Notes under the pieces: model-generated | Databases searched by the model: none | Seen by the model: the letters and a program-made list of their open reading frames with translations, nothing else | What the model was told of the DNA's origin: nothing | In this document: positions 1 through 54,684 of the stretch, in pieces | How positions within the stretch are numbered: position 1 is the first letter of the stretch | How the letters are laid out: the number at the start of each line of letters is the position of its first letter | Virus record (IMG/VR): IMGVR_UViG_3300036791_000093 | Coordinates: 1-54,684 of that record | From: a virus | Lineage: Duplodnaviria; Caudoviricetes | DNA length: 54,684 nt | Reading direction: 5' to 3' (one strand) | Made by a program: the position numbers and the translations under genes

Positions 1-127
1 ATATTAACAGAAAGCTTTTCCACGCGGGCCATTATGAGATTATAGCGGCTCGCTTTCGTGAGGCTTTCGAGCCTTTCGTGATGGGTAACAATGTCAATGG
101 TGAGAACAGTCGTGAACTTACGGCTCT
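1..127. repeat. Terminal direct repeat, identical to 54558..54684 (circular assembly overlap)
   Basis: ATATTAACAGAAAGC...TTACGGCTCT occurs at both ends. 127 nt is a common assembler k-mer length, and an ORF reads through the junction. Confidence 0.95.
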
Positions 128-266
128 TGCCAATCTGGCGTTGAGTCTTACCCGTAGGTTCGAGCTGGACAACTCTGACTTCGACCCTGTGCGGTTTTTG
201 TCAAGGTGTTCGCCTGATCCTACCACGTTCCAGATCGTTTACGAGCCAAAAGATGGGGGTGAGTAA

Positions 267-458
267 ATGTCTGTAGCTCATTCCGATTGGCTCAATCCGC
301 TGGAAAAGATGACTGTTCGTACAGCGGTGTCCAAACGGGAGAAGGAAGTGACACTTCGCAACGGAACCAAGATCATGTTCGACTATGATCGCAGGCCAGG
401 AATGATCTGGTTCAAAGTCGAGGGTCATGTGGCTCCGTGTGGCTGGTGGTCACTGTGA
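267..458 (+). CDS. Hypothetical protein
   Basis: GGGGGTGA RBS; abuts the upstream stop. Confidence 0.7.
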   Translation: MSVAHSDWLNPLEKMTVRTAVSKREKEVTLRNGTKIMFDYDRRPGMIWFKVEGHVAPCGWWSL

Positions 459-676
459 CCAAGACGAAGTATGATCCGTTTTGGTCAAAGCTCATCGAAG
501 CTCACGATACGATCGTCATGCATCCTGAGACTGAGGTGAGCATCGAGGTTGGGGATAAGCGGGCAACGTTGTTTGCCAAGCGTAACCCAGAAACACGTGA
601 ACTTGACGTAGTGATAGAAGTTCAGCTACTCAAGGTCACACACGCGCCGATTGAAAATCAAGGTGGTGATAGCTAG
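455..676 (+). CDS. Hypothetical protein
   Basis: GTGA start/stop overlap with the upstream gene; in frame with ORF 437..676. Confidence 0.7.
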   Translation: MTKTKYDPFWSKLIEAHDTIVMHPETEVSIEVGDKRATLFAKRNPETRELDVVIEVQLLKVTHAPIENQGGDS

Positions 677-1057
677 ATGGCAAAGCACGGACTGAGAACC
701 TCATTCGAGATGCAAACTCGCGATCGGTACACGAAAGTGAACTGTGAGCTTGGTTTGAATGTCGATGGTCGTGAGTTGCCCAACATGGAAGTGTTGGGTG
801 GCGCACTCGAAGAGGCATCCAAGCTCATTCAGGAGCGTGTTACCGAGTCTTACAAGGTAGTGCCTCCGCGTGATGCGTTCACTGATACCACGCAACCTGA
901 GCCTGTTCCACAAGTTCCGGCTGCTCCGGTAGCGAGTCCGGCCCCTGTTGCACAACCCGCACAGGTGCCTCAGCCTGCTCCGGTGGTTCCAGTGACTCCA
1001 ACGCCTGAGCCTACACCTGCTCCGGTGTTTCGTGATCCGAGGGTGAACGCTCAGTAA
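677..1057 (+). CDS. Hypothetical protein with Pro/Ala-rich C-terminal tail
   Basis: AGGTGG RBS, tight gene packing. Confidence 0.8.
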   Translation: MAKHGLRTSFEMQTRDRYTKVNCELGLNVDGRELPNMEVLGGALEEASKLIQERVTESYKVVPPRDAFTDTTQPEPVPQVPAAPVASPAPVAQPAQVPQPAPVVPVTPTPEPTPAPVFRDPRVNAQ

Positions 1058-1084
1058 ACCTCAACCGTAACGAGGGGGGGTTAA

Positions 1085-1438
1085 GTGAGTAGTGATTTAC
1101 CCCGTGGCTTGTCGAATCAGAAGATCGCGGAGTTGATGACTAAGAAGTCAACACGTGCTCCACGATCTTCTAATACCACGACAGGCATAGGTAACAAGAA
1201 AGTGAATCTCGAAGTGAGAGATTTCACAACGTGGTTCGCGTTACCTCATCACATCTTAGGACGTGATGGGATGGAACTGGCAACGTGCGAGAATCCAGAC
1301 TGTATCGACACACGTGACAAATCGCGTGGTCAAACGTGTGTGGATATTCACGGTACGTGGATTTGCCGGATCTGTTTCTTGGGCGGGTACCTTGTTAAAA
1401 ACCCCGCACAGGGTGGGCTGACGCCACAAGCAAGATGA
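1085..1438 (+). CDS. Putative Zn-finger protein
   Basis: CENPDC...CRIC motifs; G-rich RBS. Confidence 0.7.
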   Translation: MSSDLPRGLSNQKIAELMTKKSTRAPRSSNTTTGIGNKKVNLEVRDFTTWFALPHHILGRDGMELATCENPDCIDTRDKSRGQTCVDIHGTWICRICFLGGYLVKNPAQGGLTPQAR

Positions 1439-1926
1439 ACGGCGATAAGCGCAAAGCCTTGAAACGTCACACTTTTGAGTTCTACTCAGAACTCGAAAAG
1501 CGGTCGGAAGTGAATGAGTATGGAATACGTGTGTTCGTAGGTGAGTACACGAAGGTACTGACAGAGATGAAGGTATCGACAACTCACTGGTCTGCGATAC
1601 GCGAGATACTCATCACTTCCGGCTGCATCAGCATCGTACAGCGAGGTACGGCACACCAGCCGTCCATCGTTGTATTGATAACCGAGCCTACCGACGAAAA
1701 TTATTCGGCGGGAAGCTTGACAAGCGCGCCGCACCCTGCTATCCTAGTCGCATCGCTGGAGAAACGGGTAGCTGCCTTGGAAGCGTGGTTTATCACACTT
1801 GGCGGGGATAAAGTGAACTTCGCTGAAATCGTGAGAAACCACGAACGACGGATAACCAAGGTTGAAGTGGGTATGGAGAGAGCCAGCGAACCAAACCAAA
1901 CAACACCGAAAGGAAATAACCAATGA
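1435..1926 (+). CDS. Hypothetical protein, possible winged-helix plus coiled coil
   Basis: ATGA overlap; helix-helix-beta hairpin pattern followed by a heptad-like C-terminus. Confidence 0.7.
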   Translation: MNGDKRKALKRHTFEFYSELEKRSEVNEYGIRVFVGEYTKVLTEMKVSTTHWSAIREILITSGCISIVQRGTAHQPSIVVLITEPTDENYSAGSLTSAPHPAILVASLEKRVAALEAWFITLGGDKVNFAEIVRNHERRITKVEVGMERASEPNQTTPKGNNQ

Positions 1927-2309
1927 GTGCTACGGGACTTCCCGCAGCCCTGACTAACGACAAGATTCGCAATCTCTACGCGAATCGTCGCAAGAAGGGT
2001 CTGTATCTCGATCTGCTTCACAACTTCCTCGCGATGAACATCGCGGGTGTCGGTGCTCGTGAGACTTGGCCGACTGAGTTCCCGGTGGTCACCATCGATG
2101 AGGATGGTGAGAAGTCTGGCAAGCAGGTCACTTCCATCAAGCAGGGATTCGATAACGCGAAGGAGAAGAAGGACGCTCCTGAGGGTGCTGACAAGGTGGA
2201 CGTGATCGTCGATGGTGATGAGGTCTACCTCATCAACCGCGGAATCTACAACCCGGATGAGGTCGAGGCCGAGGTCGAGGTTCCCGATGTCGAGGCTGCC
2301 ACGGTCTAG
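1923..2309 (+). CDS. Hypothetical protein, paralog of 48555..48941
   Basis: AAAGGA RBS; shared motifs NDKI..LY..RR.KG.Y, RE.WP..F, QGF.NA, DVI..DG.EVY and an acidic tail. Confidence 0.85.
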   Translation: MSATGLPAALTNDKIRNLYANRRKKGLYLDLLHNFLAMNIAGVGARETWPTEFPVVTIDEDGEKSGKQVTSIKQGFDNAKEKKDAPEGADKVDVIVDGDEVYLINRGIYNPDEVEAEVEVPDVEAATV

Positions 2310-2315
2310 TAACAA

Positions 2316-2398
2316 ATCAAGCCTAGCCTTCATGGCTAGGCTTGATAGACTAGCTCTCAAGCGAATGCGGTCGCAGGGAGCTAGTCTATCAAGTCTAG
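2316..2398 (+). promoter_or_regulatory. Two overlapping, mutually exclusive intergenic hairpins
   Basis: ATCAAGCCTAGCC/GGCTAGGCTTGAT (2316-2346) overlaps CTTGATAGACTAGCTC/GAGCTAGTCTATCAAG (2341-2393). Confidence 0.75.
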
Positions 2399-2411
2399 TG
2401 GAGGTAATCAC

Positions 2412-2576
2412 ATGACACTCGAAGAGTTCATCAATCGTGAAATCAACGTGTGGTCGGAAGATTACATCTTCGATCTGCTCGATCGGGGTTACGAGCCTGT
2501 CGAGCTTATCTCGGACACGGGACAAACCAAGTGGTCATGGGTAAAGCCGGTTACGGTGGAAATCCCAGTAAACTAG
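2412..2576 (+). CDS. Small hypothetical protein (54 aa, not in ORF track)
   Basis: GGAGGT RBS; MTLEEFINREINVWSEDYIFDLLDRGYEP... Confidence 0.75.
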   Translation: MTLEEFINREINVWSEDYIFDLLDRGYEPVELISDTGQTKWSWVKPVTVEIPVN

Positions 2577-2578
2577 GT

Positions 2579-2607
2579 TTGACAAAGGCTGGGATTTGTG
2601 CTACCGT
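2579..2607 (+). promoter_or_regulatory. Sigma70/SigA-type promoter
   Basis: TTGACA-17 nt-TACCGT with extended -10 TG; spacer ends GATTTGTGC as at 5748 and 53484. Confidence 0.85.
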
Positions 2608-2612
2608 TAGGG

Positions 2613-2703
2613 AGGCGGCGGGTAACCGTTTCTCCCGTTTCGGTTACCACGCCTGTTGCGGCAAACGGGGTTGAGCAGCTTGTCGAGTGCTCCCCCGTTT
2701 GCC
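2613..2703 (+). ncRNA. Candidate sRNA or structured leader with anti-RBS loop
   Basis: Stem GGTAACCG/CGGTTACC with loop TTTCTCCCGTTT; second stem GGCAAACGGGG..GAGCA/TGCTC.CCCCGTTTGCC; starts right after the promoter. Confidence 0.6.
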
Positions 2704-3114
2704 AGCTTTCCTGAGATTGAAGTATGCCCCTCGTGTGGCGAATTTGTCGATAGTCTCGAAGATGTTACTGGTTGGTGTAGGTCGTGTTCAGGTACAGTAA
2801 TCCACGAACACACTAGTAACAAGTTTGAGATGGCATTAGCGGCAAATGCAGACGCGATTGAATACTACACCAGGATAACAACAGTCAGTGGTGGTAGTAT
2901 AACAGTACGTCAAGCGTTGAAACTAGCGCGACAAGACAGAGCAATCTGTGTAGTGTGTGGTAAACCTATGCCACGTGCCCCACGGAATGCTGTGTTCTGT
3001 CGCAGGTTTCAATTGTGTCGTCGTTATTCAAGACGATACGTTTACCTGTATACAGAGCGAAAACCACCGATGACCAAAGCTGTAGCATTAGCCACAGTCC
3101 TCGGTGAGTTATAA
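2680..3114 (+). CDS. Multi-Zn-finger protein (start uncertain: 2656, 2671 or 2680)
   Basis: CPSC, CRSC, CVVC and CRRFQLC motifs; AAACGGGG upstream of TTG 2680. Confidence 0.7.
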   Translation: MSSAPPFASFPEIEVCPSCGEFVDSLEDVTGWCRSCSGTVIHEHTSNKFEMALAANADAIEYYTRITTVSGGSITVRQALKLARQDRAICVVCGKPMPRAPRNAVFCRRFQLCRRYSRRYVYLYTERKPPMTKAVALATVLGEL

Positions 3115-3128
3115 ACACGGGAGAAAAC

Positions 3129-4757
3129 ATGAGCGAAATGCTGACCCGGAGGCCGCTTCTTAAGAAGAAGCCAACCGGGAAATTCAAGATGCGTGACTTC
3201 CAAGAGGAAGATATCGCATACATGGATGACATCAGCCGCGGCTCTTGTAACTGGTCTGAGATGGGAAGCTTCAAAACAACCACCGCTGAGTGGTTGATTG
3301 AGCTTAAGACTAAGGACATTCCTAATCCGCGTGTCCTTGTCATCACCACAAAGACTGGTAAGGGGCCGTATCTGGAGTCTCTGTGGGAAGTTCTCCCGGA
3401 GTGGGATATCTATACGGTTGGGACTAAGAAGTTCCAATTCGTTGTAGGTGCTCGTCCTGCTCCGTGGGACGTGTCTCTTCCTAGTCCTCTGAAAATGCGT
3501 CCGACGATCGTGCTAGCGCACTATCACTGTTTCACCAATCGGGCGTGTGTTCCACAAGAGGTCAAAGAGAAGATCAACGTTGCTGGTAGGGAAATCACTA
3601 GGCCAGTCATCGATCCTGAGACTGGTTTGGTGAAGATGATCGTCCCTCGATGCAATGAGTTGTTCACCAAGCATTGGGATATGATCGTGGTCGATGAGGC
3701 CCATCGTATCAAGAATCACGATGCTCAGTGGACACGCAACATCAAGAAGCTCAAGGCTCCGTATCGTCACATCATGACTGGTACGGGATTTGTCAACAAT
3801 CCAGCAGAGATTTGGAGTCTGCTTGATTTCGTGTGGCCCGGTGCCAACAGTCCACATCACGCGGTTGTCGGTACTAAGGGTTATTGGGGATTCCGCGAAT
3901 ACTTCTGTGAAGAGGATAACTTCGCAGGATACAGAAAGATCGTGGGAATCAAGCCCAAGAAGGAAGCGGAGTTCAAGGAGCTGGTTCGTAGCGTTGGCGT
4001 GAGACGCACGATGTTGGAGTGTTTCCCCGACATCAAGGAACCGATGGAAACTGTGGTTCCTGTGGAGTTGTCGCCTACACAGAGGCGCATGTACGAGCAG
4101 ATTAAGCAGATGCTTATGACGATGGATGCGAATGGTACTCCGCTTCACAGTCCGTCGGTTCTGGCTATGCTTAGTAGGCTGCGTCAGATTGCTATCGCAA
4201 CTCCCGAGGTTGTCAGTGAGAGATACGACGAGATACTGGAAAAGCGTGTCGTCGAAGTCAAGCTCACTGAGCCTAGCTCCAAGTTGGATGCCTGCATGGA
4301 AGTGATTGAAGGACTGGAATGGGACTCTGATCGTAAAGATCAGGTTGTCGTGTTCTCCAACTTCAAGCAGCCACTCGAATTGCTCAAGAAGAGGTTCGAC
4401 AAGGCTGGTATCACTTACTTGCACATGGTAGCCAGCATGAACGAGAAGCAGCGGTATGAGTTGTGGCACGAAACTTGGCCGAAGGGTGAACATCAGGTAT
4501 TTCTTAGCACGCTGGATCTTGGTGCTGAGTCAATCAATCTCACCGCAGCTCACAGGGCAATCTTCCTCGATCAACACTGGAGTCCTGCAAAGAACGCACA
4601 GGCAATCGGTCGTGTGTATCGTCCTGGTCAGACTGGTGCGGTTCAGTTGATCTACATCAGAGCGACTGGTACGGTGGACTACAGGGTTCTCGATGCTGTC
4701 AACGAGAAGAGGGGTTGGTTTAGGCAGATTTTCGGAGCAGATGAGGACGATGAGTAG
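3129..4757 (+). CDS. SNF2-family (SF2) helicase
   Basis: SEMGSFKT (motif I variant), VVDEAH, MTGT, VVVFS, ESINLT, QAIGRVYRPGQ. Confidence 0.93.
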   Translation: MSEMLTRRPLLKKKPTGKFKMRDFQEEDIAYMDDISRGSCNWSEMGSFKTTTAEWLIELKTKDIPNPRVLVITTKTGKGPYLESLWEVLPEWDIYTVGTKKFQFVVGARPAPWDVSLPSPLKMRPTIVLAHYHCFTNRACVPQEVKEKINVAGREITRPVIDPETGLVKMIVPRCNELFTKHWDMIVVDEAHRIKNHDAQWTRNIKKLKAPYRHIMTGTGFVNNPAEIWSLLDFVWPGANSPHHAVVGTKGYWGFREYFCEEDNFAGYRKIVGIKPKKEAEFKELVRSVGVRRTMLECFPDIKEPMETVVPVELSPTQRRMYEQIKQMLMTMDANGTPLHSPSVLAMLSRLRQIAIATPEVVSERYDEILEKRVVEVKLTEPSSKLDACMEVIEGLEWDSDRKDQVVVFSNFKQPLELLKKRFDKAGITYLHMVASMNEKQRYELWHETWPKGEHQVFLSTLDLGAESINLTAAHRAIFLDQHWSPAKNAQAIGRVYRPGQTGAVQLIYIRATGTVDYRVLDAVNEKRGWFRQIFGADEDDE

Positions 4758-4971
4758 TCAGGAGAGAATCCAATTCGCGAAGGATCACGCGCCCAGCTAT
4801 TTCAATCTGCTGGACGATGGTGCTCCTTTCACCTGTCGTGAGTGTGGTGAGCAATCTCGCAAAGGGATGATAGTCACTTACACTCCCGATGGTAAGCCGC
4901 CTGTCACGCTTCACTATGACTGTGCGGATGAGGACTGGATCAAAAAAGCTACTTGCTACGGAGCCATCTAG
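4750..4971 (+). CDS. Small Zn-binding protein
   Basis: CREC...HYDC; overlaps the helicase stop. Confidence 0.65.
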   Translation: MSSQERIQFAKDHAPSYFNLLDDGAPFTCRECGEQSRKGMIVTYTPDGKPPVTLHYDCADEDWIKKATCYGAI

Positions 4972-4973
4972 CG

Positions 4974-5342
4974 TTGGCCCACTACTTCGACAGGGATGGG
5001 TGGCCCATTCATATGCTTGAATGGGCTGCCCTGCACGTAAACGATGAATACATCATCGTCAAGCAAGAAGATGTCGGTAGTTTCTGGGTTTCGACCGTCT
5101 GGATAGGATTGGATATGAGTGGTTCTTATAGGGAGCCACTCATCTTCGAGACGATGGTGTTCCAGGATGACATGCAAGCGGTTCTACAACAGCGTTACGC
5201 CACGGAAGAAGAGGCTAAGAAAGGTCACGATCAAATCGTGAATGACCTCAAGAAGTCTCTGGAAGAGATCGAAACTCTTACAAACGGGAGCGCAAGTGAC
5301 ACTTCTACTCCAAGTCAAGGGACTGATAGAGAGTCAGATTGA
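4974..5342 (+). CDS. Hypothetical phage protein
   Basis: VSTVWIGLD...PLIFETMVF...RYATEEEA..GH pattern, recalled from phage hypothetical proteins; GGAG RBS. Confidence 0.75.
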   Translation: MAHYFDRDGWPIHMLEWAALHVNDEYIIVKQEDVGSFWVSTVWIGLDMSGSYREPLIFETMVFQDDMQAVLQQRYATEEEAKKGHDQIVNDLKKSLEEIETLTNGSASDTSTPSQGTDRESD

Positions 5343-5505
5343 GTTTGAGTGGGATATGGGAACGGAGTTTGCATCCCAGCTACTCAACGACATCAATCTC
5401 GCAGCCTCACGTCAAGCACCGTTTCGTATCGATACCGAGGATTACAAGATTTACTGGGCCGGTACGATCCTTCGTGTAGACATTCCGAAGGCATCGGTGA
5501 GCTAG
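5296..5505 (+). CDS. Hypothetical protein
   Basis: GTG preceded by the AAACGGGAG motif. Confidence 0.65.
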   Translation: MTLLLQVKGLIESQIEFEWDMGTEFASQLLNDINLAASRQAPFRIDTEDYKIYWAGTILRVDIPKASVS

Positions 5506-5747
5506 ATGAATGGCAAGAGCAAGACTGTTCATCAGCTAAGACTGGATGCACAGACGCAAGCACGTAAAGAGCGTGCAGCGTGGGCGCGTAGCGTTGATCG
5601 TGTGTCATTTGACGAATGGGTCAGACACACAGTTTCGCTTTACGTGTGGCGCCAGTTCTAATCAGGTTGCGTGGAAACGGGTTAAATCCTGGAAGCGGGG
5701 CTTAGCCCGTTTACGCATTTCTCATGGAAGAAAATTTTCAGATTTGC

Positions 5748-5776
5748 TTGCAATTGTTAGCGATTTGTGCTAGACT
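5748..5776 (+). promoter_or_regulatory. SigA-type promoter
   Basis: TTGCAA-17-TAGACT with GATTTGTGC spacer motif. Confidence 0.75.
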
Positions 5777-5846
5777 CTGCCCTTCGCGCCGATCGTAACG
5801 ACTCGGCTAACGCGCAAACCGCGCCAAACCACGAAACGGGAGAGAC

Positions 5847-6065
5847 GTGGATATGGCAGAAATTCGCCTTACCGATGGGCAGGTGGCTCTCGTTGACGAC
5901 GAGGATTTCGAGCGTGTATCGCAATTCACATGGCAACCTATAAAGATAAACGGGAATACGCACGCAGGGACTTACGACATACCAACGCCGGACGGACGAC
6001 CTGTGTTAATGGAAAACCTCGTTATGCATCTAGCAGAAATCGATAAAGCTAGTAGAGAAAACTGA
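5847..6065 (+). CDS. N-terminal module of HNH-AP2-type homing endonucleases, nuclease domain absent (possible remnant)
   Basis: IRLTDGQVALVDDEDFERVSQFTW resembles the N-termini of 16167..16577 and 45113..45589. Confidence 0.6.
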   Translation: MDMAEIRLTDGQVALVDDEDFERVSQFTWQPIKINGNTHAGTYDIPTPDGRPVLMENLVMHLAEIDKASREN

Positions 6066-6589
6066 TGTTACTACCAAAAGAACTCAGAGAAATTTCAGGT
6101 TTCCCTGGTTATTTTGTTTCTTCTGGTGGTAGAGTCTTTTCGACTTTCTACAATAGAGGCACAGATTTCAGAGAACTCAAACTTAAACGCGGTTGGCACG
6201 GTTATATGGAAGTAACTTTGTATTCTTCTGGGGATTCTCCTAAAACCATGTTAGTCCACAGAATTGTAGCCCTAGCTTGGCTACCTGCCCCAGAAAATTC
6301 TTCATTTATACAGGTTCGACATTTAGATGATGATCCAACCAATAACGAGGTTAGTAATCTTGCTTGGGGTACTGCTGCAACAAACAATCGAGAACGTTCT
6401 ACTACTCTTCTAACAGAACAAAAAGTGAGAGAAATAAAAGAACTTCTCAAAATACATAGAAGATCGCGCGGAGAAACTGGACATGCAGACGGTAAATTAA
6501 CTTACGCAGAAATAGGAAAAATGTATGGTGTATCGAAACTTACAATTTCTTCTATAGCAAATGGGAAGAGTTGGAGAGATGTTGACTGA
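6065..6589 (+). CDS. NUMOD4-HNH homing endonuclease with C-terminal HTH
   Basis: GYFVSSGGRV (NUMOD4), VHRIVA, VRHLDDDPTNNEVSNLAW, LTYAEIGKMYGVSKLTIS; AT-rich. Confidence 0.9.
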   Translation: MLLPKELREISGFPGYFVSSGGRVFSTFYNRGTDFRELKLKRGWHGYMEVTLYSSGDSPKTMLVHRIVALAWLPAPENSSFIQVRHLDDDPTNNEVSNLAWGTAATNNRERSTTLLTEQKVREIKELLKIHRRSRGETGHADGKLTYAEIGKMYGVSKLTISSIANGKSWRDVD

Positions 6590-7859
6590 GATCGCTCAAA
6601 CAGCGTCAGGTCTGTATAAGCCCCCAGAGATACCTAATAAATTTGACATCATTCCAATCCATAATTCTGACCGTGCATCGTTTAAACACTGTCGCAGATA
6701 CTTTGATTGGTCTAGTCCGACTCGTCATAATCTTAGCCTACGTGCAGATACACTTGGAATCAATACGGATCTTTTCTTCGGAACCGGGATACACTACGCA
6801 CTCGAACAATACTACCACCCAGGACTTAGACGTGATCCGGTAGAGTCATGGAGAACTTGGTTTGATGTTCAGTGGAGAGGCGGTACAGTAACAGAAGATT
6901 GGCTGGATAAGGTGTATGATCTGGCTCCCAAAGCGGTCGGGGGCGTCGATAATGGGAAGCCAGATCATAGACTTTATCTAGTAAGAGGCTTGCAGGACAT
7001 TCTTCCTGATGCCGATAGTGAACTGTATGATGAATTGTTCACACTCGGCGTTGAAATGATGACTGCGTATAAGCCTTATGCTGCTAGGAAAGATGAGTTT
7101 GAAGTCCTAGTAGTTGAGCATGATTTCTCAATCCCCGTATGGGATTTTGAGAATGAGTGCATCCTCACCGCTGTAGATTTGCGTGAGCAATCACCTAACT
7201 ACGGTAAGCGGTTAGAGGTACATTCTCGTGGTCGTATGGATGCCATTTGGCAGAAGCCTAGTGGTAAGTACGGCATCATCGACCACAAGACATCAAGCCG
7301 GATAGACGATGACTACTTTGATAAGTTGGAGACTGATGAGCAGGTCACGTCATACGCTCATGCAGCCGAAATTGAAGCCAAGTATTACGGACTTCCGTAT
7401 GCTGGTTTCCAAGTCGAGGAAGTGGTGTATAATGTACTCCGCAAGACATTCCCGCGTCCTCCTACGATGGTTCGTTCTGGCCTATTCTCCGTCGATAGAC
7501 AAAACGAATCAACCACATACGAAATGCTTATGGAGTTCATCCAGCAGAACAACATCGACATCGAATCGCTCGACGAGAAGCATCAGGCGTACATCGCATA
7601 CGTGCGGGATTCGGGCGTAGAACAGTGGTTCATTCGTAAGCTGGTAAGACGGAATCGTAGTCAGCTACAACAAGCCGGATATAGGCTGTACCTTGAAAGC
7701 CTAGACATGCTTGACCCGGATCTGCGTATCTATCCCAACTTGTCAAACAACTACAGGTGTATGCGTTGCCAGTTCCGCGCGCCATGTCTGATGATCGAAT
7801 CAGGAAATGATTGGCAGAGCGTACTGGAAAGCAACTACACGCACAGTCGGGATCGCTAA
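6579..7859 (+). CDS. Cas4/AddB-like PD-(D/E)XK exonuclease
   Basis: FKHCRR, GTGIHYALE, GRMD, IIDHKT, QVTSY, C-terminal CMRCQFRAPC (Fe-S ligands). Confidence 0.88.
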   Translation: MLTEIAQTASGLYKPPEIPNKFDIIPIHNSDRASFKHCRRYFDWSSPTRHNLSLRADTLGINTDLFFGTGIHYALEQYYHPGLRRDPVESWRTWFDVQWRGGTVTEDWLDKVYDLAPKAVGGVDNGKPDHRLYLVRGLQDILPDADSELYDELFTLGVEMMTAYKPYAARKDEFEVLVVEHDFSIPVWDFENECILTAVDLREQSPNYGKRLEVHSRGRMDAIWQKPSGKYGIIDHKTSSRIDDDYFDKLETDEQVTSYAHAAEIEAKYYGLPYAGFQVEEVVYNVLRKTFPRPPTMVRSGLFSVDRQNESTTYEMLMEFIQQNNIDIESLDEKHQAYIAYVRDSGVEQWFIRKLVRRNRSQLQQAGYRLYLESLDMLDPDLRIYPNLSNNYRCMRCQFRAPCLMIESGNDWQSVLESNYTHSRDR

Positions 7860-7955
7860 TTCGATTGAAAGCGATTAGTCTCCAAGGTTCCCATTAAGCA
7901 TCTGGAGCCAAGGTGCGCACGCAGGGAATACAGGGACTAATCGCTGTCAATCGAA
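7860..7955 (+). promoter_or_regulatory. Long intergenic stem-loop
   Basis: TTCGATTGA-A-AGCGATTAGTC pairs with GACTAATCGCT-G-TCAATCGAA around a ~50-nt loop. Confidence 0.75.
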
Positions 7956-7968
7956 GGAAAGGAGTGTC

Positions 7969-8130
7969 ATGGAAACAACGGAAACTCCGCAGCCGAGTGG
8001 TGATCCCACTGGCGAGCCTGGCATCGAAGGCCCGCCTGGTATCGAGAATCCGGTTGACCCGGATACCACAGAGGAAGAGAACGGCAACGACAACGATGAG
8101 GCCAACGAAGGTAACGGAGCCGACGAGTAA
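7969..8130 (+). CDS. Small highly acidic protein (53 aa, not in ORF track)
   Basis: AAAGGAG RBS; METTETPQPSGDPTGEPG...DEANEGNGADE contains no K, R or H. Confidence 0.75.
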   Translation: METTETPQPSGDPTGEPGIEGPPGIENPVDPDTTEEENGNDNDEANEGNGADE

Positions 8131-8135
8131 CAATC

Positions 8136-8633
8136 ATGCCACTTGATCCAACCGAAATAGCTAAACTCTACGCCAAGAAAGAAAAGCCTAAAGCGGTAGC
8201 TAGAGTCGCAGCTAAAGCCACAAGCACGCATTTTGAAACACTCCCTATGCCTGGCTTCGTGCGTTCGCTTGATCCAACGAAGAAAACGACACGTTGCTGT
8301 AGTAGGGGCTGCATGACAAGCGCACACTGGACTGTAAGAGGAATCCCGTACTGCGAGATTCACACAGTTCGGACGCTAGGGTACATGCTGGCTGAGTTAG
8401 CTGGTGAGGAAGTCCAGAGTAACGCACCTGGATATCCTAGTCCAATCGATGTCATGGAGTTGCTGGACATTCTGTTTGATGTCTTGCAAGACACGCAAGA
8501 AGCTTACGATTACATCGAACGTATCGAGAAAGTGATGACTGAAACTGGTTATCCAAACCTTCGACGACAATACGATGTATTCAACGAGCTAAGGAGACAA
8601 AGGGAAAGTGTCGGTAGCAGCAATACAACCTGA
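8136..8633 (+). CDS. Hypothetical protein with Cys/His cluster
   Basis: CCSRGC...YCEIH. Confidence 0.7.
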   Translation: MPLDPTEIAKLYAKKEKPKAVARVAAKATSTHFETLPMPGFVRSLDPTKKTTRCCSRGCMTSAHWTVRGIPYCEIHTVRTLGYMLAELAGEEVQSNAPGYPSPIDVMELLDILFDVLQDTQEAYDYIERIEKVMTETGYPNLRRQYDVFNELRRQRESVGSSNTT

Positions 8634-9417
8634 TCTGAGGGAAATCCTGCAAGTTAGGCCACCCGACGAAATTTTGGACTGGCTTAACATGCTTGTCTAC
8701 GGTGATCCTGGTGCTGGTAAGACGTGGCTAGCAGGTACAGCAGATGATGACCCACGTACTAGCCCTGTGCTGTACTTGGATTGTGAGGGTGGCGTTACTA
8801 CGATCAGGCATCGCAGAGAGATTGATGTGGTGCCTGTTCGTTCCATCCCGCAACTCGAAGATATCTACAACAAGCTGTATCACTCGATCGATCAAGAAAC
8901 CAACAGCATCCAGTATCGTACTGTTGTCATCGATCCCGTGACTGAGCTAGCCGATCTGGATATGCGTACCATAATGAAAGCCGCGTATGCATCCAAGCCG
9001 GAAACGGTGGATATCGACGTGCCAAGCCCACGTGAATGGGGTAAGAACAGGAATCACATTCGTTTGATCGTTAGAGCGTTTCGTGATCTTCCATGTCACC
9101 TCATCATCACAGCACACGCCAACAAGAAGGAAGAAGAGAATCAGCCTACCAAATATTTTCCTGGTTTCGCTGGTAAGTTGGCAACGGAGATTCCCGGTTT
9201 CATGGATATTGTGGGATACTTGTATGCAGAATCAAAGACGGGTACCGTGCAGCGTAAGATGCAAGTGCAAGGTACTCGCAGAATCCAAGCGAAAGATCGT
9301 ACATCTCGCTTGGGTGCTGTTGTCACAGATCCCACGATCCCGATGTTATGGGACATGATATCGGAAGATGATGTGTCTCGCAGTACACTTGATTCAACTG
9401 AAGAGACAATCGGGTAA
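8608..9417 (+). CDS. AAA_24/Sak4-like ATPase (recombination)
   Basis: LVYGDPGAGKT, VLYLDCEGG, VVIDP, IITAH, DIVGYL, AKDR. Confidence 0.88.
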   Translation: MSVAAIQPDLREILQVRPPDEILDWLNMLVYGDPGAGKTWLAGTADDDPRTSPVLYLDCEGGVTTIRHRREIDVVPVRSIPQLEDIYNKLYHSIDQETNSIQYRTVVIDPVTELADLDMRTIMKAAYASKPETVDIDVPSPREWGKNRNHIRLIVRAFRDLPCHLIITAHANKKEEENQPTKYFPGFAGKLATEIPGFMDIVGYLYAESKTGTVQRKMQVQGTRRIQAKDRTSRLGAVVTDPTIPMLWDMISEDDVSRSTLDSTEETIG

Positions 9418-9450
9418 CAACGGCTAACAACGGTTAACAACGGCTAACAA
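9411..9450 (+). repeat. 4 x 10-bp tandem repeat CGGNTAACAA
   Basis: cgggtaacaa cggctaacaa cggttaacaa cggctaacaa, directly before the SSB RBS. Confidence 0.9.
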
Positions 9451-9458
9451 GGAGTGAT

Positions 9459-9962
9459 ATGGCTGGCCCACTGAACCTCAGTGATGCTGATCTTTCTGGT
9501 TTCGAGCCTGTCGATGCCGGACGCTACAACGCGGAAATCGTGGAAATCAACTGGGACACGGTGAAGAACCTGGATGGCAGGGGTAAGATGCCTGCTGGTA
9601 CTCCCATGTTGAAGATCCGCTTCAAGATCGTCGATGATGGCCCTGCCCACAATCGCAACGTGTGGGTCACGTATGTCAATCCTCCGGCGGATTACGATCC
9701 GTCGAAGGCTGCGAAGATGCGTGGCATGATCGCTCGTTTCTTCATCGCTTGTGGTGACACCGAAGAGACGGTACGCAGCGAGTCTTTCGATCCTGACTTC
9801 GATGACTACAAGGACAAGGAAGTCGTGGTTGTCGTGGGTAAGGAGCCGAAGCGCGATCGTGAGGGTAACCTCATCGATGGCGAGTTTAACAATCCCGTCA
9901 AGGGAGTTAAGCCCGCCGGTTCCATCGCTACTGCTACTGCGACGGGTAGCGATCTGCTCTAG
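9459..9962 (+). CDS. Single-stranded DNA-binding protein (DUF669-like)
   Basis: FEPVDAGRYNAEI, PMLKIRFKI, N.VKGV; follows the exonuclease and AAA genes. Confidence 0.8.
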   Translation: MAGPLNLSDADLSGFEPVDAGRYNAEIVEINWDTVKNLDGRGKMPAGTPMLKIRFKIVDDGPAHNRNVWVTYVNPPADYDPSKAAKMRGMIARFFIACGDTEETVRSESFDPDFDDYKDKEVVVVVGKEPKRDREGNLIDGEFNNPVKGVKPAGSIATATATGSDLL

Positions 9963-10104
9963 TCAGATGTGATTGACCTCCTTCCGCGGTGGTCAGTCCA
10001 AGACGGGTATTAGCAGCTCAAACTTGAGATGGGTTACTAGCAAGTTACTCTCTCCGATCTGCTGATATTAAATAACCAACGGGTGCCCGTCACCCTACCG
10101 CATA

Positions 10105-12249
10105 ATGGCTAATCAATCAGAGAGCGAACAGCGGCTCAAATTCTTCGAGTTATTGTTTGGCGTCCAAAAAGGAATCTTCTGCTTAGCCACATCCGATCCA
10201 AGATCACCTAAGACAACATTCCAGAATACTTACTTCCGTTGGCCCGAAGAATCACTCAGGATAGAAAACTATATACACAAGGCAGCAAGTAAGTACAACG
10301 TCTACTTCTGCGTCAATCTTCTTAAAGCACCGAAGCGTATCAAAGATAACTGTTTGCCTACACGTCTTGTGTGGGCAGATTTGGACGAGGTAGCTCCCGA
10401 CTCCATCGAGGATATCCCTCCGCCTATCGTGATTCAATCGAGTCCGGGGCGTTGGCAGGGTATCTGGCGTGTATCGGTTGAGCTTCCTCCGTTTCAGGCT
10501 GAGGAATACAGTAAGCGTGTAGCCTATCACGTAGGCGCAGACTTGTCTGGATGGGATTTGGGACAACTCCTACGTGTTCCGCTTACTCAAAATTTCAAGT
10601 ACGATCCACCAGGTTTCATTCAGATAGTACGCGCGCTCGAAATTGAGGCTGTACCACTTGCATTTGAAGCACTCAAACCCCAGAGCGTAGAGCCTGATGT
10701 TGGCATCGTACCAAAGATCATAGAAGGTGAAGCTTTAAAGATTCTAACCAGATATGGTCCAAATCTTGAGCCAATGTTTCACGATATTTATCTTCAAGAG
10801 CCTCACGAAGATTGGTCAAAATCTTTGTGGAAGCTTATCAATATATGTTTCCGCGCCGGTATGCTAGAAGAAGAAGTTTTTGCTGTTGCATATGAGGCTA
10901 AGTGTAATAAGTATGCACGCGACGGTCGTCCCATTAAAGACCTTTGGCGCGAGGTACTTAAAGCAGCAGAAGCATATAGTACAAAAGCGGCATTCGACAA
11001 AATATTAAAAATGCCTATATTGGTAAATGCCCCACATTCCAGAACAATCGTAGATGAATACAGAGAATGGGCAAGTGAACTCACTGATGCTCCCGCACAA
11101 TTCCATGATCTATCTATCACGATCGTCCTAAGCATCATCTTCTCTAACTCAGTAAGATACGATATGTCTGGAAACGAGACAGTCCCACTTCTTTGGGGTC
11201 TCATTTTGGGCGAATCCACTCTCACAAGAAAAACAACATCTATGAAGATGGCTCTCGGCTATCCGTATAGTTTTGATACCGAACTAATAACTGGTACAGA
11301 TGCTACACCAGAAGGACTGCTTAGTCTACTGCAAGCACGCCCAGATAAAGTCAGCGTTTTCTTTAGAGATGAGGTTTCAGGACTTTTTGCGACAATGCAA
11401 AGAAAAGATTACATGGCTGGATTTATGGAAATTCTTGCACAACTTTATGATACTCCGGGTAATTATAACAGAGCGCTTCGCAAAGAGAAAATTAGTCTCA
11501 ATAATCCTCTGCTTATTTTCTTTGGTGGTGGCGTAGCAGAGCGTGTCTTTGAGACAATTGACGAATCATTTATTGAACAAGGATTTCTGCCCAGATTCAT
11601 AGTAGCCAGAGGTCGTCCGCCAAATAAAGAAGATCGCAAGCGGCCAGGTTCAGCATCAGAAGAAAGCAAAAAGAAAAAGATGCGGATGATGAATAGACTC
11701 GCTGATTTGTACGAGGATTATTCGGGTAGCGTAGAACAAGTAATTGGTGGACAAAAGATGATGTCTCCAAAAAGAATCACGGCCGAAATTCCTCAAGAAG
11801 TGTGGGACATGTATTACAAATTTGAGGATATTTTGTTGGACTCCGCCGAAAATAGTTCATTGAGTACATTTGCTCTACCAACTCTCAATCGATTGGCTAA
11901 CAGTCTTTTGAAGATGGCAGTATGTCTCGCCGCGGAAAGACAGCCAAAGCCATTAGATGGTATCATCATGGTCGAAGAGGGTGATTTAATCAACGCAGCC
12001 TGGTATATTCAAGAATGGGGCAAAAATTCAATCGAGCTTATGGTTAATGCCGGTAGGACTCCAGCCGAAAGGAAGTTGGATAAGGTATATCAAGCCATAG
12101 TCGATATGCCTAAAGTCTCTCGTAGCACAATCATGAATAGATTTAGACTTAACGCCCGCGAAGCTTCTATCATCTTTGAAACGTTAGAACAACGTGGGCG
12201 TATAACAATTACCAGAGATGGGAAAGCAACCTACTATTGGCCCACATAA
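10105..12249 (+). CDS. Primase-helicase (RepB-like primase N-terminus; DUF3987-like P-loop C-terminus)
   Basis: VWADLD, QSSPGRWQGIW, LLRVP; GESTLTRKTT, TPEGL, RDEVSG, GFLPRF; C-terminal winged helix. Confidence 0.85.
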   Translation: MANQSESEQRLKFFELLFGVQKGIFCLATSDPRSPKTTFQNTYFRWPEESLRIENYIHKAASKYNVYFCVNLLKAPKRIKDNCLPTRLVWADLDEVAPDSIEDIPPPIVIQSSPGRWQGIWRVSVELPPFQAEEYSKRVAYHVGADLSGWDLGQLLRVPLTQNFKYDPPGFIQIVRALEIEAVPLAFEALKPQSVEPDVGIVPKIIEGEALKILTRYGPNLEPMFHDIYLQEPHEDWSKSLWKLINICFRAGMLEEEVFAVAYEAKCNKYARDGRPIKDLWREVLKAAEAYSTKAAFDKILKMPILVNAPHSRTIVDEYREWASELTDAPAQFHDLSITIVLSIIFSNSVRYDMSGNETVPLLWGLILGESTLTRKTTSMKMALGYPYSFDTELITGTDATPEGLLSLLQARPDKVSVFFRDEVSGLFATMQRKDYMAGFMEILAQLYDTPGNYNRALRKEKISLNNPLLIFFGGGVAERVFETIDESFIEQGFLPRFIVARGRPPNKEDRKRPGSASEESKKKKMRMMNRLADLYEDYSGSVEQVIGGQKMMSPKRITAEIPQEVWDMYYKFEDILLDSAENSSLSTFALPTLNRLANSLLKMAVCLAAERQPKPLDGIIMVEEGDLINAAWYIQEWGKNSIELMVNAGRTPAERKLDKVYQAIVDMPKVSRSTIMNRFRLNAREASIIFETLEQRGRITITRDGKATYYWPT

Positions 12250-12269
12250 GCGGGCATGAGGGAGGATAG

Positions 12270-12536
12270 ATGATAGAGGGAATGGTAGTACATAAAGTTA
12301 CTTCTTATGTGGTTCTCTCCCTTGATACAAAAACTCAACTTGGTTTCGTAACAAGAAATTTCGTTAGAGATGGAATAATGCAACGCGAGACTGATTCGAT
12401 TATCAAGGACATTCACGACAAGAGTGGAACATGGACAGCCATTCTCTTCGACGGTAGAGTATTGGGTACGGATTACGAAACTGCCAACGATGCTATTGCA
12501 GATGTATCAGATTGTTTACTTGGGATACCTGAATGA
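12270..12536 (+). CDS. Hypothetical protein
   Basis: GGAGG RBS; ATGA overlap with the next gene. Confidence 0.65.
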   Translation: MIEGMVVHKVTSYVVLSLDTKTQLGFVTRNFVRDGIMQRETDSIIKDIHDKSGTWTAILFDGRVLGTDYETANDAIADVSDCLLGIPE

Positions 12537-13123
12537 TTATCGGGCTGACAGGTTTGAAAGGTTCGGGCAAGGATACGGTTGGTGCGTATCTGGTGAAGGA
12601 GTTTGGCTTTGAACGAAAAGCATTTGCTGATCCTCTTAAGCGTTCTGTTGCTGCTCTCTTTGATATTCCTTTCTCGGAGATAGACAAGCTCAAAGATATG
12701 CTTGATAATTGGATATTTCTCGACATGGATGGTGTTCTTGAGCCTGTCTCGAAAATGAATTTCCGCACGTTTCTCCAGCGATACGGGACAGAAGCACATC
12801 GCGACATATTCGGTAAAAACTTTTGGGTAGACCTCACACTCCCTGTGCAGGGTTTTTATCCGGGGCGCGCGATTGTCGTAACTGATGTGAGATTCAGAAA
12901 CGAAGCTGAACGTGTTAAATATCTTGACGGTATCATAATCCGCATTAAGCGCGGCTCCCTTGAACAACACCCGCACGGGGTCGAGGGTGAGCCCGATGTC
13001 CATGAATCCGAGATTATGGACTATCCCGACTTGGTTGACTTCACGCTTTACAACGATGGAACGATCGAAGAGTTGTTTGAAACAGTAAATCAATTGCTAA
13101 GTAACATCGATGCCAAAGCGTAA
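12533..13123 (+). CDS. Deoxynucleoside monophosphate kinase
   Basis: IIGLTGLKGSGKDT, FADPLK, RTFLQRYGTE, VTDVRFRNE, HESE. Confidence 0.92.
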   Translation: MIIGLTGLKGSGKDTVGAYLVKEFGFERKAFADPLKRSVAALFDIPFSEIDKLKDMLDNWIFLDMDGVLEPVSKMNFRTFLQRYGTEAHRDIFGKNFWVDLTLPVQGFYPGRAIVVTDVRFRNEAERVKYLDGIIIRIKRGSLEQHPHGVEGEPDVHESEIMDYPDLVDFTLYNDGTIEELFETVNQLLSNIDAKA

Positions 13124-13467
13124 TGGCTCGTCGATCGTATCTGTCCGAGAAGGATTTTCGTGTTTTGTATGGCCTGTATCTAAATGGATACAACCTCTAT
13201 CTGCTTGCGGATGAAAGCTGGGAGAAGTACGGTTACGCATCCTCAGAATCTTTCCGTCTGTCATTTCGAGGTAGATGCGTCAGAATGAATCTGCCACTAC
13301 GTGATTGTTCCGCAAGTAGAAAGAGTAAAGAAGCGAGAGCCAAAGAATTTTCTGTGCTTCGCGCGCGCAGACTGACACCACAGGAGCGCGAAGAATTGAA
13401 AGCCAAGATTTCCGAAGCACAAAAAGAACGATATAAACGTGCATTGAGATTGGAGAGATCACTTTGA
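13123..13467 (+). CDS. Basic hypothetical protein, possibly DNA-binding
   Basis: TAATG overlap; NUMOD3-like EELKAKISEAQK. Confidence 0.65.
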   Translation: MARRSYLSEKDFRVLYGLYLNGYNLYLLADESWEKYGYASSESFRLSFRGRCVRMNLPLRDCSASRKSKEARAKEFSVLRARRLTPQEREELKAKISEAQKERYKRALRLERSL

Positions 13468-13530
13468 CGTGTGAACTTCATCCAAACTGTAAAGAGCCTG
13501 TTGTCGCTAAAGTAGGCGTACCGAGCCGTC

Positions 13531-13731
13531 GTGCAATTTGGGTTTGTCAACGCGGATTTGACGAGTTTGAAATTGCCAAAGGATTACGAAAGCCATAAAT
13601 ATATCACCAAGTTTGCTTACGGTAGATGGTGGTTCTACACTGGAACTAGGAAGAAGTGGAAGAGCCGGCATTTCCGTATCTTACGTTGGTGGGTTGTAGT
13701 CGTATCTTACAGGAGAATCAAAGATGTCTGA
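13531..13731 (+). CDS. Hypothetical protein
   Basis: Fills the gap before the polymerase; weak support. Confidence 0.4.
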   Translation: MQFGFVNADLTSLKLPKDYESHKYITKFAYGRWWFYTGTRKKWKSRHFRILRWWVVVVSYRRIKDV

Positions 13732-16189
13732 GCGCAAGCATCCACTAGCTATATGTGAAAAGTGTCCATTCAAGAACAGATCGGTTGCATATACAACCGG
13801 GCCAGAAGATGCCAAGATTGCTGTAGTATCGCGTAGTCCTGGTCATTACGAGGCTCTTGCGGGTAAGTCGTTCTCTGGCCCATCTGGACGTGTGTTGGAT
13901 CATTTGTTGCAAATCCACGGTTACCAACGTGGTGATATTTTGACAACTAATGTGGTTCTCTGCCAGTCCGATGGAACGGAGCAGGGCTGGGGGGTCGCTG
14001 CTGCCTGCTGCGAGCCACGCCTAGCGTCAGAGATAGAGACGGCCGATACAGTGATTGCCTGCGGTAAGGAGGCCGTGTACGCCGTTCTAGGCGAGTCCAA
14101 CATATCGCAGAACCGAGGATACCCACACGTCAGGGAAATCCACGCCTCAGATCAGACCTCATTAAAACAGCGAGTTATCGTTACCACGAATCCTGCCGTG
14201 GTTTTGCGCGATGATGCTAACTATCCTGAGATGGTTAGAGACTTTCGTCTCGCGCTCGATCCACTTCCTGCGCCTAAACTGCCAACTGTGCGAATCATCG
14301 ACAACATTCGTGAGGCCAGAGACGCCATTGTAGATATGCTTGAGTTAATAACCACTGGCACTAAAGAGATCGTGGCGTCAGACCTTGAGACTCGATGGCA
14401 GACTGGCGAGACTGAAATCGTCTGTGCGGCATTTGCAACTAGAGCCGAGCGGGCCGTAGTTTTCGGTGAAGGAGTGTGTTCAAATAAACACTTCGTCACT
14501 CACGAACTGTCTCAGTTGTGGATGATTCCAGGAGTTAAATATCTGTGGCATAACGGGAAGTACGACATCAAAGTCTTGCGTAGCTCGTATGGAATTCCAG
14601 CTACAGTAGGCGAAGATTCAATGTTGCTCTCGTGGGCATTGGATGAAAGACCAGGTGATCCTGAAAGTGGAGCAGGTGGACATTCACTCGAATGGCTACT
14701 CAAGGACGAGCTTGGCTGGCCCAAGTACGAGCCAACCTCAGTCCGCAACTTTAAAAGAACTGGTAACTTGGAGAAGCCGAGGGAGCTTTATGAGTATAAC
14801 GGCTTTGATACTGCTGGCTCTCTGGCCCTTTTTGAAGTTCTCAAGCATAGGGCAATCAATGACAATGTTTGGGAGAAACCTTATAAGGGCATCATCTCGC
14901 GTCTTTCGATGGCGCTCGCGCGTATTGAGCTAGTCGGCAATCTATACGACGCAGAGAAAGCCTGCGACATTCTCGAATACGAGGTATGGCCCAAGCTAGA
15001 CGATCAACGCCAAAGGTTGAGGCGCATATCAAGCAGGCCCACACTCAATCCGAATTCACCAAAACAGCTAGAGAAGCTAATGTATGACGATTGGGGCATC
15101 GAACATGATTTGATGCGTCCGAAGATTGAACGGCAAGGCAAACGCAGCACAGACAAGTATGTGCGCGAAGCTATGTTGCTTGGTCTATACAGACTACCTG
15201 CTGCTAACGGGAATCGAGACAGCATCGATCAATTCATTCAGACGCTCGATGATTTCAAAGAATTGGACACACAGCGCAGTAGATACCTTGAAGGTTTGGT
15301 GTTGAAGCGTAAGGCAGACGGGAGGATCTACACGGAGTTTAAGATTCACGGTACGGAGTCTGGGAGGTTGTCAAGTGCCAATCCAAACCTTCAGAATATC
15401 ACTCGGACAAAGGAGGGTCTACCTAACATTAGAAGCTGCTTTATCCCAGACCCCGGATGTGTTTTCGTTTCAGCTGATCTTTCCCAGGCCGAACTCAGGA
15501 CGATTGCTGTTCTTAGCGGAGACATCAATCTTAGGAGTATCTACCTTGATACAAATAGATCGCTCCACAAGGAAGTAGCCGCCGAGTTCTATGGGGAAAA
15601 CTACACGTATGAACAATACGTGAGAGCGAAGAACATCAACTTCGGTGTGGCTTATTGGCAAAGCGCATTCAGCTTCGCTCAGTTGTACCACATGCCACGC
15701 GAAGAAGCGCAGAAGTTCATTGACTTTTGGTGGGATCGATTCCCGCAAGTGTGGGCATGGACGAAAGAAACCGAGAAAGCTGTGTTGACCACGGGTGAGC
15801 TGCAATCTCCGTTTGGTCACAAGCGTCGGTTCTTCGTGATTCCCGCGGACGAGTCATCCCGTCTGCATATCATCAAAGAGGGCATCAACTTCAAGCCTCA
15901 GAACATCGCAGCGAACATAACTTTGTGGGCACTTTGCGATTTCGTGGATCATCTAATCAAATACGATATGTGGCATATTGCTCAACCGAGAATCACAGTT
16001 CACGACTCAATCCTAGTCAATGTTCGTATGGGACACGAGGAAGAAATCGGTTATCTTCTAAAAGGGTTCCTTGAAGATGCGCCTATGAAGGCTATCGGAT
16101 GGGACTTTCCTTATTTGGCCGACCTTAGTATTGGGCCTACGTGGGGAGAATTGAGGGAAATAAATTTTGAAACAAATCAAGCTATCTGA
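13724..16189 (+). CDS. polA: Family A DNA polymerase with N-terminal uracil-DNA-glycosylase-like domain and 3'-5' exonuclease
   Basis: UDG-like CEKCP, FSGPSG, TNVVLC; exonuclease SDLET, HNGKYD, YNGFD; polymerase SGRLSS, NLQNI, ADLSQAELR, RAKNINFGVAY, VHDS. Confidence 0.95.
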   Translation: MSERKHPLAICEKCPFKNRSVAYTTGPEDAKIAVVSRSPGHYEALAGKSFSGPSGRVLDHLLQIHGYQRGDILTTNVVLCQSDGTEQGWGVAAACCEPRLASEIETADTVIACGKEAVYAVLGESNISQNRGYPHVREIHASDQTSLKQRVIVTTNPAVVLRDDANYPEMVRDFRLALDPLPAPKLPTVRIIDNIREARDAIVDMLELITTGTKEIVASDLETRWQTGETEIVCAAFATRAERAVVFGEGVCSNKHFVTHELSQLWMIPGVKYLWHNGKYDIKVLRSSYGIPATVGEDSMLLSWALDERPGDPESGAGGHSLEWLLKDELGWPKYEPTSVRNFKRTGNLEKPRELYEYNGFDTAGSLALFEVLKHRAINDNVWEKPYKGIISRLSMALARIELVGNLYDAEKACDILEYEVWPKLDDQRQRLRRISSRPTLNPNSPKQLEKLMYDDWGIEHDLMRPKIERQGKRSTDKYVREAMLLGLYRLPAANGNRDSIDQFIQTLDDFKELDTQRSRYLEGLVLKRKADGRIYTEFKIHGTESGRLSSANPNLQNITRTKEGLPNIRSCFIPDPGCVFVSADLSQAELRTIAVLSGDINLRSIYLDTNRSLHKEVAAEFYGENYTYEQYVRAKNINFGVAYWQSAFSFAQLYHMPREEAQKFIDFWWDRFPQVWAWTKETEKAVLTTGELQSPFGHKRRFFVIPADESSRLHIIKEGINFKPQNIAANITLWALCDFVDHLIKYDMWHIAQPRITVHDSILVNVRMGHEEEIGYLLKGFLEDAPMKAIGWDFPYLADLSIGPTWGELREINFETNQAI

Positions 16190-16577
16190 CGGTAATATCA
16201 CAATCGTAGATGATGATGTCTACGATTGGGCTAATAAAATCAGATGGAATAATAATGGATTAAATTATGTTGTAACGGGTAGAGGTAACACAAAAAAATA
16301 TCTTCACAGAATGATTACAGAATGTCCTCCAGAAAAAGTTGTAGATCATATCAACATGAACACATTTGATAATAGACGAGAAAATCTGAGAATAGTAACT
16401 CGTTCAATCAATAATAGAAATAATTTAGGAAAAGGATACCATTTTCACAAGCAGACACAAAAATGGTGTGCCCAACTCAAACGTGATGGAAAGAAGATTT
16501 ACATAGGTCTTTTCGTCACCGAACAAGAAGCAAAAGAAGCAGTCAGGCAGTTCAAGGATAAGGAGCAAGCGATATGA
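16167..16577 (+). CDS. HNH-AP2 homing endonuclease
   Basis: YLHRMI, VDHINMNTFDNRRENLR, KWCAQL..DGKKIYIGLF; AT-rich. Confidence 0.9.
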   Translation: MKQIKLSDGNITIVDDDVYDWANKIRWNNNGLNYVVTGRGNTKKYLHRMITECPPEKVVDHINMNTFDNRRENLRIVTRSINNRNNLGKGYHFHKQTQKWCAQLKRDGKKIYIGLFVTEQEAKEAVRQFKDKEQAI

Positions 16578-16921
16578 CCCCACAGCAACGTCGTACCCGT
16601 ACTCGTGCTTCGGGAGCACCAGCCGCAGAAACAGCACCTTCCGAATCAATTCAAGTTCCCGAAGATACCACATCTAACGCCATGACTTTGACCAGTTTTC
16701 CTGCTGACGTGTTCGATGAAATCAAGCGTCAAGTGGAAAAGTGGAGTGATTCAAATCGTGCATGTGACGATGATCGCTGGCTCGAAATCGCGATTGATGA
16801 GTTCAACGATCTTCGCTGGGCTTGCAGGACTCGCGCAGAAGTCGATGGACACACGATCGCCAAAGAGCGTGCCCAACTCATCGCTGTTCTGATTCGATGG
16901 CATCTAGCTGGTATTCTTTAA
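16574..16921 (+). CDS. MazG-like nucleotide pyrophosphohydrolase (divergent)
   Basis: EIKRQVEKW...WLEIAIDEFND...KERAQLIAVLIRW resembles phage MazG-like proteins. Confidence 0.55.
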   Translation: MTPQQRRTRTRASGAPAAETAPSESIQVPEDTTSNAMTLTSFPADVFDEIKRQVEKWSDSNRACDDDRWLEIAIDEFNDLRWACRTRAEVDGHTIAKERAQLIAVLIRWHLAGIL

Positions 16922-17397
16922 TGACATACGACTCAAGACCGGATACACATGCACACATCGAACGTGTGAGAGACTTTCTGGATTTGGTAATCAAGAATCT
17001 AGAAAATCGTTCTCGTGCTCACGATGCCAGTAAGCTCGTATCACCAGAGCTGGAGGCGTTTGACATCGCTACTCCGAAACTCGCAGGACTGGAATACGGT
17101 AGCGAAGAATATCGTCAAGCACTACGTGAAATCAAGCCTGCCATTCAGCACCACAACGAGCACAACGATCATCACCCAGAACATTATGAGAATGGCATAC
17201 GAGGCATGAGCTTGATGGCATTGGTAGAGATGCTGTGTGATTGGCGAGCAGCGAGTGAACGCAACAAACAAAGAACAGATGAAGCAGGAAATCCTCTACC
17301 GTTTGAGGCCAGTCTAGCTTATAGCCAAACACGATATGGTTACTCAGATGAACTTGCTGAAATCTTGCTGAACACGGTACGCGAGTTGGGTATGTGA
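16921..17397 (+). CDS. HD-domain/DUF5662-like phosphohydrolase
   Basis: HIERV, HDASK, HHNEHNDHHPEHY, EMLCDW. Confidence 0.8.
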   Translation: MTYDSRPDTHAHIERVRDFLDLVIKNLENRSRAHDASKLVSPELEAFDIATPKLAGLEYGSEEYRQALREIKPAIQHHNEHNDHHPEHYENGIRGMSLMALVEMLCDWRAASERNKQRTDEAGNPLPFEASLAYSQTRYGYSDELAEILLNTVRELGM

Positions 17398-17759
17398 TGG
17401 ATGAAGATATTGACAAGCTGATCGCGCTCGTGAAGAAAGAGCGCAAGGCCAACGAGTTCTACGGACTCGCGAACGACCGCATAGACGCGCTTGTTTCCGC
17501 GCTCGAAGCGCTTGTTTCCGCGCTGGAACAGGCCCAGGAGAGCAATACCGGGTTGACCGAACGAGCGAGTGAGAACGCTGTGCGCCTCGCTGCTGCGATG
17601 CGACAGCGCGAGGCGGCTGAGGCCGACCTGGCACGGGCGCGGGAAGCGCTCGCGGAAATCGCGAACGGGTTCGCCGAGGCTAATGATGAGCGTTCTCGTT
17701 CGTCCGAAATGCAGCGGGTCGCTCGCGCTGCTCTCGCGGCCGGGAGCGGCGATGAGTGA
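17394..17759 (+). CDS. Coiled-coil hypothetical protein (GC-rich)
   Basis: Heptad pattern; similar to the next gene. Confidence 0.7.
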   Translation: MMDEDIDKLIALVKKERKANEFYGLANDRIDALVSALEALVSALEQAQESNTGLTERASENAVRLAAAMRQREAAEADLARAREALAEIANGFAEANDERSRSSEMQRVARAALAAGSGDE

Positions 17760-18048
17760 CACCGACAAGCTGATCGCGCAGGCGCGCGCCTGGCAGCACG
17801 ACCTGATGCCGCACACGGTAGAGCTTCTAAACGCGCTCGCTGACGAGTTAGAACAATCCCAGGCCGAGACGCTGGACGCGCGAGTGCAGACCGCGTGGAA
17901 GGTAGCTGAGGTTCGAGAACAGCTAGAGGCGGCTGAAGTCGAGTTGGCACAGGCGCGAGAAGCACTTAAATGGATTGAAGCAGAACCGGAAAATCAGGTG
18001 AAAGTGTTGATGTGGGCACGCGCCGGTCTTGGAATGGTTGATTCGTGA
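17752..18048 (+). CDS. Coiled-coil hypothetical protein (GC-rich)
   Basis: MSDTDKLIAQ... start after GGGAG; EAAEVELAQAREAL is shared with the previous gene. Confidence 0.7.
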   Translation: MSDTDKLIAQARAWQHDLMPHTVELLNALADELEQSQAETLDARVQTAWKVAEVREQLEAAEVELAQAREALKWIEAEPENQVKVLMWARAGLGMVDS

Positions 18049-18521
18049 GAATCATCGCGATTGATCCGGGGATAATGACTGGCTACGTCTACGCGGAGCT
18101 TAACGAAACGGCTGGAACAGTTGAATACTACCCATTTCAGATGACAGACGAGGTTGACGATCTGTGGCGTAGACTCATTAAGTTTGAGCCTCGTTATATC
18201 ATCATCGAGGATTTCGAGTTTAGGAGTCGTTCGCGTACCGGCCTTGTTCTTTTCCCTGTTCAGCTAATTGGTGTAACTCGCTTATATGAGCTGGTAGCTG
18301 CGCCGAACGGAAAATGCGCTACTTTTATTCAAAAGGCCGCACAGGGGAAGTCGTACTATACAGACAACATGCTCAAGGCATTGGATCTGTATAAGCGTGG
18401 TGTCCCGCATGGCATGGATGCCTCACGGCATCTCATGCAATGGCTGACGTTTGGCGCGGGATATCAGTACATCCAGGGAAATCAAAAGTTTGCAACTCTG
18501 CTCGATAACTGGGCAGACTAA
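18045..18521 (+). CDS. RuvC-like Holliday junction resolvase
   Basis: IIAIDPGIMTG, IIIEDF, HGMDASRH. Confidence 0.85.
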   Translation: MRIIAIDPGIMTGYVYAELNETAGTVEYYPFQMTDEVDDLWRRLIKFEPRYIIIEDFEFRSRSRTGLVLFPVQLIGVTRLYELVAAPNGKCATFIQKAAQGKSYYTDNMLKALDLYKRGVPHGMDASRHLMQWLTFGAGYQYIQGNQKFATLLDNWAD

Positions 18522-18595
18522 TACAAGGTAGACAGAAAGGAGATGAAGAGAATCTGAGGTAAGCAAGGTCATGTAATCTAACGGGAGGTTAGTCC

Positions 18596-18958
18596 TTGTT
18601 AGCCAAGCTGTCAGTCACCACAACTGTCGTAGTCTTTCTAGCCGTGCTAGGAGGCGCGGCAGGACAAACAGCAACAGCGAAACAGGAGTACCACAACTGG
18701 AGCAGGATGGTTTACAGTTGTGAGGCCAGGGGAATATACAATCCGTGGTATGCCAACACTGGCAACGGATTCTACTTTGGCCCACAGTTCACCCGCTCCA
18801 CATGGCACGTGGAGGGCGGAGGCCCGGTATCAGAAATGGGAGATCGTGGTGGTAGGCCAATGAAATACTACAGCATACCGTACATCATCCAAATCGCAGA
18901 GAACACAATACGCGATCAAGGGTACGGTGCTTGGCCTAACTGTCACGGGTACTTGTAG
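18596..18958 (+). CDS. rpf: Secreted resuscitation-promoting factor (Rpf)-like lytic transglycosylase
   Basis: Signal peptide; SCEA (catalytic Glu), NTGNGFYFGPQFTRSTW..EGG, QIAE...QGYGAWPNC match the Rpf domain consensus. Confidence 0.9.
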   Translation: MLAKLSVTTTVVVFLAVLGGAAGQTATAKQEYHNWSRMVYSCEARGIYNPWYANTGNGFYFGPQFTRSTWHVEGGGPVSEMGDRGGRPMKYYSIPYIIQIAENTIRDQGYGAWPNCHGYL

Positions 18959-18969
18959 TAGTGTAAAGA

Positions 18970-19034
18970 GTTAGAGGGATCGCAGCTCACTTGTAGTGGG
19001 AGAGAGTCACACACAAGGGCGCGATCCCTCTAAC
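18970..19034. terminator. Inverted repeat between the convergent gene arms
   Basis: GTTAGAGGGATCGC / GCGATCCCTCTAAC. Confidence 0.7.
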
Positions 19035-19045
19035 ACTTCACTGAC

Positions 19046-19348
19046 CTATTCGTCGTCGGGTGGTTTTGGCACGCCTGACCAGCCGTGAACAGGCCACGCT
19101 TGATGGGCCTCGGTGACCTTTTCGCTCGTTTCGGTCTTAGTGGTTTTGGTTTCTGTGGATGGTAGACCACTCGGGTTTTCCTCTTCATCGTCATCATATC
19201 TGTCACGCTCCACAAAGAAGCCGTATCGTATTCTCCTAACATTCACGTCGCGGCGGACGAGGCGGTAGGCTAGCACCATCCCAAAGACCACGACGAAAGC
19301 GACTACAATGAACGCCTTGAAATCCCAAACAAACGCCGCACAAAACAT
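19046..19348 (-). CDS. Single-TM membrane protein of the lysis cassette
   Basis: Hydrophobic FIVVAFVVVFGMVLAY; downstream of the holin. Confidence 0.65.
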   Translation of the reverse strand: MFCAAFVWDFKAFIVVAFVVVFGMVLAYRLVRRDVNVRRIRYGFFVERDRYDDDEEENPSGLPSTETKTTKTETSEKVTEAHQAWPVHGWSGVPKPPDDE

Positions 19349-19358
19349 GACCCCCCAT

Positions 19359-19538
19359 TCATTTGTCTTTACCGTTTGGTGGAAGCGAAACGATGATGAT
19401 TGCCACAGCACCTACGATGCCTATCACAGCTAACAGGTCGCTCGGTGTATCACGGTTCAGAACGAGCACGATGATCGCGAGCGTGAGTACAACAACCCCG
19501 CACAGGATCAGATAGACTGTTCGTTTAACCGGATTCAT
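19359..19538 (-). CDS. Putative holin (59 aa, 2 TM; not in ORF track)
   Basis: TGATG overlap with the endolysin stop; MNPVKRTVYLILCGVVVLTLAIIVLVLNRDTPSDLLAVIGIVGAVAIIIVSLPPNGKDK. Confidence 0.75.
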   Translation of the reverse strand: MNPVKRTVYLILCGVVVLTLAIIVLVLNRDTPSDLLAVIGIVGAVAIIIVSLPPNGKDK

Positions 19539-20461
19539 CAGGCTACTCGAACAAACACCGTTCCTTGTGAGTTCTTGTTTCTAGTACGACGCATCACTTC
19601 ACCACCGTTTGAGTTATTGCTGGTTGATGTGTTGCCTTCAATCGCTGTGAAATTCCCGTTGTTGTCTGGCGGATTTTCCACGATTCCTATGTGATCGTAT
19701 TCACCATCCCGATCCCAATCGAAGCAAACCAGATCACCGGGTTTGGGACTTGATACGATCGATAGCCCTCTGTATCCCATGCGTGCATCGCTGACGATAT
19801 AGGGCACATAGGCATAGTACAATCCTTTTGAGAAAGACTTGGTTGGTTGTCCACCGAGTTGATCGCACCATGTGCAGAACATGGCACACCATGGGCCTAC
19901 CATGTTGTACCAGTCTGTGTATTTGCATAGGTTGGAGTCAGGTGGCGATTCCTTGACACCAATTTCTTTCAACGCCTTTGCCAACCGAGCCTGTGCGGGG
20001 GTTTGAGTGGGGGCCGGCGGATCTGGTTCAGGTTCTTTACCACCAAATCTGTCGAATGCAGCATTAATGAATTCTACAGCTCTTGCATCCATAGCTGGTT
20101 CACCAGCATGAGGCAATCCTGCTGGAACTCTGATTGAGCGTAGCGTGTTAAACGTTGGCTCACCGATCCAGCCTGTAGCCTGTACATTCTGTTGACGTTG
20201 GATACCCTCGATACCTGAGTCTTTTACCTGTCCGCCAGCTTTGCCGTGTGAAAATGCGTTATTGAATTCTTGATCGTATGCTTGCCAGGGCCAGCGTCCA
20301 GCTCTACTCACTGTTCGCTTGTATCCTTCGATGTCCGATCCGTCCATCGACGGATTTTTTCCTTGACTTGCGGAGTCAGGTGGGTAACAGGGACGGGGGA
20401 ATCCTTTGACCGCCACCATCGGGCCACCCGGATAACCTTTCTCATACCAGTTAGTACTCAC
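19538..20461 (-). CDS. Endolysin, C-terminal CHAP domain with putative N-terminal peptidoglycan-binding region
   Basis: PWCAMF, PGDLVCFDW, DHIGIV, IEGNT. Confidence 0.9.
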   Translation of the reverse strand: MSTNWYEKGYPGGPMVAVKGFPRPCYPPDSASQGKNPSMDGSDIEGYKRTVSRAGRWPWQAYDQEFNNAFSHGKAGGQVKDSGIEGIQRQQNVQATGWIGEPTFNTLRSIRVPAGLPHAGEPAMDARAVEFINAAFDRFGGKEPEPDPPAPTQTPAQARLAKALKEIGVKESPPDSNLCKYTDWYNMVGPWCAMFCTWCDQLGGQPTKSFSKGLYYAYVPYIVSDARMGYRGLSIVSSPKPGDLVCFDWDRDGEYDHIGIVENPPDNNGNFTAIEGNTSTSNNSNGGEVMRRTRNKNSQGTVFVRVA

Positions 20462-20473
20462 GCTGTCACCGTC

Positions 20474-21763
20474 CTAAAGTTTGATGATGTAAGGCATAAC
20501 GATGTATGCGCCTGAGTCATTAGCCATACCTGCTGCTCCAATCGTTCCATCGATTCCGGGATTAGACGTGGGATTTCCGATTGCTCCGTTGATTGTGGGA
20601 TTCGTCGTTGGATTACCGACCGAACCAGACTTGACCAGAACAGCATTTCCTGTGTTAACAGTCACGCTACCAGACTTGGTAAGAACAGCAGCAGCGGTCT
20701 GAATACCGATACCTGTTCCATTTGCTGCCGTAGTACCACCGATCGCAGCGGAGTTAACACCCAAACTACGGTCTGTATCTGCGGAAGGCTGATCGCCGTT
20801 GTAGAATCCATTTAGACCGAGATACGTGGTATCAACGTAGAGTGATCCTGGGCCGTGGGCATGACCGTTATCGTTGATACCATGACTATGACCTGAATCG
20901 GCAAAGTTGAGACTGTTGGTTACACCGTGAGCATGGCCTGTATCTGCGAAACTAAAGGTATCCGAGTGAACGTGATTAGGCTCGGTGAGCGTGTGAACGT
21001 GAGCATGATTAGGAAGCGTCAACGTGTTGCTATGTGGGTGGCGTGGCCTACGATTGGCAACCGTTGCCATTCCCTCGTTCTTACCAACAGCATTTACATC
21101 TACATGACCAGCGGGAGCAAGACCAACGATGTTTCGTCCCTGAATGTCCGGTACGTTGAATGTCGTTGAGTTATCGCCGGAACCGAATGTTGTGCCAATA
21201 ATCGCGAAGAGATTGGCATAAGTTGTTCTCGAAATTGCCGATCCATCACAGAGTTGCCATCCTGATGGAGCAGCCGAGGTAGGCCACGGCATCATCATTC
21301 CAGTAGAGAACGAGGTAGGCGCCGGAAGTACAGCAGCCACTCGTTTATCGGTAATCTTCTGACTATTGATTGACGCTGCTGCCGCAGGAACCCGCACAGC
21401 GGCCAACACAACGTTATTCGCTGGGATTACTGGGAATACTGGTTGAGCAGCAGCAGTACCGGGAACGGATGTCTTATTGCCGGCGTTGTCTACACAGATG
21501 AGACTGAATCGTGGATTGGATGGATCGGCTGCGGCAATCGTGACATTACCAGCAGTCACGGCAACCTGTGTTCCTGCGACAGCCACAGTACCTCCGGCAA
21601 CTGCAACTGTCATGTTAGGAGTACCTTGCGCTGTAACCGCGCAACCAGACACAACTCCGTTTCCTGAGAACGCAGCGACAAGGATCGAGAAGTCTACGGA
21701 GTCAGGCTGTGCCTGGGATACATCTTCTGCGTTCGCAGCATTCGGAATCGTGAACGGCATCAT
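20474..21763 (-). CDS. Tail fibre with tail-collar domain and His-x-His tip motifs
   Basis: PSGWQLCDGSAISRTTYANLFAIIGTTFG...TFNVPD; repeated HxH; ends MPYIIKL. Confidence 0.9.
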   Translation of the reverse strand: MMPFTIPNAANAEDVSQAQPDSVDFSILVAAFSGNGVVSGCAVTAQGTPNMTVAVAGGTVAVAGTQVAVTAGNVTIAAADPSNPRFSLICVDNAGNKTSVPGTAAAQPVFPVIPANNVVLAAVRVPAAAASINSQKITDKRVAAVLPAPTSFSTGMMMPWPTSAAPSGWQLCDGSAISRTTYANLFAIIGTTFGSGDNSTTFNVPDIQGRNIVGLAPAGHVDVNAVGKNEGMATVANRRPRHPHSNTLTLPNHAHVHTLTEPNHVHSDTFSFADTGHAHGVTNSLNFADSGHSHGINDNGHAHGPGSLYVDTTYLGLNGFYNGDQPSADTDRSLGVNSAAIGGTTAANGTGIGIQTAAAVLTKSGSVTVNTGNAVLVKSGSVGNPTTNPTINGAIGNPTSNPGIDGTIGAAGMANDSGAYIVMPYIIKL

Positions 21764-21769
21764 CCCCTC

Positions 21770-22345
21770 CTAGATAACAAGCCTTAGTGCGTCCGGTGGA
21801 GTACCACGCAGAGCTGAACCTCCACCTATTGTGAAAGCTTTCTGTCCTGAGTAGGTAAAGTAGTTCATCACGAGTCCCGCTGGTTTCTGTGTGAGTAGAG
21901 CTGCACGTGCTTTGTTGATATCTACGGTTTCAGAGGCCAGTGTGTAAACCTCGAAATGATATGGACTAGTATCTCTCTCCTTGACCACGATTGTCTGCGA
22001 ACCAGTCAAAAGAGGTTTAACGGCAGCTTCAAGAGCAGCAACAGTTCCCCGTTTCCAGTTACCAAGACCAATTAGTTGCACTCGTTGATCTGCATCAGAT
22101 AAACCGGACGTGATCGTGACACCTACAAATTGTCCCAACCAAGGAATTCCCTCAGTCGGGACTCTATCTGGATCTACGAGAATGCTGTATCCTGGTGATC
22201 CATCATCTCCATCACTAGCCCAATCTTCTACTTCCTGAAACAGTGGATCAGCAAGTGATCTGAGATAGGTGTCCAGTGATCCATCATCGTCATAGAACAT
22301 AGGTTGCAACATTGCAACCAAGCTGTCTGCGAATGACTCAGGCAT
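21770..22345 (-). CDS. Baseplate wedge protein (P2 gpI-like)
   Basis: PWLGQFVGV, KRGT..AL, KPAG; follows baseplate J. Confidence 0.85.
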   Translation of the reverse strand: MPESFADSLVAMLQPMFYDDDGSLDTYLRSLADPLFQEVEDWASDGDDGSPGYSILVDPDRVPTEGIPWLGQFVGVTITSGLSDADQRVQLIGLGNWKRGTVAALEAAVKPLLTGSQTIVVKERDTSPYHFEVYTLASETVDINKARAALLTQKPAGLVMNYFTYSGQKAFTIGGGSALRGTPPDALRLVI

Positions 22346-23495
22346 GAGTTATCGTGATAGTTCCGACTGTTGTAAGAGCAGCCGGAGTAGTAAGTGGTAC
22401 ATCGGCTGTGCCGCCGTTCACGGTTAGGCTAATTACTCTGGCAACTCCGGTAACATTGGAAATCATGGTGATGATTTCGTTGTAATAAACTGTGGGAGTT
22501 TCAACCCAAGTTGCGTCGTTAACCTGTTGCTGGAAACCCCAGTTCTGAGGATCGAGATAATTGTGAATGGCTCCCGTGATTGCGCTTTCTACAGCGGCAT
22601 CAGTGTAGCCATCTGCATTATGAACTTGAGTCGTGATGTTGATTGTAGTATAGTGAGGATCAATCACGTTGACGATGAAATTGATTTCTCTATTAGACTG
22701 GAGATAGGAATCAATTGCCGTTTTGGCTGCTGCTGAAACTGGTTGGCCTTGACTAGTTATTGCAGCTATGGCCACCATTCTTTCGTTGTTATATGTACTG
22801 TCTGCTGGATTGTATCCATCGATGGCAACAGCTCTAGCAACTTCTGTGCTGGCATCCAAAGTCATTGATGCATAATCCGCCGGAAGAATGGGTCTTTGCG
22901 AAAGATTCTGCAATTTTCTTGTTAGCCTATCGAGATACACGGCATCAGTCTCGTCATCAATTCCACCAGCAGTCGGAGCCGTGAGCGTGATTGAGTTTAC
23001 CCAATCCAAGACATCGATCAGATCCACAACTGATCCTGGTGCTCCGAGATTGGAACCGGCCGAACCGGGTGTGACAGCGTTAATCAAAACTTGTCCGTTG
23101 CTTGTAGCTGTATTTCCCTGAGGAACAGACACATCATTGGCTACCTGAAATGGAATCGTGTTTCCGAGCGAGTCTGAGATTCCCACAATTGTTCCGGCTG
23201 GAATAGTATATCCGTTACCATCGATGAGTGCCCATGTAGTTTGGCCCGTTGCTGAGACAGCATTGATTGGCTGCAAACCCATGAGATTTGCGCCAAACCA
23301 ACGAAAGATGTCGTCCTGAACATCACCGGCGATACTGCGATTTGATGCCGCCAAAGCAGTAACAGCACGGATGATCCATACTTCGAGATTTCCCTCTTGA
23401 GGCGACCAGTTGGGAGCTTGGTTAATGATGTAACTGAATACATCATTAGCCAAGTTTACTGGATCTGTCTCAATAGGGATTCTGATGTAGGTCAT
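22338..23495 (-). CDS. Baseplate J-like protein
   Basis: IPAGT, GSAGSN, GGIDDETD..YLDR, ADY. Confidence 0.9.
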   Translation of the reverse strand: MTYIRIPIETDPVNLANDVFSYIINQAPNWSPQEGNLEVWIIRAVTALAASNRSIAGDVQDDIFRWFGANLMGLQPINAVSATGQTTWALIDGNGYTIPAGTIVGISDSLGNTIPFQVANDVSVPQGNTATSNGQVLINAVTPGSAGSNLGAPGSVVDLIDVLDWVNSITLTAPTAGGIDDETDAVYLDRLTRKLQNLSQRPILPADYASMTLDASTEVARAVAIDGYNPADSTYNNERMVAIAAITSQGQPVSAAAKTAIDSYLQSNREINFIVNVIDPHYTTINITTQVHNADGYTDAAVESAITGAIHNYLDPQNWGFQQQVNDATWVETPTVYYNEIITMISNVTGVARVISLTVNGGTADVPLTTPAALTTVGTITITHA

Positions 23496-24514
23496 AGAGT
23501 CACCAAACCTTCTGAATTATCGGTGGTCTGAGCCGTCGAAACATCTGGGGGCTGGCTGATCTGGATTGTGATTCTATCGATGAGTGCGTCATACTGATCC
23601 GGTCGCTCGGCCATCACTATGTCAGCTCTGGGTTCTTGTGAAGTAATTACGTCTGTGAAGAGTTGAGCAAGAACAGGCTGTGGCATGAGTTCGACGTGCG
23701 GGAATCCGAACGAAAGATTGTCTTGTCTGAATCCAACAGGAGTGCGGACAATAGCTTCCACGCAATTGGCAATTTCTTCAAAAGTATTTTGTTCGACCAC
23801 AGCAGCACCCTGTTGAAGATAATGACCAACATTTCCTGTGACGTAGTGATGTTCAATTTCAACTTGAGTCATGGCATAATCATACACAGCCACTTCATCG
23901 ATGTAGCCCTTCCACCAGTAGAGATTATTTTGCGCTCCGACGATGAAATTGCTCGCCATATTTACTGTTCCAGGAGATTTTCCCACAGTAGCACTAGGCA
24001 CACCGTTCAAATAGATGGTACATAGTCCATTATCGAAAACCCAGACAACATGATACTTTTTATTAGCAGCTATGATTCCACCAATACCTGGACCAAAGTT
24101 GCCATTACTTGTAATGAATGAGCTGGTTAAAGCTCCGGTTGAATCGATATATATTTGTTGTCCGTTGTTATACCATACAACTGCAAAATTGCCCGGAAGA
24201 GCATCTGGTTGTATCCACGCTTCCACTGTGGCATATGACATGGCATTGCTCAACCACGGTGTAGCAGTTCCCTTACCACTTGTGCCGTCAAAGTGCAATC
24301 CTTGGTCTGCGGGATCGTTGATGAGCGAGCCTGATCCAGAAACTCCCCCTGTAAACGTTAGAGGATGATTACGATTGGATGAATCGAGTCCTGGGTTAGC
24401 AGACAAAAATCTCCAATATGCTTGTGGATTGGCATCCAAAATCATGTCCTTATAAAGAACAATTCCAGACGGGTTGCTGAATCTAAATGGTATGTCGAAG
24501 TGTGGGGCTTGCAT
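23492..24514 (-). CDS. Baseplate gp25/W-like protein with inserted LamG (ConA-like) domain
   Basis: PHFDIPFRF N-terminus and EIANCVEAIVRTPVGFR..FG C-terminus flank AYWRF...TVEAWI...HVVWV...IDEVAVY. Confidence 0.75.
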   Translation of the reverse strand: MQAPHFDIPFRFSNPSGIVLYKDMILDANPQAYWRFLSANPGLDSSNRNHPLTFTGGVSGSGSLINDPADQGLHFDGTSGKGTATPWLSNAMSYATVEAWIQPDALPGNFAVVWYNNGQQIYIDSTGALTSSFITSNGNFGPGIGGIIAANKKYHVVWVFDNGLCTIYLNGVPSATVGKSPGTVNMASNFIVGAQNNLYWWKGYIDEVAVYDYAMTQVEIEHHYVTGNVGHYLQQGAAVVEQNTFEEIANCVEAIVRTPVGFRQDNLSFGFPHVELMPQPVLAQLFTDVITSQEPRADIVMAERPDQYDALIDRITIQISQPPDVSTAQTTDNSEGLVTL

Positions 24515-24517
24515 GAT

Positions 24518-24736
24518 TTAACCGATGCTTCTCGGTGCAGGCGGTTCAGTAGGCACACCCGCAGGGAATCCGGCGGGTGCAACAGTCATGCTTCCTGCCG
24601 TAGCAGAAACCGATACTGTTACGGTATCCAGCTCCGAATCACCGCCGATAGCCGTAAGAATAGCCGCAGCCATATCAGATGCGGTTTTCATGAGTGTCTC
24701 GTTCTGATTCGTGTTGATCTGGACATTCACGTTCAT
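24518..24736 (-). CDS. Hypothetical protein
   Basis: ATGA coupling within the tail operon. Confidence 0.6.
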   Translation of the reverse strand: MNVNVQINTNQNETLMKTASDMAAAILTAIGGDSELDTVTVSVSATAGSMTVAPAGFPAGVPTEPPAPRSIG

Positions 24737-24945
24737 CTTAGCCTCCCTTCACTTGGCATGATAACCCTGCCATCTAGTTGATTTGTCGGCTCTTCGATCT
24801 TGAACTCATCCGCAAACTTCCTGAGTCCATCAAGGCCGAACACGGCCGTCGGCTCCTGTGCTTGAAGCTCGCGAACAACAACGCCATCGTCGTCCACTTC
24901 TTGAATCACAGCAACGACGAGAAACTTGTACGGTCTGTATTCCAT
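24733..24945 (-). CDS. Hypothetical protein
   Basis: AGGAGG RBS. Confidence 0.7.
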   Translation of the reverse strand: MEYRPYKFLVVAVIQEVDDDGVVVRELQAQEPTAVFGLDGLRKFADEFKIEEPTNQLDGRVIMPSEGRLR

Positions 24946-24953
24946 GTTCCTCC

Positions 24954-27900
24954 TTACTGGTCTGCATAGAAGCTGACACCAGTTAGTGAAACCCAGATAC
25001 TACCAGATGCTATACCACTAGTTACAGTTCCGTCTGTATTGACACGCCACGTTTCGGCTGGTTGAGCACCCGAAAGAGAAGTCGCAGTTTGGAAAATCAT
25101 ATTTATCGTGGGTCGATAACCAACCGGAAGTGTAAATGCTGTCGTGCCTGCGGCAGCATATGTAGTCCACGATGTCAGTCCTCTCAATACGACAAGTCCG
25201 CTAGACAACTTCCGATAACTACATGGCCCGTACGGAGCGGAATAATCGGTAATGCCAGCAGCCCACCCGAGTGATGCAATTGATAGCCAAGCACCATCGG
25301 GACTAGCCGTTACTCTCACCCATGCCTGGAATGTTCCACCAGCTTGCTGACGCATCCACACTTCTTCTTTGTCATTGCCAGTGAGTAAGTAGGCAACTTG
25401 AACGGCATAACCCGCGCCCCAACTAATGACCTGCAAATAAATTTGTGAGTTTATTGTGCTAGGTGGACTATTAGTAACGCTATTGCCGAGATACCATCCT
25501 GTCGCTGTTGCTAAGTTCAAGTCTGTGATTTGTCCAGAAACTCCCGCAAGCCGCGCAGGAGAAACTATATCACTTGCTGAGAAAGTGCCATCTGTCTTGA
25601 GTGCGCCCGCTGCTGTGCGGTACAGGGTCGTATCGGATGCGGCGTTGCCCGGCCCCCATTGCATCACACCGTTGGCTTGTATGTACCAGTACCAGTTACT
25701 ACCTCCATCGACGTTGGTTGCTAACGCAACACCGGCAGCAGTTGCCGAAGGTGTAAGTATCAAAGCAGCATTTGCGGTGAACACCCGTGCGCTGTTGCGA
25801 GAGAGATATGTATCGAGTGCAGCGTTACCAGGCCCGAAATAGAGAACTGCATCGTTACGAAGGAAAACACGCGGTTGTGTGTCACCAGTTGCGAGTGTTT
25901 TAAATCCCCAGCCGGTGAGTGCTCCCTCCGACTGGATAGACCCAATGAAAGAAATCTGGCTCGCCGCCGAGCGCCACATATAGGCGTCCCCAGCGGTAGA
26001 GTATCCGATGTAGAGGTAAGCGCCGACGAGAACGTTGGAAGTCGCGTTGAAAGATCCGTCTGTCCTAAGAAGGCCAGCACCATTGCGATATAGATTTGTG
26101 TCTATGGTGGTGCCGTCGCTCCATTGAAGATATCCGTCTGTACGTTGCAAGAACCGTGGTTGTGATTCTCCTGAAACTTGTGAATACGAGGCATAGTCAG
26201 TCGCGTTGACCTTGTAGTGAAAGATTCCGAGACTAGTCTGTTGATAAGCTGGGTAAATCGTGCCCTGCGTGACGAACGAGCTATTTGTCGTAAGCTGACT
26301 GACACCACTACGAAAAAGATTCGTATCTATTCCTGCTGTACCTGGCCCCCAACCCATCGTTCCAATAACGTTCATCTGGAACCGATTATTGGCATCACCA
26401 GCATCAGAAGAAAAGGCTGTGTCTCCTGTCGCAGCCCCTCTGAAGATTAGCCAAGAATTAGTGAGCAAACCTTTTGCGAACACACGCTGGATATACGAAT
26501 CTGTTCCAGCGGTGCCTGGCCCAAACCGGAGGGAACTGTCATTCACTATCTGCGCGCGTGCCCAACCATCTCCACCCTGGATAACAGTGACATCTCCGTT
26601 ACCACCACTAAGTCCGTCACCCGCCCAGAAACGTCCATGTGTCCATAGCCAGTTTGCCGCATAACGATAGAGACTTGTGTCTACTCCGGTTGCTCCACCC
26701 GGCCCCCAGTTAAGAGCGCCGTTACTACCTGCGATGTAAAAGATTGAGTTAGCATCGGTCTTGTTGAGGAACATTGCGAATGTCCCAGCGCCACGCATCC
26801 AGAAATTGCCATCAGTCTGTAGCTGATTTGCCGCACCACGGTAGAGATTTGTGTCGGGTGCGGTTGCTCCGCCTGGCCCCCAATCAAACTCACCACTACC
26901 AAGAACACGCCAAGCCGGTTGAGCATCAGTGGCGACATACTTGTTAGCAATGATCCGTGTTGCAGCAGCAATAGTTGTATCAGCGGGGAGGATTCCTGAT
27001 CCAGTTGCACCTGTTGGGCCTTGTGGGCCTGTTGGGCCTATTGGGCCTTGTGGGCCAGTTAGATTTCCTTGAAGTGTCCATGTACTTGTAGCAGTTTTTT
27101 GGTAGTAAGCACCAGTCGTTGTGTTGATGTACCAGTCACCCACAACTCCTGTACCAGCGGCGGGAGCAGTAGTTCCTTGATACCAAACAGAACCCGGTGT
27201 ACCTGCTGGGCCTTGTGGGCCTGTAGCACCAGTATTACCTATTGGCCCTTGTGGGCCTTGCGGGCCTGTACCACCTGCTGCACCAGTTGGGCCTGGTGGG
27301 CCAGTTGCACCTGGTGGGCCTTGTGGGCCTGGTGCGCCTGGTACACGAACAACAACCGACGTATCGCGGTTGTTTAGCGGGATGATGCCACCCGAATCTA
27401 CGAGTGTAACAGTCCAATATCCCCAAGTACCTTGATCTTGAAAGGCGCCAGTAACTGTGTAATGAGCATACTTTGTTGCGTCTGCTTGATCTTGGAGATA
27501 AACCGTATCGTCAGGTTGGATTTGTGTCAAAACATTAGTAACATCAGTACCTGCTTTATTCGTCTTGCTGATTTGAATCCGAGTAGCAACTCCCCATGAA
27601 GCTGCATTAAGGTTTATATCACCACTGTTTGTTGGTTGTGCTTTAGTTGTCCAGTTCCAGGTTCCTGTAATGATAGCGCCACCACCGCCACCAGAACCGC
27701 CATCTGGATTTGCGGGCCACCACATCACCACCCACATCTCGTGATTATCATCTACAACAACGACACATTCGTCGCCACGCTGCGGAACAGTTGAGTCAGT
27801 CCTGGTTACCCATTTGCAATCTTCCCATCTAACCGTATCATCCAAATTGGGGATGACAACCGAAATGAGTTCGCTTGAGTCAGTAGGAGCAGTAGCAACC

Positions 27901-27962
27901 CAGCCGCCCCAAATGCGCTGATAGGGTTGCAGAACGTCTACCTCATCATTCAAGTATGTCAT
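24954..27962 (-). CDS. Baseplate spike/fibre protein with collagen-like and WGPG..DT.LYR repeats
   Basis: N-terminal gpV/gp5 OB-like [13 protein letters not shown]; G-X-Y runs; about eight repeats; C-terminal GLVVLRG...FTLPVGYRP fibre tip. Confidence 0.8.
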
Positions 27963-30218
27963 CTAATACCCCACATGGATATGATTCTCGTGCTCACTCA
28001 TGGTTGTTTCACCGTAATATCCGACAGCGGGCTGAGGAATAGTCAATGAGCGACAAGTAGTATCTGCATGACCTCCAAAACCGCCCGAAATTAGTTGTCT
28101 AGGTTTAAGAACAGTAGGAAGTGTATAGCCGTTGATTGTTTGACTGTTGAAGATTCTGTCCACCGTAACAGTGTCCGAACCTGCTGCATCAGTATTGACA
28201 TAATTGCCATTAAGACGATCAATGTCTACAGCGTGGCCACCCCAATGTCCAGTCATCCCATCATTACTACTGTGATCCGTACACCACGCATATGTGCCTA
28301 CCTGATATCCAATGGAGATGAGATACAAGACAGCCTGCATCGTTTTCGGATCGAGCCAAACGGGCGTTCCACCTGGATTAAGAATCTGTTGGCCTTTGGC
28401 AGTTATCTGAATTTGACTCAAACCTCCGCCATTGTCATCAGTCCACTTCTTGTTTTTATACATCTGAAGCAAAGTCTGAGCAAGCTTGACTCTATCACCC
28501 TCAGGGATACCGGGAGCATTCGGAAGGATTTGTCCTGCGCCAGCACCGTAGTTAGGTTGAGCATTAGGCCAACTAGGCGCACCCTCATACTGTTGACCGC
28601 CCGGAAGAGGCTCAGGAAGTGCAGGCATGATTTTCGTGCATGTGATTGTGGCGTTCAAATCGAAGAGGCTTCTGTCGTACTGAGACACAATCCATCTTCC
28701 ATTCCAAGGCCCCATATTTTTCGCAACAATGACTGATCCCGGTGGAACACTCCATCTGCCTACCCTGGCTTGGATTGTCAGAGTAGCTGTCTTTGCGTTG
28801 TTGTCGTATGATCCATCGACTTCAGTGATTCCATCTGCAAATTCATTGAGAATCATCATGGGCTGTTGTGAAAGCATGTCATCTTCGCTGAGATAATAGA
28901 ACGTACCACTTACGAAGAATGCACGCCAATTGACCTCTTTAGCTAGTCTCTGGATACATGACCAACTGTTTTCGGGCTTTCTATATTTTCTGTTTCCGAT
29001 ATCGTAAAAGTCTCCACGCCAGAAGTAGTAATCGCCGCTTGCCGTAGCCGCTGTCTTTTTCTTTTTGGAACCAGTAGTTGTGTTACTACCATTGCCACTT
29101 GGTATAGGAGGATCAACAACATTGCTGCCATTTGCAGCTGTTTGATTTGTGTCATTAACTCCACCAGTAATGCCATAATCGCTCACAATTTTATCGGCTT
29201 CGTTTTGCCACTGACCATATTTTCCGCGATTAAAAACTGCCGGGCCTTCTACGTGCCAACAAAGATCGTTGAACGAGAGATTCGGATTGTCTCTGTCAAT
29301 CGGGATGGCTGTATTAAAGTACCAGGTTGCGGCAAATTCGGGATCGGTTCGTTGATCGACAGTCCCTTTGTCATTGAGCATCTGGAATAAACCGGCACTT
29401 GTACTATCTTGTGTTCCTGTACTTGAGATGTTGCTTTGAAGATCATTCTCTTGAATGGCACACATGATGGCGCAGACAAAGACCTTACGACGGACGTTCT
29501 GAGTCTTGCGAAAATGTTCACCAACAGCGAGAATGATGTTTGCATTCGTTCTCTGATCTTGGGTAATTTTTGATCCCTTAACCGTCAAGCTCGGATCTTT
29601 CCACAATGGATTTCCTGGGAGCAGATTAGGATATTGGGAATTGCCCGGAGTTATGTTAACTCCTTTAGTCTTGTTGATGATAGTATCGAATCCAATTAGA
29701 TCACCAGTATACGATTCCATAGGCTGAACGATCGTTAGTTCTGGGATCACTACAGGAATCGTGAATTCCTTTACTTCTCGAATCAGGTTGAGGATGAACT
29801 CGGCGCGCGTCACCTTGCTTCTGCGTGCTTTCTTCCACTTGGAATATGTACGCAAGACAGCAATCTCTCTATCCTCGAAAGTGAGAACTAACTCATCACC
29901 GTTCTTGTCCACGCTTCTCAGTCTGAACCACAGGCCATCAAGCTCCACGTCCAGCTTGTTACTAAGCAGACCTGATGTAAGAAGAGTCCTATCGTAGTCA
30001 TTGACAGTCACGACTAATGCGGTAGAAGCATCAATACTACGCGAGAATGTGGCATCAATGACTCTTTCGACAAGATCAACTCTGACTTGACTAGATAGAT
30101 ACTGAACAAACTTGTTCATGTCAACATCGGTTCCCATGCCTTCGCGCTGCAACGCTTGCGGTGTGAGCTGCGAAAGCTCAAGTAGCCGATTGGCTGCTAT
30201 TGTCTTTGATGGTGGCAT
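27963..30218 (-). CDS. Baseplate hub protein with probable cell-wall hydrolase domains
   Basis: Position after the LysM gene; AIQE..L...SAGLFQ (lysozyme-like); H..GHAVDI...HIHVGY (M15-like peptidase). Confidence 0.75.
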   Translation of the reverse strand: MPPSKTIAANRLLELSQLTPQALQREGMGTDVDMNKFVQYLSSQVRVDLVERVIDATFSRSIDASTALVVTVNDYDRTLLTSGLLSNKLDVELDGLWFRLRSVDKNGDELVLTFEDREIAVLRTYSKWKKARRSKVTRAEFILNLIREVKEFTIPVVIPELTIVQPMESYTGDLIGFDTIINKTKGVNITPGNSQYPNLLPGNPLWKDPSLTVKGSKITQDQRTNANIILAVGEHFRKTQNVRRKVFVCAIMCAIQENDLQSNISSTGTQDSTSAGLFQMLNDKGTVDQRTDPEFAATWYFNTAIPIDRDNPNLSFNDLCWHVEGPAVFNRGKYGQWQNEADKIVSDYGITGGVNDTNQTAANGSNVVDPPIPSGNGSNTTTGSKKKKTAATASGDYYFWRGDFYDIGNRKYRKPENSWSCIQRLAKEVNWRAFFVSGTFYYLSEDDMLSQQPMMILNEFADGITEVDGSYDNNAKTATLTIQARVGRWSVPPGSVIVAKNMGPWNGRWIVSQYDRSLFDLNATITCTKIMPALPEPLPGGQQYEGAPSWPNAQPNYGAGAGQILPNAPGIPEGDRVKLAQTLLQMYKNKKWTDDNGGGLSQIQITAKGQQILNPGGTPVWLDPKTMQAVLYLISIGYQVGTYAWCTDHSSNDGMTGHWGGHAVDIDRLNGNYVNTDAAGSDTVTVDRIFNSQTINGYTLPTVLKPRQLISGGFGGHADTTCRSLTIPQPAVGYYGETTMSEHENHIHVGY

Positions 30219-30877
30219 TAGTTCTTACCAATCTGTGGCGGAATCATGATTGTGATTCCTGGCTTGAGAGCCTTACCGTCACGAATGTTGTTAGCTGTTT
30301 TAAGAGCAGCCTCTGTGCTGTGGTGACGTGCGGCAATCAAAGCAAGTGTGTCTCCGCGCTTCACGATGTATGGCACACTCATAGGTGGTGGCTTGTTAAT
30401 TTGAAGCACAGTCTCTGCTACATACTCAAGACAATGGAAGGTAGCGTCTTGTCTGACTCTGTATCCAGAACCGTGGTTGTCTGGTTCCCAATAGACGACA
30501 TCCCCCCAATCGATTCCTTCCATGACCCATACAGCACCTACGACCGGCAATCCGCCATCGAGATAGAATGTCCACGGAGTTATCAGATCACCGCGAGATT
30601 GTTCCATTTGAGTTACTTTCCTGATATCTCGTTCCACGCTTATGGATGGATAACTAGGTGGTTGGACACCGATGTACCCATCGAAAATGACTGGAACATC
30701 CATTCTCCATGGATCATCGCCATCCCACTGTACTACTGATCTTCTGCGTGGACGATTGACTTGGTTGTATCTTGCACCGCCGCTGATGATCTTCGGTGAT
30801 GAAGTACCACGTCTCATCATGATACTCCACCCGTTTGAAGAACGCAGAAGATAAAACTGACTTGAATCGAGTGGCAT
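30218..30877 (-). CDS. LysM-domain tail tube initiator/baseplate protein
   Basis: YIVKRGDTLALIA...ANNI...LKPG..IMIP. Confidence 0.88.
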   Translation of the reverse strand: MPLDSSQFYLLRSSNGWSIMMRRGTSSPKIISGGARYNQVNRPRRRSVVQWDGDDPWRMDVPVIFDGYIGVQPPSYPSISVERDIRKVTQMEQSRGDLITPWTFYLDGGLPVVGAVWVMEGIDWGDVVYWEPDNHGSGYRVRQDATFHCLEYVAETVLQINKPPPMSVPYIVKRGDTLALIAARHHSTEAALKTANNIRDGKALKPGITIMIPPQIGKN

Positions 30878-33012
30878 TATCGCCTGGCCCTGTAGTCTTG
30901 ATTGGCTCTGGCTACAGCCTGTGCGAGCACTTTTCTATCAACCACGAGCTGCACAACGATCGGCTGTTCGTTACCATTCATTTGGTTAGCAGACCAGCCT
31001 ATTGGTTGGATCTGAGAATTGGGAGTGATTCGTGTTCCACCAGGAAGCCGTACAAGCTCCGGCCCACGCTCACCAACCAAAGACACTCCACCCGGCACCA
31101 TTCCACCCATCGCGTGTGAACCATAATAGCCACCAGAGGGTGATGCGTAACTAGCCACGTGCCCGATGAAGTGGCCTATTCTCCCGAAGAAACCACCTAC
31201 TGCTCTGACAGGAGTTGCGAAAACGTCCCAAAGCTTCTTTGCCCAGTTATAAGCAGATTGAATCCATCCAGAAATAGTTTTCCAATATTTTGCGATAAGA
31301 ATCACTGGCTGTATCAGGGGGAATAGAAGAGATACAATCAATGCAACGTAGAACCAGTTCTTCCACAGATACTTGGCTGTGTTGTTTACTGCATCGTGGA
31401 AAAGCTTCCATCTAAAATAGAGAACGGTTAGCGTGTAAACAATTAGTACCGCCAAACCGATCGGCCAGACTACTGCCCACAGAGTAGCGAATGAGACTTC
31501 TAGGCCGGTGATAGCTGGAATCAGACTCTCAGTTATAATCGTCACAAGGGCTCCGATTCCGGCTTTAGCTGCTCTACCAACGATGAAGAATGCTCTCGTA
31601 AGTTTGGCTAGGGCACTCTGGTTTGCGCTAACTTTGGTAGCAGTTTCTCCTATTCCTGTTCCAACCCACTTCTCAGCAAACGCCCACTTTTCGAGAGCTT
31701 TGATGACAGCTTTGATTCCTGCAACTCCGCCGCCGCCCTCCATAAAAGCCTTCTGAATAGCTTGCCAGATTGTCGTTACTTTAATTGCTCTACCAAGTCC
31801 CCATTGAGCAGCAGTATACGCTTCTGTGGCTAGAGTTACTCCTATAGTTACAGACTTTTCAAGAATGAATGCAGCGATCAGAACTCCGATAAGGACACCA
31901 AGTATCTTGGCAGCGTAGATATTTGCCCCAAAAATACTGGCAAGATAATCAAATGGAATAAGCAGATATTGGATAGCCTTCGTCAAAACGAAAAACAAAC
32001 CTACCACAGTTTTTAGAGCATATTCGAACGTGGTAAACAGATTGATGATGATATGGGTTTTCGGCGAAAGCGCAGTATCCATCGCCTGTGCGAGTAGTGC
32101 TAGTGTGATGGGCTTACCACCCTTAGTCAATGGAAGCAAGGCTTTATCAACGTCCACCAATCCTCTTCTGACAGCATCGAATGGGCCTTGTTCGGCTTTA
32201 CCCGCACCCATACCCAACAAGTCTTTGAATGTCGTCCATGCGCCTGAGAGAGTCCTGGTGGCTTGTCTGAAACCAGCGCCCGCGAATCCTTTTGTATTCA
32301 TGTAAGCATTGAATGCTTTTGTCGCATCCAGAGCTGAGATGATTCCAGCAGATACTTCTTGCTTAATTGTAGCTCCTGATTGATGGTAATAATATTCGAG
32401 AGCCTTGGTCATCTGCAAGTTGTCTCGGTTCAACTGGAGAAGGACTTGTCCCGTTAGATGACCAATTGAGTACATGTGCGCGAAAGCTAGAGTAGCCCTA
32501 TTCAGCGCAGCACTGGTTGTAAATCCCATAGCTGACAAACCGTTGATGACAGATTGCATGAGTTGATTTGTTTGAACGAGGCTACCATTGAAGATGTATA
32601 GACGTCTGGCACCCTGAACAATGTCTGGGAATAAGAATGGTGATCTGGCTGCTAAGGCGTAGAGATCATTTACTTCTTTCTTGACAAGCGCGTTATTGTG
32701 AATGAATCCCTGGAGTGCAACAGTTGCTGTGTTCGTTACAGAGTCATATTGGAATCCGAGTTTCGCGAGAGCGGCTCCCATTCCGAGTATGCCAAGTGTT
32801 CCATAGAACAATCCGCGTCGTGCCATGAACAAACCCTGATTCAGCATGAATGAACGCTTCGTAGCCTTCTCCATAGCCATACCAGAACTATTTACGGCAC
32901 CGGCGAATCCTCTCGTAACGAGGCCAGATTCTTCCATTTCTGCGCGATATTTTGGCCCACCCAACATGTACAGGCGAACCATAATATCTTGCGATCTTGT
33001 TAGGCCGTTCAT
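30877..33012 (-). CDS. Tape measure protein
   Basis: LAARSPF tape-measure motif, Ala/Gly-rich helices, AMGG...LVGERGPEL C-terminus. Confidence 0.92.
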   Translation of the reverse strand: MNGLTRSQDIMVRLYMLGGPKYRAEMEESGLVTRGFAGAVNSSGMAMEKATKRSFMLNQGLFMARRGLFYGTLGILGMGAALAKLGFQYDSVTNTATVALQGFIHNNALVKKEVNDLYALAARSPFLFPDIVQGARRLYIFNGSLVQTNQLMQSVINGLSAMGFTTSAALNRATLAFAHMYSIGHLTGQVLLQLNRDNLQMTKALEYYYHQSGATIKQEVSAGIISALDATKAFNAYMNTKGFAGAGFRQATRTLSGAWTTFKDLLGMGAGKAEQGPFDAVRRGLVDVDKALLPLTKGGKPITLALLAQAMDTALSPKTHIIINLFTTFEYALKTVVGLFFVLTKAIQYLLIPFDYLASIFGANIYAAKILGVLIGVLIAAFILEKSVTIGVTLATEAYTAAQWGLGRAIKVTTIWQAIQKAFMEGGGGVAGIKAVIKALEKWAFAEKWVGTGIGETATKVSANQSALAKLTRAFFIVGRAAKAGIGALVTIITESLIPAITGLEVSFATLWAVVWPIGLAVLIVYTLTVLYFRWKLFHDAVNNTAKYLWKNWFYVALIVSLLFPLIQPVILIAKYWKTISGWIQSAYNWAKKLWDVFATPVRAVGGFFGRIGHFIGHVASYASPSGGYYGSHAMGGMVPGGVSLVGERGPELVRLPGGTRITPNSQIQPIGWSANQMNGNEQPIVVQLVVDRKVLAQAVARANQDYRARR

Positions 33013-33205
33013 CCCTTAAACAGTTTCCCTACTTGATTGGCGATTTCCACAGCAAGATTGTTATCGAGCGTCTTGCGAACTCTCGCAAGTTCGTTGGCTA
33101 GTTCCACCATCAGGCTTCTCTCAAATGGGTCTGTTGTCATCAGAAAACGTATGGGATCTAAGCCGAGGGCACAAAGCTCAGCAGCGGTCTTTATGCCCTC
33201 TTTAC

Positions 33206-33766
33206 TTATTCCCCCACTTGCCAGAATTCGACTTCGAGGTCTGCCTTGGTATTCTGCAACCAGCGACTCAGCCTTTCAGCATGACTCATGATTGCCATAT
33301 CGTTATCACCAAAGAGACGCTTCACCACTTGTCTGGCTGATCCTTGTGAACCGTTCATGCCCATCATTTCTGCGAGTGTCGAATCGAAATAACACGCGGC
33401 ACCTGTGCTGTTTGGATCAAGCATGACGGGTTCAGGCACGTCGTCTGGTTGAACATAGAGTCCATCACAGAGAGCGATCATTGTGTCCATCGCGGTGAAC
33501 AGGTTACGAGAGTAAGTATCCTTAACCTCTCGATTCACTTTACGAGCGATAGCATCAAGCTGTTTGCCGGTTTCAGGCATCGCATACTTTACCTGCAATC
33601 CGGTACGCTCATATCCCTTTACAGGGATCATCACCGTTCTGGTTTCAGCAAGTTCTTGTAGCTCTTGCTTGAACGTATCGATTAGCGAAGCATCGGCGCC
33701 CTCCCTTTCTAACCCCTGCACAGGGTCGTCGGGAACCGATGTATCAGTAACTTCCTCGTCAGCCAT
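33206..33766 (-). CDS. Tail assembly chaperone; -1 frameshift product extends to 33009
   Basis: Between tube and TMP; GGGGGAA just before the stop; -1 frame open until TGA at 33009-33011. Confidence 0.85.
   Translation of the reverse strand: MADEEVTDTSVPDDPVQGLEREGADASLIDTFKQELQELAETRTVMIPVKGYERTGLQVKYAMPETGKQLDAIARKVNREVKDTYSRNLFTAMDTMIALCDGLYVQPDDVPEPVMLDPNSTGAACYFDSTLAEMMGMNGSQGSARQVVKRLFGDNDMAIMSHAERLSRWLQNTKADLEVEFWQVGE
33209..33215 (-). promoter_or_regulatory. Programmed -1 ribosomal frameshift site GGGGGAA
   Basis: GTG GGG GAA TAA; same heptamer as used in cluster A mycobacteriophage tail chaperones. Confidence 0.75.
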
Positions 33767-33784
33767 GACTCTCTCCTTCCATGA

Positions 33785-33952
33785 CTATGGGTTTTTAAAT
33801 CTAGCCCAGTTAAATAAACCTAGAGCCAGAGCAAGAAAGCCTCCGATCATCCACGAAGTTTGATCTTGTGCGTTACCAAAGCTTGAGATGAGAGACATTA
33901 GTAAAGCGATGACGAAGCAAACGATCGCGGCGAGGATAAAGAGGTCTTTCAT
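33785..33952 (-). CDS. Small 2-TM membrane protein (55 aa, not in ORF track)
   Basis: MKDLFILAAIVCFVIALLMSLISSFGNAQDQTSWMIGGFLALALGLFNWARFKNP fills the tube-chaperone gap. Confidence 0.7.
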   Translation of the reverse strand: MKDLFILAAIVCFVIALLMSLISSFGNAQDQTSWMIGGFLALALGLFNWARFKNP

Positions 33953-33953
33953 G

Positions 33954-34427
33954 TTATGACGCTGTGGGAACGCCCTCGACGGTTACTTCGATTTCGATGA
34001 GAGCGGCTGCTGTGCCTTCGGAATCCACATCGGGGAACAGAACACGCTTGAGTTTGCCATTCCACGTGACGAGTGGGCCACCCTTGTAAGGATTGCCATC
34101 AACATCGAGAGCACGCTGTGTGATTGTCACGGTTTGCTTGCCGACAGCCTCGAACATCTGTTGCAAGCGTGTCTTGTTGGTGCCGATGGGCGACATACCG
34201 ATGTCACCCACGTCGTACAACTTCTGGAGTGTGAGGTTACCCGGAAGAACACGACCACCGAGACTCAGCCTTGTACCCATCGCACCTGGGTAGTACACGA
34301 CTTCATCGGAGTCCAGCTCGCCGCCGGTTTTCTTGTCCCACACGCCGAAGCTGTTTCCGCCGATGGTCACGTTTACTGACCAGGTATCCTGTCTCGTACT
34401 CTTCTGACGAGTTGCAACGTATGCCAT
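33954..34427 (-). CDS. Tail tube protein
   Basis: Follows the sheath; KTGGELDS..YYPG, NLTL.K, PDVDSEG. Confidence 0.85.
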   Translation of the reverse strand: MAYVATRQKSTRQDTWSVNVTIGGNSFGVWDKKTGGELDSDEVVYYPGAMGTRLSLGGRVLPGNLTLQKLYDVGDIGMSPIGTNKTRLQQMFEAVGKQTVTITQRALDVDGNPYKGGPLVTWNGKLKRVLFPDVDSEGTAAALIEIEVTVEGVPTAS

Positions 34428-34441
34428 TCAGTTCACCCCCT

Positions 34442-35881
34442 TTACGTGATAGACTGGGTGACCATCAACTTGACGATGTTGATCGCCACGAACTCGGCCA
34501 TCGGAGACATCTTGACCATACAAACCGCGTGGAGTTCGTTGTTTGCGAGGGTTGCAAGTGTGTTCACCTTGTCACTGGTATCCACGGCAAACGCTTGATC
34601 TGCGGTATCACCGAAAAGCTCACCTGCGGTGTAGTGTCCCAGCAAGTTACCGTAGAGCTGATCGTGGAACTGTTGAATGGTCTGACCATTCTGACCATCG
34701 ATCTGAGAGAACACGAAGTTCTCACCAATGGAATCGAGTTCGGCAGCAAGATCCATGTAGAATCTGCCGTTACCGAAATCGACCCATGACGGATCACCCA
34801 CGGCATTGACGAGAGCACGCCAACCGTAGTTACGGATTCCGCCATACAACCTACGGATGATGTTGCAGCTTGAGCTGTTGAGTGTGGTGCGGTTTGCATC
34901 ATTCCAGTCTGGCTGAGAAAGATCAGTACCGAAACGCGCGACACCATTGTTTCCTGCGGCGGGCTGATTTGCTCCGACAGATGGATCGTTGCGACCGCAC
35001 AGTCCAGCGATCATTCCACACGGAGGCACGGTACGCACCGTTCCCCCTGTAACACCAGGAACGATGATCCACGGAGCAAACGAAGCACAGAAGCGAGACG
35101 TGACTCCCGCTGCGGCAGCTTGCAACGTAGCAACCGTGGGTGAATCAGGAAGATCAAGAAGTCCGACTCGACCAAAGCTTTCCACGTGAGCCTTGATCTG
35201 ACCGTAACTTGTGGAACTCGTGCGACCCGGAGCACTAACCTGACCAGGGCCGAGCGAAGAACTGAACAACGTGAGTGCGTTTGCCCATTGGGTATCAGTG
35301 ATGTTGGTACGATCATCGTTACCCGCTGAAAGTGCGACAGGAGCAGCGACGGCAGGATTGTTCACGCTTGTACCGAGTGTGAGTCTGATGTAGTTACTGT
35401 ATGCGCTCCACGCGATAGCTGAGCTTTGATTGGTGAGATCGCTCGACTGTTCCAACACGTTGTTGCTGGCATCGGTTACCTGGATCTGGAAAGTGCCACC
35501 AGCACCACCAGCAACCACGCCAACCTTGTAAAGCGCGCTCCACGCACCCGGCCCGAGAGCAGTAACATTCAAGCTAGGTGCAGCAGCCGCGTCATTCAGT
35601 ACAAGTGTGCCTGATGCGGCAGCAGGGCCAACCACGCGACCGACGTAGACCCTGTTTCCACCTTCACGGAAGAAAGTCTCGACGGCATCATACAAGATGC
35701 TGTATGACTGACGTGCTCCGTAGACAGTCACGAACTGATCGAGTGTCTGGATTAGCATCGCAACACTCGATGGCCCGCGATCCGATGTTCCAGTCACAAA
35801 CCATGTCCCTGTATCTTGTGGGACAGAAACCGGAGTCGCTACGTCTTGAAGTGTAACTGCAACTCCAGGTCTGCTCGTCAT
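34442..35881 (-). CDS. Contractile tail sheath protein
   Basis: RPGV, RGP, FFREGG..VYVGRV, GPGAW, VPPCG.IAG, PAAG, YGWR, SPMAEFV. Confidence 0.93.
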   Translation of the reverse strand: MTSRPGVAVTLQDVATPVSVPQDTGTWFVTGTSDRGPSSVAMLIQTLDQFVTVYGARQSYSILYDAVETFFREGGNRVYVGRVVGPAAASGTLVLNDAAAAPSLNVTALGPGAWSALYKVGVVAGGAGGTFQIQVTDASNNVLEQSSDLTNQSSAIAWSAYSNYIRLTLGTSVNNPAVAAPVALSAGNDDRTNITDTQWANALTLFSSSLGPGQVSAPGRTSSTSYGQIKAHVESFGRVGLLDLPDSPTVATLQAAAAGVTSRFCASFAPWIIVPGVTGGTVRTVPPCGMIAGLCGRNDPSVGANQPAAGNNGVARFGTDLSQPDWNDANRTTLNSSSCNIIRRLYGGIRNYGWRALVNAVGDPSWVDFGNGRFYMDLAAELDSIGENFVFSQIDGQNGQTIQQFHDQLYGNLLGHYTAGELFGDTADQAFAVDTSDKVNTLATLANNELHAVCMVKMSPMAEFVAINIVKLMVTQSIT

Positions 35882-36075
35882 TACTCTTCACCACCCTTCG
35901 ACGACGACTTAGTAGTGGCAGGAGCAGGTGCGACATCTTCGGGAGCCTCGATAAACACAGACTCCATCTCTTCTGCGATCGAGTCCATCTCGATGAAATC
36001 GCCTGGGCCTACTTGAACCCGTGTATCACCGATAGGAATCTCGATAGCATGATTCCCAACGTATCTGTACCTCAC
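35881..36075 (-). CDS. Small protein preceding the sheath
   Basis: Coupled overlaps on both sides. Confidence 0.65.
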   Translation of the reverse strand: MRYRYVGNHAIEIPIGDTRVQVGPGDFIEMDSIAEEMESVFIEAPEDVAPAPATTKSSSKGGEE

Positions 36076-36707
36076 AGTTCCTCCTCAGTTGGCGCCAATT
36101 CGACATCAATGATTACCTTCTCCACTGTCTTATAAGCAGGAATAGGCTCGACTGTGGGCGTATCAGGCCCGCCATACCTGCTTGCAACGTTATTGATGTC
36201 GAATGCAAACTCAAGACTTGCCGCTTTGTACAGTTGGAGTTGATTTGGGATAGGCAGATCGTCGTAAGATTCGTTTAACCACGTCACTCTAGTTACTGAA
36301 AGTGACGAATCTCCTATATTCTTTTGGAGAACGATATCCCTCGCAGCGCCACTGTATGCTTTCATAAGCATGTTCGCTTGTGTCTCGTCTTTTGCTGCCG
36401 TAGCAACTCCCACCCCAAGTCTCCATGTAGCTCTGTAAGTACCATCACCACTTACTTGTGGGGTAGTAAAAAGTCCGGGCGAAAGAACGACGACCTTGGG
36501 AATCTTTTCTCCAATCTCGGCATCGAAACTGTTGCGGTTCGTGTAGTTCTGCGGCTGAGGCAGACTATTGGGACTGATGCCAAGATTACGTGCGGCTTCT
36601 GCGAGATATGTTGGGAACCACATGTGCAAGCTATCGATGACAGCTTCCTCAAGCTGCGAAGCTATGAACATATAGCCGATCTGTTGTTCAATAGCTGACG
36701 CGCTCAT
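36072..36707 (-). CDS. Putative tail terminator/completion protein
   Basis: Synteny between the virion-morphogenesis gene and the sheath. Confidence 0.65.
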   Translation of the reverse strand: MSASAIEQQIGYMFIASQLEEAVIDSLHMWFPTYLAEAARNLGISPNSLPQPQNYTNRNSFDAEIGEKIPKVVVLSPGLFTTPQVSGDGTYRATWRLGVGVATAAKDETQANMLMKAYSGAARDIVLQKNIGDSSLSVTRVTWLNESYDDLPIPNQLQLYKAASLEFAFDINNVASRYGGPDTPTVEPIPAYKTVEKVIIDVELAPTEEEL

Positions 36708-37192
36708 AGGACTGCTTCCGATGACGGCTTATCGAATGGCTTAGTCAGGTATTCGAGTAGCCAGTTGTTCCATTTTGTTTCATCGGAATCGATGAATCTC
36801 AAGAATGGCCGAGCAACAATGGTTTTATCTACTCGTCCGTATTGATGGACGAATGCCCACGGCCTATCAGTTCCGAAGTTGAGTCCTTCTTTGTCAAAGT
36901 CTAGAATCTGGAATGGTGCTCCGGCTTCTGTTACGCTCGCTTTAAGGGCACCTGTGTCTACGAGAATAGTGTCGTGTCCTTTTCTCTCGATAGTTGATGG
37001 AGCCAATCGTTTCCACGAACCTCCACCACGTCTGCCGCCTGACGAGAAGTTGATTCCCGTTATTCGCATCATGTCAAGTGCGATTCGAGCCATAGGTTCC
37101 ATCATATCGCTAGCCAAGAGGCCACTTTCTTCCATGTGTTTAGCGACAATTTGAGGGCTACCGTAGTCCGTTATCTTAAGAATCAGGGGCAT
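36704..37192 (-). CDS. Virion morphogenesis/neck protein (Mu gpG-like)
   Basis: WKRLAPSTI.RK, ILVDTGAL..S, FGT..WA.VHQYG, ARPFL. Confidence 0.85.
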   Translation of the reverse strand: MPLILKITDYGSPQIVAKHMEESGLLASDMMEPMARIALDMMRITGINFSSGGRRGGGSWKRLAPSTIERKGHDTILVDTGALKASVTEAGAPFQILDFDKEGLNFGTDRPWAFVHQYGRVDKTIVARPFLRFIDSDETKWNNWLLEYLTKPFDKPSSEAVL

Positions 37193-37195
37193 GAT

Positions 37196-37936
37196 CTACA
37201 ACTGCATACTCAGTGTGAAGGCTCGATCTGTGTCATCGATCGGAAAGAAGTCATTGATTGACATGACTTCGACTGGAGTTACTCCACCAATCGGTTCTCC
37301 GTCAGGCCCGATAATCGATATAGATCCCTCGATTACACCTTGTAGGAGAGCCATCGCTTCGTCGTATTTGCGCTGGGCAAACGAATTTTGATCGACAAGC
37401 AGGGCTGTGCGGGCACCTTCGTTGAAGTAGACTTGTGCGGCAATCAGCTTAGCTGCGATTTCACGGACAATCTCGGGTGTGGCTTCGGGTGTTATCCACG
37501 ACGACATCGTAGGTTGATCTACGATCCGAGCCAGATAAGCTCGGACAACTCGCGCTACGCTGATTTGTACGAGGTCTGTGTTGTCCGGCGTAGCCTCGAT
37601 TACCTCGCCATCCAGGTTTGCGTTGACATCATCGAGAGTCGCCAAAATCTCGTTTACCGGGACGTTCTGGATAGATGTGGTGTCGAAGAAACCATTTTGG
37701 TCGTCAAGAAAACGCACCATGTACCAACCATTAACGACAGTACCGTTATTAGTGGAAAACGAGATGGGCAAAGGATCAGATGGATTCGCAGCCAGCGGAT
37801 CGATTGGTTGCGTATCAATCAAACTCGTCCAAGGCCCGTCCTCATTGTCTGCCTCGTAAATCTCCAACTGACTCCAAGGCACACCGTCGAAGCGAGGAAG
37901 CAAGTCATATCCCCTAAACGAAACTACGATTCCCAT
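37196..37936 (-). CDS. Head-tail adaptor with N-terminal extra domain
   Basis: P.IVREIAAKLIAA, YDEAMALL..I..G (Mu gp36-like). Confidence 0.7.
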   Translation of the reverse strand: MGIVVSFRGYDLLPRFDGVPWSQLEIYEADNEDGPWTSLIDTQPIDPLAANPSDPLPISFSTNNGTVVNGWYMVRFLDDQNGFFDTTSIQNVPVNEILATLDDVNANLDGEVIEATPDNTDLVQISVARVVRAYLARIVDQPTMSSWITPEATPEIVREIAAKLIAAQVYFNEGARTALLVDQNSFAQRKYDEAMALLQGVIEGSISIIGPDGEPIGGVTPVEVMSINDFFPIDDTDRAFTLSMQL

Positions 37937-38061
37937 AACTCACCCCCTCTTTGACATTTGGAAACGCCAACACGGACGCGAAAACAACTTTTCACGCGTC
38001 CGCGTTAGCAAGACCGGCTGGGGTTTTATTTGTAACCGTCTAAGTCACTTGAATCGGAGGA

Positions 38062-38538
38062 TCATGTTGCTCGTATGATCCTCGCGTACAGTGTCGCTGA
38101 GCCTTGTGTTGAGTTTGGATTACCTTGATTCTGGTCGAGTGTCACGATGAGCGACAAATCGAGCGCTTGAGTTGCTTCGACAGTCATGCCACCCAACGAG
38201 AATGAACCGATGTAAAGCAGACCATCTTGTTGTGGAGTCGGATTAACGACAGGTGTTTTCAAAGTAGATGCTTGTGCATTACCGTTAGCTGGGTATACGA
38301 TCACCATTGGTTGAACACCGTCTACATTATCAGTATCAAATGGCTGATGAGTAATGATGTATGAACTTGAATCTAAGATGTCTCCAACGTTGAGACTGAT
38401 TCCGGTTGGGATACCACCGTTAATACCAGGAGTGTTGAAATCAAAGTCGAATGAGATTGTCTCGATAGCACTAGCGGATGAGGATTGAGCTTGAGCCACC
38501 TTACTTAGTCTCCCTGTACTTCCTCGTGTGACGTTCAC
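38062..38538 (-). CDS. Putative virion structural protein
   Basis: Beta-rich; located in the head operon. Confidence 0.6.
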   Translation of the reverse strand: MNVTRGSTGRLSKVAQAQSSSASAIETISFDFDFNTPGINGGIPTGISLNVGDILDSSSYIITHQPFDTDNVDGVQPMVIVYPANGNAQASTLKTPVVNPTPQQDGLLYIGSFSLGGMTVEATQALDLSLIVTLDQNQGNPNSTQGSATLYARIIRAT

Positions 38539-38882
38539 TTCGATGAAGTTGAAGCCTTCGTTGTAGTGTCAGCGGTTGCGTCAGGCGGATTTTGCGTGAC
38601 AGTCGGCTCGGCTGTCGAAGCTTCGCCACCCGACTCTGACATGATCTTCTGGTACTCATCAGGAGACAGCTCACCGCTCTGTACCTGACCAAGCAGACCA
38701 CGGAAGTAGTCATTGGGTGCGTCGCTCGTGTCTGGGAACTTGGATTCACGGACAACACCATTATCGATCATCTGTTGCCAAGTGCTGTCGTCCACGTTGA
38801 TCGTGCCCTGATCGACTTCCTCACCCACGTTGACCGTGACATCACCAGTGGTGATGTTAGACCATGCGTAATACTTTGCCAT
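38535..38882 (-). CDS. Hypothetical head-associated protein
   Basis: AGGAGGTGA RBS; follows the capsid gene. Confidence 0.7.
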   Translation of the reverse strand: MAKYYAWSNITTGDVTVNVGEEVDQGTINVDDSTWQQMIDNGVVRESKFPDTSDAPNDYFRGLLGQVQSGELSPDEYQKIMSESGGEASTAEPTVTQNPPDATADTTTKASTSSK

Positions 38883-38897
38883 TTCTAACTCACCTCC

Positions 38898-39923
38898 TTA
38901 GAATGCCGTCGGGCTAAACGCCGTCTTAATCAGGTAACCAGCAGACGAAGCCACGACCTTCAGGTCATACTTGAAGTTGGAGCGAACGAGATCAGCCTTG
39001 CGAGGCTCTTCACGCCACCGCTCAGTCGGGCGAGTCGTGCCATCCGGGTAAACCTCGGCAAACGTCTTGCCGAAGGTCATCGTGTTCTGACCCGGAACCG
39101 GATCGACGATGCCGATCCAAACGTCCTTGCCCCAGAAGGAAGTCATCGCGACTGTGGAATCACGGTTGTTCGCTGCGTTGTAGACGGAATCGAGAAGAAG
39201 GATTTGACCCTGGAAACCAGTGAGGATCTGGAATGCGCCAGGAATGCTGAGGTTGAAGTTCTTGAAACGATCGACCACGCGGGGATGATTCTCGATGTAT
39301 GAGATTCCGAGAGTTGGGATAGCAAGCGTGTTAGGCCAACGCAGCGTGACTGCGTAAATAGCACGCATGGCCTTCAAGATGTCGTTGACTGGATCAGATG
39401 TGATTGTCGAGACGATGCCGGGTGTACCATACGTGATGTTGTCCCACTGTGATGCACCTGAAAGTGTGACTGTGTTTCCAGCTGGGTAGTTTGCGACGTT
39501 CCTGATGAGTCCAGAAACCTTGAACTCGTGATTGATGAAGATGCTGCGAATTGCCTTGGCAACAGCATCCTGCTCAGGATCGAGTTGCAGAGCACCACCG
39601 AACACTGGATCAGCAAGACCACCTTGCGAGTACAACTGCTGACGCTCTTCATCGAAGATCGGGACTTGCAACGAATGCTCGTGAGTCTGGAAGTTGTCCG
39701 TAGACCACTTAGCACCAGTAACCTCATGAGCCACCGCTCCCGGCTCGCGACGATCTTCCGAGAGAGTCCAGTCGCTGCGGTCGAACACACGGTACAGACC
39801 CGACTGAGTTCTGACTGGTGTTTCCGGCATGATCTGAATCCCGTAGTAGGTTTGGACTTTTGGGAGACTGACCGAAAGATTCGTCAGAACCGGATCGATA
39901 TAAAGTAGGGAAGGATCGTACAT
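38898..39923 (-). CDS. Major capsid protein
   Basis: IDPVLTNLSV, R.PGA.A, DPVNDI, PNTLAI, TFGKTF, AGYLI; size and position. Confidence 0.88.
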   Translation of the reverse strand: MYDPSLLYIDPVLTNLSVSLPKVQTYYGIQIMPETPVRTQSGLYRVFDRSDWTLSEDRREPGAVAHEVTGAKWSTDNFQTHEHSLQVPIFDEERQQLYSQGGLADPVFGGALQLDPEQDAVAKAIRSIFINHEFKVSGLIRNVANYPAGNTVTLSGASQWDNITYGTPGIVSTITSDPVNDILKAMRAIYAVTLRWPNTLAIPTLGISYIENHPRVVDRFKNFNLSIPGAFQILTGFQGQILLLDSVYNAANNRDSTVAMTSFWGKDVWIGIVDPVPGQNTMTFGKTFAEVYPDGTTRPTERWREEPRKADLVRSNFKYDLKVVASSAGYLIKTAFSPTAF

Positions 39924-39940
39924 CTAGTTTCACCCCCTTT

Positions 39941-40330
39941 CTAGGCGAGCATTCCTACGGGCTCGATGAGCAGGCTGATGCGATCACCTGCATTAGTTGA
40001 TGGATGTCCTACGCACTTACCCACGATGCGCTTGCCAGACGCGGCCACGTAAGCACTCACGCGACCATCGACTTCGAGCGTGACCATGTTGCCCACCGCA
40101 ATAGGCCCAACTGCAACGGCCTCGGTGACACCATGAACACGACAAGAACAACCCTTGCCTCGTGGAATTTCCGAAGCAAGTAGGCCGAACTGAGAGAACC
40201 CTGCGATGACATCAGCGATAGTCGTGACAGCCGTAACCTGCTCAGGTGCGGAATACTTCACCGCATAGAACTGTGTCAACGGTGTCGCGCTATCCATACC
40301 GATGTCGAGAAGGAAGTTACCCCATGCCAT
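39941..40330 (-). CDS. Capsid decoration/cement protein
   Basis: GVTEAVAVGPIAVG..V...DGRV, GD.I; between protease and capsid genes. Confidence 0.8.
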   Translation of the reverse strand: MAWGNFLLDIGMDSATPLTQFYAVKYSAPEQVTAVTTIADVIAGFSQFGLLASEIPRGKGCSCRVHGVTEAVAVGPIAVGNMVTLEVDGRVSAYVAASGKRIVGKCVGHPSTNAGDRISLLIEPVGMLA

Positions 40331-40344
40331 GTTATGTCACCTCC

Positions 40345-42042
40345 TTAAGCGGGAGCAGGAACGCGGTATGCGGCCGCGATGTCGGGATAAAGCTCGGCTG
40401 TCTTGGCAATAGCATCTTGGTAACTCATGTCAGGATTGTCACGCTGCGTCTCTGCGATTTTCTCGGCAAACAACTTGCGAACGCTAGAAATGCCAGCAGC
40501 GTTACTAACGTCCAGGTCTTGCATCTCACGCACGCGAGAACTTCCGTTCTCACCATATGCGACTGTTCCGCCCTGTGTGATGGTCTTGACCACTTCCTCG
40601 AAGTCCGCGAGAGTAGCAATACCTTCCGCGAACTTGATGTGAACCTCTGTGATCTTGTCCATCGCGAGAGCACTCAGTCCCACACCCGTAGGCACGAACT
40701 TGTCACCTTCCGGCTTGGTGAAGTGTGAGACAGACTCGGAGAACGCGCGAGCACGACCGTTACGGTCACGCTGCATCAGCTCTTGATGTTCCCTCCAATA
40801 GCTAGGAAACTTCTCCGCAAACTGCTTCTCTTCCGCAGAAGCGTTGACAGCCCTGCGAAGCTCTGTCATCTCACTGAACAGCGTTGTGACAGTCTCCTTC
40901 ACCTTGTCAGGCGGGACACTGAGCAGCTCAGCAAGCTCATCATCCAGAGTTGTCTGATCGCCGTTCTCGGTTGCATCAGGTGGCACTTGTGAATCACCTC
41001 CTTGACTATTAGTATCCGGGCCAGTAGTCGGAATCTTCACTGATGGATTCGGTAGAGGATCACGACGCCAGCCTTGCTGAATCGCTGGATCATCTGAGCC
41101 ATCCTCGAAAGTACGCGGAGCAGGAGGACTACCAGTTCCAGGTTCAGCATGTTCCTTCTCTTTGGTTTCACCGGTGATCTCATATCCACGTTCGGTCAGA
41201 AGATCGAATGCGATTTGGACTGATTCATCTTCACTCATGCTCTGCGACTTCGCTCCGAGAAGTTTGCGTGCTCTGGCTTGAAGACTGGCTTTGAGTGAGT
41301 CACTGACTCCCGACATCTGAGGGATACGTGCTATGGCATTCCTGAGATGAGGAAGATCAATCTTGCCGGAAGAATCCTTGTACGGAAGATGGCGAAGAGT
41401 ACGTGGTGTGGTTTTACCGCTACTGTCCTTACTTCCGCCGGACTCGACATATAGAAACGCGGAGTCAGGCAGACCATTGACGAATGCGGTACTCCACACA
41501 GCAAACTCGCGTTTGGTATCGTCGTCAAGCTCTTGCCATAACGCTTCCGAGAAATTGATCGGCATGGTACGCTTAGCGACTGGCCGGTTCGTAAGGCCAC
41601 CACCCAGAATGACATCGGGAACCATCTCACCCGAGTCCGTGACGTATTCATCATCCCATTCCAGTGACCAGTACTTCCACTTTCCTTCCTGGATTTCTTT
41701 CTTCGCTTCGTCTGTGAATGCTACATTTGCGAAGAGAGACTGTTGCTCAGGATCATCACTAGACGGACGAATCTCGAATCCTCTGTACCAGCCGCTAGCA
41801 CCCAATCCCTTGGCAGGATCACGTCCATGCTCAAAGTCTGTTGCGATGTCTTGTCCTCGAACTCTGTTTGTGAAGTTTGCGATGAACCGTTCGAGTTTAT
41901 CGACGGTAACCGGAATCTCCCCATACTGCGGTGTGGTGTAAACACGCGCAGGTAGGGCTTCGATCCAGACTTCACCAGCGTCACCAGTATCAGAACTGGA
42001 AACCAACTCTGGTGAGACTTCTGCTACTGCTGTTTCGAGCAT
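40345..42042 (-). CDS. Mu-like prohead protease/scaffold with inserted small domain
   Basis: DFEH, ASGW, FTDEAK..I..G.WKYWS.E, GGGLTNRP; insert NGLPDSAF...RHLPY...HLRNAIAR; helical scaffold C-terminus. Confidence 0.85.
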   Translation of the reverse strand: MLETAVAEVSPELVSSSDTGDAGEVWIEALPARVYTTPQYGEIPVTVDKLERFIANFTNRVRGQDIATDFEHGRDPAKGLGASGWYRGFEIRPSSDDPEQQSLFANVAFTDEAKKEIQEGKWKYWSLEWDDEYVTDSGEMVPDVILGGGLTNRPVAKRTMPINFSEALWQELDDDTKREFAVWSTAFVNGLPDSAFLYVESGGSKDSSGKTTPRTLRHLPYKDSSGKIDLPHLRNAIARIPQMSGVSDSLKASLQARARKLLGAKSQSMSEDESVQIAFDLLTERGYEITGETKEKEHAEPGTGSPPAPRTFEDGSDDPAIQQGWRRDPLPNPSVKIPTTGPDTNSQGGDSQVPPDATENGDQTTLDDELAELLSVPPDKVKETVTTLFSEMTELRRAVNASAEEKQFAEKFPSYWREHQELMQRDRNGRARAFSESVSHFTKPEGDKFVPTGVGLSALAMDKITEVHIKFAEGIATLADFEEVVKTITQGGTVAYGENGSSRVREMQDLDVSNAAGISSVRKLFAEKIAETQRDNPDMSYQDAIAKTAELYPDIAAAYRVPAPA

Positions 42043-42064
42043 CGATCACCACCTACTTGTGCTA

Positions 42065-43663
42065 CTAGGCTGAGCTGGTTGGTTTTGGAACGTTCCCACT
42101 ACCAGCTCCCTTTGTGATTGCTACGTTACCTTTCTGGCTTTGTCCGTTACCAGGTGTGGTTGGTGGTGGTGGCGCAGTAGTGCTAACCGTAGCGGGCGGT
42201 GGGGCACCTGCGCCGCCACCTGTGTAAGTACCCTGTAGCAAGATTTGCTCACGTGTCGGGTATTGGTAGGGTTCAGCGTTGGGATTCTTGTCGGGCATGT
42301 CGAACACGCTACGAATCCAGTTCTCAGTCTCAAGATCCATCGAGATGGCATCTTGAGCAACTAGACTCGAAAGTGCCGAACCAATCATCTGAAGGTCTTT
42401 GGTTTCACCGATGTTCCTGACTTTCAAAATGGGGAAATTTGTCGTCGGATAGTTCCAAACAACCAGTTCTGGAATCAGATACATGTTCACCACGTCTGCG
42501 ATGTAATTCGCGATGTACCTGAGAGCCTTCATAAAGATGTCCGCTTGGACACCACCTGTGGCTCGACTACCGGACGATCCTTGCAAACCTAGAGCCATGA
42601 ACTCAGCCATGACATTCAGGAGAATCATGGTGTTGTGGTGTGCGGCACTTTCGAGCGCATTCACCAGATTACCATGAATCTCCGCAAAATCGACTGTGAT
42701 ATTCGGTGTGGTAATGAAGAATGATTCTTCGTTGGTTCTCAAGTTACGCAGCATAGTCCTCAGTGATTCTTTATCTTCTGCTGTAGCTGCTGGGCCAAGT
42801 GCTCCATGTGGAATACCTAGACTGTGCCGTTCTTTTTGGATAGCATCGATCTTGTAGAAGTGTGTTTTGTAGTACCAGTGTGCATATGCTGTCCTAAGCA
42901 GCGAACGACCCGTAAGATCGCCTCCACGCCGGCTAAACGTGAAAATCATGATCTTAGCGATATCCAACTGGACTTGTTCCACTGACAAATCAGCTCTGAT
43001 GGCTTGTTGGGTTATATTCTGTGGGCCACCGTTGTCATCGTATGTAATTAGGCTGAGTGTGCTTGGAGGCCGTACACCAAGCTTCTTAAGCATGGTGTAC
43101 TGCTTCGTATTACGTGCCTTACCTTTCGGCGTCCATTCCCGAAGTTCGTAAACTTTCTCCAACACGCTATAACCATCTTCAAAGAAGTGCAACACGTCCT
43201 CAAGACTGTTAAGAAAAGGTGCCGCCATGCCTTCAAACAGGTTTGCGCAGATGAAATCGCTCACTTCTTGGTTGATTGGTTGGTCATCATAAGGCTCTAC
43301 ATAGAAGTCTGCACCCAAGATTGGAGTCTTTTGCACACGCATCGATACATCAACCGCTGCATCGTTCATCATCTTTGCGTATGTTAGTGTGCGCTGGTAT
43401 GGTGAAACTAGGTCTGGTACCAGCTCGATGATTCTAATCGGCTGTGACGAACCCGTTTCTTGGTTGAGCGACGGCTGTGCAATACTTGGATCGTTAACTT
43501 GACCCGATGTGTAGCTTGTCCCTGTTTGCGCTTTCCGTGGTGGAGTCGCGCCCCCCTTTTCCAACCCCTGCACAGGTGCCGGGGGCGCGTCGGTAGGCGT
43601 AGTAGTGTTAGACGCGATGGGCGCGGTACCTGGCTTAGACCGTCTGCGTGGCAAGAGTGGCAT
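42065..43663 (-). CDS. Portal protein (DUF935/Mu gp29-like)
   Basis: GYSVLEKVY, GRSLLR.AY..WYYK, ERHSLGIP, GSRATG, LIPELVVWNY. Confidence 0.9.
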   Translation of the reverse strand: MPLLPRRRSKPGTAPIASNTTTPTDAPPAPVQGLEKGGATPPRKAQTGTSYTSGQVNDPSIAQPSLNQETGSSQPIRIIELVPDLVSPYQRTLTYAKMMNDAAVDVSMRVQKTPILGADFYVEPYDDQPINQEVSDFICANLFEGMAAPFLNSLEDVLHFFEDGYSVLEKVYELREWTPKGKARNTKQYTMLKKLGVRPPSTLSLITYDDNGGPQNITQQAIRADLSVEQVQLDIAKIMIFTFSRRGGDLTGRSLLRTAYAHWYYKTHFYKIDAIQKERHSLGIPHGALGPAATAEDKESLRTMLRNLRTNEESFFITTPNITVDFAEIHGNLVNALESAAHHNTMILLNVMAEFMALGLQGSSGSRATGGVQADIFMKALRYIANYIADVVNMYLIPELVVWNYPTTNFPILKVRNIGETKDLQMIGSALSSLVAQDAISMDLETENWIRSVFDMPDKNPNAEPYQYPTREQILLQGTYTGGGAGAPPPATVSTTAPPPPTTPGNGQSQKGNVAITKGAGSGNVPKPTSSA

Positions 43664-45129
43664 TAGAGCCTTATCAACTCATCGAGTGTTATGTTGTTGT
43701 GCAACGTGAAGAAATCCTCACTCTCACTACCCTTGTAATTGGCACCGTAAACATCGCTAAGGTGCATCCCTGCACCATTTACGAAGTACGGGCCAATGAA
43801 GTAGCGGAGCGCATCCACCGCATGATCGTCAACCTTATGTTGAATATTGCCGTCCGCAGTCAATTCTTGCAGGTCGGATCTACGCGCCACTCGTCCTTGT
43901 TCCTTAACATGAAGCTTTGGCATCTGCCTAATCAAATTAGTGCAACTAGGATTGACGAGCAGCTTGGCTGGCATCGACTTGAGCATACGCTTCATTTGCT
44001 CGATCGCCAGTTTCCATCGCACGTCCTCCTGCGCTACGTAACCGATCGTGAGTGCGAGAGTTGATGCCTCATCTGCACCACGCGGATCGCCCCACATGCC
44101 ATCAACATGATAGCCATCTGGATTTTCGCGATCACGCAGGTAGATGCCGTGTTCGTGTGTACTCAAGCCAGACTTATAGTATTCCCGCCACACGTAGACA
44201 AAGGGGTTGTTGACATCTGCGGGATCGGGTATGACTTGTACGTCAAGGCATACGAAAGGATTAACAAATCCGTAGTCAAATGCAAGGAAGTTTGGGTACT
44301 GCGGCTCGAAGGGATGATGGACAATGTGGACATTATCCTCCCACTCCTCGAAGATGGTGCCAGTCATCGTTGTGAACTTGGCACCATATTCCTGGTCGAA
44401 CCATCTCTTGCTCGCCACACGCTTTACACGTTGAATCTCAGGGTCGTTGTACCCGCCAGGAAAACGTACCGTATTCTCCCACGTGGGGAAGTTCCACGAC
44501 TGGTACAGTGTCTTACCGCCAGGAGTCAAATTGCTGAGATTAGCATCCTGGCCCAGCATGTACATGCCGTGATACCAGTTGTATCCCTGCGGCGTACTTG
44601 GGAAGTCACATGAGCCGCGCAGGTCGCTCAGCGCCGGCTCTACAAACTGTTCCCATGTAGCTCTGTTGTGCCTCGCCGCCTCGCTCATACATGCGTGACT
44701 GAGCGCTTCTCCAAGCAAGGCATCAGGCTTATCAGCAGACACCACTTCAATGTGGGCATTCCAGGGTGTGATGATGTACATGTCACCCTGGTGAGCTGAG
44801 TAGCCCTTCTTGCAATACTTGAGGATTCCAAGTTTCTGGAAGTCCTGCCAAACAACGCGGAACTCTTTCTCACCTAGCTTGTACGTTGGCCCGATGATCC
44901 AGTTCCACGTATCTGTCTTAAATGCTTTGAGTCCCATGCGATGGCCCGCCGGCAATGATTTGCCATATCGCCTACCGCAGCATGGGATGCTGAACCTAGC
45001 CTTAGAGAACAGGTATTCATTCTGACCTGGTGAGTGAGGCGCGAACCCGATCTTGGAGTAATACTGATCCGCTGGAATACCAGGTTCCAGATTCGGGTCT
45101 GGCCTCCCTACGTTAGTTGTTAAGGACAT
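43663..45129 (-). CDS. terL: Terminase large subunit
   Basis: CGRRYGKS, SEAA, STPQGYNW, QEYGAKF, AFDYGF, DDHAVDALRY. Confidence 0.95.
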   Translation of the reverse strand: MSLTTNVGRPDPNLEPGIPADQYYSKIGFAPHSPGQNEYLFSKARFSIPCCGRRYGKSLPAGHRMGLKAFKTDTWNWIIGPTYKLGEKEFRVVWQDFQKLGILKYCKKGYSAHQGDMYIITPWNAHIEVVSADKPDALLGEALSHACMSEAARHNRATWEQFVEPALSDLRGSCDFPSTPQGYNWYHGMYMLGQDANLSNLTPGGKTLYQSWNFPTWENTVRFPGGYNDPEIQRVKRVASKRWFDQEYGAKFTTMTGTIFEEWEDNVHIVHHPFEPQYPNFLAFDYGFVNPFVCLDVQVIPDPADVNNPFVYVWREYYKSGLSTHEHGIYLRDRENPDGYHVDGMWGDPRGADEASTLALTIGYVAQEDVRWKLAIEQMKRMLKSMPAKLLVNPSCTNLIRQMPKLHVKEQGRVARRSDLQELTADGNIQHKVDDHAVDALRYFIGPYFVNGAGMHLSDVYGANYKGSESEDFFTLHNNITLDELIRL

Positions 45130-45589
45130 AATCAGAGCGAGGAAAGTTCAGACGTGCATACTCCCCAAAGCATTCTATTGCTGCTCTGTCATATGCTCTA
45201 GCGGCATCTTCCTCATTGTCATAGCGACCAAGAAAAATCTTTTTGTAATCTTTCTTAATTTCCGCTTGCCATTTGTTCTTGGTTTTTTGCCAGCATACAC
45301 CCTTGAATCTCGATGTACGCCGGCCCGCTATCTTTCTTTTGTTGGCATTGTTAAGTGTTCTGGTTGCAGCTCTGACATTTTCATTCTGCATGTTGAGAGG
45401 ATCGAGGTCCTTGTGATCCCATTCTCCACCATTCGGAGCCCTGCCAAACAAGAACACATGCATCTCCATCACGCCATTGGTTGGATAGCCAGTGCGATTG
45501 AGATACCAGTTTGATCTCATAGCCAAATCGTACTTGTCATCGCTGACAAGCACAACTTTATCTGAATTATTAAGAGGTACTGTTTTCAT
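45113..45589 (-). CDS. HNH-AP2 homing endonuclease between terS and terL
   Basis: WDHKDLDPLNMQNENVR; TSRFKGV.W..NKWQAEI...LGRY..EEDAARAYDRAA...FGEYARLNFP. Confidence 0.9.
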   Translation of the reverse strand: MKTVPLNNSDKVVLVSDDKYDLAMRSNWYLNRTGYPTNGVMEMHVFLFGRAPNGGEWDHKDLDPLNMQNENVRAATRTLNNANKRKIAGRRTSRFKGVCWQKTKNKWQAEIKKDYKKIFLGRYDNEEDAARAYDRAAIECFGEYARLNFPRSDYVLNN

Positions 45590-46052
45590 TTTTAAATTGT
45601 TGGAGTTCCTCATGGGTGTAAGTATTACCGGACTGCTTATCGGGTGCAGGCTCGGGTGTGGTTTCAAACAAGCCATTAATCAGATCGCGGATGGGATCGC
45701 CCTCGAAACGTCCTTCCTCGAAGGCTTCCTTGAGTACTGTGGTTGAGGCTCGCAATCTGATCGATTCACTATCGCTGTTCTGAGCAAGCCACACAATCTG
45801 GAGTGCAGCTTCCTCAGCATGTGTACGGAACAAATCTCGTGCGGCTTTCTCCACGTCCTGCGGTCGCCGCTTTTCCTCAGCTTCCTTGGCTTGTGCCTCA
45901 GCGAACTCTTCCCTGAGAGCTGCGGCGTACTCCTTAAGTGCGCTTTGCGCCATTTCCTCGGTAAGGCTGTCATCTGGGCTAACGGGGGTTTGCGGCGTGG
46001 GTGGGGTTTCTGCATCTGGATCGGGTACGTGAGTATGTGGCTCGTCGGCCAT
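45570..46052 (-). CDS. terS: Putative terminase small subunit
   Basis: Helical protein upstream of terL; SESIRLRASTTVL; ATG at 46052. Confidence 0.6.
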   Translation of the reverse strand: MADEPHTHVPDPDAETPPTPQTPVSPDDSLTEEMAQSALKEYAAALREEFAEAQAKEAEEKRRPQDVEKAARDLFRTHAEEAALQIVWLAQNSDSESIRLRASTTVLKEAFEEGRFEGDPIRDLINGLFETTPEPAPDKQSGNTYTHEELQQFKNENSTS

Positions 46053-46068
46053 GCGTGGAAGTATAGCA
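46053..46068 (-). promoter_or_regulatory. Extended -10 promoter giving a leaderless terS mRNA
   Basis: Minus strand TGC-TATACT-7 nt-ATG with no SD sequence. Confidence 0.6.
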
Positions 46069-46116
46069 ACGTTACTCGGTGGCACGGCTGGACACAGGGA
46101 TATCGCAGGAATGAGG

Positions 46117-46134
46117 TCAGATTATATAATCTGA
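46117..46134. promoter_or_regulatory. Perfect 18-bp palindrome TCAGATTATATAATCTGA
   Basis: Read directly; upstream of the late operon. Confidence 0.7.
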
Positions 46135-46190
46135 TGTAGGCTCGTTTTGGTGATTCGGTACACCCAAGACGATAGCGCATCATGTATAAA

Positions 46191-46230
46191 AAAATGGCTG
46201 AAAACAATGCTTTTCGTTTTCAGCCATTTT
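46191..46230. repeat. 15-bp perfect inverted repeat
   Basis: AAAATGGCTGAAAAC-10 nt-GTTTTCAGCCATTTT. Confidence 0.85.
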
Positions 46231-46276
46231 ACATTGGTGAGTGACTCATTTCTGAGTCACTCACCATTCCAGTGTC

Positions 46277-47353
46277 CTAGTTCACATCGCCCACGTAGCC
46301 CACTACTGCGGCCATGCGCGCGACGTCCGGTGTTGCGAGTGCGGCTAGCCTTGCCTCGCTCACCTTGCTCACTGTGCTCACCTTGCTCACGTGAGTAGCC
46401 TCGCTCGTGTCCTCCACGGGCGCATCGTTGCGCGTCACGTAGTCACTCACGCGCCACAGTGTGCGCGTGTACTGCCTCGCTCCGTACCTCGTGCCAGCGC
46501 TCACGCGCGGCGTGTAGACCGTGAGGCTTGCCAGTGTCGGAGTCTTTCTCACGAGCGCGATTACACGCGCGTAGTCCTCGTGCGTAGCGTCCGGGTGAGT
46601 GCCAGTTCCCACTACGTTTAGCGGCGCGAGTAGGTCTACAGGGCCGTGTGCGTCGCGCACGCTGACCCGCTCGTTTAGACCCTTCACTCCACGGATTCCA
46701 GTAGCCCCGCGCGGTGAGACACGAGCCTCACGCGCGTTGACCATGCCGCGCCACGGCGCGGGATCGTAGCCCTCACGCGGTGAGTCTGACGTGAGTACCG
46801 CTCCCGATTCCATCGCGCGTGCCATAGCAGCGGCTACGCGCCTGCCTCGCGGCGTCAGTCCTTCCACGCGGTCTAGTTCCGCCACGCGCTCACGTGACGC
46901 TACATCACGCACGATTGCCACGAGATACCGCGCGTCACGGTTCAGTAGTGAGCGCGTCACGTTGTACGTGTGTGCCTCACGCGCGAGTGTGTCGGGACGA
47001 TTGAGTAGCGCGTCAGTAGCGGCGCTCACGTGCTCCCCCCAGTAGCCCTGTAGACCAGACTTGCGCGTGAGCATGCCGCACGTGTGATTCCAGCGTGCCG
47101 CGTGCCTTGCCTCACTCACGCGGCGCGCCTCACTCGCGAGTGTGTCTACGCTCACGTGTGCCGCGTAGCTCACGTCCGGCCGTGTGTCAGTGTGATTCGC
47201 CGCGAGGCATGCCGCGTGCGCCTCGTTGTACTCGCGCGCCATCCGTGCCGTGTACCGCTTGGCTAGTGCCAATCGTGCCGCATGATGCGCCATTGCGCGT
47301 TGCCGTAGCGCCGCTACGTTCCGCGCGATTTCCTCTCTCGTGTACGTGTTCAT
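46277..47353 (-). CDS. Orphan Ala/Arg-rich protein with no Phe, encoded in a TT-depleted strand
   Basis: 358-codon ORF, GAAAGGA RBS 7 nt before ATG, TGC-TACTCT upstream. Confidence 0.75.
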   Translation of the reverse strand: MNTYTREEIARNVAALRQRAMAHHAARLALAKRYTARMAREYNEAHAACLAANHTDTRPDVSYAAHVSVDTLASEARRVSEARHAARWNHTCGMLTRKSGLQGYWGEHVSAATDALLNRPDTLAREAHTYNVTRSLLNRDARYLVAIVRDVASRERVAELDRVEGLTPRGRRVAAAMARAMESGAVLTSDSPREGYDPAPWRGMVNAREARVSPRGATGIRGVKGLNERVSVRDAHGPVDLLAPLNVVGTGTHPDATHEDYARVIALVRKTPTLASLTVYTPRVSAGTRYGARQYTRTLWRVSDYVTRNDAPVEDTSEATHVSKVSTVSKVSEARLAALATPDVARMAAVVGYVGDVN

Positions 47354-47458
47354 GGGTGAGTCCTTTCGGGTGAGTGTGACGCGCGCCTCATGCGCGCACC
47401 CCCAGAGTAGCAGCGGCGCGCGGTTGCACGTGTCCCTACCCCTAGAGTACGCATAGCT

Positions 47459-47704
47459 TGGCTGAAATGTTAGGACTGTCCTTACATCTCAGCTTGGCTG
47501 GCTGGCACCGTGTCTCTCGTGAGGCACGGTGCCTCACACGGCACACGGCACACGTGAGGCACACGACACGTTTAGGTGTCGTGTCACACTTGTGTGTCAC
47601 GACTCAGATATGGGTCGTGTCACTTTTCTGTGACATGACCCAGATATGGGTCGTGTGACTTATCTGTCACCACACACTTTCCTTACATTTCAGGAAAGTG
47701 GTGG
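47459..47704. repeat. Cluster of short palindromes and direct repeats
   Basis: GGCACCGTGTCTC/GAGGCACGGTGCC; ACACGACAC/GTGTCGTGT; CAGATATGGGTCGTGT twice; CACTTTCC/GGAAAGTG. Confidence 0.8.
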
Positions 47705-47722
47705 CTACAGTGTGAGAGATGG

Positions 47723-47778
47723 CGCAAGTCAGCAAGTCAGCAAATTCGCAAGTCAGCAAGTGTACAAATTCGCAATTT
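47723..47778 (+). repeat. Seven tandem degenerate 8-mers (consensus (A/C)GCAA(G/A)T(C/T))
   Basis: cgcaagtc agcaagtc agcaaatt cgcaagtc agcaagtg tacaaatt cgcaattt. Confidence 0.85.
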
Positions 47779-47837
47779 GCTAACTTTTCAGATCGCGCGC
47801 CTGCTTTAATAAAAACAGCACAGGACGGGGGAATCAA

Positions 47838-48122
47838 GTGAAAGGCGTGAGCAACCTAGAGTTGCTTGCCTCATTTGGTAACTCTCGCAAGTCAAGTGGA
47901 AACGGACTGTTCCGAATCACTGAGGAAGATGGAACAGTCACCTTCCAACGTGGCGCCGCGAGTAGTTCGCAGATAGGCAAGTTTGAAGGAAAGTCGGGTG
48001 GCATGGTTCGCTCGGCTAAGGGTGCTACCCGTCGTAAGTTGGACGGCCGGCGTTACTACGTTCCCGGTGCAGACTCACCCTACCCGCTAGTCGCGTACAA
48101 AGCGGCTACGGTGGTTAAGTAG
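47838..48122 (+). CDS. Basic hypothetical early protein
   Basis: ACGGGGGA RBS; first ORF of the rightward arm. Confidence 0.6.
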   Translation: MKGVSNLELLASFGNSRKSSGNGLFRITEEDGTVTFQRGAASSSQIGKFEGKSGGMVRSAKGATRRKLDGRRYYVPGADSPYPLVAYKAATVVK

Positions 48123-48343
48123 GAAACGGTAATAGGCCGGATAAAGGGTTACTCAGTACCTTGTGTCGCCAGACACGAACGTGTGTTTTCTGAAAACTCT
48201 GAGTACTCTGGCGGGAACCGCCTCAGAAGTTACTATAACCTACTACTTAACTCTTACTAACCATGTATTCCAGAACGGAATAGTTAGTTGAGTTAATAAT
48301 CTTCTGCGAAAACTATTGAATCCTGCAACGGTTGGATAGAGGG

Positions 48344-48387
48344 CGAACATATGTTCTCTTGACTTTCCCACGGCGCGCTGATAGGAT
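48344..48387 (+). promoter_or_regulatory. SigA promoter with adjacent LexA/SOS-like box
   Basis: CGAAC-ATAT-GTTCT (48344-48357) next to TTGACT-17-TAGGAT. Confidence 0.7.
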
Positions 48388-48554
48388 GGTTTACAACTTC
48401 CGAACTTTTCAGCCAAATCGTGGGTATCCTACAAGTGTGGGGCAGATGGGAGCTGCGTAAGTCACGTGGGGAAGGGTGAGCCTCACGTGACTCACGGAGC
48501 TTGACTCACAAACTCCACTCAACATAAACACAACGCAAGAAAGGAACAAAGCAA

Positions 48555-48941
48555 ATGGGTCTGTCGAATGACAAGATCCTTGCGCTTTACTCCGATCGCC
48601 GCCAGAAGGGTATCTACGGTGCCCGGCTTGGTGAGGCAATCGAGTCCGACGAGGCTGCTTTCAATCCTCGTGAGGCTTGGCCGCTTGACTTCAGTAAGAA
48701 GTCTGCGACGACTCTGTATCAGGGGTTTCGCAACGCGGCTGACAAGCTGGACAAGGGTATCGCGGAGGACATCGATGTCATCCAGCGTGATGGCGAGGTC
48801 TACGTGTGCTTCAAGTCTCGCATCGCTCTCATCCTCAACGAGTCCACCCAGGTGGACGAGGACGAGTCCGACGACAACTCCAACTCCGGTGACGAGCCGG
48901 AGTTGGAGGTCGAGTCCGGCGAGCCTGCTCTGGTCGCCTAG
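48555..48941 (+). CDS. Hypothetical protein, paralog of 1923..2309
   Basis: AAAGGA RBS; shared motifs; acidic tail. Confidence 0.85.
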   Translation: MGLSNDKILALYSDRRQKGIYGARLGEAIESDEAAFNPREAWPLDFSKKSATTLYQGFRNAADKLDKGIAEDIDVIQRDGEVYVCFKSRIALILNESTQVDEDESDDNSNSGDEPELEVESGEPALVA

Positions 48942-48949
48942 CAAGTCAC

Positions 48950-49135
48950 AGCTAGCTACGGTGTCACAACCTAGCTAGCTATTGTACTAAAGTGTGCTGT
49001 CAAGGCAAGTTAGACAGCGGGGAAATCTCACGTCCCGGCAACAGAATAGTGAGTGACAGGTGCCGATAACCTGGATGAAAACGGTGTTGCGTAGGCAACT
49101 AATGACAACCCCGTAACCTACGATGCGGGGTTAAC
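48950..49135 (+). ncRNA. Candidate structured intergenic RNA
   Basis: Hairpins AGCTAGCTA/TAGCTAGCT, GCTGTC/GACAGC, GGGA/TCCC, CGGCA/TGCCG, GTTGC/GCAAC, AACCCCGTA/TGCGGGGTT. Confidence 0.5.
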
Positions 49136-49171
49136 ACAAGTTTGTTAAACCACAACGGGAAAGGAACCAAG

Positions 49172-49711
49172 TTGTCCTCGGTTGAAACCAACGCGCCTGC
49201 TACTGAGCAGGACGAGTTTCTGGCGAGGGTCAAGAAGGAAAGGGTCAAGTACGATACTCTCGTGGCTTGGCACCTTACCGCGCATGTCGATGCCAAGCTG
49301 AGTCTGCCTTGGAGCGGTGACAACACGTACATCAGTTGTTCCGTGAACAAGGTGGATGACACTGGTAACGAGCTTTACGGTGAAGTGGACGAGGCTAAGA
49401 CAGTCGAGTACCTCGCTCGCGTCATCAAGTACGCTCGTCGCAGGAAGTTCAACGTGGAGAAGGACTACTCCGGTGACCAGTTCACCGTGAAAGTCAAGGT
49501 TCCCATGAACGGCTTGCGTGTCGATGCTGACCCGAACCAGTACGGCAACTATGTCATCGTGAACTACTACGCTGACAGGAATGCCGTGTGTACTGCGAAG
49601 GTCGTGGGACAGAAGGTTGTCCCGGCTCACACGACTCCTGAGCGTGTCGAAGATGTCGTGGAGTGGGAGTGTGCTAAGCTCTCATTCCTCGGCGTGGACA
49701 CCGAGGAGTAA
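49172..49711 (+). CDS. Hypothetical protein
   Basis: AACGGGAAAGGA RBS before TTG; strong C/G third-position bias. Confidence 0.8.
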   Translation: MSSVETNAPATEQDEFLARVKKERVKYDTLVAWHLTAHVDAKLSLPWSGDNTYISCSVNKVDDTGNELYGEVDEAKTVEYLARVIKYARRRKFNVEKDYSGDQFTVKVKVPMNGLRVDADPNQYGNYVIVNYYADRNAVCTAKVVGQKVVPAHTTPERVEDVVEWECAKLSFLGVDTEE

Positions 49712-49720
49712 CAAGTTACA

Positions 49721-49822
49721 ACTAGCCCAAGTAGGGCTAGTGAAGTATAGCGGAAACAAAAAATGAGGTGGGGCCAATTGAGCGTCCATCCAAGGTTGCT
49801 GCTATACTTCACTAACCCTACT
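49721..49822 (+). ncRNA. Long intergenic stem with overlapping alternative hairpin
   Basis: AGTAGGGCTAGTGAAGTATAGC / GCTATACTTCACTAACCCTACT. Confidence 0.6.
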
Positions 49823-49841
49823 AGCTAAGGCGGTGATTAAG

Positions 49842-49940
49842 ATGCTCGTTTGCAAGGTGCATGGCAAGATCGCTCTCAAGGAAGTGGTGATCGTCATCAC
49901 CAAGCCGATCATCTGCCCCCTCTGCCTGTGCGGGGTTTGA
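49842..49940 (+). CDS. 32-aa Cys-rich microprotein
   Basis: AAGGCGGTGA RBS; MLVCKVHGKIALKEVVIVITKPIICPLCLCGV. Confidence 0.6.
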   Translation: MLVCKVHGKIALKEVVIVITKPIICPLCLCGV

Positions 49941-49964
49941 TTCAAGAGGGCCGCTCAAGTAACA

Positions 49965-50214
49965 AGCAAACCTTAGCAAGTAGGTTTGCTAGGCCATAGC
50001 GGATGAGAGAAACTAGAGGTAGTCTAGCGGCTAGCGTCTAGTGTAATCCGTGCGCTATAAAGACCGTTTTGGACAGTATAAAACAGAGCGGTTTTAAGTT
50101 GAAGCTAAGTCGCATGGCGCGACTAATGCGGACGGTAGCTCCGTCTTAGACTTAAGACTCAACTGTTGACTGTATCCTATATTCGGCTGCGTAAGCTATG
50201 GCCCAGCAAGCCTA
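49965..50214 (+). ncRNA. Candidate ~230-nt structured ncRNA closed by a 20-bp stem
   Basis: TAGGTTTGCTAGGCCATAGC / GCTATGGCCCAGCAAGCCTA; several internal hairpins; no ORF. Confidence 0.65.
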
Positions 50215-50252
50215 TTAAGGGCTAATCCACTCAGCTAAAGGGGGTGAGTTAA

Positions 50253-50411
50253 TTGACTAGCGGAGATATCGCTAAGTGGCATTTCCAGCGTCTCTGGCAT
50301 GGTCGTAATGACGAGCAAGTGATTGTGTTCGCTAACGGTCACGTCTACGGCAAGTCCGAGCGTCGCAAGTCTGTCAAGCAACTCATCGTCCAAATGAGGC
50401 AAGGAAAGTAG
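50253..50411 (+). CDS. Small hypothetical protein (52 aa)
   Basis: AAAGGGGGTGA RBS; MTSGDIAKWHFQRLWHG... Confidence 0.6.
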   Translation: MTSGDIAKWHFQRLWHGRNDEQVIVFANGHVYGKSERRKSVKQLIVQMRQGK

Positions 50412-50419
50412 GTGACGAC

Positions 50420-50578
50420 ATGGGCGCAGCGGTAAGATACAGGCCGTGTCCTAAGCATCCTAATCACAAAAGATTCGGTAACAGGATTGCTCAGACTCTC
50501 ACGGCGAGCAAGCCTCATCATCCGATCATCAAGCCCAACGCATGGATCTGTCACGGGTGCAGCGGGTACCATAACTAA
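50420..50578 (+). CDS. Small Zn-finger protein (52 aa)
   Basis: AGGTGA RBS; CPKH...WICHGCSGYH. Confidence 0.6.
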   Translation: MGAAVRYRPCPKHPNHKRFGNRIAQTLTASKPHHPIIKPNAWICHGCSGYHN

Positions 50579-50604
50579 CCGACAAGAACGGGAGCGTATA
50601 ACAA

Positions 50605-50946
50605 GTGGCTAATCAGCTAGGTGCTGAGAGGCTTGAAAGGCTCATCAATCAGTGTCGCGAGAAGTGTGAGACACTTGGTCCCGATGAGCTTAACAAGCTC
50701 GATCAGGCCATGGCTGTTGAGTTTGACGAGCACTTCAAGTTTCAGCAGACTCAAGCTGAGGCTCACGTCATGGAGTTGCTCTCAAGTGACGCAGCTAACA
50801 TCGTGTACCAAGCCCTCGGTGAGGTTGGCTCCAGTAGCAATGGTGGCTGGGCCAAGAATACCGACACGGCTACCAAGGTCATCGTGACTCAACTCATGGC
50901 GGAGCTTCTCAAGATGAAGCTCAAGTCACGTGGCGTAGCCGTCTAG
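50605..50946 (+). CDS. Hypothetical protein
   Basis: AACGGGAG motif upstream. Confidence 0.8.
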   Translation: MANQLGAERLERLINQCREKCETLGPDELNKLDQAMAVEFDEHFKFQQTQAEAHVMELLSSDAANIVYQALGEVGSSSNGGWAKNTDTATKVIVTQLMAELLKMKLKSRGVAV

Positions 50947-51027
50947 GCTAGTAACAAGTTGCGGGAAGTGTGACGTGTTGGATAGTAGCGGGTGTCACAC
51001 AAGTTGGTACGGGGTTAAGCCAACACC

Positions 51028-51213
51028 TGTAGTTGAATGAGACACACCCTAGTAACATGCCGAAAGGCAAAGGTAAGGGTTCGATTCCCAAACTAGTGCT
51101 AGGTTGGTAGCTACTGATGCCCTGTTGCATAGCACAAACCACGGGTTGGAGATTGTTGCAACAATCTTCCCAATTGTGGGACAAATGCTCTGGGTGTGTC
51201 TCATTGAACTACA
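51028..51213 (+). ncRNA. Candidate structured ncRNA with tRNA-like T-arm
   Basis: 22-bp closing stem with one mismatch; TGCC-GAAA-GGCA; GGG-TTCGATT-CCC. Confidence 0.65.
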
Positions 51214-51220
51214 AGCCCGA

Positions 51221-51369
51221 GGTTGTTGCGACGGGTGCAACGTGTAAGAGTCTAGTCAACCGCCTATGCACAGTTTGACTGACTGTGAAGCCAGAAGCTT
51301 TAGTTGGCTGGCAAGCCGGAGTCACGTGAAATTACCGGAAGGGTAACCGTTGCACCATTCGGAACAACT
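51221..51369 (+). ncRNA. Candidate structured ncRNA
   Basis: GGTTGTTGCGA..GGTGCAACG / CGTTGCACC..TCGGAACAACT closing stem with internal hairpins. Confidence 0.55.
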
Positions 51370-51388
51370 AAGGGGGTGATATAACCCA

Positions 51389-51715
51389 GTGAAGAACATG
51401 GGAAGCAAGTTCGAGTACAAGTGGTTTGAAACCTGCGTCGAATGGGTCGGAGACAACGAAGATCCAGACGAGTGGGACAATTTCGATGACCAAGAGTGGG
51501 TTCCCGAGGATAGTATTCGTGCCGTCCTCAACGAGCTTGGTAAAGAGCCGTGGGATAGCATCGATGTCCGCACGGATGAAGTGATCTGCTATCCCGCAGA
51601 CAGTCATCAAGACTTCCGAACGGGAGTCCACACGAGTAACCAACTCATCATAAGGGTCAAGTACCCTCGGTGGGTTGATCGGCTCATGTCCTGTCACTAC
51701 AACCACAAGCACTAA
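51389..51715 (+). CDS. Acidic hypothetical protein
   Basis: AAGGGGGTGA RBS. Confidence 0.75.
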   Translation: MKNMGSKFEYKWFETCVEWVGDNEDPDEWDNFDDQEWVPEDSIRAVLNELGKEPWDSIDVRTDEVICYPADSHQDFRTGVHTSNQLIIRVKYPRWVDRLMSCHYNHKH

Positions 51716-51716
51716 C

Positions 51717-51893
51717 GTGAAAGTTTCAGTGTCGTTGGATAACGAGACTGCACAACTTCTGTTGGCTATCAAGGCCGATCAGAAGCGGATGATATCGCAT
51801 ATCGTCCAAGATGCACTAAGACTCTACGCGGATCAGATGGGCTACGAGCTTATCCCCGCAAGAGTGGTCAAACACGACAAAGCAAGTCAGTAG
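51717..51893 (+). CDS. Ribbon-helix-helix DNA-binding protein
   Basis: MKVSVSLD....LL.......R.ISHIVQDALRLY. Confidence 0.75.
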   Translation: MKVSVSLDNETAQLLLAIKADQKRMISHIVQDALRLYADQMGYELIPARVVKHDKASQ

Positions 51894-51924
51894 TAAGTCA
51901 ACAACAAAACGGGAGAACAAGCAC

Positions 51925-52194
51925 ATGGCTGGTGTCGTTCTCTTTCTGCTCGTGTATCTCGGTGGCCTGATCTGGGCTACTGTGATTGCCGTGCAGAAAG
52001 GCAAGGGCACGATGGCTGTTTGTGGGTGGTTGCTTTTCACGCCTCTGATCGTGATTGCGGCTTGCCGTATCGCGAAGCCTAACTCAAGTTGGGCGCGTGA
52101 GAAGTACCAGTACGATCCCATAAAGGCCAACGTGTCTCAGATGCGTTTCCCCAAGGAAGCGTACATGCTCAAGCAGCTCACTGAAACTGCGTAG
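51925..52194 (+). CDS. Small membrane protein
   Basis: Two hydrophobic segments; AAACGGGAG motif upstream. Confidence 0.8.
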   Translation: MAGVVLFLLVYLGGLIWATVIAVQKGKGTMAVCGWLLFTPLIVIAACRIAKPNSSWAREKYQYDPIKANVSQMRFPKEAYMLKQLTETA

Positions 52195-52241
52195 TTGAGC
52201 GGCTAGCCAAGGTTACATACTTGGCTAGCTAACTGAACTAC
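52191..52241 (+). promoter_or_regulatory. Long intergenic hairpin
   Basis: GTAGTT..GGCTAGCCAAG / CTTGGCTAGCT..AACTAC. Confidence 0.7.
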
Positions 52242-52265
52242 CTAGTAACAAGAAAGGCAGGTTGC

Positions 52266-52955
52266 ATGGCTAGTGAACCGCAAGTGAACTACATGCTTAA
52301 CCTAGCCGGCAAGAAGGACTTGACGAAGGTGTCTCCTGTAACCATTGCAAGGCTGAATTCTCTACAGGCTCTCGAATCTCTGAATAACACAGAGGTTAAC
52401 GTGATCCTTGATGAGTTGAAAGCTCAGCCCTGGTTGCCCAAAAAGCCCGCACAGGGTTCGACATCAACGGCAAGTCCTACTCAAACGGCTCCTGCAACTC
52501 AGCCGGTTCAAGAGGATGAGCATGTTCCACTCAACATGAGTGGAAGGTACTTCATCACTGATCCGACTGATGGAGTGGAGAAGTTTGTGATCGTGTCGGT
52601 TAGCGTCCAAGCAAGTGACTTCCTGTATCCGGTGAAAGAGCCGGTTCACAGGAACACGATACTGCAAACCATTGCAAAGAACCCGGTGACTTCCATGAAC
52701 GAGTATGGAATGAAGCTCGGTATCTGTGGTGTCTGTGGTCGCACGCTAACTCGGCGTGACTCAAGGCTCAGGGGTATGGGGCCAATCTGTGCAGCCAGGT
52801 TTGGTAGTGTGGCTACACCGGAGCAAGTTGACATGCTTAGGGAGCTTGGGCTTATCAAGCCTGAATCACACGACAGCCCGTTTTCAGAGCTTGGCCCTCA
52901 TGGTGAGGATCTAAGTTCTGACGAGTACGACGCAAGCGACCTCGAAACTGAGTAA
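52266..52955 (+). CDS. DUF6011-like Zn-finger domain protein
   Basis: YG...G.CGVCGRTLT..DS..RGMGPICA. Confidence 0.8.
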   Translation: MASEPQVNYMLNLAGKKDLTKVSPVTIARLNSLQALESLNNTEVNVILDELKAQPWLPKKPAQGSTSTASPTQTAPATQPVQEDEHVPLNMSGRYFITDPTDGVEKFVIVSVSVQASDFLYPVKEPVHRNTILQTIAKNPVTSMNEYGMKLGICGVCGRTLTRRDSRLRGMGPICAARFGSVATPEQVDMLRELGLIKPESHDSPFSELGPHGEDLSSDEYDASDLETE

Positions 52956-52960
52956 AGGCC

Positions 52961-53440
52961 ATGACTGGCACACTGGATAAGCTCGTGTTCACCATGAGTC
53001 TGGCTAACAAGCTCATGCGTGAACACGGGCTGGACGAAAGGGGTTGGCGTTTCGATATCGATAGCGCGAAGAAGCGACTCGGTAGCTGTAATCACACGGA
53101 TAAAGTGATTACCTACAGCAAGCACTTCCTCGATGAGACAGATGAAATAATCGAGGATACCATCTTGCACGAGATAGCTCACGCGCTTGTTGGTGGTGGT
53201 CATGGTCACGATAACGTGTGGAGACACATGGCTATGACTGTTGGTGCTGATCCAACAAGACTCACCGAAACCATCAGTAAGCCTAAGCCCAACTTTCTCA
53301 TCAAGTGTGAGAATCCAAGCTGTTCACGCAAACCACAGTGGACAAGGCTACGGCTCAAGAAGGACTTTCACGCAAGAGCCATCTGTCCCTACTGCGGTGG
53401 AAGGCTCACGTACTACAAGTATCGCAGGTATGGAGGGTGA
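52961..53440 (+). CDS. SprT-like zinc metalloprotease
   Basis: KRLGSC, TILHEIAH, HGHD.VW, C-terminal CPYC. Confidence 0.9.
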   Translation: MTGTLDKLVFTMSLANKLMREHGLDERGWRFDIDSAKKRLGSCNHTDKVITYSKHFLDETDEIIEDTILHEIAHALVGGGHGHDNVWRHMAMTVGADPTRLTETISKPKPNFLIKCENPSCSRKPQWTRLRLKKDFHARAICPYCGGRLTYYKYRRYGG

Positions 53441-53483
53441 GTCAAGCCTAGAGCTTGAGTCAGAAACCGAGCTTAACTTGCTC

Positions 53484-53545
53484 TTGACAAGTGGCCTGAT
53501 TTGTGCTACAATGATGGTACGAAGGCGTGATCGAACACACGTTCG
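53484..53545 (+). promoter_or_regulatory. SigA promoter followed by a near-consensus LexA/SOS box
   Basis: TTGACA-17-TACAAT with GATTTGTGC spacer; TCGAAC-ACAC-GTTCG at 53531-53545. Confidence 0.8.
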
Positions 53546-53583
53546 CCTGCAACGCCATCTGAACCAGCAAACGGGAGCAATAC

Positions 53584-53808
53584 GTGAAGAAACGACTAAC
53601 CATAGTTGTGGTTAGCATTCTTCTTCTAGTTGCATTGGCTATCTTCCCCGGTTTGGTATTAGGAATCGGGTTAGCTGTGCTTGTCGTTGCAACCGTTCTC
53701 TACGTCGGTTATCTTGGCAAGCAAGATGCCGGGCCGTATGAAAACACCGATTACGTTTGGCTGTACAAGTCAGACGCGGCTGAGAACGAAGATGGAGAGT
53801 GGAACTAA
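53584..53808 (+). CDS. Small 2-TM membrane protein
   Basis: Hydrophobic hairpin, acidic tail; AAACGGGAG upstream. Confidence 0.75.
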   Translation: MKKRLTIVVVSILLLVALAIFPGLVLGIGLAVLVVATVLYVGYLGKQDAGPYENTDYVWLYKSDAAENEDGEWN

Positions 53809-53832
53809 TCAACCAAACGGGAGAAACATCGA

Positions 53833-54039
53833 ATGACACTGATGGTGGTTGTTACCAATCCATGTGTCGTGTGTGGCAAGGCTTCGGAGGTCACGGTGGA
53901 ATCCGCGAACTACGAGGCTTGGCGTCGTGGCATGAAGATCCAGGAAGCATTTGCTTTGCTATCTCCTGATGAGCGTGAGTTGCTTATCTCAGGTACGCAT
54001 CCCAAGTGCTGGGATATCCTGTTTGGTGAGGAAGAGTAG
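53833..54039 (+). CDS. Small Zn-binding phage protein
   Basis: CVVC...IQEAF..LS.DERELLISGTHPKCW. Confidence 0.8.
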   Translation: MTLMVVVTNPCVVCGKASEVTVESANYEAWRRGMKIQEAFALLSPDERELLISGTHPKCWDILFGEEE

Positions 54040-54041
54040 CA

Positions 54042-54272
54042 ATGATTCTCGTCTCTTATTCACTTGACGTGAGTAAGGATGGTTTCGTTCTCATCAAGGT
54101 CACAGGACGTAGCAGGGATATGGTGTACTACAAGGGCAAGACGAGAGTACAGGTTACTCGTGACGTGTTGTTTCTGTTGCGAGTGACTGATGTTCCTGTC
54201 AACAAGGACAGACTCCAAAGCGAACTAGACCAGCTCATCTGGAACAAGGTTCCTAAGCGTGACTGGTACTAA
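54042..54272 (+). CDS. Hypothetical protein
   Basis: Tight packing; RBS present. Confidence 0.65.
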   Translation: MILVSYSLDVSKDGFVLIKVTGRSRDMVYYKGKTRVQVTRDVLFLLRVTDVPVNKDRLQSELDQLIWNKVPKRDWY

Positions 54273-54291
54273 CCAACCACGAAAGGAGAAC

Positions 54292-54474
54292 ATGCTCACA
54301 CATCAAGATTGTGTGAACGAGTTGGAAGCTCAGCTAAGCGATTGGGACGCTGAGAACGGTGACACACCGCTTGTCGAGTTTGTCTTGGACGACGTGGAAA
54401 CCAAGACAGAGCTGGTGCTCACCGATGTCCGGTTCGATGATGGAGTCATCAAGTGCATGATGGCTCGGTTCTGA
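54292..54474 (+). CDS. Small acidic hypothetical protein
   Basis: AAAGGAG RBS before ATG at 54292. Confidence 0.7.
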   Translation: MLTHQDCVNELEAQLSDWDAENGDTPLVEFVLDDVETKTELVLTDVRFDDGVIKCMMARF

Positions 54475-54476
54475 AT

Positions 54477-54529
54477 CGGTAGTAGAACGGAGCACTCACT
54501 AATCAAGTGAGTGCTCTACTGTACTACCG
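54477..54529 (+). promoter_or_regulatory. Long intergenic hairpin
   Basis: CGGTAGTA..GAGCACTCACT / AGTGAGTGCTC..TACTACCG. Confidence 0.7.
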
Positions 54530-54544
54530 GAAAGGAAAAACAAC

Positions 54545-54684
54545 ATGCGCGAAAGGGATATTAACAGAAAGCTTTTCCACGCGGGCCATTATGAGATTAT
54601 AGCGGCTCGCTTTCGTGAGGCTTTCGAGCCTTTCGTGATGGGTAACAATGTCAATGGTGAGAACAGTCGTGAACTTACGGCTCT
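54545..54684 (+). CDS. Hypothetical protein spanning the circular junction (continues to 266)
   Basis: GAAAGGA RBS and ATG at 54545. MRERDINRKLFHAGHYEIIAARFREAFEPFVMGNN is in frame with ORF 78..266. Confidence 0.8.
   Translation, partial: MRERDINRKLFHAGHYEIIAARFREAFEPFVMGNNVNGENSRELTA

What the first reader, a model, noticed from the sequence alone, without database searches (positions are those of the whole stretch)
2613..2703. Phage-encoded hairpin RNA whose loop is antisense to the phage's own AAACGGGAG ribosome-binding motif
Seen: directly after a near-consensus promoter (2579-2607), the stem GGTAACCG/CGGTTACC displays the loop TTTCTCCCGTTT (2629-2640). Its complement lies before many + strand genes: 13/13 at 53815 (AAACGGGAGAAAC), 11 nt at 51907 and 5833, 10 nt at 3117 (helicase), 9 nt at 5282 and 53569, 8 nt at 50587 and 18580 (rpf). 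A second hairpin sequesters the AAACGGGG site of the downstream Zn-finger gene. Inference: one trans-acting sRNA or leader could switch off a regulon of early genes through a shared RBS tag, acting as a translational timing or lifestyle switch.
Basis: partly seen in the sequence, partly recalled or inferred. Interest (0 to 1): 0.85.

Follow-up and report, generated by a model that had tools for sequence, protein, structure and literature searches.

The report
Phage leader hairpin antisense to ribosome-site tag
A soil phage starts one of its early messages with a conserved RNA hairpin whose loop is the exact mirror of a ribosome-binding "tag" carried by many of its early genes, which points to an RNA switch for their translation, although no experiment has tested this.

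Summary
A sigma-70-type promoter (2579-2607) is followed by hairpin H1 (2617-2653, loop UUUCUCCCGUUU) and by a very stable hairpin H2 (2658-2704) that buries the start region of a zinc-ribbon gene. I found 30 distinct promoter+H1 copies in related soil phage contigs. The stems differ and co-vary (covariation score 0.774 against 0.232 in shuffles, 0 of 500 as high). The loop core CUCCCGUU is kept in 29 of 30; the other reads UUCCCGUU, which can still pair by G-U. Its complement AACGGGAG is the most frequent 8-mer pooled over six related genomes: 73 copies, 43 of them 3-13 nt before a start codon. These copies sit at starts of genes on the hairpin's strand; structural genes use AAGGAGG-type sites. 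Each genome holds one copy on the transcribed strand in reversed sense, and that copy is the H1 loop. Best reading (about 0.45): H1 is an antisense, C-rich-loop regulator of tagged early genes, comparable to P1 c4 or SprX. No RNA data exist. The tag resembles the start-associated sequences (SAS) of Cluster K mycobacteriophages, whose role is still unknown. In 7 of 13 Cluster K phages checked, the single reversed SAS also lies in a hairpin loop. The other 6, and a Cluster EF phage, lack it. H1 matches no Rfam family.

The parts
2579..2607 (+). Sigma-70/SigA-type promoter with extended -10: TTGACA, 17 nt, TGC-TACCGT
   Evidence: The same TTGACA-N14-TGnTAnnnT layout precedes H1 in all 30 unique relatives. 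The consensus scan did not call it (-10 matches 3 of 6).
2613..2616 (+). Inferred transcription start, 6-9 nt after the -10 box, so the RNA would begin at the foot of H1
   Evidence: Inference from promoter geometry. In relatives the conserved GGCNGC begins about 8 nt after the -10 box. No RNA data.
2617..2653 (+). Hairpin H1: outer pairs 2617-2620/2650-2653, bulged A2649, inner stem 2621-2628/2641-2648
   Evidence: Covariation in 26 aligned relatives: 6 of 6 pairs carry compensatory changes; 79.1% of cells paired against 47.0% in shuffles; 0 of 500 shuffles as high.
2629..2640 (+). H1 loop UUUCUCCCGUUU; invariant core CUCCCGUU at 2632-2639, antisense to the AACGGGAG tag
   Evidence: Core kept in 29 of 30 unique relatives, UUCCCGUU in 1. 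It is the only copy of the tag in reversed sense in the window.
2658..2704 (+). Hairpin H2, burying AAACGGGG (2663-2670) and the probable TTG start of the zinc-ribbon gene
   Evidence: -31.4 kcal/mol here and -28.7 to -50.3 in the 29 instances examined, each holding the start region. No consistent U-tract follows.
2680..3114 (+). Zinc-ribbon protein gene (two CxxC...CxxC units, invariant RRYVYLY); the start codon is uncertain (TTG 2656, 2671 or 2680)
   Evidence: No Pfam hit above cut-off and no PHROG. AlphaFold2 pLDDT 81.3, no PDB fold match at E <= 0.001.
3115..3123 (+). Tag ACACGGGAG, 5 nt before the ATG of the SNF2-type helicase (3129-4757), same operon as H1
   Evidence: duplex with the loop -16.2 kcal/mol. 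A tag lies next to the zinc-ribbon stop codon in 16 of 29 unique relatives.
333..341 (+). Tag AAACGGGAG before GTG 348 (36-codon frame)
   Evidence: -17.4 kcal/mol.
5282..5290 (+). Tag AAACGGGAG, 5 nt before GTG 5296 (69 aa)
5834..5842 (+). Tag AAACGGGAG, 4 nt before GTG 5847 (72 aa)
   Evidence: -17.6 kcal/mol, the best site in the window.
18579..18587 (+). Tag TAACGGGAG, 8 nt before TTG 18596 (Rpf-like transglycosylase)
50586..50594 (+). Tag GAACGGGAG, 10 nt before GTG 50605 (113 aa)
51907..51915 (+). Tag AAACGGGAG, 9 nt before ATG 51925 (89 aa)
   Evidence: -16.7 kcal/mol.
53569..53577 (+). Tag AAACGGGAG, 6 nt before GTG 53584 (74 aa)
53815..53827 (+). Tag AAACGGGAGAAAC, complementary over 13 of 13 nt to 2628-2640, before ATG 53833 (68 aa)
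   Evidence: -17.4 kcal/mol.

Best explanation
Window 2579-2704 is the promoter and structured 5' leader of an early (replication-type) operon that encodes a zinc-ribbon protein, an SNF2 helicase and further genes. Host RNA polymerase starts at about 2613-2616, so the RNA begins with hairpin H1. H1 displays a C-rich loop whose invariant 8 nt, CUCCCGUU, are the exact antisense of AACGGGAG.

AACGGGAG is an extended Shine-Dalgarno 'tag' that this phage family places 4-11 nt before the start codons of a subset of genes on the hairpin's strand. The tagged genes include, in about half of the relatives, the gene directly after the zinc-ribbon gene.

I propose that the loop pairs with these tags (8-13 bp; -13.7 to -17.6 kcal/mol in the window), covers the ribosome-binding site and lowers translation of the tagged genes as the leader RNA accumulates. 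This would be a timing or feedback control of the early programme. The RNA could act as part of the full leader, or as a 5' fragment released by cleavage in the long double-stranded H2, for instance by RNase III.

H2 separately keeps the zinc-ribbon gene's own start region closed.

Shown: the hairpins, their covariation, the conserved loop, the tag's enrichment, position and strand bias, and the complementarity. Inferred: transcription from this promoter, processing, pairing in vivo, and the sign of the effect (repression).
For: (1) H1 is a selected structure.
- There are 30 unique promoter+H1 instances with different stems.
- A 5' arm folded with its own 3' arm gives -19.45 +/- 3.29 kcal/mol; folded with another instance's 3' arm it gives -12.16 +/- 3.93.
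- In 26 aligned sequences, 6 of 6 pairs carry compensatory changes. The covariation score is 0.774 against 0.232 in shuffles (0 of 500 as high) and at most 0.301 when partners are slid.

(2) The loop is under sequence selection. CUCCCGUU is kept in 29 of 30. The single variant, UUCCCGUU, can still pair with the tag through G-U.

(3) The complement is the family's commonest word.
- AACGGGAG ranks first of all 8-mers pooled over six genomes, with 73 copies.
- 43 of the 73 lie 3-13 nt before a start codon that opens at least 40 codons. For 200 letter-permutations of the word the means are 8.3 copies and 1.9 at starts.

(4) The information profiles match. Among 136 GGGAG sites at gene starts, the only extra information is A, A, C at -3 to -1. 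That is exactly the part mirrored by the invariant loop bases.

(5) Strand and class.
- 57 copies lie on the hairpin's strand, 43 of them at starts. 16 lie on the other strand, and 6 of those are the H1 loops themselves.
- Structural genes on the opposite strand use AAGGAGG-type sites.

(6) The extension is not explained by 16S pairing in the one candidate host genome found. Its 16S tail is the ordinary ...ACCTCCTTTCT.

(7) The loop pairs much better with the tags than with the neighbouring H2 arm. The cis site falls in the best 5% of windows in only 4 of 30 instances.

(8) The mechanism has precedents.
- C-rich loops that block ribosome sites are known in the phage-borne sRNA SprX (PMC4005690, passages).
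- They are also known in mycobacterial 6C (PMC6486639, listing and abstract).

(9) There is a parallel in 7 of 13 Cluster K phages.
Against: - No RNA evidence of any kind exists. The phage is known only from soil metagenome DNA.
- Loop and tag are both invariant in the family, so there is no compensatory change between them. The decisive comparative test could not be made.
- There is no terminator after H1 or H2, and the ORF starts inside H2, so a discrete sRNA is not indicated.
- The relative G004 keeps H1 but has only 5 AACGGGAG copies, 2 of them at starts.
- Only 16 of 29 relatives have a tag next to the zinc-ribbon stop codon.
- The loop also conserves U, U on its 5' side (27 and 23 of 30), and the tags do not mirror this. 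Something besides tag pairing therefore constrains the loop.
- Six of 13 Cluster K phages keep 11-15 exact consensus SAS while the hairpin loop is degenerate (Hammy, Amgine) or not antisense at all (Keshu, SirPhilip, TM4, Pixie).
- The Cluster EF phage AnnaSerena has SAS but no reversed copy at up to 2 mismatches.
- An anti-tag hairpin is therefore not needed for such tags to persist.
Confidence: 0.45

Rival explanations
1. H1 is a purely cis-acting leader element. It could be a 5'-terminal hairpin that stabilises the operon mRNA, and/or a binding site for a protein (for example the zinc-ribbon protein made just downstream), for RNA polymerase (a nut/put-like antitermination signal) or for the 30S subunit or S1 (a standby site for the closed H2 start region). 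On this reading the likeness of its loop to an anti-ribosome-site sequence serves only the control of its own operon, not a regulon.
For: - H1 sits at the very 5' end of the predicted RNA and directly before H2, which locks the zinc-ribbon gene's start region in all 29 instances examined.
- The outer stem GGCNGC/GCGCC and two extra loop U's are conserved although the tags do not need them.
- There is one copy per genome, always in this leader.
- In the window itself the loop can pair 7-8 nt with AAACGGGG in H2 (-10.5 kcal/mol, best 4.3% of windows).
Against: - It does not explain why the invariant loop 8-mer is the exact complement of the most frequent 8-mer of the family.
- Pairing of the loop with H2 is weak or absent in most relatives: best 5% of windows in 4 of 30, median rank 0.17.
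- A stabilising hairpin needs no conserved loop.
- No Rfam family matches.
Confidence: 0.25
2. The tag is a DNA site. A phage DNA-binding protein would recognise the asymmetric AACGGGAG box in double-stranded DNA at many gene starts, as the repressor of Cluster A mycobacteriophages binds its 'stoperators'. The single reversed copy just downstream of the promoter would then be an operator or roadblock for the zinc-ribbon/helicase operon.
For: - In duplex DNA the loop and the tags are the same site, so a single protein would explain the identity without any RNA pairing.
- The sites are asymmetric, oriented with transcription and lie in short gaps between genes.
- An unexplained zinc-ribbon protein with a basic, invariant C-terminal half is encoded next to the reversed site.
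- Stoperators are the precedent named in PMC3203893 (passages).
Against: - The reversed site is framed in every relative by inverted repeats of different sequence that co-vary so as to keep it exactly in a loop. A duplex-DNA site gives no reason for this.
- The tags sit at Shine-Dalgarno distance from start codons (mode 4-7 nt) and contain a working GGAG/GGAGG core.
- The only loop variant is C to U, which is neutral for RNA pairing (n = 1).
Confidence: 0.15
3. The complementarity has no function. AACGGGAG would be merely this family's preferred ribosome-binding sequence, and the pyrimidine-rich loop would match it by chance or by descent from an old ribosome site on the other strand.
For: - C/U-rich loops are bound to resemble anti-Shine-Dalgarno sequences.
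- SAS-bearing phages without any antisense copy exist.
Against: - The match is exact over 8 nt, is kept in 29 of 30 lineages whose stems have diverged completely, and involves the top-ranked of 65,536 possible words.
- No start codon or ORF follows the tag on the - strand in the window. Only G001 has a short frame there.
Confidence: 0.08

Closest known systems
Start-associated sequences (SAS) of Cluster K mycobacteriophages, and of Cluster EF Microbacterium phages
   Same: Both are a short asymmetric motif that contains a Shine-Dalgarno core but is conserved beyond it. Both lie a few nt before start codons of a subset of non-structural genes, in one orientation, with a single copy in the opposite orientation in some genomes (PMC3203893, passages; PMC7302621, passages). 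Their role is still called unknown in 2024 and 2025 (PMC11373665 and PMC12699233, passages). I found that the single reversed SAS of Anaya, Adephagia, Validus, Murucutumbu, Niklas, SgtBeansprout and Enkosi forms the loop (CCUCCUAUCC) of a hairpin. It lies in the intergenic region where, in Adephagia, late transcription is reported to start.
   Different: The sequence is different (AACGGGAG against the 13-bp GGGATAGGAGCCC) and shorter, in unrelated phages. I did not look for an ESAS-like upstream repeat. Here the antisense hairpin is nearly universal (30 unique instances; 1 relative, L042, without it). In Cluster K it is exact in 7, degenerate in 2 and absent in 4 of the 13 phages checked, and it is absent from AnnaSerena.
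c4 antisense RNA of phages P1/P7 and CI RNA of P4 (recalled from the literature, not read here)
   Same: Both are a regulatory RNA embedded in the leader of the operon it controls, with loops complementary to downstream sites that include a ribosome-binding site, released by processing.
   Different: There is no sequence or structure match: Rfam's models gave no hit at E <= 10 on 2200-3200. c4 has two targets in one operon. Here there are about 7-12 potential targets per genome, spread over 10-20 kb. Processing is unknown.
C-rich-loop sRNAs of Gram-positive bacteria: SprX (phage-borne, S. aureus), 6C/B11 (mycobacteria), RsaE/RoxS (recalled)
   Same: In both, an unpaired C-rich (UCCC-type) hairpin loop pairs with G-rich ribosome-binding sites and blocks 30S loading on several mRNAs (PMC4005690, passages; PMC6486639, listing and abstract).
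   Different: Those are separate genes with their own terminators, and they target host mRNAs through a generic SD-like seed. H1 is a 5' leader hairpin, and its loop matches a phage-specific extension (AAC) of the site as well.
Stoperators of Cluster A mycobacteriophages (L5 repressor sites)
   Same: Many copies of a short asymmetric site in intergenic gaps, oriented with transcription (mentioned in PMC3203893 and PMC4351075, passages).
   Different: Stoperators are DNA sites bound by a repressor and are not tied to start-codon distance. Here the spacing is that of a ribosome site, and the reversed copy is held in an RNA-type hairpin loop.
T4 RegA translational repressor regulon; RNase III-processed leaders of lambda N and T7 early mRNAs (recalled)
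   Same: RegA shows one factor shutting off many early mRNAs at their start regions. Lambda N and T7 show long leader hairpins that gate translation or are cut to release stable fragments, as proposed for H2.
   Different: RegA is a protein. No RNase III site has been shown here.

Membership tests
Rfam C4 antisense RNA family, or any other Rfam family | Match to a curated covariance model | tested here: not met
   cmscan of 2200-3200 at E <= 10 gave no hit on 2579-2705. The 5 hits all lie at 2311-2398 and are below gathering score.
C-rich-loop, SD-targeting sRNAs (SprX/6C/RsaE type) | Unpaired C-rich motif displayed in a hairpin loop | tested here: met
   10-14-nt loop with CUCCC in 29 of 30 relatives; the stem is supported by covariation.
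C-rich-loop, SD-targeting sRNAs (SprX/6C/RsaE type) | Complementarity of the loop to ribosome-binding sites of several mRNAs | tested here: met
   Of the 25 best duplex sites in the window, 10 precede a start codon that opens at least 40 codons. The best sites score -16.2 to -17.6 kcal/mol.
C-rich-loop, SD-targeting sRNAs (SprX/6C/RsaE type) | Independent small transcript with its own terminator | tested here: not met
   No stem plus U-tract follows H1 or H2 in the window. The zinc-ribbon ORF starts inside H2.
C-rich-loop, SD-targeting sRNAs (SprX/6C/RsaE type) | Demonstrated repression of targets | not testable with these tools
   No cultured host and no RNA run.
Start-associated sequences (Cluster K type) | Consensus GGGATAGGAGCCC | tested here: not met
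   The window's motif is (A)AACGGGAG. The two share only a GGAG-type core.
Start-associated sequences (Cluster K type) | Conserved beyond the SD core, 3-9 nt before start codons, one orientation, non-structural genes only | tested here: met
Start-associated sequences (Cluster K type) | Extended SAS (17-bp inverted repeats with a promoter) upstream of a subset | not tested
   I did not search for an ESAS-like repeat in the window.
Intrinsic terminator (for H2) | GC-rich stem followed at once by a U-tract | tested here: not met
   H2 is followed by AGCTTTCC. The scan does not list it. Only some relatives (for example L002) have a T-rich tail.
Phage antitermination RNA sites (lambda nut/boxB, HK022 put; features recalled) | One site behind each of the early promoters; a terminator downstream that is read through | tested here: inconclusive
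   Only one of the 3-4 similar promoters in the window (1717, 2579, 53484; 48359 weaker) is followed by H1. Read-through cannot be tested.

The most novel reading that the evidence does not exclude
The phage family uses a two-part translational code. An extended Shine-Dalgarno tag (AACGGGAG) marks a regulon of early genes. The first 40 nt of one early operon's RNA form a dedicated 'anti-tag' hairpin that reads this code by base pairing. It may shut the regulon off as the RNA accumulates, or it may bridge tagged mRNAs to a factor.

The same logic, arising independently with an unrelated tag, would explain the lone reversed SAS of Cluster K1 mycobacteriophages. That copy sits in a hairpin loop in the region where late transcription starts. 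This would give the first mechanistic handle on start-associated sequences, which have been unexplained since 2011.
Probability: 0.35. Interest if true: 0.85.

Novelty: new variant of a known kind. Interest (0 to 1): 0.72.

Why it matters
Conserved start-associated sequences have been described in actinobacteriophages since 2011 without a known partner. The authors left open 'either RNA or protein' (PMC3203893), and papers of 2024 and 2025 still call the role unknown.

This window shows a different phage family in which such a tag co-occurs, almost without exception, with one conserved RNA hairpin that presents its exact antisense. I also found the same arrangement in tractable Cluster K1 phages of Mycobacterium smegmatis. 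That turns an open question into a simple experiment: loop and tag mutations with compensatory changes.

If the idea is right, it adds a phage-internal, RNA-based way of timing early-gene translation. It also yields a new structured RNA family and a compact tag/anti-tag pair that could be reused as an orthogonal translational switch.

If it is wrong, H1/H2 still stand as a well-supported new leader RNA motif in an uncultured soil phage group.

My six searches of the held library found no paper that links SAS to an antisense hairpin. The ZoeJ paper, which may bear on this, is not held, and supplements are closed.

Tried and rejected
- **Named relatives.** There are no close relatives among named phages. 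Megablast and blastn of 2300-4300 and 2400-3200 found nothing. The helicase protein found only matches below 60% identity.
- **RNA evidence.** No RNA holder is listed. The one run that holds the stretch is a soil DNA metagenome and may be the source.
- **Rfam.** Nothing on the leader and nothing on the Anaya intergenic region.
- **Zinc-ribbon protein.**
  - Pfam gave only sub-threshold zinc-ribbon hits, and PHROGs nothing.
  - The AlphaFold2 model (pLDDT 81.3) has no PDB match at E <= 0.001.
  - Its role stays open. I did not try pdb_via_wide.
- **H2 as a terminator that ends a 90-nt sRNA.** Rejected, because the ORF starts inside H2 and there is no consistent U-tract.
- **H1 loop as a cis anti-SD for H2.** Weak and inconsistent.
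- **Tag explained by the host 16S tail.**
  - The only genome hit is a 1.5-kb contig in a Saccharimonadales MAG, which is weak host evidence.
  - Its 16S tail is canonical.
- **Reversed tag as the ribosome site of a gene on the - strand.** Rejected, because no start or ORF follows it.
- **Generality of the anti-tag hairpin.** Not general.
  - Absent from TM4 and Pixie, where only positions 20000 to the end were searched.
  - Absent from Keshu and SirPhilip, and degenerate in Hammy and Amgine.
  - Absent from AnnaSerena.
- **Chance matches dropped.** Three of the 12 pattern matches (L006, L012, L011) are AT-rich, with no hairpin and no zinc-ribbon gene. I dropped them by eye.
- **Gene calls.** The calls come from a crude home-made caller that misses small genes. 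Counts 'at a start' rest instead on a caller-free rule: a start codon within the stated distance that opens at least 40 codons.
- **Supplements.** Figs S3 and S4 of PMC3203893 list the reversed sites of three K1 phages. I could not see them.
Full report
**What the window is.** The window is a complete 54,684-bp virus record with direct terminal repeats. It has no near relative among named phages. Genes on the + strand run from about 47.8 kb across the ends to about 19 kb. They are small genes plus an SNF2 helicase, nucleases and an Rpf-like transglycosylase. The - strand from 19.5 to 47.3 kb holds the large structural genes. GC content is 49.8%.

**The observation.**
- The promoter is TTGACA, 17 nt, TGC-TACCGT at 2579-2607.
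- H1 has stem 2621-2628/2641-2648, extended to 2617/2653 with one bulge.
- The loop is UUUCUCCCGUUU, 2629-2640.
- H2 spans 2658-2704 and pairs GGCAAACGGGG with CCCCGUUUGCC.
- The leader folds far better than shuffles (-60.7 against -41.1 +/- 3.9 kcal/mol; z = -5.0).
- AAACGGGAG with up to one mismatch occurs 24 times against 10.0 +/- 2.9 expected (0 of 100 shuffles as many).
- The -10 hexamer is weak by itself (3 of 6), and the consensus scan missed the site.
- The zinc-finger ORF is in frame with TTG 2656, 2671 and 2680, not with the ATG at 2724, so its start lies inside H2.

**Relatives.**
- The helicase found four IMG/VR contigs at 62-77% identity.
- A promoter-plus-loop pattern found six more members, the three already known and three chance hits.
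- An alignment of the zinc-ribbon protein (A1) is blind to the hairpin. It found four further viral contigs and 30 metagenome loci.
- I examined 26 metagenome loci (L044-L069). Of these, 23 show the promoter and the core CTCCCGT within 230 nt upstream of the gene.
- The other three are as follows. L062 has TTCCCGT. L055 is cut off. L069 has another gene inserted, and its hairpin lies further upstream.
- One viral contig, L042, has no recognisable H1.
- In all there are 30 unique promoter+H1 instances.

**H1 is a real RNA-type structure.**
- The stems of the 30 instances are different sequences that keep pairing.
- A 5' arm folded with its own 3' arm gives -19.45 +/- 3.29 kcal/mol. Folded with another instance's 3' arm it gives -12.16 +/- 3.93.
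- The own partner ranks first in 13 and among the first three in 22 of 30. Several instances share identical arms, which lowers ranks.
- On a plain MAFFT alignment of 26 sequences, RNAalifold places 6 pairs around the loop, and all 6 carry compensatory double changes.
- 79.1% of cells are paired against 47.0 +/- 3.6% in shuffles. The covariation score is 0.774 against 0.232 (0 of 500 shuffles as high) and at most 0.301 when partners are slid by 1-3 columns.
- The outer stem GGCNGC/GCGCC starts about 8 nt after the -10 box, so the predicted RNA begins with H1.
- No Rfam family matches.

**The loop and the tag.**
- Loops are 10-14 nt long and always contain CUCCCGUU (29 of 30) or UUCCCGUU (1 of 30).
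- Pooled over the window and five fully fetched relatives (G001-G005), AACGGGAG is the most frequent of all 8-mers with 73 copies. AAACGGGA is second.
- 43 of the 73 copies are followed within 3-13 nt by a start codon that opens at least 40 codons. For 200 permutations of the same letters the means are 8.3 copies and 1.9 at starts.
- 57 copies lie on the hairpin's strand (43 at starts) and 16 on the other strand. Six of those 16 are the H1 loops themselves.
- Among 136 GGGAG sites at gene starts, the extra information is A (49%), A (55%) and C (47%) at -3 to -1 and nothing downstream. The invariant part of the loop mirrors exactly these eight positions.
- Structural genes use AAGGAGG or GGAGGTGA-type sites.
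- In the window the best predicted duplexes with the loop are the tagged start regions at 5832, 332, 53813, 51906 and 3113 (-16.2 to -17.6 kcal/mol).
- A tag lies at the stop codon of the zinc-ribbon gene, where it serves the next gene, in 16 of 29 unique relatives.

**H2.**
- In all 29 instances with a recognisable zinc-ribbon ORF, a long hairpin of -28.7 to -50.3 kcal/mol holds the predicted start codon. Most of positions -16 to -5 are paired. Several start-codon choices are uncertain.
- H2 therefore looks like a translational lock, and possibly a double-strand-specific cleavage site. It does not look like a terminator.
- Pairing between the H1 loop and the 5' half of H2 is good in the window (-10.5 kcal/mol) but inconsistent across relatives: best 5% of windows in 4 of 30.

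**Host.** The only hit in 185,579 species genomes is a 1.5-kb fragment of a related phage binned into a Saccharimonadales MAG. That genome's 16S tail is the ordinary ...ACCTCCTTTCT. In this one weak candidate host, the AAC extension of the tag is therefore not explained by rRNA pairing. The Rpf-type domain would also suit an actinobacterial host.

**Interpretation.**
- An exact, lineage-wide match between the invariant loop and the family's commonest word is very unlikely to be chance. Three links are possible.
  - RNA-RNA pairing.
  - One protein reading the same duplex-DNA site in both orientations.
  - A cis role in which the likeness serves only the operon itself.
- The co-varying stems hold the site exactly in a loop, which favours RNA. 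The Shine-Dalgarno spacing of the tags favours translation. The weak loop-H2 pairing argues against a purely cis anti-SD role.
- I therefore favour an antisense, C-rich-loop mechanism (0.45).
- The known analogues are SprX, 6C and, from recall, the leader-embedded c4 RNA of P1.
- Against this reading, there are no RNA data and no loop/tag co-change. There are extra conserved loop U's that the tags do not mirror. Relative G004 keeps H1 but has few tags.

**The Cluster K parallel.**
- Pope et al. 2011 describe 13-bp start-associated sequences at the ribosome sites of non-structural genes. [quoted passage not shown] They left open an RNA or protein partner (passages).
- In Anaya (20000 to the end searched) I find 16 forward copies and 1 reversed copy, against 0.59 expected.
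- The reversed copy is the 10-nt loop CCUCCUAUCC of a hairpin GCGCGG/CCGCGC on an outer 10-bp stem. It lies in the 385-bp gp96-gp97 gap.
- The same hairpin occurs in Adephagia, Validus, Murucutumbu, Niklas, SgtBeansprout and Enkosi.
- RNAalifold on 8 sequences gives 16 pairs, but only one shows a double change. These phages are close relatives.
- The 171-nt region matches 138 Mycobacterium phage records.
- Against generality, Hammy and Amgine have degenerate loops. Keshu, SirPhilip, TM4 and Pixie have no antisense copy.
- Whole-record searches show 11-15 exact SAS in Hammy, Amgine, SgtBeansprout, SirPhilip and Keshu.
- The Cluster EF phage AnnaSerena has 8 exact SAS and no reversed copy at up to 2 mismatches.
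- The anti-tag hairpin is therefore recurrent but dispensable for the tags.

**Novelty and verdict.** H1/H2 is a new, well-supported structured leader RNA motif of an uncultured soil phage group. The tag is a new SAS-like element. Their exact complementarity is a new variant of antisense control. It is unproven but directly testable, most easily in Cluster K1 phages of M. smegmatis. My six literature searches found no report of an antisense hairpin for SAS. The ZoeJ paper and all supplements could not be read.

Noticed in passing
window 2316-2398: Two long overlapping inverted repeats lie just before the 54-aa gene 2412-2576. One has 13-bp arms at 2316-2346. The other has about 16-bp arms at 2338-2398. 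They share the CTTGAT arm, so the two hairpins exclude each other. The same layout with other sequences occurs in L002, L003 and L004. It could be a terminator/antiterminator pair. Rfam gives only a spurious sub-threshold microRNA hit.
   Followed up: partly
window, for example 194(-), 957, 1404, 18337, 19498, 52447, 49933(-), 19998(-): CCGCACAG occurs 14 times on both strands. About nine copies sit in a longer repeat of the form TTG...AAAAnCCCGCACAGG, and many are inside genes. Related CTGTGC words top the 8-mer lists of G001 and G003. The function is unknown.
   Followed up: partly
window 1717-1745, 53484-53512, 48359-48387: Further promoters of the same TTGACA-N14-TGnTAnnnT type lie in the early arm, with 3-6 per related genome. 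Only one per genome is followed by H1.
   Followed up: partly
L074:39840-39915 (Anaya), L075:4652-4727 (Adephagia): The single reversed start-associated sequence of Cluster K1 mycobacteriophages forms the loop of a conserved hairpin. It lies in the gap where late transcription is reported to start. A second conserved hairpin lies just upstream.
   Followed up: yes
L087 (1-1543) and L088: A 1.5-kb fragment of a related phage (zinc-ribbon gene end, tag, helicase start) is binned in a Saccharimonadales MAG of 1.3 Mb. This may be a host hint or a binning artefact.
   Followed up: partly
L027:8147-8154 (G004) and L065:1413: In the G004 lineage an AACGGGAG copy lies inside the zinc-ribbon ORF (coding N-G-R), just before the C-terminal CxxC. 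It could be an internal start site for the C-terminal half or a coincidence.
   Followed up: no
window 6065-6589, 6561-7859, 18596-18958: These genes encode an HNH_3/NUMOD4 endonuclease-like protein with a weak sigma-70 region-4 hit, a PD-(D/E)XK nuclease, and a stand-alone Rpf-type transglycosylase. The last one carries the tag.
   Followed up: no
L069 (whole locus, 1392 nt): In this contig a gene with an AP2/HNH-like ending sits directly upstream of the zinc-ribbon gene, in the position that the leader hairpins occupy in the other relatives. H1 and its promoter are found elsewhere in the same locus. I did not map their order on the contig.
   Followed up: no

Follow-up and report, generated by a model that had tools for sequence, protein, structure and literature searches.

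A conserved one-stranded exclusion of adjacent thymines in an optional gene cassette beside the terminase genes of phages

Introduction

What keeps a block of phage DNA almost free of one dinucleotide, on one strand only? The block studied here lies at positions 46208-47694 of the window, i.e. the whole 54,684-nt stretch of soil-phage DNA that was analyzed. A first-pass annotation of the window, made from the sequence alone, had described the block as nearly devoid of AA on the + strand (TT on the - strand), and had read the asymmetry as selection on a single-stranded nucleic acid, with three options: a single-stranded DNA (ssDNA) phase escaping a DarT-like toxin or nuclease, an mRNA resistant to a UU-specific RNase, or avoidance of a context-specific base modification. 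Avoidance of short words under nuclease pressure is already known from restriction sites and from engineered ACA-less mRNAs. The size of the desert, the unit that carries it, its distribution among relatives and the explanations for it were examined computationally.

Results

Extent and significance of the desert

The + strand of the block held 3 AA against 32.8 expected (observed/expected, o/e 0.09), and 69 TT against 81.0 expected (o/e 0.85). The positions in the first-pass annotation were exact: between 46207 and 47694, AA occurred only at 47271 and 47465-47466 (one AAA), leaving AA-free stretches of 1065, 229 and 194 nt. Outside the block, the longest AA gap in the whole window was 157 nt, and for other dinucleotides every gap in the window was at most 282 nt. 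Among 20,000 mononucleotide shuffles of the block (mean 32.7 AA, minimum 15), none had 3 AA or fewer, which bears out the earlier claim of a depletion beyond shuffled expectation. When all 16 dinucleotides were scanned in 32 sequences (290,562 nt), the 9 strongest deserts all belonged to this cassette. The desert is thus confirmed as real and far beyond chance.

The GC content of the block was 0.62, against approximately 0.50 for the window. GG and CC were also low on its + strand (o/e 0.43 and 0.67), and purine/pyrimidine alternation was raised (0.62 vs. 0.51).

Layout of the cassette and its flanks

Judged by its predicted signals, the block is one accessory, self-contained transcription unit on the - strand, located between a divergent control region and terS. 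Its 5' edge is marked by a palindromic motif (outer copy A, 47675-47700; CACTTTCCT / AGGAAAGTG). A non-coding leader of 341 nt (47354-47694, - strand) follows, and contains three 27-nt hairpin-forming repeats at 36-nt spacing (47561-47659), which could be RNA stem-loops or operator sites, an imperfect palindrome (inner motif copy B, 47457-47500; - strand GAGATGTAAGGAC ... CATTTCAG), and a Shine-Dalgarno-like AAAGGAC (47360-47366). Copy B carries the only TTT of the desert and divides it into parts of 229 and 1259 nt; this two-part layout recurs in L003 (211 + 1073 nt) and L036 (192 + 1159 nt). The single gene, ORF358 (46277-47353, - strand), encodes 358 amino acids, is rich in Ala, Arg, Val and Thr, has no Phe, and contains one TT, in a TTG codon. 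Two structures on the - strand, both read directly, come after the stop codon: a perfect 13-bp hairpin (46236-46265) with a GAAA loop (GNRA-type tetraloop), and an intrinsic terminator (46188-46230) with 15-bp arms (46191-46205 and 46216-46230), then a 7-T run (46188-46194). The gene, the 341-nt upstream and 69-nt downstream extensions of the desert, the 15-bp inverted repeat (46191-46230), the palindromes and an 8-mer array were all present as the first-pass annotation had described them.

The first - strand TT past the desert was located in the loop of the cassette terminator. In L003, L034 and L036 the desert likewise has an equivalent hairpin and T-tract at its 3' edge, and in all 4 complete loci it stopped at the terminator loop or T-tract. 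The candidate promoter is a conserved AAATGTAAGG-type motif. A sigma-70 scan gave no promoter-like sites and no match for this motif, and a repeated promoter of the phage type was not indicated, as the 14-nt motif was not spread over the genome (12 matches vs. 8.2 expected). Against shuffles, the leader and the 3' end folded strongly (z = -8.7 for the leader, -7.0 and -6.1), with z of -6.1 and -5.9 for the 300-nt windows over the GNRA hairpin; the ORF body folded like dinucleotide shuffles (z -1.0 to +0.6). A search for known RNA families gave one chance-level match (E = 0.71), and a tRNA search gave none.

The first gene past the cassette terminator encodes the small terminase subunit (45570-46085, - strand; likely start ATG at 46052). 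It had no match in Pfam or PHROG; in L003, L005, L034 and L036 its homologue precedes terL. The large terminase subunit (43663-45129, - strand) matched phrog_2 (E = 6.9e-22), and its best cultured relatives were actinophages, at 33% identity. From terS on, downstream of the cassette, TT had an o/e of 1.00. The block therefore does adjoin terS, as first annotated, but as a cassette with its own terminator, outside the terminase operon.

The excluded word

The rule is that no two thymines are adjacent on the coding (-) strand; adjacency on the sense strand alone is excluded. T-N-T was normal (o/e 1.04-1.35 in four loci), 221 single U's were left in the predicted transcript, and ATT, CTT, GTT, TTA, TTC and TTG were all removed alike. 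The word was near-absent from the whole predicted transcript, untranslated parts included (3 in 1487 nt), as it was in 6/6 loci; by part, the - strand TT counts were 2 in the leader, one of them the TTT (11.3 expected), 1 in the ORF (20.1 expected) and 0 in the trailer (2.1 expected). Mononucleotide shuffles of the leader alone reached the observed count in 3 of 20,000 for the window, and in 17, 0, 1 and 1 of 10,000 for L003, L005, L036 and L034, respectively, i.e. the leader was depleted independently in all 5 loci that have one.

Within ORF358, none of 76 opportunities was taken for an NTT codon, against 42 of 282 for other T-ending codons (Fisher P = 3e-5), and GTA and CTA were used instead. 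TT across codon junctions was 0 against 3.3 expected, and Phe was 0 of 358 residues, compared with 3.64% in 9 late genes. Back-translation with the codon usage of the phage late genes gave 39.8 +/- 5.6 TT (minimum 23 in 5000) against the observed 1; shuffling synonymous codons within the usage of ORF358 itself gave 4.55 (P = 0.017). The word was thus lost through synonymous choice with the protein kept, and conserved residues differ in codon between loci. The few survivors were the TTG codon in the window, a TTC and a junction TT in L005, and a TTT codon in L034.

The exclusion therefore reaches synonymous codons, codon junctions, amino-acid content (no Phe) and non-coding sequence. As leaders were depleted in 5/5 loci and NTT codons were 0/76, codon bias alone is not a sufficient explanation, as the first-pass annotation had argued; on the same two results, its core inference of selection on a single-stranded form is upheld.

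Relatives with, without and with a broken cassette

All 6 phage loci with a homologue carried the desert (TT o/e 0.09, 0.05, 0.06, 0.06, 0.23 and 0.03), with AA on the same strand at 0.60-1.11 and flanking TT at 0.72-1.00. The prospect that relatives would have normal TT, raised in the first-pass annotation against its own claim, is removed by these loci. Every phage-borne homologue examined has kept the desert, even though protein identity has fallen to approximately 30-45%. Across loci, cassette GC was 0.59-0.69 (flanks 0.51-0.53), purine/pyrimidine alternation was 0.54-0.69, and GC skew was about 0 (-0.08 to +0.06).

The cassette is optional. Among 12 terL relatives with at least 1.5 kb upstream, it was present in 1 and absent in 11; a cassette at the same site was also found in L005, L034 and L036. 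Position and orientation were the same in all six loci, so gene and genome position are confounded. A broken copy, with one TGA and one TAG, was found in an Actinomycetota MAG; in this chromosomal copy the desert is lost (TT o/e 1.23 at GC 0.67; 4 Phe in 172 aa), so a high GC content is not in itself enough to remove TT. Matches were found in 2 of 401 genomes sampled from the phylum, one of them weak. The host is probably in Actinomycetota, a phylum-level hint.

A chimeric or foreign assembly, also raised earlier as a possible undoing of the claim, was rejected: one 45-kb contig of an independent assembly, made from the likely source run, covers the whole block, identical or 1-mismatch pieces (151-246 nt) from inside it occur in two further soil studies, and five related loci have the same desert. 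The window has a 127-nt terminal repeat, which we take to be the length of an assembler word.

Relatives without the cassette have another small gene at the site, in the opposite orientation. Phe is scarce in its products (11 Phe in 1063 aa), and TT is slightly depleted on the strand that encodes them (pooled 67/110), which hints weakly at a bias that tracks the sense strand.

The ORF358 protein family

ORF358 defines, in this analysis, a metagenomic family that has no annotation (42 proteins at E <= 1e-3) and in which Phe makes up 0.37% of residues and is absent from 15 of 42 members. Conserved residues are encoded by different codons in the window, L003 and L006, which indicates that the gene is protein-coding. 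Between the window and L003, identity was 41% for ORF358, 76% for terL and 69% for the portal, so ORF358 diverges faster than its neighbors.

The window protein had no match in Pfam, PHROGs or NCBIfam, and none among PDB sequences at E <= 10. Two structure models were of low confidence (pLDDT 67 and 73), with the most conserved segment modelled as disordered. Fold searches with them gave only coiled-coil-like matches, Foldseek gave no match at E <= 0.001, and the VIA structure match of a low-confidence model covered a long helix only (Z about 5). Megablast and tblastn of 50,697 phage records found no cultured relative with the family, a single-protein scan of viral contigs found nothing, family alignment A7 retrieved no locus, alignment A4 retrieved none in genomes, and Protein Atlas gave no usable match. 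A diversity-generating retroelement target was not indicated: the block matched only itself and its own 32-nt hairpin in its own genome, and no reverse transcriptase was found among approximately 37 ORFs scanned.

Discussion

A message without UU

The desert ends at the terminator T-tract or loop (4/4) and is tied to an optional cassette, not to genome position, so the evidence leans to the mRNA option. If a single hit inactivates a transcript, a 2-nt word should be almost wholly lost from one transcription unit, as observed, and strong folding of the leader and 3' end is expected of protective end structures. We infer that the transcript is the most likely level of selection. Of the three options first proposed, that of the mRNA is accordingly favored, by the terminator edge and the optional gene, and that of DarT is weakened.

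Our preferred reading, which we hold tentatively and at somewhat less than an even chance, is that the cassette yields a UU-free, hairpin-capped mRNA, safe from a UU-dependent RNase or RNA-modifying toxin, and encodes a fast-evolving counter-defence or takeover protein. Selection would purge adjacent thymines from the sense strand of the cassette. An mRNA without UU, with a stable hairpin at both ends, would then be no target for an enzyme that depends on adjacent uridines in single-stranded RNA (ssRNA). The postulated enzyme might be a toxin of the (probably actinobacterial) host, acting as an endoribonuclease or by modifying RNA, or else a housekeeping RNase; with 221 single U's remaining, the message would still be open to an RNase specific for U as such. 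The cassette mRNA would persist and be translated while other messages are cut, and ORF358 (Arg-rich, fast-evolving, of no known family) would probably be needed under attack, as a counter-defence or takeover factor. More speculatively, the raised GC may also keep the cassette free of AT-seeking silencers.

Counted against the mRNA reading are the ORF body, which folds no better than dinucleotide shuffles, the empty sigma-70 scan, under which the upstream 229-nt part of the desert is only putatively transcribed, the shared position and orientation of the six loci, the few TT left, and the conserved segment modelled as disordered. UU is normal in all other phage mRNAs, so the model needs ORF358 as the one critical protein.

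Alternative explanations

Protection of ssDNA is unlikely but comes next. The - strand would pass through a single-stranded state, displaced as the non-template strand or at an origin, or exposed by resection as a 3' tail beside a genome end, and would be TT-free in order to escape an enzyme acting on adjacent thymines in ssDNA, e.g. a DarT-like ADP-ribosyltransferase of the TTTW type. Such a DarT is described in Actinomycetota, where the host probably belongs, and both TTT and TTTW were depleted (pooled o/e over six loci 0.15 and 0.16). This depletion follows from the loss of every TT, and TTTW avoidance would not need ATT, CTT, GTT, TTA, TTC and TTG to be lost alike. The strand asymmetry is compatible with any single-stranded form, and the phage genes for an exonuclease, a Sak4-like annealing protein and SSB make resected ends plausible. 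Cos and pac sites usually lie near terS, which the cassette adjoins, and the sequence of several related contigs breaks off 100-550 nt upstream of terL; the edges of the desert are nevertheless a terminator and promoter-like motifs, with no recognizable end. No such protection extends to other parts of the genome, the desert is present only where an optional gene is, and a GC skew of about 0 is poor for a persistent R-loop. The DarT option was weakened further by the published ssDNA motifs TNTC and TCT (PMC7003065, in the part of it consulted), which were not avoided (pooled o/e over six loci 1.12 and 0.90); only words with adjacent T's were.

Transcription elongation offers a quite unlikely account, in which non-template TT, and UU in the weak rU:dA hybrid, would favor pausing and hairpin-dependent termination, and their removal from a very GC-rich, hairpin-rich unit would let RNA polymerase always reach the proper terminator. 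The depleted strand is the right one for non-template reading, and T-rich non-template DNA is recognized by NusG in Gram-positive bacteria. Strong hairpins occur throughout the unit (MFE approximately -120 to -140 kcal/mol per 300 nt), and its 3' side has no T-runs beyond those that belong to the terminator. Against this, selection on any one TT would be weak, yet removal is near-total, and ordinary GC-rich actinobacterial DNA has TT as expected (L033 flanks, o/e 0.94). The pausing motifs known to us all need longer T-rich words.

A modification of T (or of its partner A) within TT/AA by phage or host, with the cassette having to stay unmodified on one strand, is improbable. The rule does hold at the dinucleotide level, and the phage has a gene for deoxynucleotide monophosphate kinase, as do some phages with non-canonical nucleotides; a rule for duplex DNA would usually hit both strands, however, and + strand TT was normal, while thymidylate-synthase-like, glycosyltransferase and aminoacyltransferase genes were absent among the approximately 37 ORFs scanned.

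Least probable of all is a by-product, of a GC-rich acquired gene whose protein happens to be Phe-free or of a translational constraint (independence of tRNA-Phe or UU codons): the raised GC and the Phe-poor family agree with it, and it is already largely refuted by the depleted leaders, the missing NTT codons and junction TT, and the equally GC-rich broken copy with its TT and 4 Phe.

Other candidates were rejected outright. GC-rich origin alone fails on the broken copy. Avoidance of UV thymine dimers would concern the wrong strand, since the template keeps 69 TT. Z-DNA, or escape from an AT-binding silencer (the type to which Lsr2 belongs), is symmetric and cannot explain TT loss without AA loss; either may contribute to the GC content and the purine/pyrimidine alternation. 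An R-loop or origin primer does not agree with a GC skew of about 0, nor T-to-C or A-to-G hypermutation with the expected products, CC and TC, which were not enriched.

Comparison with known systems

Restriction-site (palindrome) avoidance in phages is genome-wide, affects both strands and concerns words of 4-6 nt. The cassette resembles it in that short words are lost under selection by a host nuclease, if our preferred reading holds, and differs in being local, one-stranded and confined to 2 nt. Morons are accessory genes of phages that bring a promoter and terminator of their own and deviate in base composition. The cassette is likewise present or absent among close relatives, has its own terminator and departs in GC content from the surrounding genome; it differs in its strand-specific dinucleotide exclusion, which to our knowledge morons do not have, and in that no integrase was found among the phage ORFs scanned.

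The nearest likeness is to interferase-resistant mRNAs, in which a short word is purged from a whole message by synonymous choice and the message outlives a site-specific RNase. In the sections of PMC5408214 consulted, ACA-free transcripts continued to be translated when MazF was expressed, the sites of several MazF toxins contain UU, and cleavage sites of MazF-mt3 and MazF-mt7 are naturally under-represented in some genes. In the phages, by contrast, the word is a dinucleotide, its loss is natural and conserved over a diverging gene family, the exclusion covers a long leader and forces Phe out, and the cognate nuclease is postulated.

An effector that reads just 2 nt in ssRNA has a precedent in an anti-phage toxin that recognizes the dinucleotide GA and blocks translation (PMC11618068, in the portion consulted, which describes no phage transcript lacking GA). 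GA itself was not strongly avoided in the cassette (pooled o/e 0.79). DarTG shares with the inferred selection a strand-specific, T-directed, anti-phage action, and words with three T's were depleted in the cassette; the avoidance here is confined to one gene cassette, and the T-N-T core of the DarT motifs, as given in the consulted part of PMC7003065, was not avoided.

Implications

In the full-text literature, supplements aside, no description was found of a natural, conserved, one-stranded dinucleotide exclusion in one optional phage unit. The exclusion is strong enough to ban one amino acid, Phe, from a protein family. It leaves a clear, quantifiable mark for which all viral contigs could be screened, and brings to light a protein family that is new and whose role can be tested. 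Hosts are predicted to carry an enzyme that reads adjacent uridines, or adjacent thymines in ssDNA; whether or not the RNA reading is right, some process must read one strand of the cassette two bases at a time.

In its fullest form, which is doubtful, the mRNA reading describes a natural nuclease-proof message: this group of soil phages would write one counter-defence gene and its leader without UU, an undescribed UU-specific RNase or RNA-modifying abortive-infection toxin (probably of Actinomycetota) would destroy the other mRNAs, and the Phe-free, Arg-rich protein would be its inhibitor. If this were true, one-stranded word deserts in phage accessory genes would reveal, from sequence alone, the specificity of RNA-targeting defences along with their inhibitors.

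Extent and statistics of the AA-poor block

Within 46207-47694, AA on the + strand was found only at 47271 and in one AAA (47465-47467), leaving AA-free gaps of 1065, 229 and 194 nt. Elsewhere in the window the longest AA gap was 157 nt, and no other dinucleotide gap exceeded 282 nt. The block (46208-47694) has 221 A on this strand, with 3 AA observed vs 32.8 expected, and none of 20,000 mononucleotide shuffles had fewer than 15, so the near-absence of AA reported in the first-pass annotation was upheld. TT on the + strand was 69 vs 81.0 expected, and GC content 0.62 vs about 0.50 for the window. All 16 dinucleotides were scanned over 290,562 nt in 32 sequences, and the nine strongest deserts were all this cassette. 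A second GC-rich stretch, in the early/middle region (17501-18000; 63% GC, T 73/500), had TT and AA near expectation and is not a desert. The record is a complete virus contig of 54,684 nt with a 127-nt terminal repeat; as this is the length of an assembler word, the contig ends were treated as uninformative. Related contigs (L008, L009, L012, L013, L017, L018, L023, L024) stop 100-550 nt upstream of the large terminase gene (terL), which may reflect physical genome ends near the small terminase gene (terS) or a variable spot at which assemblies break.

Organization of the cassette

The block is a single unit on the - strand. It begins with an outer palindromic motif (47675-47700) and a 341-nt non-coding leader, which holds three 27-nt palindromic hairpin repeats (47561-47659) at a constant 36-nt interval and then the inner palindrome of the motif pair (47457-47500). 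Ahead of ORF358, the 358-aa cassette gene (47353-46277, -), comes a Shine-Dalgarno-like AAAGGAC; the gene is followed by a hairpin of 13 bp, perfectly paired and closed by a GAAA loop (46265-46236), and by an intrinsic terminator with seven T's (46230-46188). Compared with dinucleotide shuffles, the leader and 3' end folded far better (z -8.7, -7.0, -6.1), and the ORF body did not (z -1.0 to +0.6). At the leader-repeat position, relatives carry other repeats, CACCATAAT-type in L003 (700-830) and CTAATCGCGCACACGA-type in L034 (4310-4360).

To the right lie an 8-mer array and then divergently transcribed early/replication genes (helicase, exonuclease, Sak4-like protein, SSB, primase, dNMP kinase, family-A DNA polymerase); to the left lie terS, an HNH/AP2 endonuclease gene, terL, the portal gene and the remaining late genes. 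The array (47723-47790), just beyond the desert, separates the cassette from the early operon and consists of tandem GCAAGTCA-like 8-nt units, with a 24-nt copy in 5 registers at 8-nt spacing; these could serve as iterons, as operators or as an array bound by terS (pac). Between the cassette terminator and terS, a palindrome CAGATTATATAATCTG with a perfect TATAAT (46100-46135) is a candidate late promoter or operator. As listed, the HNH/AP2 endonuclease ORF (45113-45676) overlaps the 3' part of terS (45570-46085) by about 100 nt, and further HNH endonuclease genes at 6065-6589 and 16167-16577 bring the genome total to at least three.

In all four loci covered to the cassette 3' end (window, L003, L034, L036), the desert runs up to a hairpin terminator, whose loop or T-tract holds the next TT. 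A conserved AAATGTAAGG-type motif coincides with the 5' desert edge or is close to it. Three loci (window, L003, L036) have this motif again 190-230 nt deeper inside, and the few internal TT are found next to that inner copy. Such a layout fits a transcription unit driven from one or two putative promoters; a scan for sigma-70-like promoters gave none. AAATGTAAGG-like motifs surround the cassette in all relatives, upstream of the ORF and sometimes also downstream (window 47462-47492, 47680-47693 and 46218-46232; L003 ~900 and ~1940; L034 ~4225; L036 ~465 and ~700; L005 1610-1680 and 2780-2850), and may be sites for a phage-specific promoter or regulator, or a cassette-exchange seam.

Specificity of the exclusion

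The exclusion on the coding strand concerns adjacent TT alone. T-N-T was at or above expectation (o/e 1.04-1.35, four loci), each TT-containing trinucleotide was about tenfold low, and among the other words GGG alone was low in each of the four loci. In ORF358, a third-position T occurs in 0 of the 76 codons whose second base is T vs 42 of the 282 others (Fisher 3e-5), with GTA and CTA written in place of GTT and CTT; T|T codon junctions number 0 vs 3.3 expected, the sole TT is a TTG codon, and Phe is absent vs 3.64% in nine late genes. Back-translation of the protein with phage late-gene codon usage gave 39.8 +/- 5.6 TT. In the non-coding leader (62 T), TT was 2 vs 11.3 expected, a count reached by 3 of 20,000 shuffles. 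Because of the codon tests, the back-translation and the leader depletion, it is the TT rule that shapes codon bias and amino-acid content and not the reverse, in line with the earlier view that codon bias alone is insufficient.

Conservation in phage homologues

The DNA compared beyond the window comprised five phage loci with an ORF358 homologue: L003 (=L004/L010), L005, L006 (cut by the contig end), L034 (=L035) and L036. All six share one position, one orientation and the order divergent gene, leader, homologue, terS, with terL and portal following where the contig extends (L003, L034, L036). Recurrence of the desert in related phage loci had been set beforehand as a check, and it was present in all six, with coding-strand TT o/e of 0.09 (window), 0.05 (L003), 0.06 (L005), 0.06 (L006), 0.23 (L034) and 0.03 (L036). 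AA o/e on this strand was 0.60-1.11, and TT o/e in the downstream flanks 0.72-1.00. Of nine TT in L034, seven fell in the fourth codon or in a promoter-like patch of 200 nt. The leaders were TT-depleted on their own as well: the shuffles (of 10,000) that reached the observed TT count numbered 17 (L003), 0 (L005), 1 (L036) and 1 (L034).

ORF358 is genuinely protein-coding: its conserved residues use different codons between loci, including a TCC/AGT serine switch. Identity between the window and L003 was 41% for ORF358, 76% for terL and 69% for portal, so the cassette gene diverges faster than its neighbours. A 237-nt contig from the likely source sample matches ORF358 (46741-46912) with 25 differences in 172 nt, so a second variant of the gene is present in that soil.

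Distribution and host

The terL search gave 26 related viral loci, 12 with at least 1.5 kb upstream of terL; the cassette was present in one of the 12 (L010, the same as L003) and is thus optional. Cassette-less relatives showed a local TT dip at this spot of two- to three-fold at most, and several have there an unrelated small gene on the opposite strand (all (-): L007 1091-1450, L011 4824-5183, L014 1353-1769, L030 1383-1826, L022 2181-2558, L026 1109-1501, L020 4137-4535, L027 4898-5359). Its products (119-153 aa) have an 'ILLAD..R..AR' start in common and are Phe-poor (11 Phe in 1063 aa, eight loci). TT was mildly low on its own sense strand (pooled 67 vs 110 expected; L007, 3 vs 13.0, no Phe), which weakly suggests a bias that tracks the sense strand rather than one given strand of the DNA.

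An uncultured Actinomycetota genome also has a homologue, on a 111-kb contig (L033 4992-5510 / L037; G001 contig 20), where it lies among ordinary cellular genes, broken by one TGA and one TAG inside the match. This copy provides a natural control with normal TT content: at GC 0.67 its TT o/e was 1.23, so high GC by itself does not remove TT; with four Phe in the 172-aa open part as well, the TT rule is not required by the fold. Among 401 sampled genomes of Actinomycetota, two had a match, one of them weak. This copy, the actinophage terL relatives (best 33% identity) and an Rpf-like transglycosylase domain suggest an actinobacterial host.

The ORF358 protein

ORF358 had no match in Pfam, PHROGs, NCBIfam or PDB sequences, and a Protein Atlas search gave no usable hit. 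An exhaustive profile-free search gave 42 proteins at E<=1e-3, including the window's own fragment; the ten examined by cluster were all from metagenome collections with uninformative names. Phe makes up 0.37% of residues across the 42 and is absent from 15. Two AlphaFold models (pLDDT 67, 73) place a long helix at the N terminus and a small alpha/beta part at the C terminus, with the most conserved segment (W-R-G ... R-G-A-S-G-I-R-G-V-R-G ... R-V-S-x-R-D ... V-G-V-A-T-H-P) disordered; Foldseek and VIA returned coiled-coil-like matches only.

Interpretation of the TT exclusion

Single-hit inactivation of the cassette's single-stranded product would account for the exclusion, and is preferred because the exclusion is one-stranded, adjacency-specific, near-total and confined to one unit. 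If the product is mRNA, an enzyme would cut or modify at UU, and stable hairpins at both ends would suit a message made to survive. That a UU-free mRNA escapes such an enzyme is our tentative choice, held at somewhat under an even chance. The first-pass annotation had read the asymmetry as selection on a single-stranded form; the one-stranded TT loss bears this out, and its several options now lean to mRNA. Enterobacterial RNase E prefers sites followed by UU, and mycobacterial RNase E cuts before C. The single-hit logic is supported by precedents: cells expressing MazF continue to translate messages made free of ACA, UU occurs in the sites of several MazF toxins, and MazF-type sites are under-represented in some natural genes (PMC5408214); an anti-phage toxin recognises the dinucleotide GA in ssRNA (PMC11618068).

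Protection of the - strand as ssDNA is unlikely. It accounts for the asymmetry and for the loss of TTT and TTTW (o/e 0.15, 0.16). The DarT motifs published in PMC7003065 (TNTC, TCT), however, have a T-N-T core that is kept (1.12, 0.90), which speaks against the DarT-type option raised earlier although TTTW is low. The remaining genome is also unprotected, the desert has transcriptional boundaries, and GC skew is near 0. Gram-positive NusG recognises T-rich non-template DNA, and avoidance of pausing or termination has the correct strand; it is quite improbable, as near-total loss is hard to obtain this way and TT is retained in normal GC-rich DNA. Avoidance of a base modification, with the dNMP kinase as the sole point in its favour, is very improbable, and a by-product or tRNA-level constraint, contradicted by the depleted leaders and the NTT codon test, is scarcely credible. 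UV dimer avoidance was rejected (wrong strand), as were Z-DNA and AT-seeking silencers as the cause (symmetric between strands), but the latter two may contribute to the high GC content and to purine/pyrimidine alternation (0.54-0.69 in cassettes vs 0.50-0.51; 0.43 in the short L005 flank).

The evasion of a UU-acting enzyme by a UU-free message has a fuller and more doubtful version, by which the ORF358 protein would in addition inhibit a UU-specific defence; an accessory protein that evolves fast, is rich in Arg and is modelled as partly disordered would suit either inhibition or RNA binding.

Follow-up and report, generated by a model that had tools for sequence, protein, structure and literature searches.

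What keeps one strand of a phage gene almost free of the dinucleotide TT, and why does the encoded protein contain no phenylalanine at all? The question is raised by a gene in IMGVR_UViG_3300036791_000093 (IMG/VR; Duplodnaviria; Caudoviricetes), a record from an uncultured soil-phage lineage; the whole stretch of 54,684 nt was analyzed and is referred to here as the window.

Composition of the TT-poor gene

The gene, P0001, is located on the minus strand (46277..47353), ends with a TAG stop and encodes 358 aa without a single Phe, as the preliminary description had stated. We could also confirm the reported avoidance of TT-containing codons with one TTG as the only exception: the coding strand contains one TT, compared to 20.1 expected from its base composition, and in 20,000 mononucleotide shuffles of the ORF we found a mean of 19.9 and a minimum of 7, with no shuffle at ≤1. 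None of the 38 Val codons is GTT, none of the four Ile codons is ATT, and among 26 Leu codons there are no CTT, no TTA and one TTG; the remaining ORFs of the window use GTT for 312 of 1072 Val codons, CTT for 291 of 1206 Leu codons and ATT for 245 of 827 Ile codons. Codons ending with T still occur 42 times in P0001. The avoidance of T|T codon junctions is likewise reproduced, with none observed and 3.3 expected from synonymous shuffles (P = 0.023, for this single gene). Within the set of 53 non-overlapping window ORFs of at least 100 aa, P0001 is the sole outlier for TT and Phe: its observed/expected ratio of TT is 0.05 (median 0.94, next-lowest 0.65) and its Phe share is 0% (median 3.2%, next-lowest 0.7%). 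The G/C content of the ORF is high (0.65; about 50% for the phage genome), and the protein is net basic (K+R 51, D+E 38).

The TT-free zone extends beyond the reading frame

The exclusion of TT is wider than first noted and extends past the ORF. On the plus strand, AA-free runs cover 46207–47271, 47272–47465 and 47467–47695, i.e. a zone of 1,489 nt with two breaks; the next-longest run lacking any one dinucleotide in the 54.7 kb window measures 282 nt. The 5′ leader (47354..47465, minus strand) contains no TT and four AA. The ribosome binding site GAAAGGA, 7 nt ahead of the P0001 ATG, and the TGcTACTCT element (47415–47400) were both read, in agreement with the preliminary description. By eye, two −10-like boxes of the form TACTCTRGGGG can be recognized in the leader (47399–47409 and 47439–47449, the second being TACTCTAGGGG); a sigma-70 consensus scan of 45900–48100 returned no promoter. 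Further upstream follows a TT-free, hairpin-rich segment (47466..47695, minus strand; MFE −103 kcal/mol over 230 nt) with two palindromes GACCCATATCTG(G/A)GTC and copies of an A(A/G)ATGTAAGGA motif. Just outside the zone, a divergent intergenic region contains 8-nt tandem iterons, GCAAGTCA-like and in five registers (47723..47778, no strand assigned).

Downstream of the stop codon, the TT-free 3′ UTR (46231..46276, minus strand) contains a perfect GC-rich hairpin with 14-bp arms (46235–46266) and an AATGTAA motif. It is followed by a predicted intrinsic terminator (46184..46230, minus strand), a perfect hairpin with 15-bp arms (46191–46230) and a T-run on the minus strand; the TT-free run of the window stops inside the loop and 3′ arm of this terminator hairpin. 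Read from the sequence, the unit is thus ordered as leader, ORF, GC-rich hairpin and putative hairpin-plus-T-run terminator. Beyond it we found a conserved block, CTAT.G...TGTACCGA (46150..46178, minus strand), which is present in all four loci with a 3′ side and is a candidate late-promoter or packaging signal.

Homologs and recurrence of the exclusion

The protein had been regarded as an orphan; we found 42 homolog clusters (E ≤ 1e-3). Phe is scarce throughout their representatives (44 of 12,161 residues, on average 0.36%): 15 of the 42 lack it and three contain four Phe each. DNA was available for six loci, namely the window, four metagenomic homologs (L002–L005) and one truncated chromosomal copy. 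When we speak of a family-wide exclusion, we refer to five of these six loci together with the protein composition. A 136-aa fragment identical to the window's protein (P0003) was excluded from the counts.

Contigs of four further metagenome records show the TT exclusion. The coding strands of the four homologs contain 2, 1, 2 and 2 TT, compared to 14.0, 22.2, 21.4 and 27.6 expected, while TT in their flanks is near expectation (e.g. 35 versus 37.5 and 62 versus 67.7); the G/C content of the homologous ORFs is 0.64–0.70 versus 0.50–0.57 in the flanks. In the pooled 1,570 codons (L004 and L005 trimmed at an internal Met, with upstream GTG starts suggested instead; contig ends truncate L002 on the 5′ side and L005 on the 3′ side), GTT accounts for 0 of 117, CTT for 0 of 121 and ATT for 1 of 26 synonymous choices, compared to 69 of 305 for GCT and 57 of 206 for CGT, and T|T junctions occur twice versus 17.0 expected. 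The avoidance is limited to adjacent TT: TNT is about normal, AU and UA show no consistent depletion, and U makes up 12–18%. Phe encoded by TTC occurs in three of the five genes.

The non-coding leader and UTR sequences, 1,518 nt in total, contain 4 TT versus 49.0 expected and 108 AA versus 95.8 expected. In L003 and L004, the long TT-free run begins roughly 100 nt ahead of the start codon, within a −10-like box of 19 nt common to both, GATTATGAGGCGAAAACCC; in L005 it begins at GATATT. The 190–260 nt upstream of the −10-like boxes are likewise TT-free in the window, L003 and L004. In each of the four loci that include a 3′ side, no TT follows the stop codon until the hairpin-plus-T-run terminator. 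The zone is of similar size in three loci (1,489 nt in the window, 528–1878 in L003 and about 1490–3037 in L004), and it contains conserved palindromes: CCCCCATATGGGGG in L003 and L004, and GACCCATATCTGGGTC twice in the window.

The truncated chromosomal copy contains 13 TT versus 13.4 expected and 5 Phe in 176 aa, which align with L, Y, W, V and A of its relatives; judged from this copy, the fold is tolerant of Phe. As the copy outside a phage is free of the constraint, there must be some reader of TT or UU on that strand that operates during infection.

Relatives among cultured phages were not detected: neither DNA searches nor tblastn found the gene in 50,697 cultured phage records, in which the best match of the major head protein is 25% identical. 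Protein-pattern scans of IMG/VR gave no new relative; the motif scan and one pattern scan recovered only the contig of L003, and the other 12 motif-scan matches had no TT-free zone. A profile search of 5.8 billion proteins yielded three proteins and was dominated by matches to Ala/Arg-rich words.

Coding status and selection

P0001 represents a real protein-coding gene that evolves fairly fast and belongs to a phage lineage known solely from soil metagenomes. Its frame contains no internal stop and the other five frames contain 11–31; third codon positions are the most divergent in all ten pairs of homologs. A lack of purifying selection had been considered in the preliminary description, but we found pN < pS in 10 of 10 pairs, with dN/dS of about 0.35–0.69 (0.17–0.42 for the neighboring TerS-like gene) and dS > 1.2. 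Synonymous sites are saturated between homologs, yet GTT, CTT, ATT and T|T junctions are almost absent. That the frame is no gene, being open because of a stop-poor composition or produced by an assembly artifact, could be suspected from the high G/C content (0.65) and the missing family match; we regard it as refuted and give it practically no weight, given the stops in the other frames, the 42 homolog clusters, the codon-phased divergence with pN < pS, and the recurrence of the feature in contigs of four further metagenome records.

Structured non-coding RNA was rejected as well. The unit has a high G/C content and many inverted repeats. Its RNA folding z-scores (−0.7, −2.1 and −1.5) do not fall below the values of the terminase and portal genes, an Rfam search returned only two rows, both microRNA models (E 0.67 and 0.96), and the divergence is codon-phased.

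Neighborhood and genome ends

The TT-poor unit lies directly upstream of the packaging module. The next gene (45570..46085, minus strand), conserved at about 150–230 aa, 42–43% identical to its counterparts in the soil loci and normal in Phe and Lys, is by its position a candidate small terminase without a family match; it is followed by an HNH endonuclease (45113..45676, minus strand), the large terminase (43663–45129), the portal (42065–43663), a protease (40345–42042) and the major head protein (38898–39923). This setting is fixed: the unit is bordered by iterons or AT-rich repeats at one end and by the TerS-like gene, TerL and portal at the opposite end, and the orientation relative to the packaging genes is identical in all five loci. 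The phage also encodes a primase, an exonuclease and a Sak4-like annealing protein. We found no tRNA genes in the window, which has no bearing on a tRNA-Phe explanation either way.

The gene had been placed at a putative genome end. The terminal repeat of the record is exactly 127 bp, which we read as the assembly overlap of a circular or permuted contig, and the TT-poor gene is 7 kb away from the contig end. A comparison of the window with contigs of three soil runs revealed no physical ends, joints or variants, and neither a genome end nor a cos site or origin could be mapped.

Searches for protein function

HMM and structure-prediction searches, suggested as a check in the preliminary description, gave no match in Pfam, PHROG, PDB or BFVD. 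For P0001 the best E values were 0.13 (Pfam) and 0.23 (PHROG); none of the 42 family members matched a PHROG at 1e-3, one matched LexA_DNA_bind at E 0.0066, and the family profile had no match to PDB sequences at E ≤ 1. Foldseek found nothing in PDB and BFVD at E ≤ 1e-3, a weak test of fold similarity since the conserved block is modeled with low confidence (pLDDT 67 and 73.5), and a search of the ESM Atlas gave no usable match. The conserved core of the family comprises approximately residues 130–300; its most conserved block is Arg/Gly-rich and predicted to have no fixed structure. P0001 may be an early anti-defense or host-takeover factor, as put forward in the preliminary description; none of these searches assigned a function to it.

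Two specific assignments were discarded. A small terminase would be encoded directly upstream of the large terminase and measure about 100–200 aa, compared to 358 aa here; P0001 has no matching profile, and another conserved ORF of 150–230 aa holds that position in all four loci (two BFVD rows named small terminase, E 0.16 and 0.46, have no evidential value). HEPN-type RNases carry an R-x(4-6)-H motif, to which the spacing of R229...H236 would fit; H236 is not conserved in the 42-sequence alignment, in which R211 and D234 are the invariant residues.

Possible explanations of the TT exclusion

The proposal that a nucleotide constraint has reshaped the protein is borne out. Synonymous sites, codon junctions and untranslated flanks all show the avoidance of TT, so that the constraint spans the three codon phases and the untranslated parts; the sense strand of the unit is kept almost TT-free by ongoing selection at the level of the nucleic acid. 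Phe, and much Ile, was lost from the protein as a side effect, as seen from the 0.36% Phe of the family compared to 5 Phe in 176 aa in the unconstrained chromosomal copy. Because leader and 3′ UTR are covered and the exclusion ends in the T-run of the terminator, the constraint is strand-specific, acts on a transcription unit and is not translational. This contradicts the earlier suggestion that the protein is built for translation without tRNA-Phe, e.g. after cleavage by an anticodon nuclease. The absence of Phe here and its 0.36% share in the family would fit, but the exclusion is equally strong in the 1,518 nt of non-coding sequence, the Val, Leu and Ile codons GTT, CTT and ATT, which do not depend on tRNA-Phe, and the junctions are purged too, and TTC-encoded Phe is present in three of five genes; we consider this explanation close to untenable.

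Our leading explanation, held tentatively and at somewhat less than an even chance, is that selection acts on the transcript: an mRNA free of UU would be immune to an RNA-directed activity that needs UU. Such a message would be a poor substrate for anything requiring two adjacent uridines in single-stranded RNA, be it a host decay or defense endoribonuclease or the phage's own shut-off activity; the raised G/C content and the 5′ and 3′ hairpins could add protection, and the protein would still be made while other messages are destroyed. A nuclease-immune mRNA would be expected to show motif depletion at synonymous and untranslated sites, a cognate nuclease and a longer half-life; of these, the depletion is seen for TT. 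The recurrence in all four metagenomic loci, the loss of TT but not of AA from non-coding parts, the 3′ limit at the terminator in four of four loci and the start of the run at a −10-like box in L003 and L004 all argue for the transcript, and an earlier idea of an mRNA outliving an RNase comes, as we infer, close to it. On the other hand, one of six loci with DNA lacks the exclusion and three representatives have four Phe each, the folding z-scores of the unit are not distinct from those of the terminase and portal genes, and promoters and transcript ends were all predicted from sequence, with a blank sigma-70 scan. An agent owned by the phage would also cut its other messages, which have normal TT. 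To our knowledge, no bacterial enzyme requires exactly UU. For RNase E, which cleaves single-stranded RNA rich in A/U, a U at +2 is a determinant (PMC8682795), and selected mRNAs are shielded from this enzyme in phage infection (PMC3113571); the RNase E rule concerns one U, not UU, and single U's persist in the unit. A more specific form, in which a UU-cutting or UU-modifying activity is unleashed in infection and the gene, as its antidote or as the enzyme itself, must still be made, appears unlikely.

The TT-free 190–260 nt upstream of the boxes would require an additional, hypothetical upstream promoter if the transcript is selected, and are more simply accounted for by a constraint on the DNA strand. 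Here, a zone of ~1.35–1.55 kb would be exposed single-stranded or tracked on one strand, e.g. as a 3′ tail after end resection, as the last DNA passing through the terminase before cos cleavage or as a strand on which priming by the phage primase has to be prevented; TT would be harmful there and the gene would merely lie inside. RNA sense and DNA strand are inseparable because all five loci have the same orientation. The similar zone size in three loci, the palindromes conserved within it, its fixed position between iterons or AT-rich repeats and the packaging genes, and the primase, exonuclease and Sak4-like protein encoded by the phage are in line with such a zone, whose residual TTs would then lie in the −10-like boxes and a few codons. 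A pure DNA zone would however not predict the 3′ limit at a transcription terminator in four of four loci or the start at a −10-like box in three, our mapping gave neither a genome end nor a cos site or origin, and we know of no citable packaging or priming process with a TT requirement; we judge a DNA-strand constraint to be possible but rather unlikely. Less probable still is that UU was purged so that RNA polymerase completes the hairpin-rich, GC-rich unit without pausing or early termination, for which a U-run after a hairpin or a non-template T-tract poses a risk. Intrinsic termination needs rU:dA tracts and T-rich non-template signals can promote pausing; the unit is indeed rich in G/C and inverted repeats, and its T-runs sit just where termination is wanted. 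But termination needs several U, a ban on every UU, even without a preceding hairpin, is far stricter, and neighboring genes with similar folding z-scores keep normal TT. Finally, a strand-specific process linked to transcription or replication might destroy TT locally without any selection on TT, matching the local, strand-specific effect and the faster evolution of the gene (dN/dS 0.35–0.69 versus 0.17–0.42). We think this very improbable: the process would have to come to a stop precisely at the terminator while leaving the promoter box intact, conserved Phe would have to disappear without impairing function, TNT and AA are unaffected, and we know of no process that lowers TT with a signature confined to this dinucleotide.

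Relation to known systems

Viral genomes are known to experience selection against short words. RNA viruses are depleted of UU and UA as an escape from RNase L, and mRNAs lacking ACA escape MazF. As in these systems, loss of a motif would confer immunity to a sequence-specific endoribonuclease, and synonymous sites carry the signal; they differ in that here a near-absolute ban affects one transcription unit of a dsDNA phage and alters the protein composition, and no nuclease of matching specificity is known for the host. Phages also avoid restriction sites, and in T7 all EcoP15I sites have one orientation, so that a short word can be removed by selection in a strand-specific manner; there, however, words of 4–8 bp are affected genome-wide, here a dinucleotide over 1.5 kb only. 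In Streptomyces, TTA codons are scarce and under bldA control, and most genes, having nearly lost a TT codon, do not depend on one tRNA. That case involves one codon, acts via translation and belongs to a high-GC genome, whereas here every TT is affected in all phases and untranslated parts of a unit in a genome of ~50% G/C. T7 0.3 and the T5 pre-early region represent anti-restriction genes that enter first. The TT-poor unit resembles these and phage morons as a putatively self-contained unit of odd G/C content between modules, with its own predicted terminator (four of four loci), G/C ~12 points above the flanks and a promoter read by eye in the face of a blank sigma-70 scan; unlike them, its position is conserved across distant relatives, and P0001 shares no sequence or fold similarity with their proteins. 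In Prochlorococcus, chosen messages likewise survive bulk RNA decay in infection; PMC3113571 attributes this to a protective duplex with long antisense RNA, while here protection would lie in the message's own sequence.

A literature search gave no report of a near-total, strand-specific dinucleotide ban over one dsDNA-phage transcription unit with an amino acid deleted family-wide. Several soil phages have kept the constraint while their synonymous sites diverged to saturation, and naming the reader of TT or UU would uncover a new point of phage–host conflict or a new cis requirement, whether that reader is a nuclease, a modifying enzyme, a property of a polymerase or a step of packaging or replication. 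If the message is indeed immune, the feature would provide a sequence-only signature for escape genes and for the specificity of the nuclease. A strand-specific dinucleotide ban also offers a simple genome-scanning rule for more cases.

Further observations on sequence composition

Several other ideas were discarded. R-loops are not indicated, given the depletion of GG and a GC skew between −0.03 and +0.075 in the five genes. Protection from UV damage was dismissed by reasoning: the TT-free strand is the non-template strand, and the template keeps its TTs (37 AA on the P0001 coding strand). General avoidance of restriction sites does not apply, because GC-rich palindromes abound, among them CGCGCG (10 copies) and CACGTG. 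PAM avoidance is unsupported; CC and GG reach only 0.3–0.7 of expectation, and PAMs act on both strands.

Each gene is enriched in a hexamer of its own when compared to synonymous shuffles: CGTGAG in the window (12 versus 3.6), GGCTGC in L002 (14 versus 5.3), GCTGAC in L003 (12 versus 4.8), CTGAGC in L004 (10 versus 2.8) and CGTGGC in L005 (10 versus 4.3). This enrichment might represent a Chi-like motif loading, or may simply reflect what can follow a T.

A phage gene nearly devoid of TT on its coding strand

The ORF at 46277-47353 on the minus strand translates into 358 amino acids without a single phenylalanine, as the preliminary description had stated, and its coding strand contains one TT where ~20 are expected; in 20,000 shuffles of the gene the number of TT never fell below 7. 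The earlier observation that TT-containing codons are avoided except for one TTG was likewise confirmed: the gene has no GTT, CTT, ATT or TTA although T is the last base of 42 of its codons, and in the remaining phage ORFs GTT, CTT and ATT supply 24-30% of Val, Leu and Ile. Among the 53 ORFs of the window this gene is the sole outlier in both the observed/expected ratio of TT (0.05; median 0.94, next 0.65) and the Phe content (0%; median 3.2%, next 0.7%). Its G/C content is 0.65 compared to ~0.50 for the genome; CC and GG are also low, and CG, GC and AC are high.

The TT-free gene is a real gene, with no stop codon in its own frame and 11-31 in each of the other five, and an artefact is virtually inconceivable. 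It had been called an orphan, a label that no longer applies, as an exhaustive HMMER search found 42 homologue cluster representatives at E <= 1e-3 (16 at E <= 1e-10). The family shares the core WRG..ARE.RVS.RGA.G..G.RG..RVS.RD...P..L.PL.TVGVATHP.A..DY and a conserved C-terminal tail; for none of the 42 representatives was there a convincing Pfam match or any PHROG match. Pooled over these representatives, Phe accounts for 44 of 12,161 residues (0.36%), with none in 15, one in 16, two in 8 and four in 3 of them. The window protein is basic (51 K+R, 38 D+E). Two AlphaFold models (pLDDT 67 and 73.5) predict with confidence long helices at the N-terminus and an alpha-beta-beta-alpha unit at the C-terminus; the most conserved block, which is Arg/Gly-rich, has pLDDT <60 in both, and with this block so modelled Foldseek returned nothing at E <= 1e-3 from PDB or BFVD.

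Recurrence in related phages and extension into non-coding sequence

Four further phage loci with homologue DNA (L002-L005), from one metagenome scan, were compared with the window, giving five genes. In all four the homologue carries only 1-2 TT on the coding strand (14-28 expected), its flanks have TT at expectation, and its G/C content lies 8-17 points above that of these flanks. In codon alignments of all 10 pairs divergence is greatest at third codon positions and pN < pS, with dS >1.2; synonymous sites are thus saturated, yet TT has not been regained. Pooled over the five genes, GTT supplies 0/117, CTT 0/121 and ATT 1/26 codons, GCT 69/305 and CGT 57/206, and T|T codon junctions number 2 compared to 17.0 expected. 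The avoidance is limited to adjacent TT. The dN/dS is 0.35-0.69 for the TT-free gene, 0.17-0.42 for the neighbouring ORF that is a small-terminase candidate by position, and ~0.12 for the large terminase. As a separate observation, each gene has a different over-represented coding-strand hexamer exceeding the synonymous-shuffle expectation (CGTGAG in the window, 12 times in two codon phases; GGCTGC in L002, GCTGAC in L003, CTGAGC in L004, CGTGGC in L005), which may reflect limits on what follows a T, or host-specific oriented motifs.

The plus strand of the window is free of AA over 46207-47695 with two interruptions; any other dinucleotide-free run in the genome is at most 282 nt. When leader and 3' UTR sequences were pooled across all loci (1,518 nt), we counted 4 TT (49.0 expected) and 108 AA (95.8 expected), so the exclusion is strand-specific and present in non-coding sequence, and the rule is not translational. 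Together with the avoidance at synonymous sites and codon junctions and the scarcity of Phe throughout the family, this upholds the earlier proposal that a nucleotide constraint has reshaped the protein. The first TT past the stop codon falls in a hairpin and T-run terminator in all four loci with a 3' side, and a separate GC-rich hairpin lies ahead of the terminator in three of four. The long TT-free run of both L003 and L004 begins within an identical 19-nt box, GATTATGAGGCGAAAACCC, ~100 nt upstream of the start codon, and in L005 at GATATT; from sequence, the limits of the zone look like those of a transcript.

A scan of genome contigs added one homologue, in a MAG titled uncultured Actinomycetota bacterium (L006, 7992-8510), as a truncated lone family member among cellular genes (GST, RibD_C, AHSA1, FG-GAP, ROK). 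This copy has 13 TT (13.4 expected) and 5 Phe in 176 aa; of the 6 loci with DNA, 5 thus follow the rule. It lacks the C-terminal tail, QL replaces the near-invariant HP, the profile match passes through two stop codons, and a match occurs in only 1 of 201 related genomes. The copy is either what is left of a decayed phage or a branch never under the TT constraint, and suggests that the fold itself is compatible with Phe and that the TT ban is absent outside the phage setting.

Possible causes of the TT avoidance

These data show that TT is selected against on a single strand within a single unit. We tentatively favour selection at the RNA level, i.e. for a UU-free message, because the limits of the zone match terminator and promoter-like signals, the strand lacking TT is the sense one, and elevated G/C content, hairpins at the 5' and 3' ends and the lack of UU would all render the message harder to cut. 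RNase E is described as cutting single-stranded A/U-rich RNA with U at +2 (PMC8682795), the mycobacterial enzyme as preferring RN|CNU (PMC10641625), and in a phage-infected cyanobacterium certain messages are reported to be protected against RNase E (PMC3113571). However, as described in these sources none of the enzymes requires UU as such, AU and UA depletion is inconsistent across the five genes, and a further 190-260 nt upstream, containing conserved palindromes, also lacks TT in the window and in both L003 and L004, which speaks against the simple form of the transcript picture. The main rival, an effect on one DNA strand linked to packaging, end resection or priming beside the iterons, accounts better for this stretch upstream of the promoter-like boxes; we consider it rather unlikely overall. 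As the layout is identical in every locus, the sense strand of the RNA is indistinguishable from a fixed strand of the DNA. Termination-proofing appears less probable still, and mutation bias highly improbable. Least probable of these is independence from tRNA-Phe: the suggestion that the gene would be translatable if tRNA-Phe were cleaved fails on the TT exclusion in non-coding leaders and UTRs.

Word avoidance itself is a signal of known kind. In the literature on Phe-free phage proteins and phage dinucleotide depletion we found nothing comparable, and to our knowledge a local, strand-specific, near-absolute avoidance that reshapes a protein family is new; if it is not nuclease escape, it may perhaps deserve its own category.

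Genome organization and conserved motifs

The window corresponds to an IMG/VR virus record in full (54,684 bp), and the sequencing runs containing this stretch are soil metagenomes only. The 'terminal repeat' of the record measures exactly 127 bp and is read as an assembly overlap; the contig ends are therefore uninformative on physical genome ends, and the placement of the gene at a putative genome end lapses. Replication genes (helicase, exonuclease, Sak4-like annealing protein, primase, dNMP kinase, DNA polymerase) lie on the plus strand, and lysis, tail, head and packaging genes on the minus strand. No cultured relative of the lineage was found among 50,697 phage records, the best tblastn match of the major head protein being 25% identical. 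The early region encodes a DUF6011 protein (52266-52955, plus strand, E 2e-11); the other early ORFs are mostly without family.

The conserved order is iteron or AT-rich repeats, TT-free zone with the gene, terminator, small conserved block, an ORF of ~150-230 aa whose composition is ordinary, and then the genes for large terminase, portal, protease and major head protein. In the window only, an HNH endonuclease gene (45113-45676, minus strand) lies between the small-terminase candidate (45570-46085, minus strand) and the large terminase; it is absent there in L003 and L002. The divergent intergenic region of the window holds an 8-nt tandem repeat (GCAAGTCA-like, five registers, 47723-47778), a candidate origin or operator array; other iterons occupy the equivalent relative place in L003, L004 and L005. 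Between the terminator and the small-terminase candidate, the perfect palindrome GATTATATAATC (46120-46131), with TATAAT on both strands, is likely the promoter of the packaging operon. L003 and L004 have a similar sequence, the GATTAT box, upstream of their TT-free gene.

The motif A(A/G)ATGTAA(G/A)G recurs on the sense strand on either side of the TT-free gene: it lies within the leader and, for three of four loci, right before the terminator hairpin (window 47465-47475 on the plus strand and 47479-47489, 47680-47690 and 46228-46234 on the minus strand; L002 ~1019; L003 ~470; L004 ~1311, 1713 and 3007). It could be a regulator binding site, without genome-wide enrichment (11 matches at <=2 mismatches, 11.9 expected). 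Distant relatives share palindromes of the form CCCATAT(C)TGGG: GACCCATATCTG(G/A)GTC in two copies in the window (47600-47616, 47644-47660), CCCCCATATGGGGG in L003 (~625-645) and L004 (~1605-1625), and GACTCATATCTGAGTC in the 3' UTR of L004 (~2975-3000). Between L003 and L004 the non-coding block around them is conserved far above the gene, and they could serve as an operator or a cos-like site, or form a hairpin in RNA.

Follow-up and report, generated by a model that had tools for sequence, protein, structure and literature searches.

RNase III acts on double-stranded RNA of about two helical turns. The early mRNA of phage T7 is cut at intercistronic hairpins, and the RNase III processing sites of this transcript, reportedly characterized by Dunn and Studier, each form a simple hairpin of about 60 nt that contains an internal loop. 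In bacterial rRNA operons, long-range stems flank the 16S and 23S rRNAs and are cut by RNase III, the precursors being cleaved within the long stems around the mature RNA. U-less terminators have been proposed in actinobacteria. In T4-type phages, intergenic cassettes consisting of a promoter plus a stem-loop (PeSLs) lie upstream of small early ORFs, where they terminate transcription and bring about modular shuffling (PMC2839356).

The window studied here, i.e. the whole stretch of 54,684 nt, is a complete 54.7-kb phage genome with terminal repeats and of soil origin; the uncultured phage is probably an actinophage and its host probably actinobacterial. GenBank phages gave no DNA match to positions 49400–52000 and none to the first early protein, and early-protein searches for close relatives found none in viral contigs or metagenome contigs, G001 being the only relative with an alignment. 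The early-protein pattern had 0 matches in bacterial genomes, and the search of sequencing runs returned a single DNA run, probably the one from which the record derives, and no RNA run carrying window sequence. In the early segment 49712–51388, 875 of the 1677 nt fall outside the best ORFs. A non-coding share of more than half over 1.7 kb is unusual in a phage and is not explained by annotation pipelines.

Four long stems in the early region

The earlier note had proposed that this segment holds an array of RNAs, each closed by a stem of about 20 bp and interleaved with microproteins. An arm search found the four closing stems at the positions it had given: S1 (arms 49730–49757/49795–49822, 28 nt, 89% complementary, 25/28 Watson-Crick, 37 nt enclosed), S2 (49981–50000/50195–50214, 20 nt, 90%, 18/20, 194 nt enclosed), S3 (51028–51049/51192–51213, 22 nt, 95%, 21/22, 142 nt enclosed) and S4 (51222–51242/51348–51368, 21 nt, 86%, 18/21, 105 nt enclosed). 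The features of the segment are as follows.

49728..49824, + strand: S1, 26 Watson-Crick pairs over 30 positions; family A member
49814–49830 with 49971–49987, + strand: bridge pairing, 17 nt, 88% complementary
49833..49940, + strand: 35-aa ORF, microprotein candidate; ATG at 49842 after a GGCGGTGA-type leader
49979..50216, + strand: S2, 19/22 Watson-Crick; interior with several hairpins; family C member
49995..50072, + strand: family C core, asymmetric, made up of two nested helices and of unpaired stretches that are invariant
50253..50411, + strand: 52-aa ORF, preceded by a strong Shine-Dalgarno-like leader
50420..50578, + strand: 52-aa ORF without a family match; contains Cys/His pairs
50605..50946, + strand: 113-aa gene with a conserved counterpart in L029 (64% identical over 107 aa)
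50958..51003, + strand: small hairpin at the start of a 442-nt non-coding stretch
51026..51215, + strand: S3, 22/24 Watson-Crick; interior with four predicted hairpins
51219..51371, + strand: S4, ending right at the 108-aa gene's ribosome-binding site
51389..51715, + strand: 108-aa gene downstream of S4

The microproteins were also present, as three ORFs (35, 52 and 52 aa), each preceded by a Shine-Dalgarno-like leader. They gave no Pfam match below E 0.01 (the best, at E 0.022, lies far under the curated cut-off), and none of the three has a homologue in the relatives' loci.

The stems are not expected by chance. Folding energies gave z values of -6.81 (S1), -4.69 (S2), -5.48 (S3) and -4.27 (S4) against 200 dinucleotide shuffles per element, none of which folded as well as the element itself. 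Three stems with at least 17 Watson-Crick pairs occur in 49700–51400, where 300 shuffles gave a mean of 0.003 and a maximum of 1; S4 is missed by the stem-extension rule of this count because of its adjacent mismatches. The whole window holds eight such stems, as opposed to 0–2 in 20 shuffles, and all eight fall in the arm with + strand genes.

On the ORF map, S1 to S4 are intercistronic with co-oriented genes on both sides, and the flanking cistrons presumably share one transcript. A Shine-Dalgarno-like AAGG/GGAGG run lies within the 12 nt 3' of the 3' arm in at least five of the seven stems examined. As the earlier note had said, U-tails are absent: the 12-nt stretch beyond each 3' arm is not rich in T and a terminator scan found none at the stems, so the GC-rich hairpin followed by a U-run that marks an intrinsic (rho-independent) terminator is not formed. 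Its statement that deviations from pairing are often G-U compatible did not hold for these stems, in which G-U accounts for 2 of the 9 non-Watson-Crick positions.

The bridge is a pairing between the S1 3' arm and the S2 5' arm; it encloses the 35-aa ORF and its ribosome-binding site, and is incompatible with the simultaneous formation of S1 and S2. Its duplex has an energy of -18.0 kcal/mol, equalled by 2 of 200 shuffles, and G001 has the same layout. Complementary ends on every mRNA segment could not be upheld as a rule, as seven of the eight consecutive pairs do not exceed shuffles, S1 to S2 being the exception.

Related stems and conservation in distant relatives

Similar stems had been reported elsewhere in the window, at 2336–2398, 7860–7955, 52191–52241 and 54477–54529. 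All but the third were recovered as such, the third being a shorter, interrupted stem.

2316..2398, + strand: hairpin with the clade-wide stem-base motif CTAGGCTTGA ... TCAAGTCTAG, ending at the next gene's ribosome-binding site; an additional copy of the 3' motif lies upstream
7860..7955, + strand: intercistronic stem, 20/21 Watson-Crick, 54-nt interior
52191..52241, + strand: interrupted intercistronic stem upstream of a 229-aa gene, folding at -28.3 kcal/mol
54477..54529, + strand: intercistronic hairpin, 20/24 Watson-Crick, 5-nt loop

Across the clade, long stems recur between early genes, often rich in CTAG and often with their end just 5' of the next ribosome-binding site; early intercistronic stems of the same kind occur in relatives with only 41–49% protein identity. 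In the arms, CTAG was observed 45 times versus 6.4 expected (7.0-fold enrichment). In 32 non-overlapping long stems, taken from five relatives and the early arm of the window, G-U mismatches are more frequent than A-C mismatches on the sense strand (34 versus 15, binomial p 0.009), an excess that is weak within the window alone. GNRA/UNCG tetraloops were not enriched beyond the coding control. Folding energy favours the sense strand in 23 of 30 elements and in 75–86 of 120 coding control windows; since the coding controls share the bias, this asymmetry is not discriminating. Window positions 48938–49145 were considered as a member of a family B and dropped, the alignment being unconvincing.

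The earlier note had named a lack of covariation as grounds for abandoning its interpretation, and compensatory changes were found in two of the four elements, S1 and S2; no homologue was found for S3 or S4. Family A comprises S1 and its homologues at L034 431–541 and L032 817–936. Of its 115 cells, 90.4% are paired; of its 39 pairs, 17 are changed on both sides, a number reached by 0 of 500 shuffles, and slid controls give 2–5. Family A interiors are poorly conserved. Family C comprises S2 and its homologues at L029 8069–8287 (= L024) and L034 906–1157. In its closing stem of 21 positions, 60 of 63 cells are paired and 10 of 21 positions are compensatory; an A-C mismatch at one position is common to only two of the three stems. 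In the core helices, 3 of 14 pairs are compensatory. With only three members per family, the statistical power is low. S1 and S2 are kept by compensating mutations in distant relatives and are therefore real structured elements.

A model (R1) of the family C core gave 78.7–88.1 bits for the three members and at most 12.2 bits for everything else in 246,691 bases. The strict core pattern occurred in viral contigs only in L024. With the relaxed pattern, 16 loci were obtained, including 15 new ones, but R1 accepted none of these as a member: the best score was 21.1 bits and did not extend beyond the pattern. L045 is an unrelated coding region. Neighbouring proteins of the family C relatives are only 26–64% identical, and families A and C occupy different gene junctions in different genomes. 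The core is non-palindromic and keeps a single orientation, a point in favour of a strand-specific molecule; its conservation over a large evolutionary distance makes it a candidate functional phage RNA.

Resemblance to RNase III sites and alternative readings

Being long enough for RNase III, intercistronic and without U-tails, the stems fit processing of the T7 or the rRNA type. With the T7 sites they share i) the intercistronic position in an early polycistronic operon, the common transcript being deduced from the gene map, ii) a helix of about two turns without a U-tail (18–25 Watson-Crick pairs in 20–28 positions, where about 20 bp or more is typical) and iii) a location just upstream of the next ribosome-binding site, with the structure kept among relatives. 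However, they are not simple hairpins with a small apical or internal loop, a form approached by S1 alone; three of the four enclose 105–194 nt of further folded RNA, with a conserved core in one family. Moreover, the present stems are candidate rather than established cut sites and belong to a phage with a probably actinobacterial host. For S2, S3 and S4, in which a long-range helix encloses structured RNA, the rRNA processing stalk is the best architectural match: as in the stalks, flanking sequences, here 140–240 nt apart, would pair into a long helix around a structured RNA. As far as the alignments indicate, S1 and S2 also share with such stalks a helix conserved by compensatory change. 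They differ in that the cargo is small and the setting is a phage mRNA.

The stems are most likely RNA-processing signals, and their helices of ~20–30 bp probable RNase III substrates. Our leading, if tentative, reading is that the four elements are cis-acting structured RNA modules in an early polycistronic transcript processed by RNase III. Once this transcript is made, the sequences flanking each non-coding insert would pair into a helix of ~20–30 bp; the host's double-strand-specific RNase III would cut there and so divide the transcript into separate messages, leaving base-paired ends that would slow exonucleases and freeing the enclosed RNAs of 37–194 nt. We infer the action as RNA rather than DNA, the cutting by RNase III and the existence of stable or functional cargo RNAs. 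The earlier interpretation as a whole is supported in part: the compensatory changes in S1 and S2 speak for it, its proposed cargo roles are unsupported, and its G-U argument fails for the four stems.

Besides the low power of three-member families, the lack of homologues for S3 and S4, the weak G-U signal in the window and the coding-control outcomes for folding asymmetry and tetraloops, several observations weigh against processing. The 105–194-nt cargo is unlike T7 sites, compensatory change is equally expected of a DNA hairpin or cruciform, and strong promoters in or beside some G001 stems fit a promoter/terminator cassette. The last of these would make the stems terminators or attenuators, independent of factors and without U-tails, by which small early genes are insulated; they would sometimes be coupled to promoters, with the shared arm sequences as recombination points for cassette shuffling among relatives, a reading that we consider unlikely. 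Its precedent is provided by the PeSLs, which are likewise intergenic cassettes that recur next to small early ORFs of unknown function. They have stem-loops with G-T pairs, are placed after a stop codon and ahead of the following Shine-Dalgarno sequence, terminate transcription and are associated with gene shuffling (PMC2839356). G001 carries five + strand TTGACA-17-TATxxT sites (10–11 of 12 matches), one beginning exactly at the 5' arm of a stem and one just upstream of a stem. The differing gene junctions of families A and C, the common clade-wide motif and enriched CTAG of the arms, and a probable actinobacterial host, a group in which U-less terminators have been proposed, are also in its favour. 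PeSLs, however, are defined by a strong sigma-70 promoter, and none was found in the window's four elements: a scan for sigma-70-like promoters gave no + strand site in 49700–51400, and the totals were not in excess in the window (5 versus 4.8 expected from shuffles) or in L029 (5 versus 6.0). PeSL stem-loops are short terminators that carry no large cargo, and the 105–194-nt interiors with conserved cores are unlike terminator hairpins. Near-identical repeat copies suited to homologous exchange are also absent from the window.

Less probable still is that the enclosed RNAs are stable, trans-acting phage small RNAs (tRNA-like, decoy or anti-defence), the closing helix being only a protective scaffold, with or without processing. 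The asymmetric core of family C, with its unpaired stretches invariant despite the divergence of neighbouring proteins, would suit such RNAs, as would a tRNA T-loop-like 11-mer on one predicted hairpin of the S3 cargo (51078–51088) and the genuine tRNA-Tyr genes that relatives carry in these early regions. But only the T-loop aligns with these tRNAs, so a tRNA remnant in the S3 cargo was rejected as unsupported, and family A interiors are poorly conserved. ARAGORN found 0 tRNA genes in the window. At the gathering score, Rfam gave no match in the window and two true tRNAs only in the loci of 11 relatives; at E ≤ 10, the window gave three chance-level miRNA/snoRNA matches only. Searches for YrlA (RF02553) and a Ro/TROVE partner gene (PF05731) found none, and no target or partner can be named. 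The roles suggested earlier for the cargo (decoys, antitoxin-like RNAs or RNA anti-CRISPRs) are unsupported, no repeat-like sequence or known RNA family being detected. Least probable, and in our view very unlikely, is a function at the DNA level, as hairpins in single-stranded or supercoiled DNA serving replication or recombination, or as a mobile palindrome (MITE, attC or REP-like). Co-variation between the arms of the inverted repeats, conservation of the outer motif, variable genomic junctions and HNH endonuclease genes in the same arm would agree with it. Yet no transposase, integrase or HUH gene was found among 40 proteins scanned, multiple near-identical copies are lacking, and the outer (stem-base) motif had 9 scattered matches in 596 Gb of bacterial genomes, none of which tblastx linked to the phage studied here; the near-identical copies, recombinase and presence in host genomes that mark MITE, REP or attC elements are thus not seen. 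Cruciforms are disfavoured by interiors as long as 194 nt, every stem is intergenic and follows one transcriptional orientation, and the sense strand has more G-U than A-C.

Significance for soil actinophages

Neither of the two conserved structured RNAs, families A and C, has an Rfam counterpart, and the literature, searched at the level of listings and the openings of abstracts, gave no description of such an RNA family. A more far-reaching proposal, which we put forward as speculation and hold to be rather improbable, is that uncultured soil actinophages of one clade share a modular RNA system of the 'clamp and cargo' type. In it, a processing activity would recognize the semi-conserved stem base, CTAGGCTTGA ... 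TCAAGYCTAG or a variant, and release interchangeable small RNAs, including the ~240-nt family C RNA with its conserved core, that would act in host takeover or counter-defence, and shared arms could re-pair (S1-bridge-S2) and so switch micro-gene expression.

The elements mark junctions at which gene order differs among relatives, which bears on the shuffling of the early region. If the stems processed as proposed under our leading reading are indeed cut, the T7 device of punctuating early mRNA by RNase III would extend to soil actinophages, in a form nearer to rRNA processing, with a folded RNA cargo at each cut site.

The phage and its uncultured clade

The 54,684-bp record is a complete virus genome with direct terminal repeats of 127 bp. 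Only one sequencing run, of soil metagenome DNA, contained the region, and this run is probably the source of the record. The plus-strand gene arm, from about 48.5 kb through the genome end to about 19 kb, contains small early genes and genes for helicase, exonuclease, primase, DNA polymerase and two HNH endonucleases, and the minus-strand arm, from 19 to 47 kb, encodes terminase, portal, capsid and tail proteins. Since 21 of the 24 phage records matching the lysin-like gene, which carries an Rpf-type transglycosylase domain (PF06737), take their names from Rhodococcus, Mycobacterium or Streptomyces, the host is probably an actinobacterium.

The divergent arms are separated by about 1.1 kb of non-coding DNA (47400–48550), probably with early promoters and/or an origin, in which several direct and inverted repeats were seen, including a 19-nt unit at about 47606 and 47641 and GTCAGCAAGT-like words repeated at 47728–47760. 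A 358-aa ORF rich in Arg/Ala at 46277–47353 on the minus strand, in the stretch with the genome's highest GC content (0.585, 46001–48000), had no PHROG or Pfam match and may thus not be a real gene. Immediately before the ribosome-binding site that serves the gene at 9459, a 9-nt repeat (form GGYTAACAAC) occurs four times in tandem at 9405–9450.

None of the cultured phages is close: identity of the DNA polymerase was below 30% to every GenBank phage, and the first early protein had no match among them. Single early proteins used as queries against viral and metagenome contigs recovered no close relatives. The DNA polymerase query retrieved 9 loci (61–74% identity), one of them on G001, a record of 56 kb; the first early proteins of G001 and the window share 49% identity. 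A degenerate DNA pattern encoding a 13-residue block of the first early protein returned 7 viral and 7 metagenome loci; all 14 encode this protein, and together they define an uncultured clade. In its early intergenic spaces, closing stems of 13–30 pairs enclose interiors of 3–258 nt. The early region of G001 (locus L017) also carries, on the gene strand, five near-consensus TTGACA-17-TATxxT sites (173, 1327, 1805, 2156 and 4672), of which one coincides with the 5' arm of a stem and another directly precedes a stem; sites of this type are far fewer in the window.

Long closing stems and their arms

The earlier note had located all four closing stems correctly.

Long closing stems S1 to S4, with fold z-scores of each element against 200 dinucleotide shuffles
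S1, 49730–49822 (+): 25/28 Watson-Crick (WC) pairs, interior 37 nt, z -6.81
S2, 49981–50214 (+): 18/20 WC pairs, interior 194 nt, z -4.69
S3, 51028–51213 (+): 21/22 WC pairs, interior 142 nt, z -5.48
S4, 51222–51368 (+): 18/21 WC pairs, interior 105 nt, z -4.27

For each element, none of the 200 shuffles folded as well. Stems with at least 17 WC pairs numbered 3 at 49700–51400, compared with 0.003 on average in 300 shuffles, and 8 in the whole window, all within the plus-strand gene arm, against 0–2 in 20 shuffles. According to the ORF map, non-coding sequence makes up 875 of 1677 nt at 49712–51388. The lack of U-tails noticed previously was borne out, with no T-run after the 3' arm of any stem, and, in a set of 7 stems, at least 5 have a Shine-Dalgarno-like run within 12 nt past the 3' arm. 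Deviations from complementarity had been described as often G-U compatible; only 2 of 9 in S1–S4 are.

A further stem (6903–6981, 24/29 WC pairs) lies inside the listed ORF 6561–7859. Since exonuclease homology begins only at residue 151, the true start of this ORF is probably downstream, and the stem would then be intergenic, after the HNH gene at 6065–6589. The 21-nt stem at 18963–19041 (19 WC pairs), exactly where the two gene arms converge, is a candidate two-way terminator. The 8-mer GTAACAAG occurs 8 times in the window (1.36 expected; 8 reached in 0 of 100 shuffles), at 1191, 2816, 12348, 49708, 49959, 50951 and 52245 on the plus strand and 29955 on the minus strand, mostly at a stop codon that closely precedes or follows a long stem; it also follows the first early gene in loci L034 and L031.

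The genome has fewer CTAG sites (134) than its base composition predicts (213), yet the clade's stem arms contain 45 where 6.4 would be expected, a 7.0-fold enrichment, and 19 of 56 stems carry it. The stem base CTAGGCTTGA ... TCAAGYCTAG is common to several otherwise different elements (window 2336; S2, in a weaker form; L034 906; G001 1616; L021 1736 and 11806; L029 8977), with G-U frequent at one position on the sense strand. Because their arms are alike, neighbouring elements are able to re-pair: the 3' arm of S1 can pair with the 5' arm of S2, enclosing a 35-aa ORF, and an equal three-way arrangement is present in G001. Re-pairing is not a general rule: of 8 consecutive pairs in the window, just one does better than shuffles.

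Conservation and relation to known RNAs

Whole-region nucleotide searches against the relatives gave matches in coding parts only, and further homologues came from element-by-element comparison. Family A comprises S1, L034 431–541 and L032 817–936, and the alignment takes in the leader running from the stop codon before the element. In its RNAalifold structure, 90.4% of 115 cells are paired and 17 of 39 pairs have changes on both sides, compared with 2–5 such pairs in slid controls; none of 500 shuffles reached any of five measures. Family C comprises S2, L029 8069–8287 (identical in L024) and L034 906–1157. In its closing stem, registered from the base, 60 of 63 cells are paired and 10 of 21 positions show compensatory changes; the stem encloses a conserved core (about 60 nt) that is not palindromic and has two nested helices (3 of 14 pairs compensatory). 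With the core covariance model, the three members scored 78.7–88.1 bits and nothing else in 246,691 bases of loci exceeded 12.2 bits; IMG/VR pattern scans gave no further member. S1 and S2 are conserved structured elements supported by covariation, and the refuting sign of absent covariation named in the earlier note does not apply to these two. No homologues of S3 and S4 were found.

The family A model also matched other long-stem elements weakly (window 2298–2411, E 0.0065; L021 925–1130, E 0.0003; L029 8943–9068, E 0.01), and such elements of the clade therefore have a loose architecture in common. Another conserved stem-enclosed element, family B (G001 1692–1810 and L029 7199–7349), has two common blocks (~30 and ~25 nt) enclosed by closing stems that differ in sequence; window 48938–49145 was not a convincing member.

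ARAGORN found no tRNA genes in the window, Rfam gave no match at gathering scores and only three chance-level matches at E up to 10, and YrlA RNA and a Ro/TROVE gene are both absent. The S3 cargo, i.e. the sequence enclosed by its stem, contains a tRNA T-loop-like 11-mer (51078–51088); outside it, no alignment with the relatives' tRNA-Tyr genes was obtained, and a tRNA remnant in this cargo was set aside as unsupported. The 11-mer was also noted in L009, and L030 and L031 carry it shortly after their first early gene, outside any tRNA context. The early regions of L021/L026 and L032 contain genuine tRNA-Tyr genes.

Possible roles of the stems

Helices of 20–30 bp in a transcript are expected substrates of RNase III. 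Given helices of this length, a layout like that of the T7 early operon (stop codon, stem, ribosome-binding site, next gene) and the enclosure of folded RNA by a stem, as in rRNA processing stalks, the plausible reading ranked best is that the stems would act as modules for RNase III-type processing, as the earlier note proposed, and for stabilisation, each with an RNA cargo, although we hold it tentatively, at somewhat less than an even chance. The cargo functions suggested there (decoys, antitoxin-like RNAs, RNA anti-CRISPRs) are unsupported; trans-acting cargo RNAs are possible at lower odds.

The main rival is a terminator or promoter cassette resembling the promoter-early stem-loops (PeSLs) of T4-type phages (PMC2839356). 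Some G001 stems contain or adjoin strong sigma-70-type promoters, and the families occupy different gene junctions from genome to genome; both would fit such a cassette, but S1–S4 lack such a promoter and enclose cargos far beyond the size of terminator hairpins. DNA-level palindromes are likewise possible at lower odds, and action as RNA in the gene sense is favoured over a possible DNA-hairpin role by the way the stems lie in uniform orientation between genes of one direction, the large and folded interiors, the asymmetric, conserved family C core, and an excess of G-U over A-C (34 versus 15, p 0.009; 32 non-overlapping stems from the window's early arm and five relatives). Folding energy was uninformative, the sense strand being favoured in 23 of 30 elements and also in 75–86 of 120 coding control windows, as were counts of GNRA/UNCG loops.

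The stems are real and extend across the whole clade.
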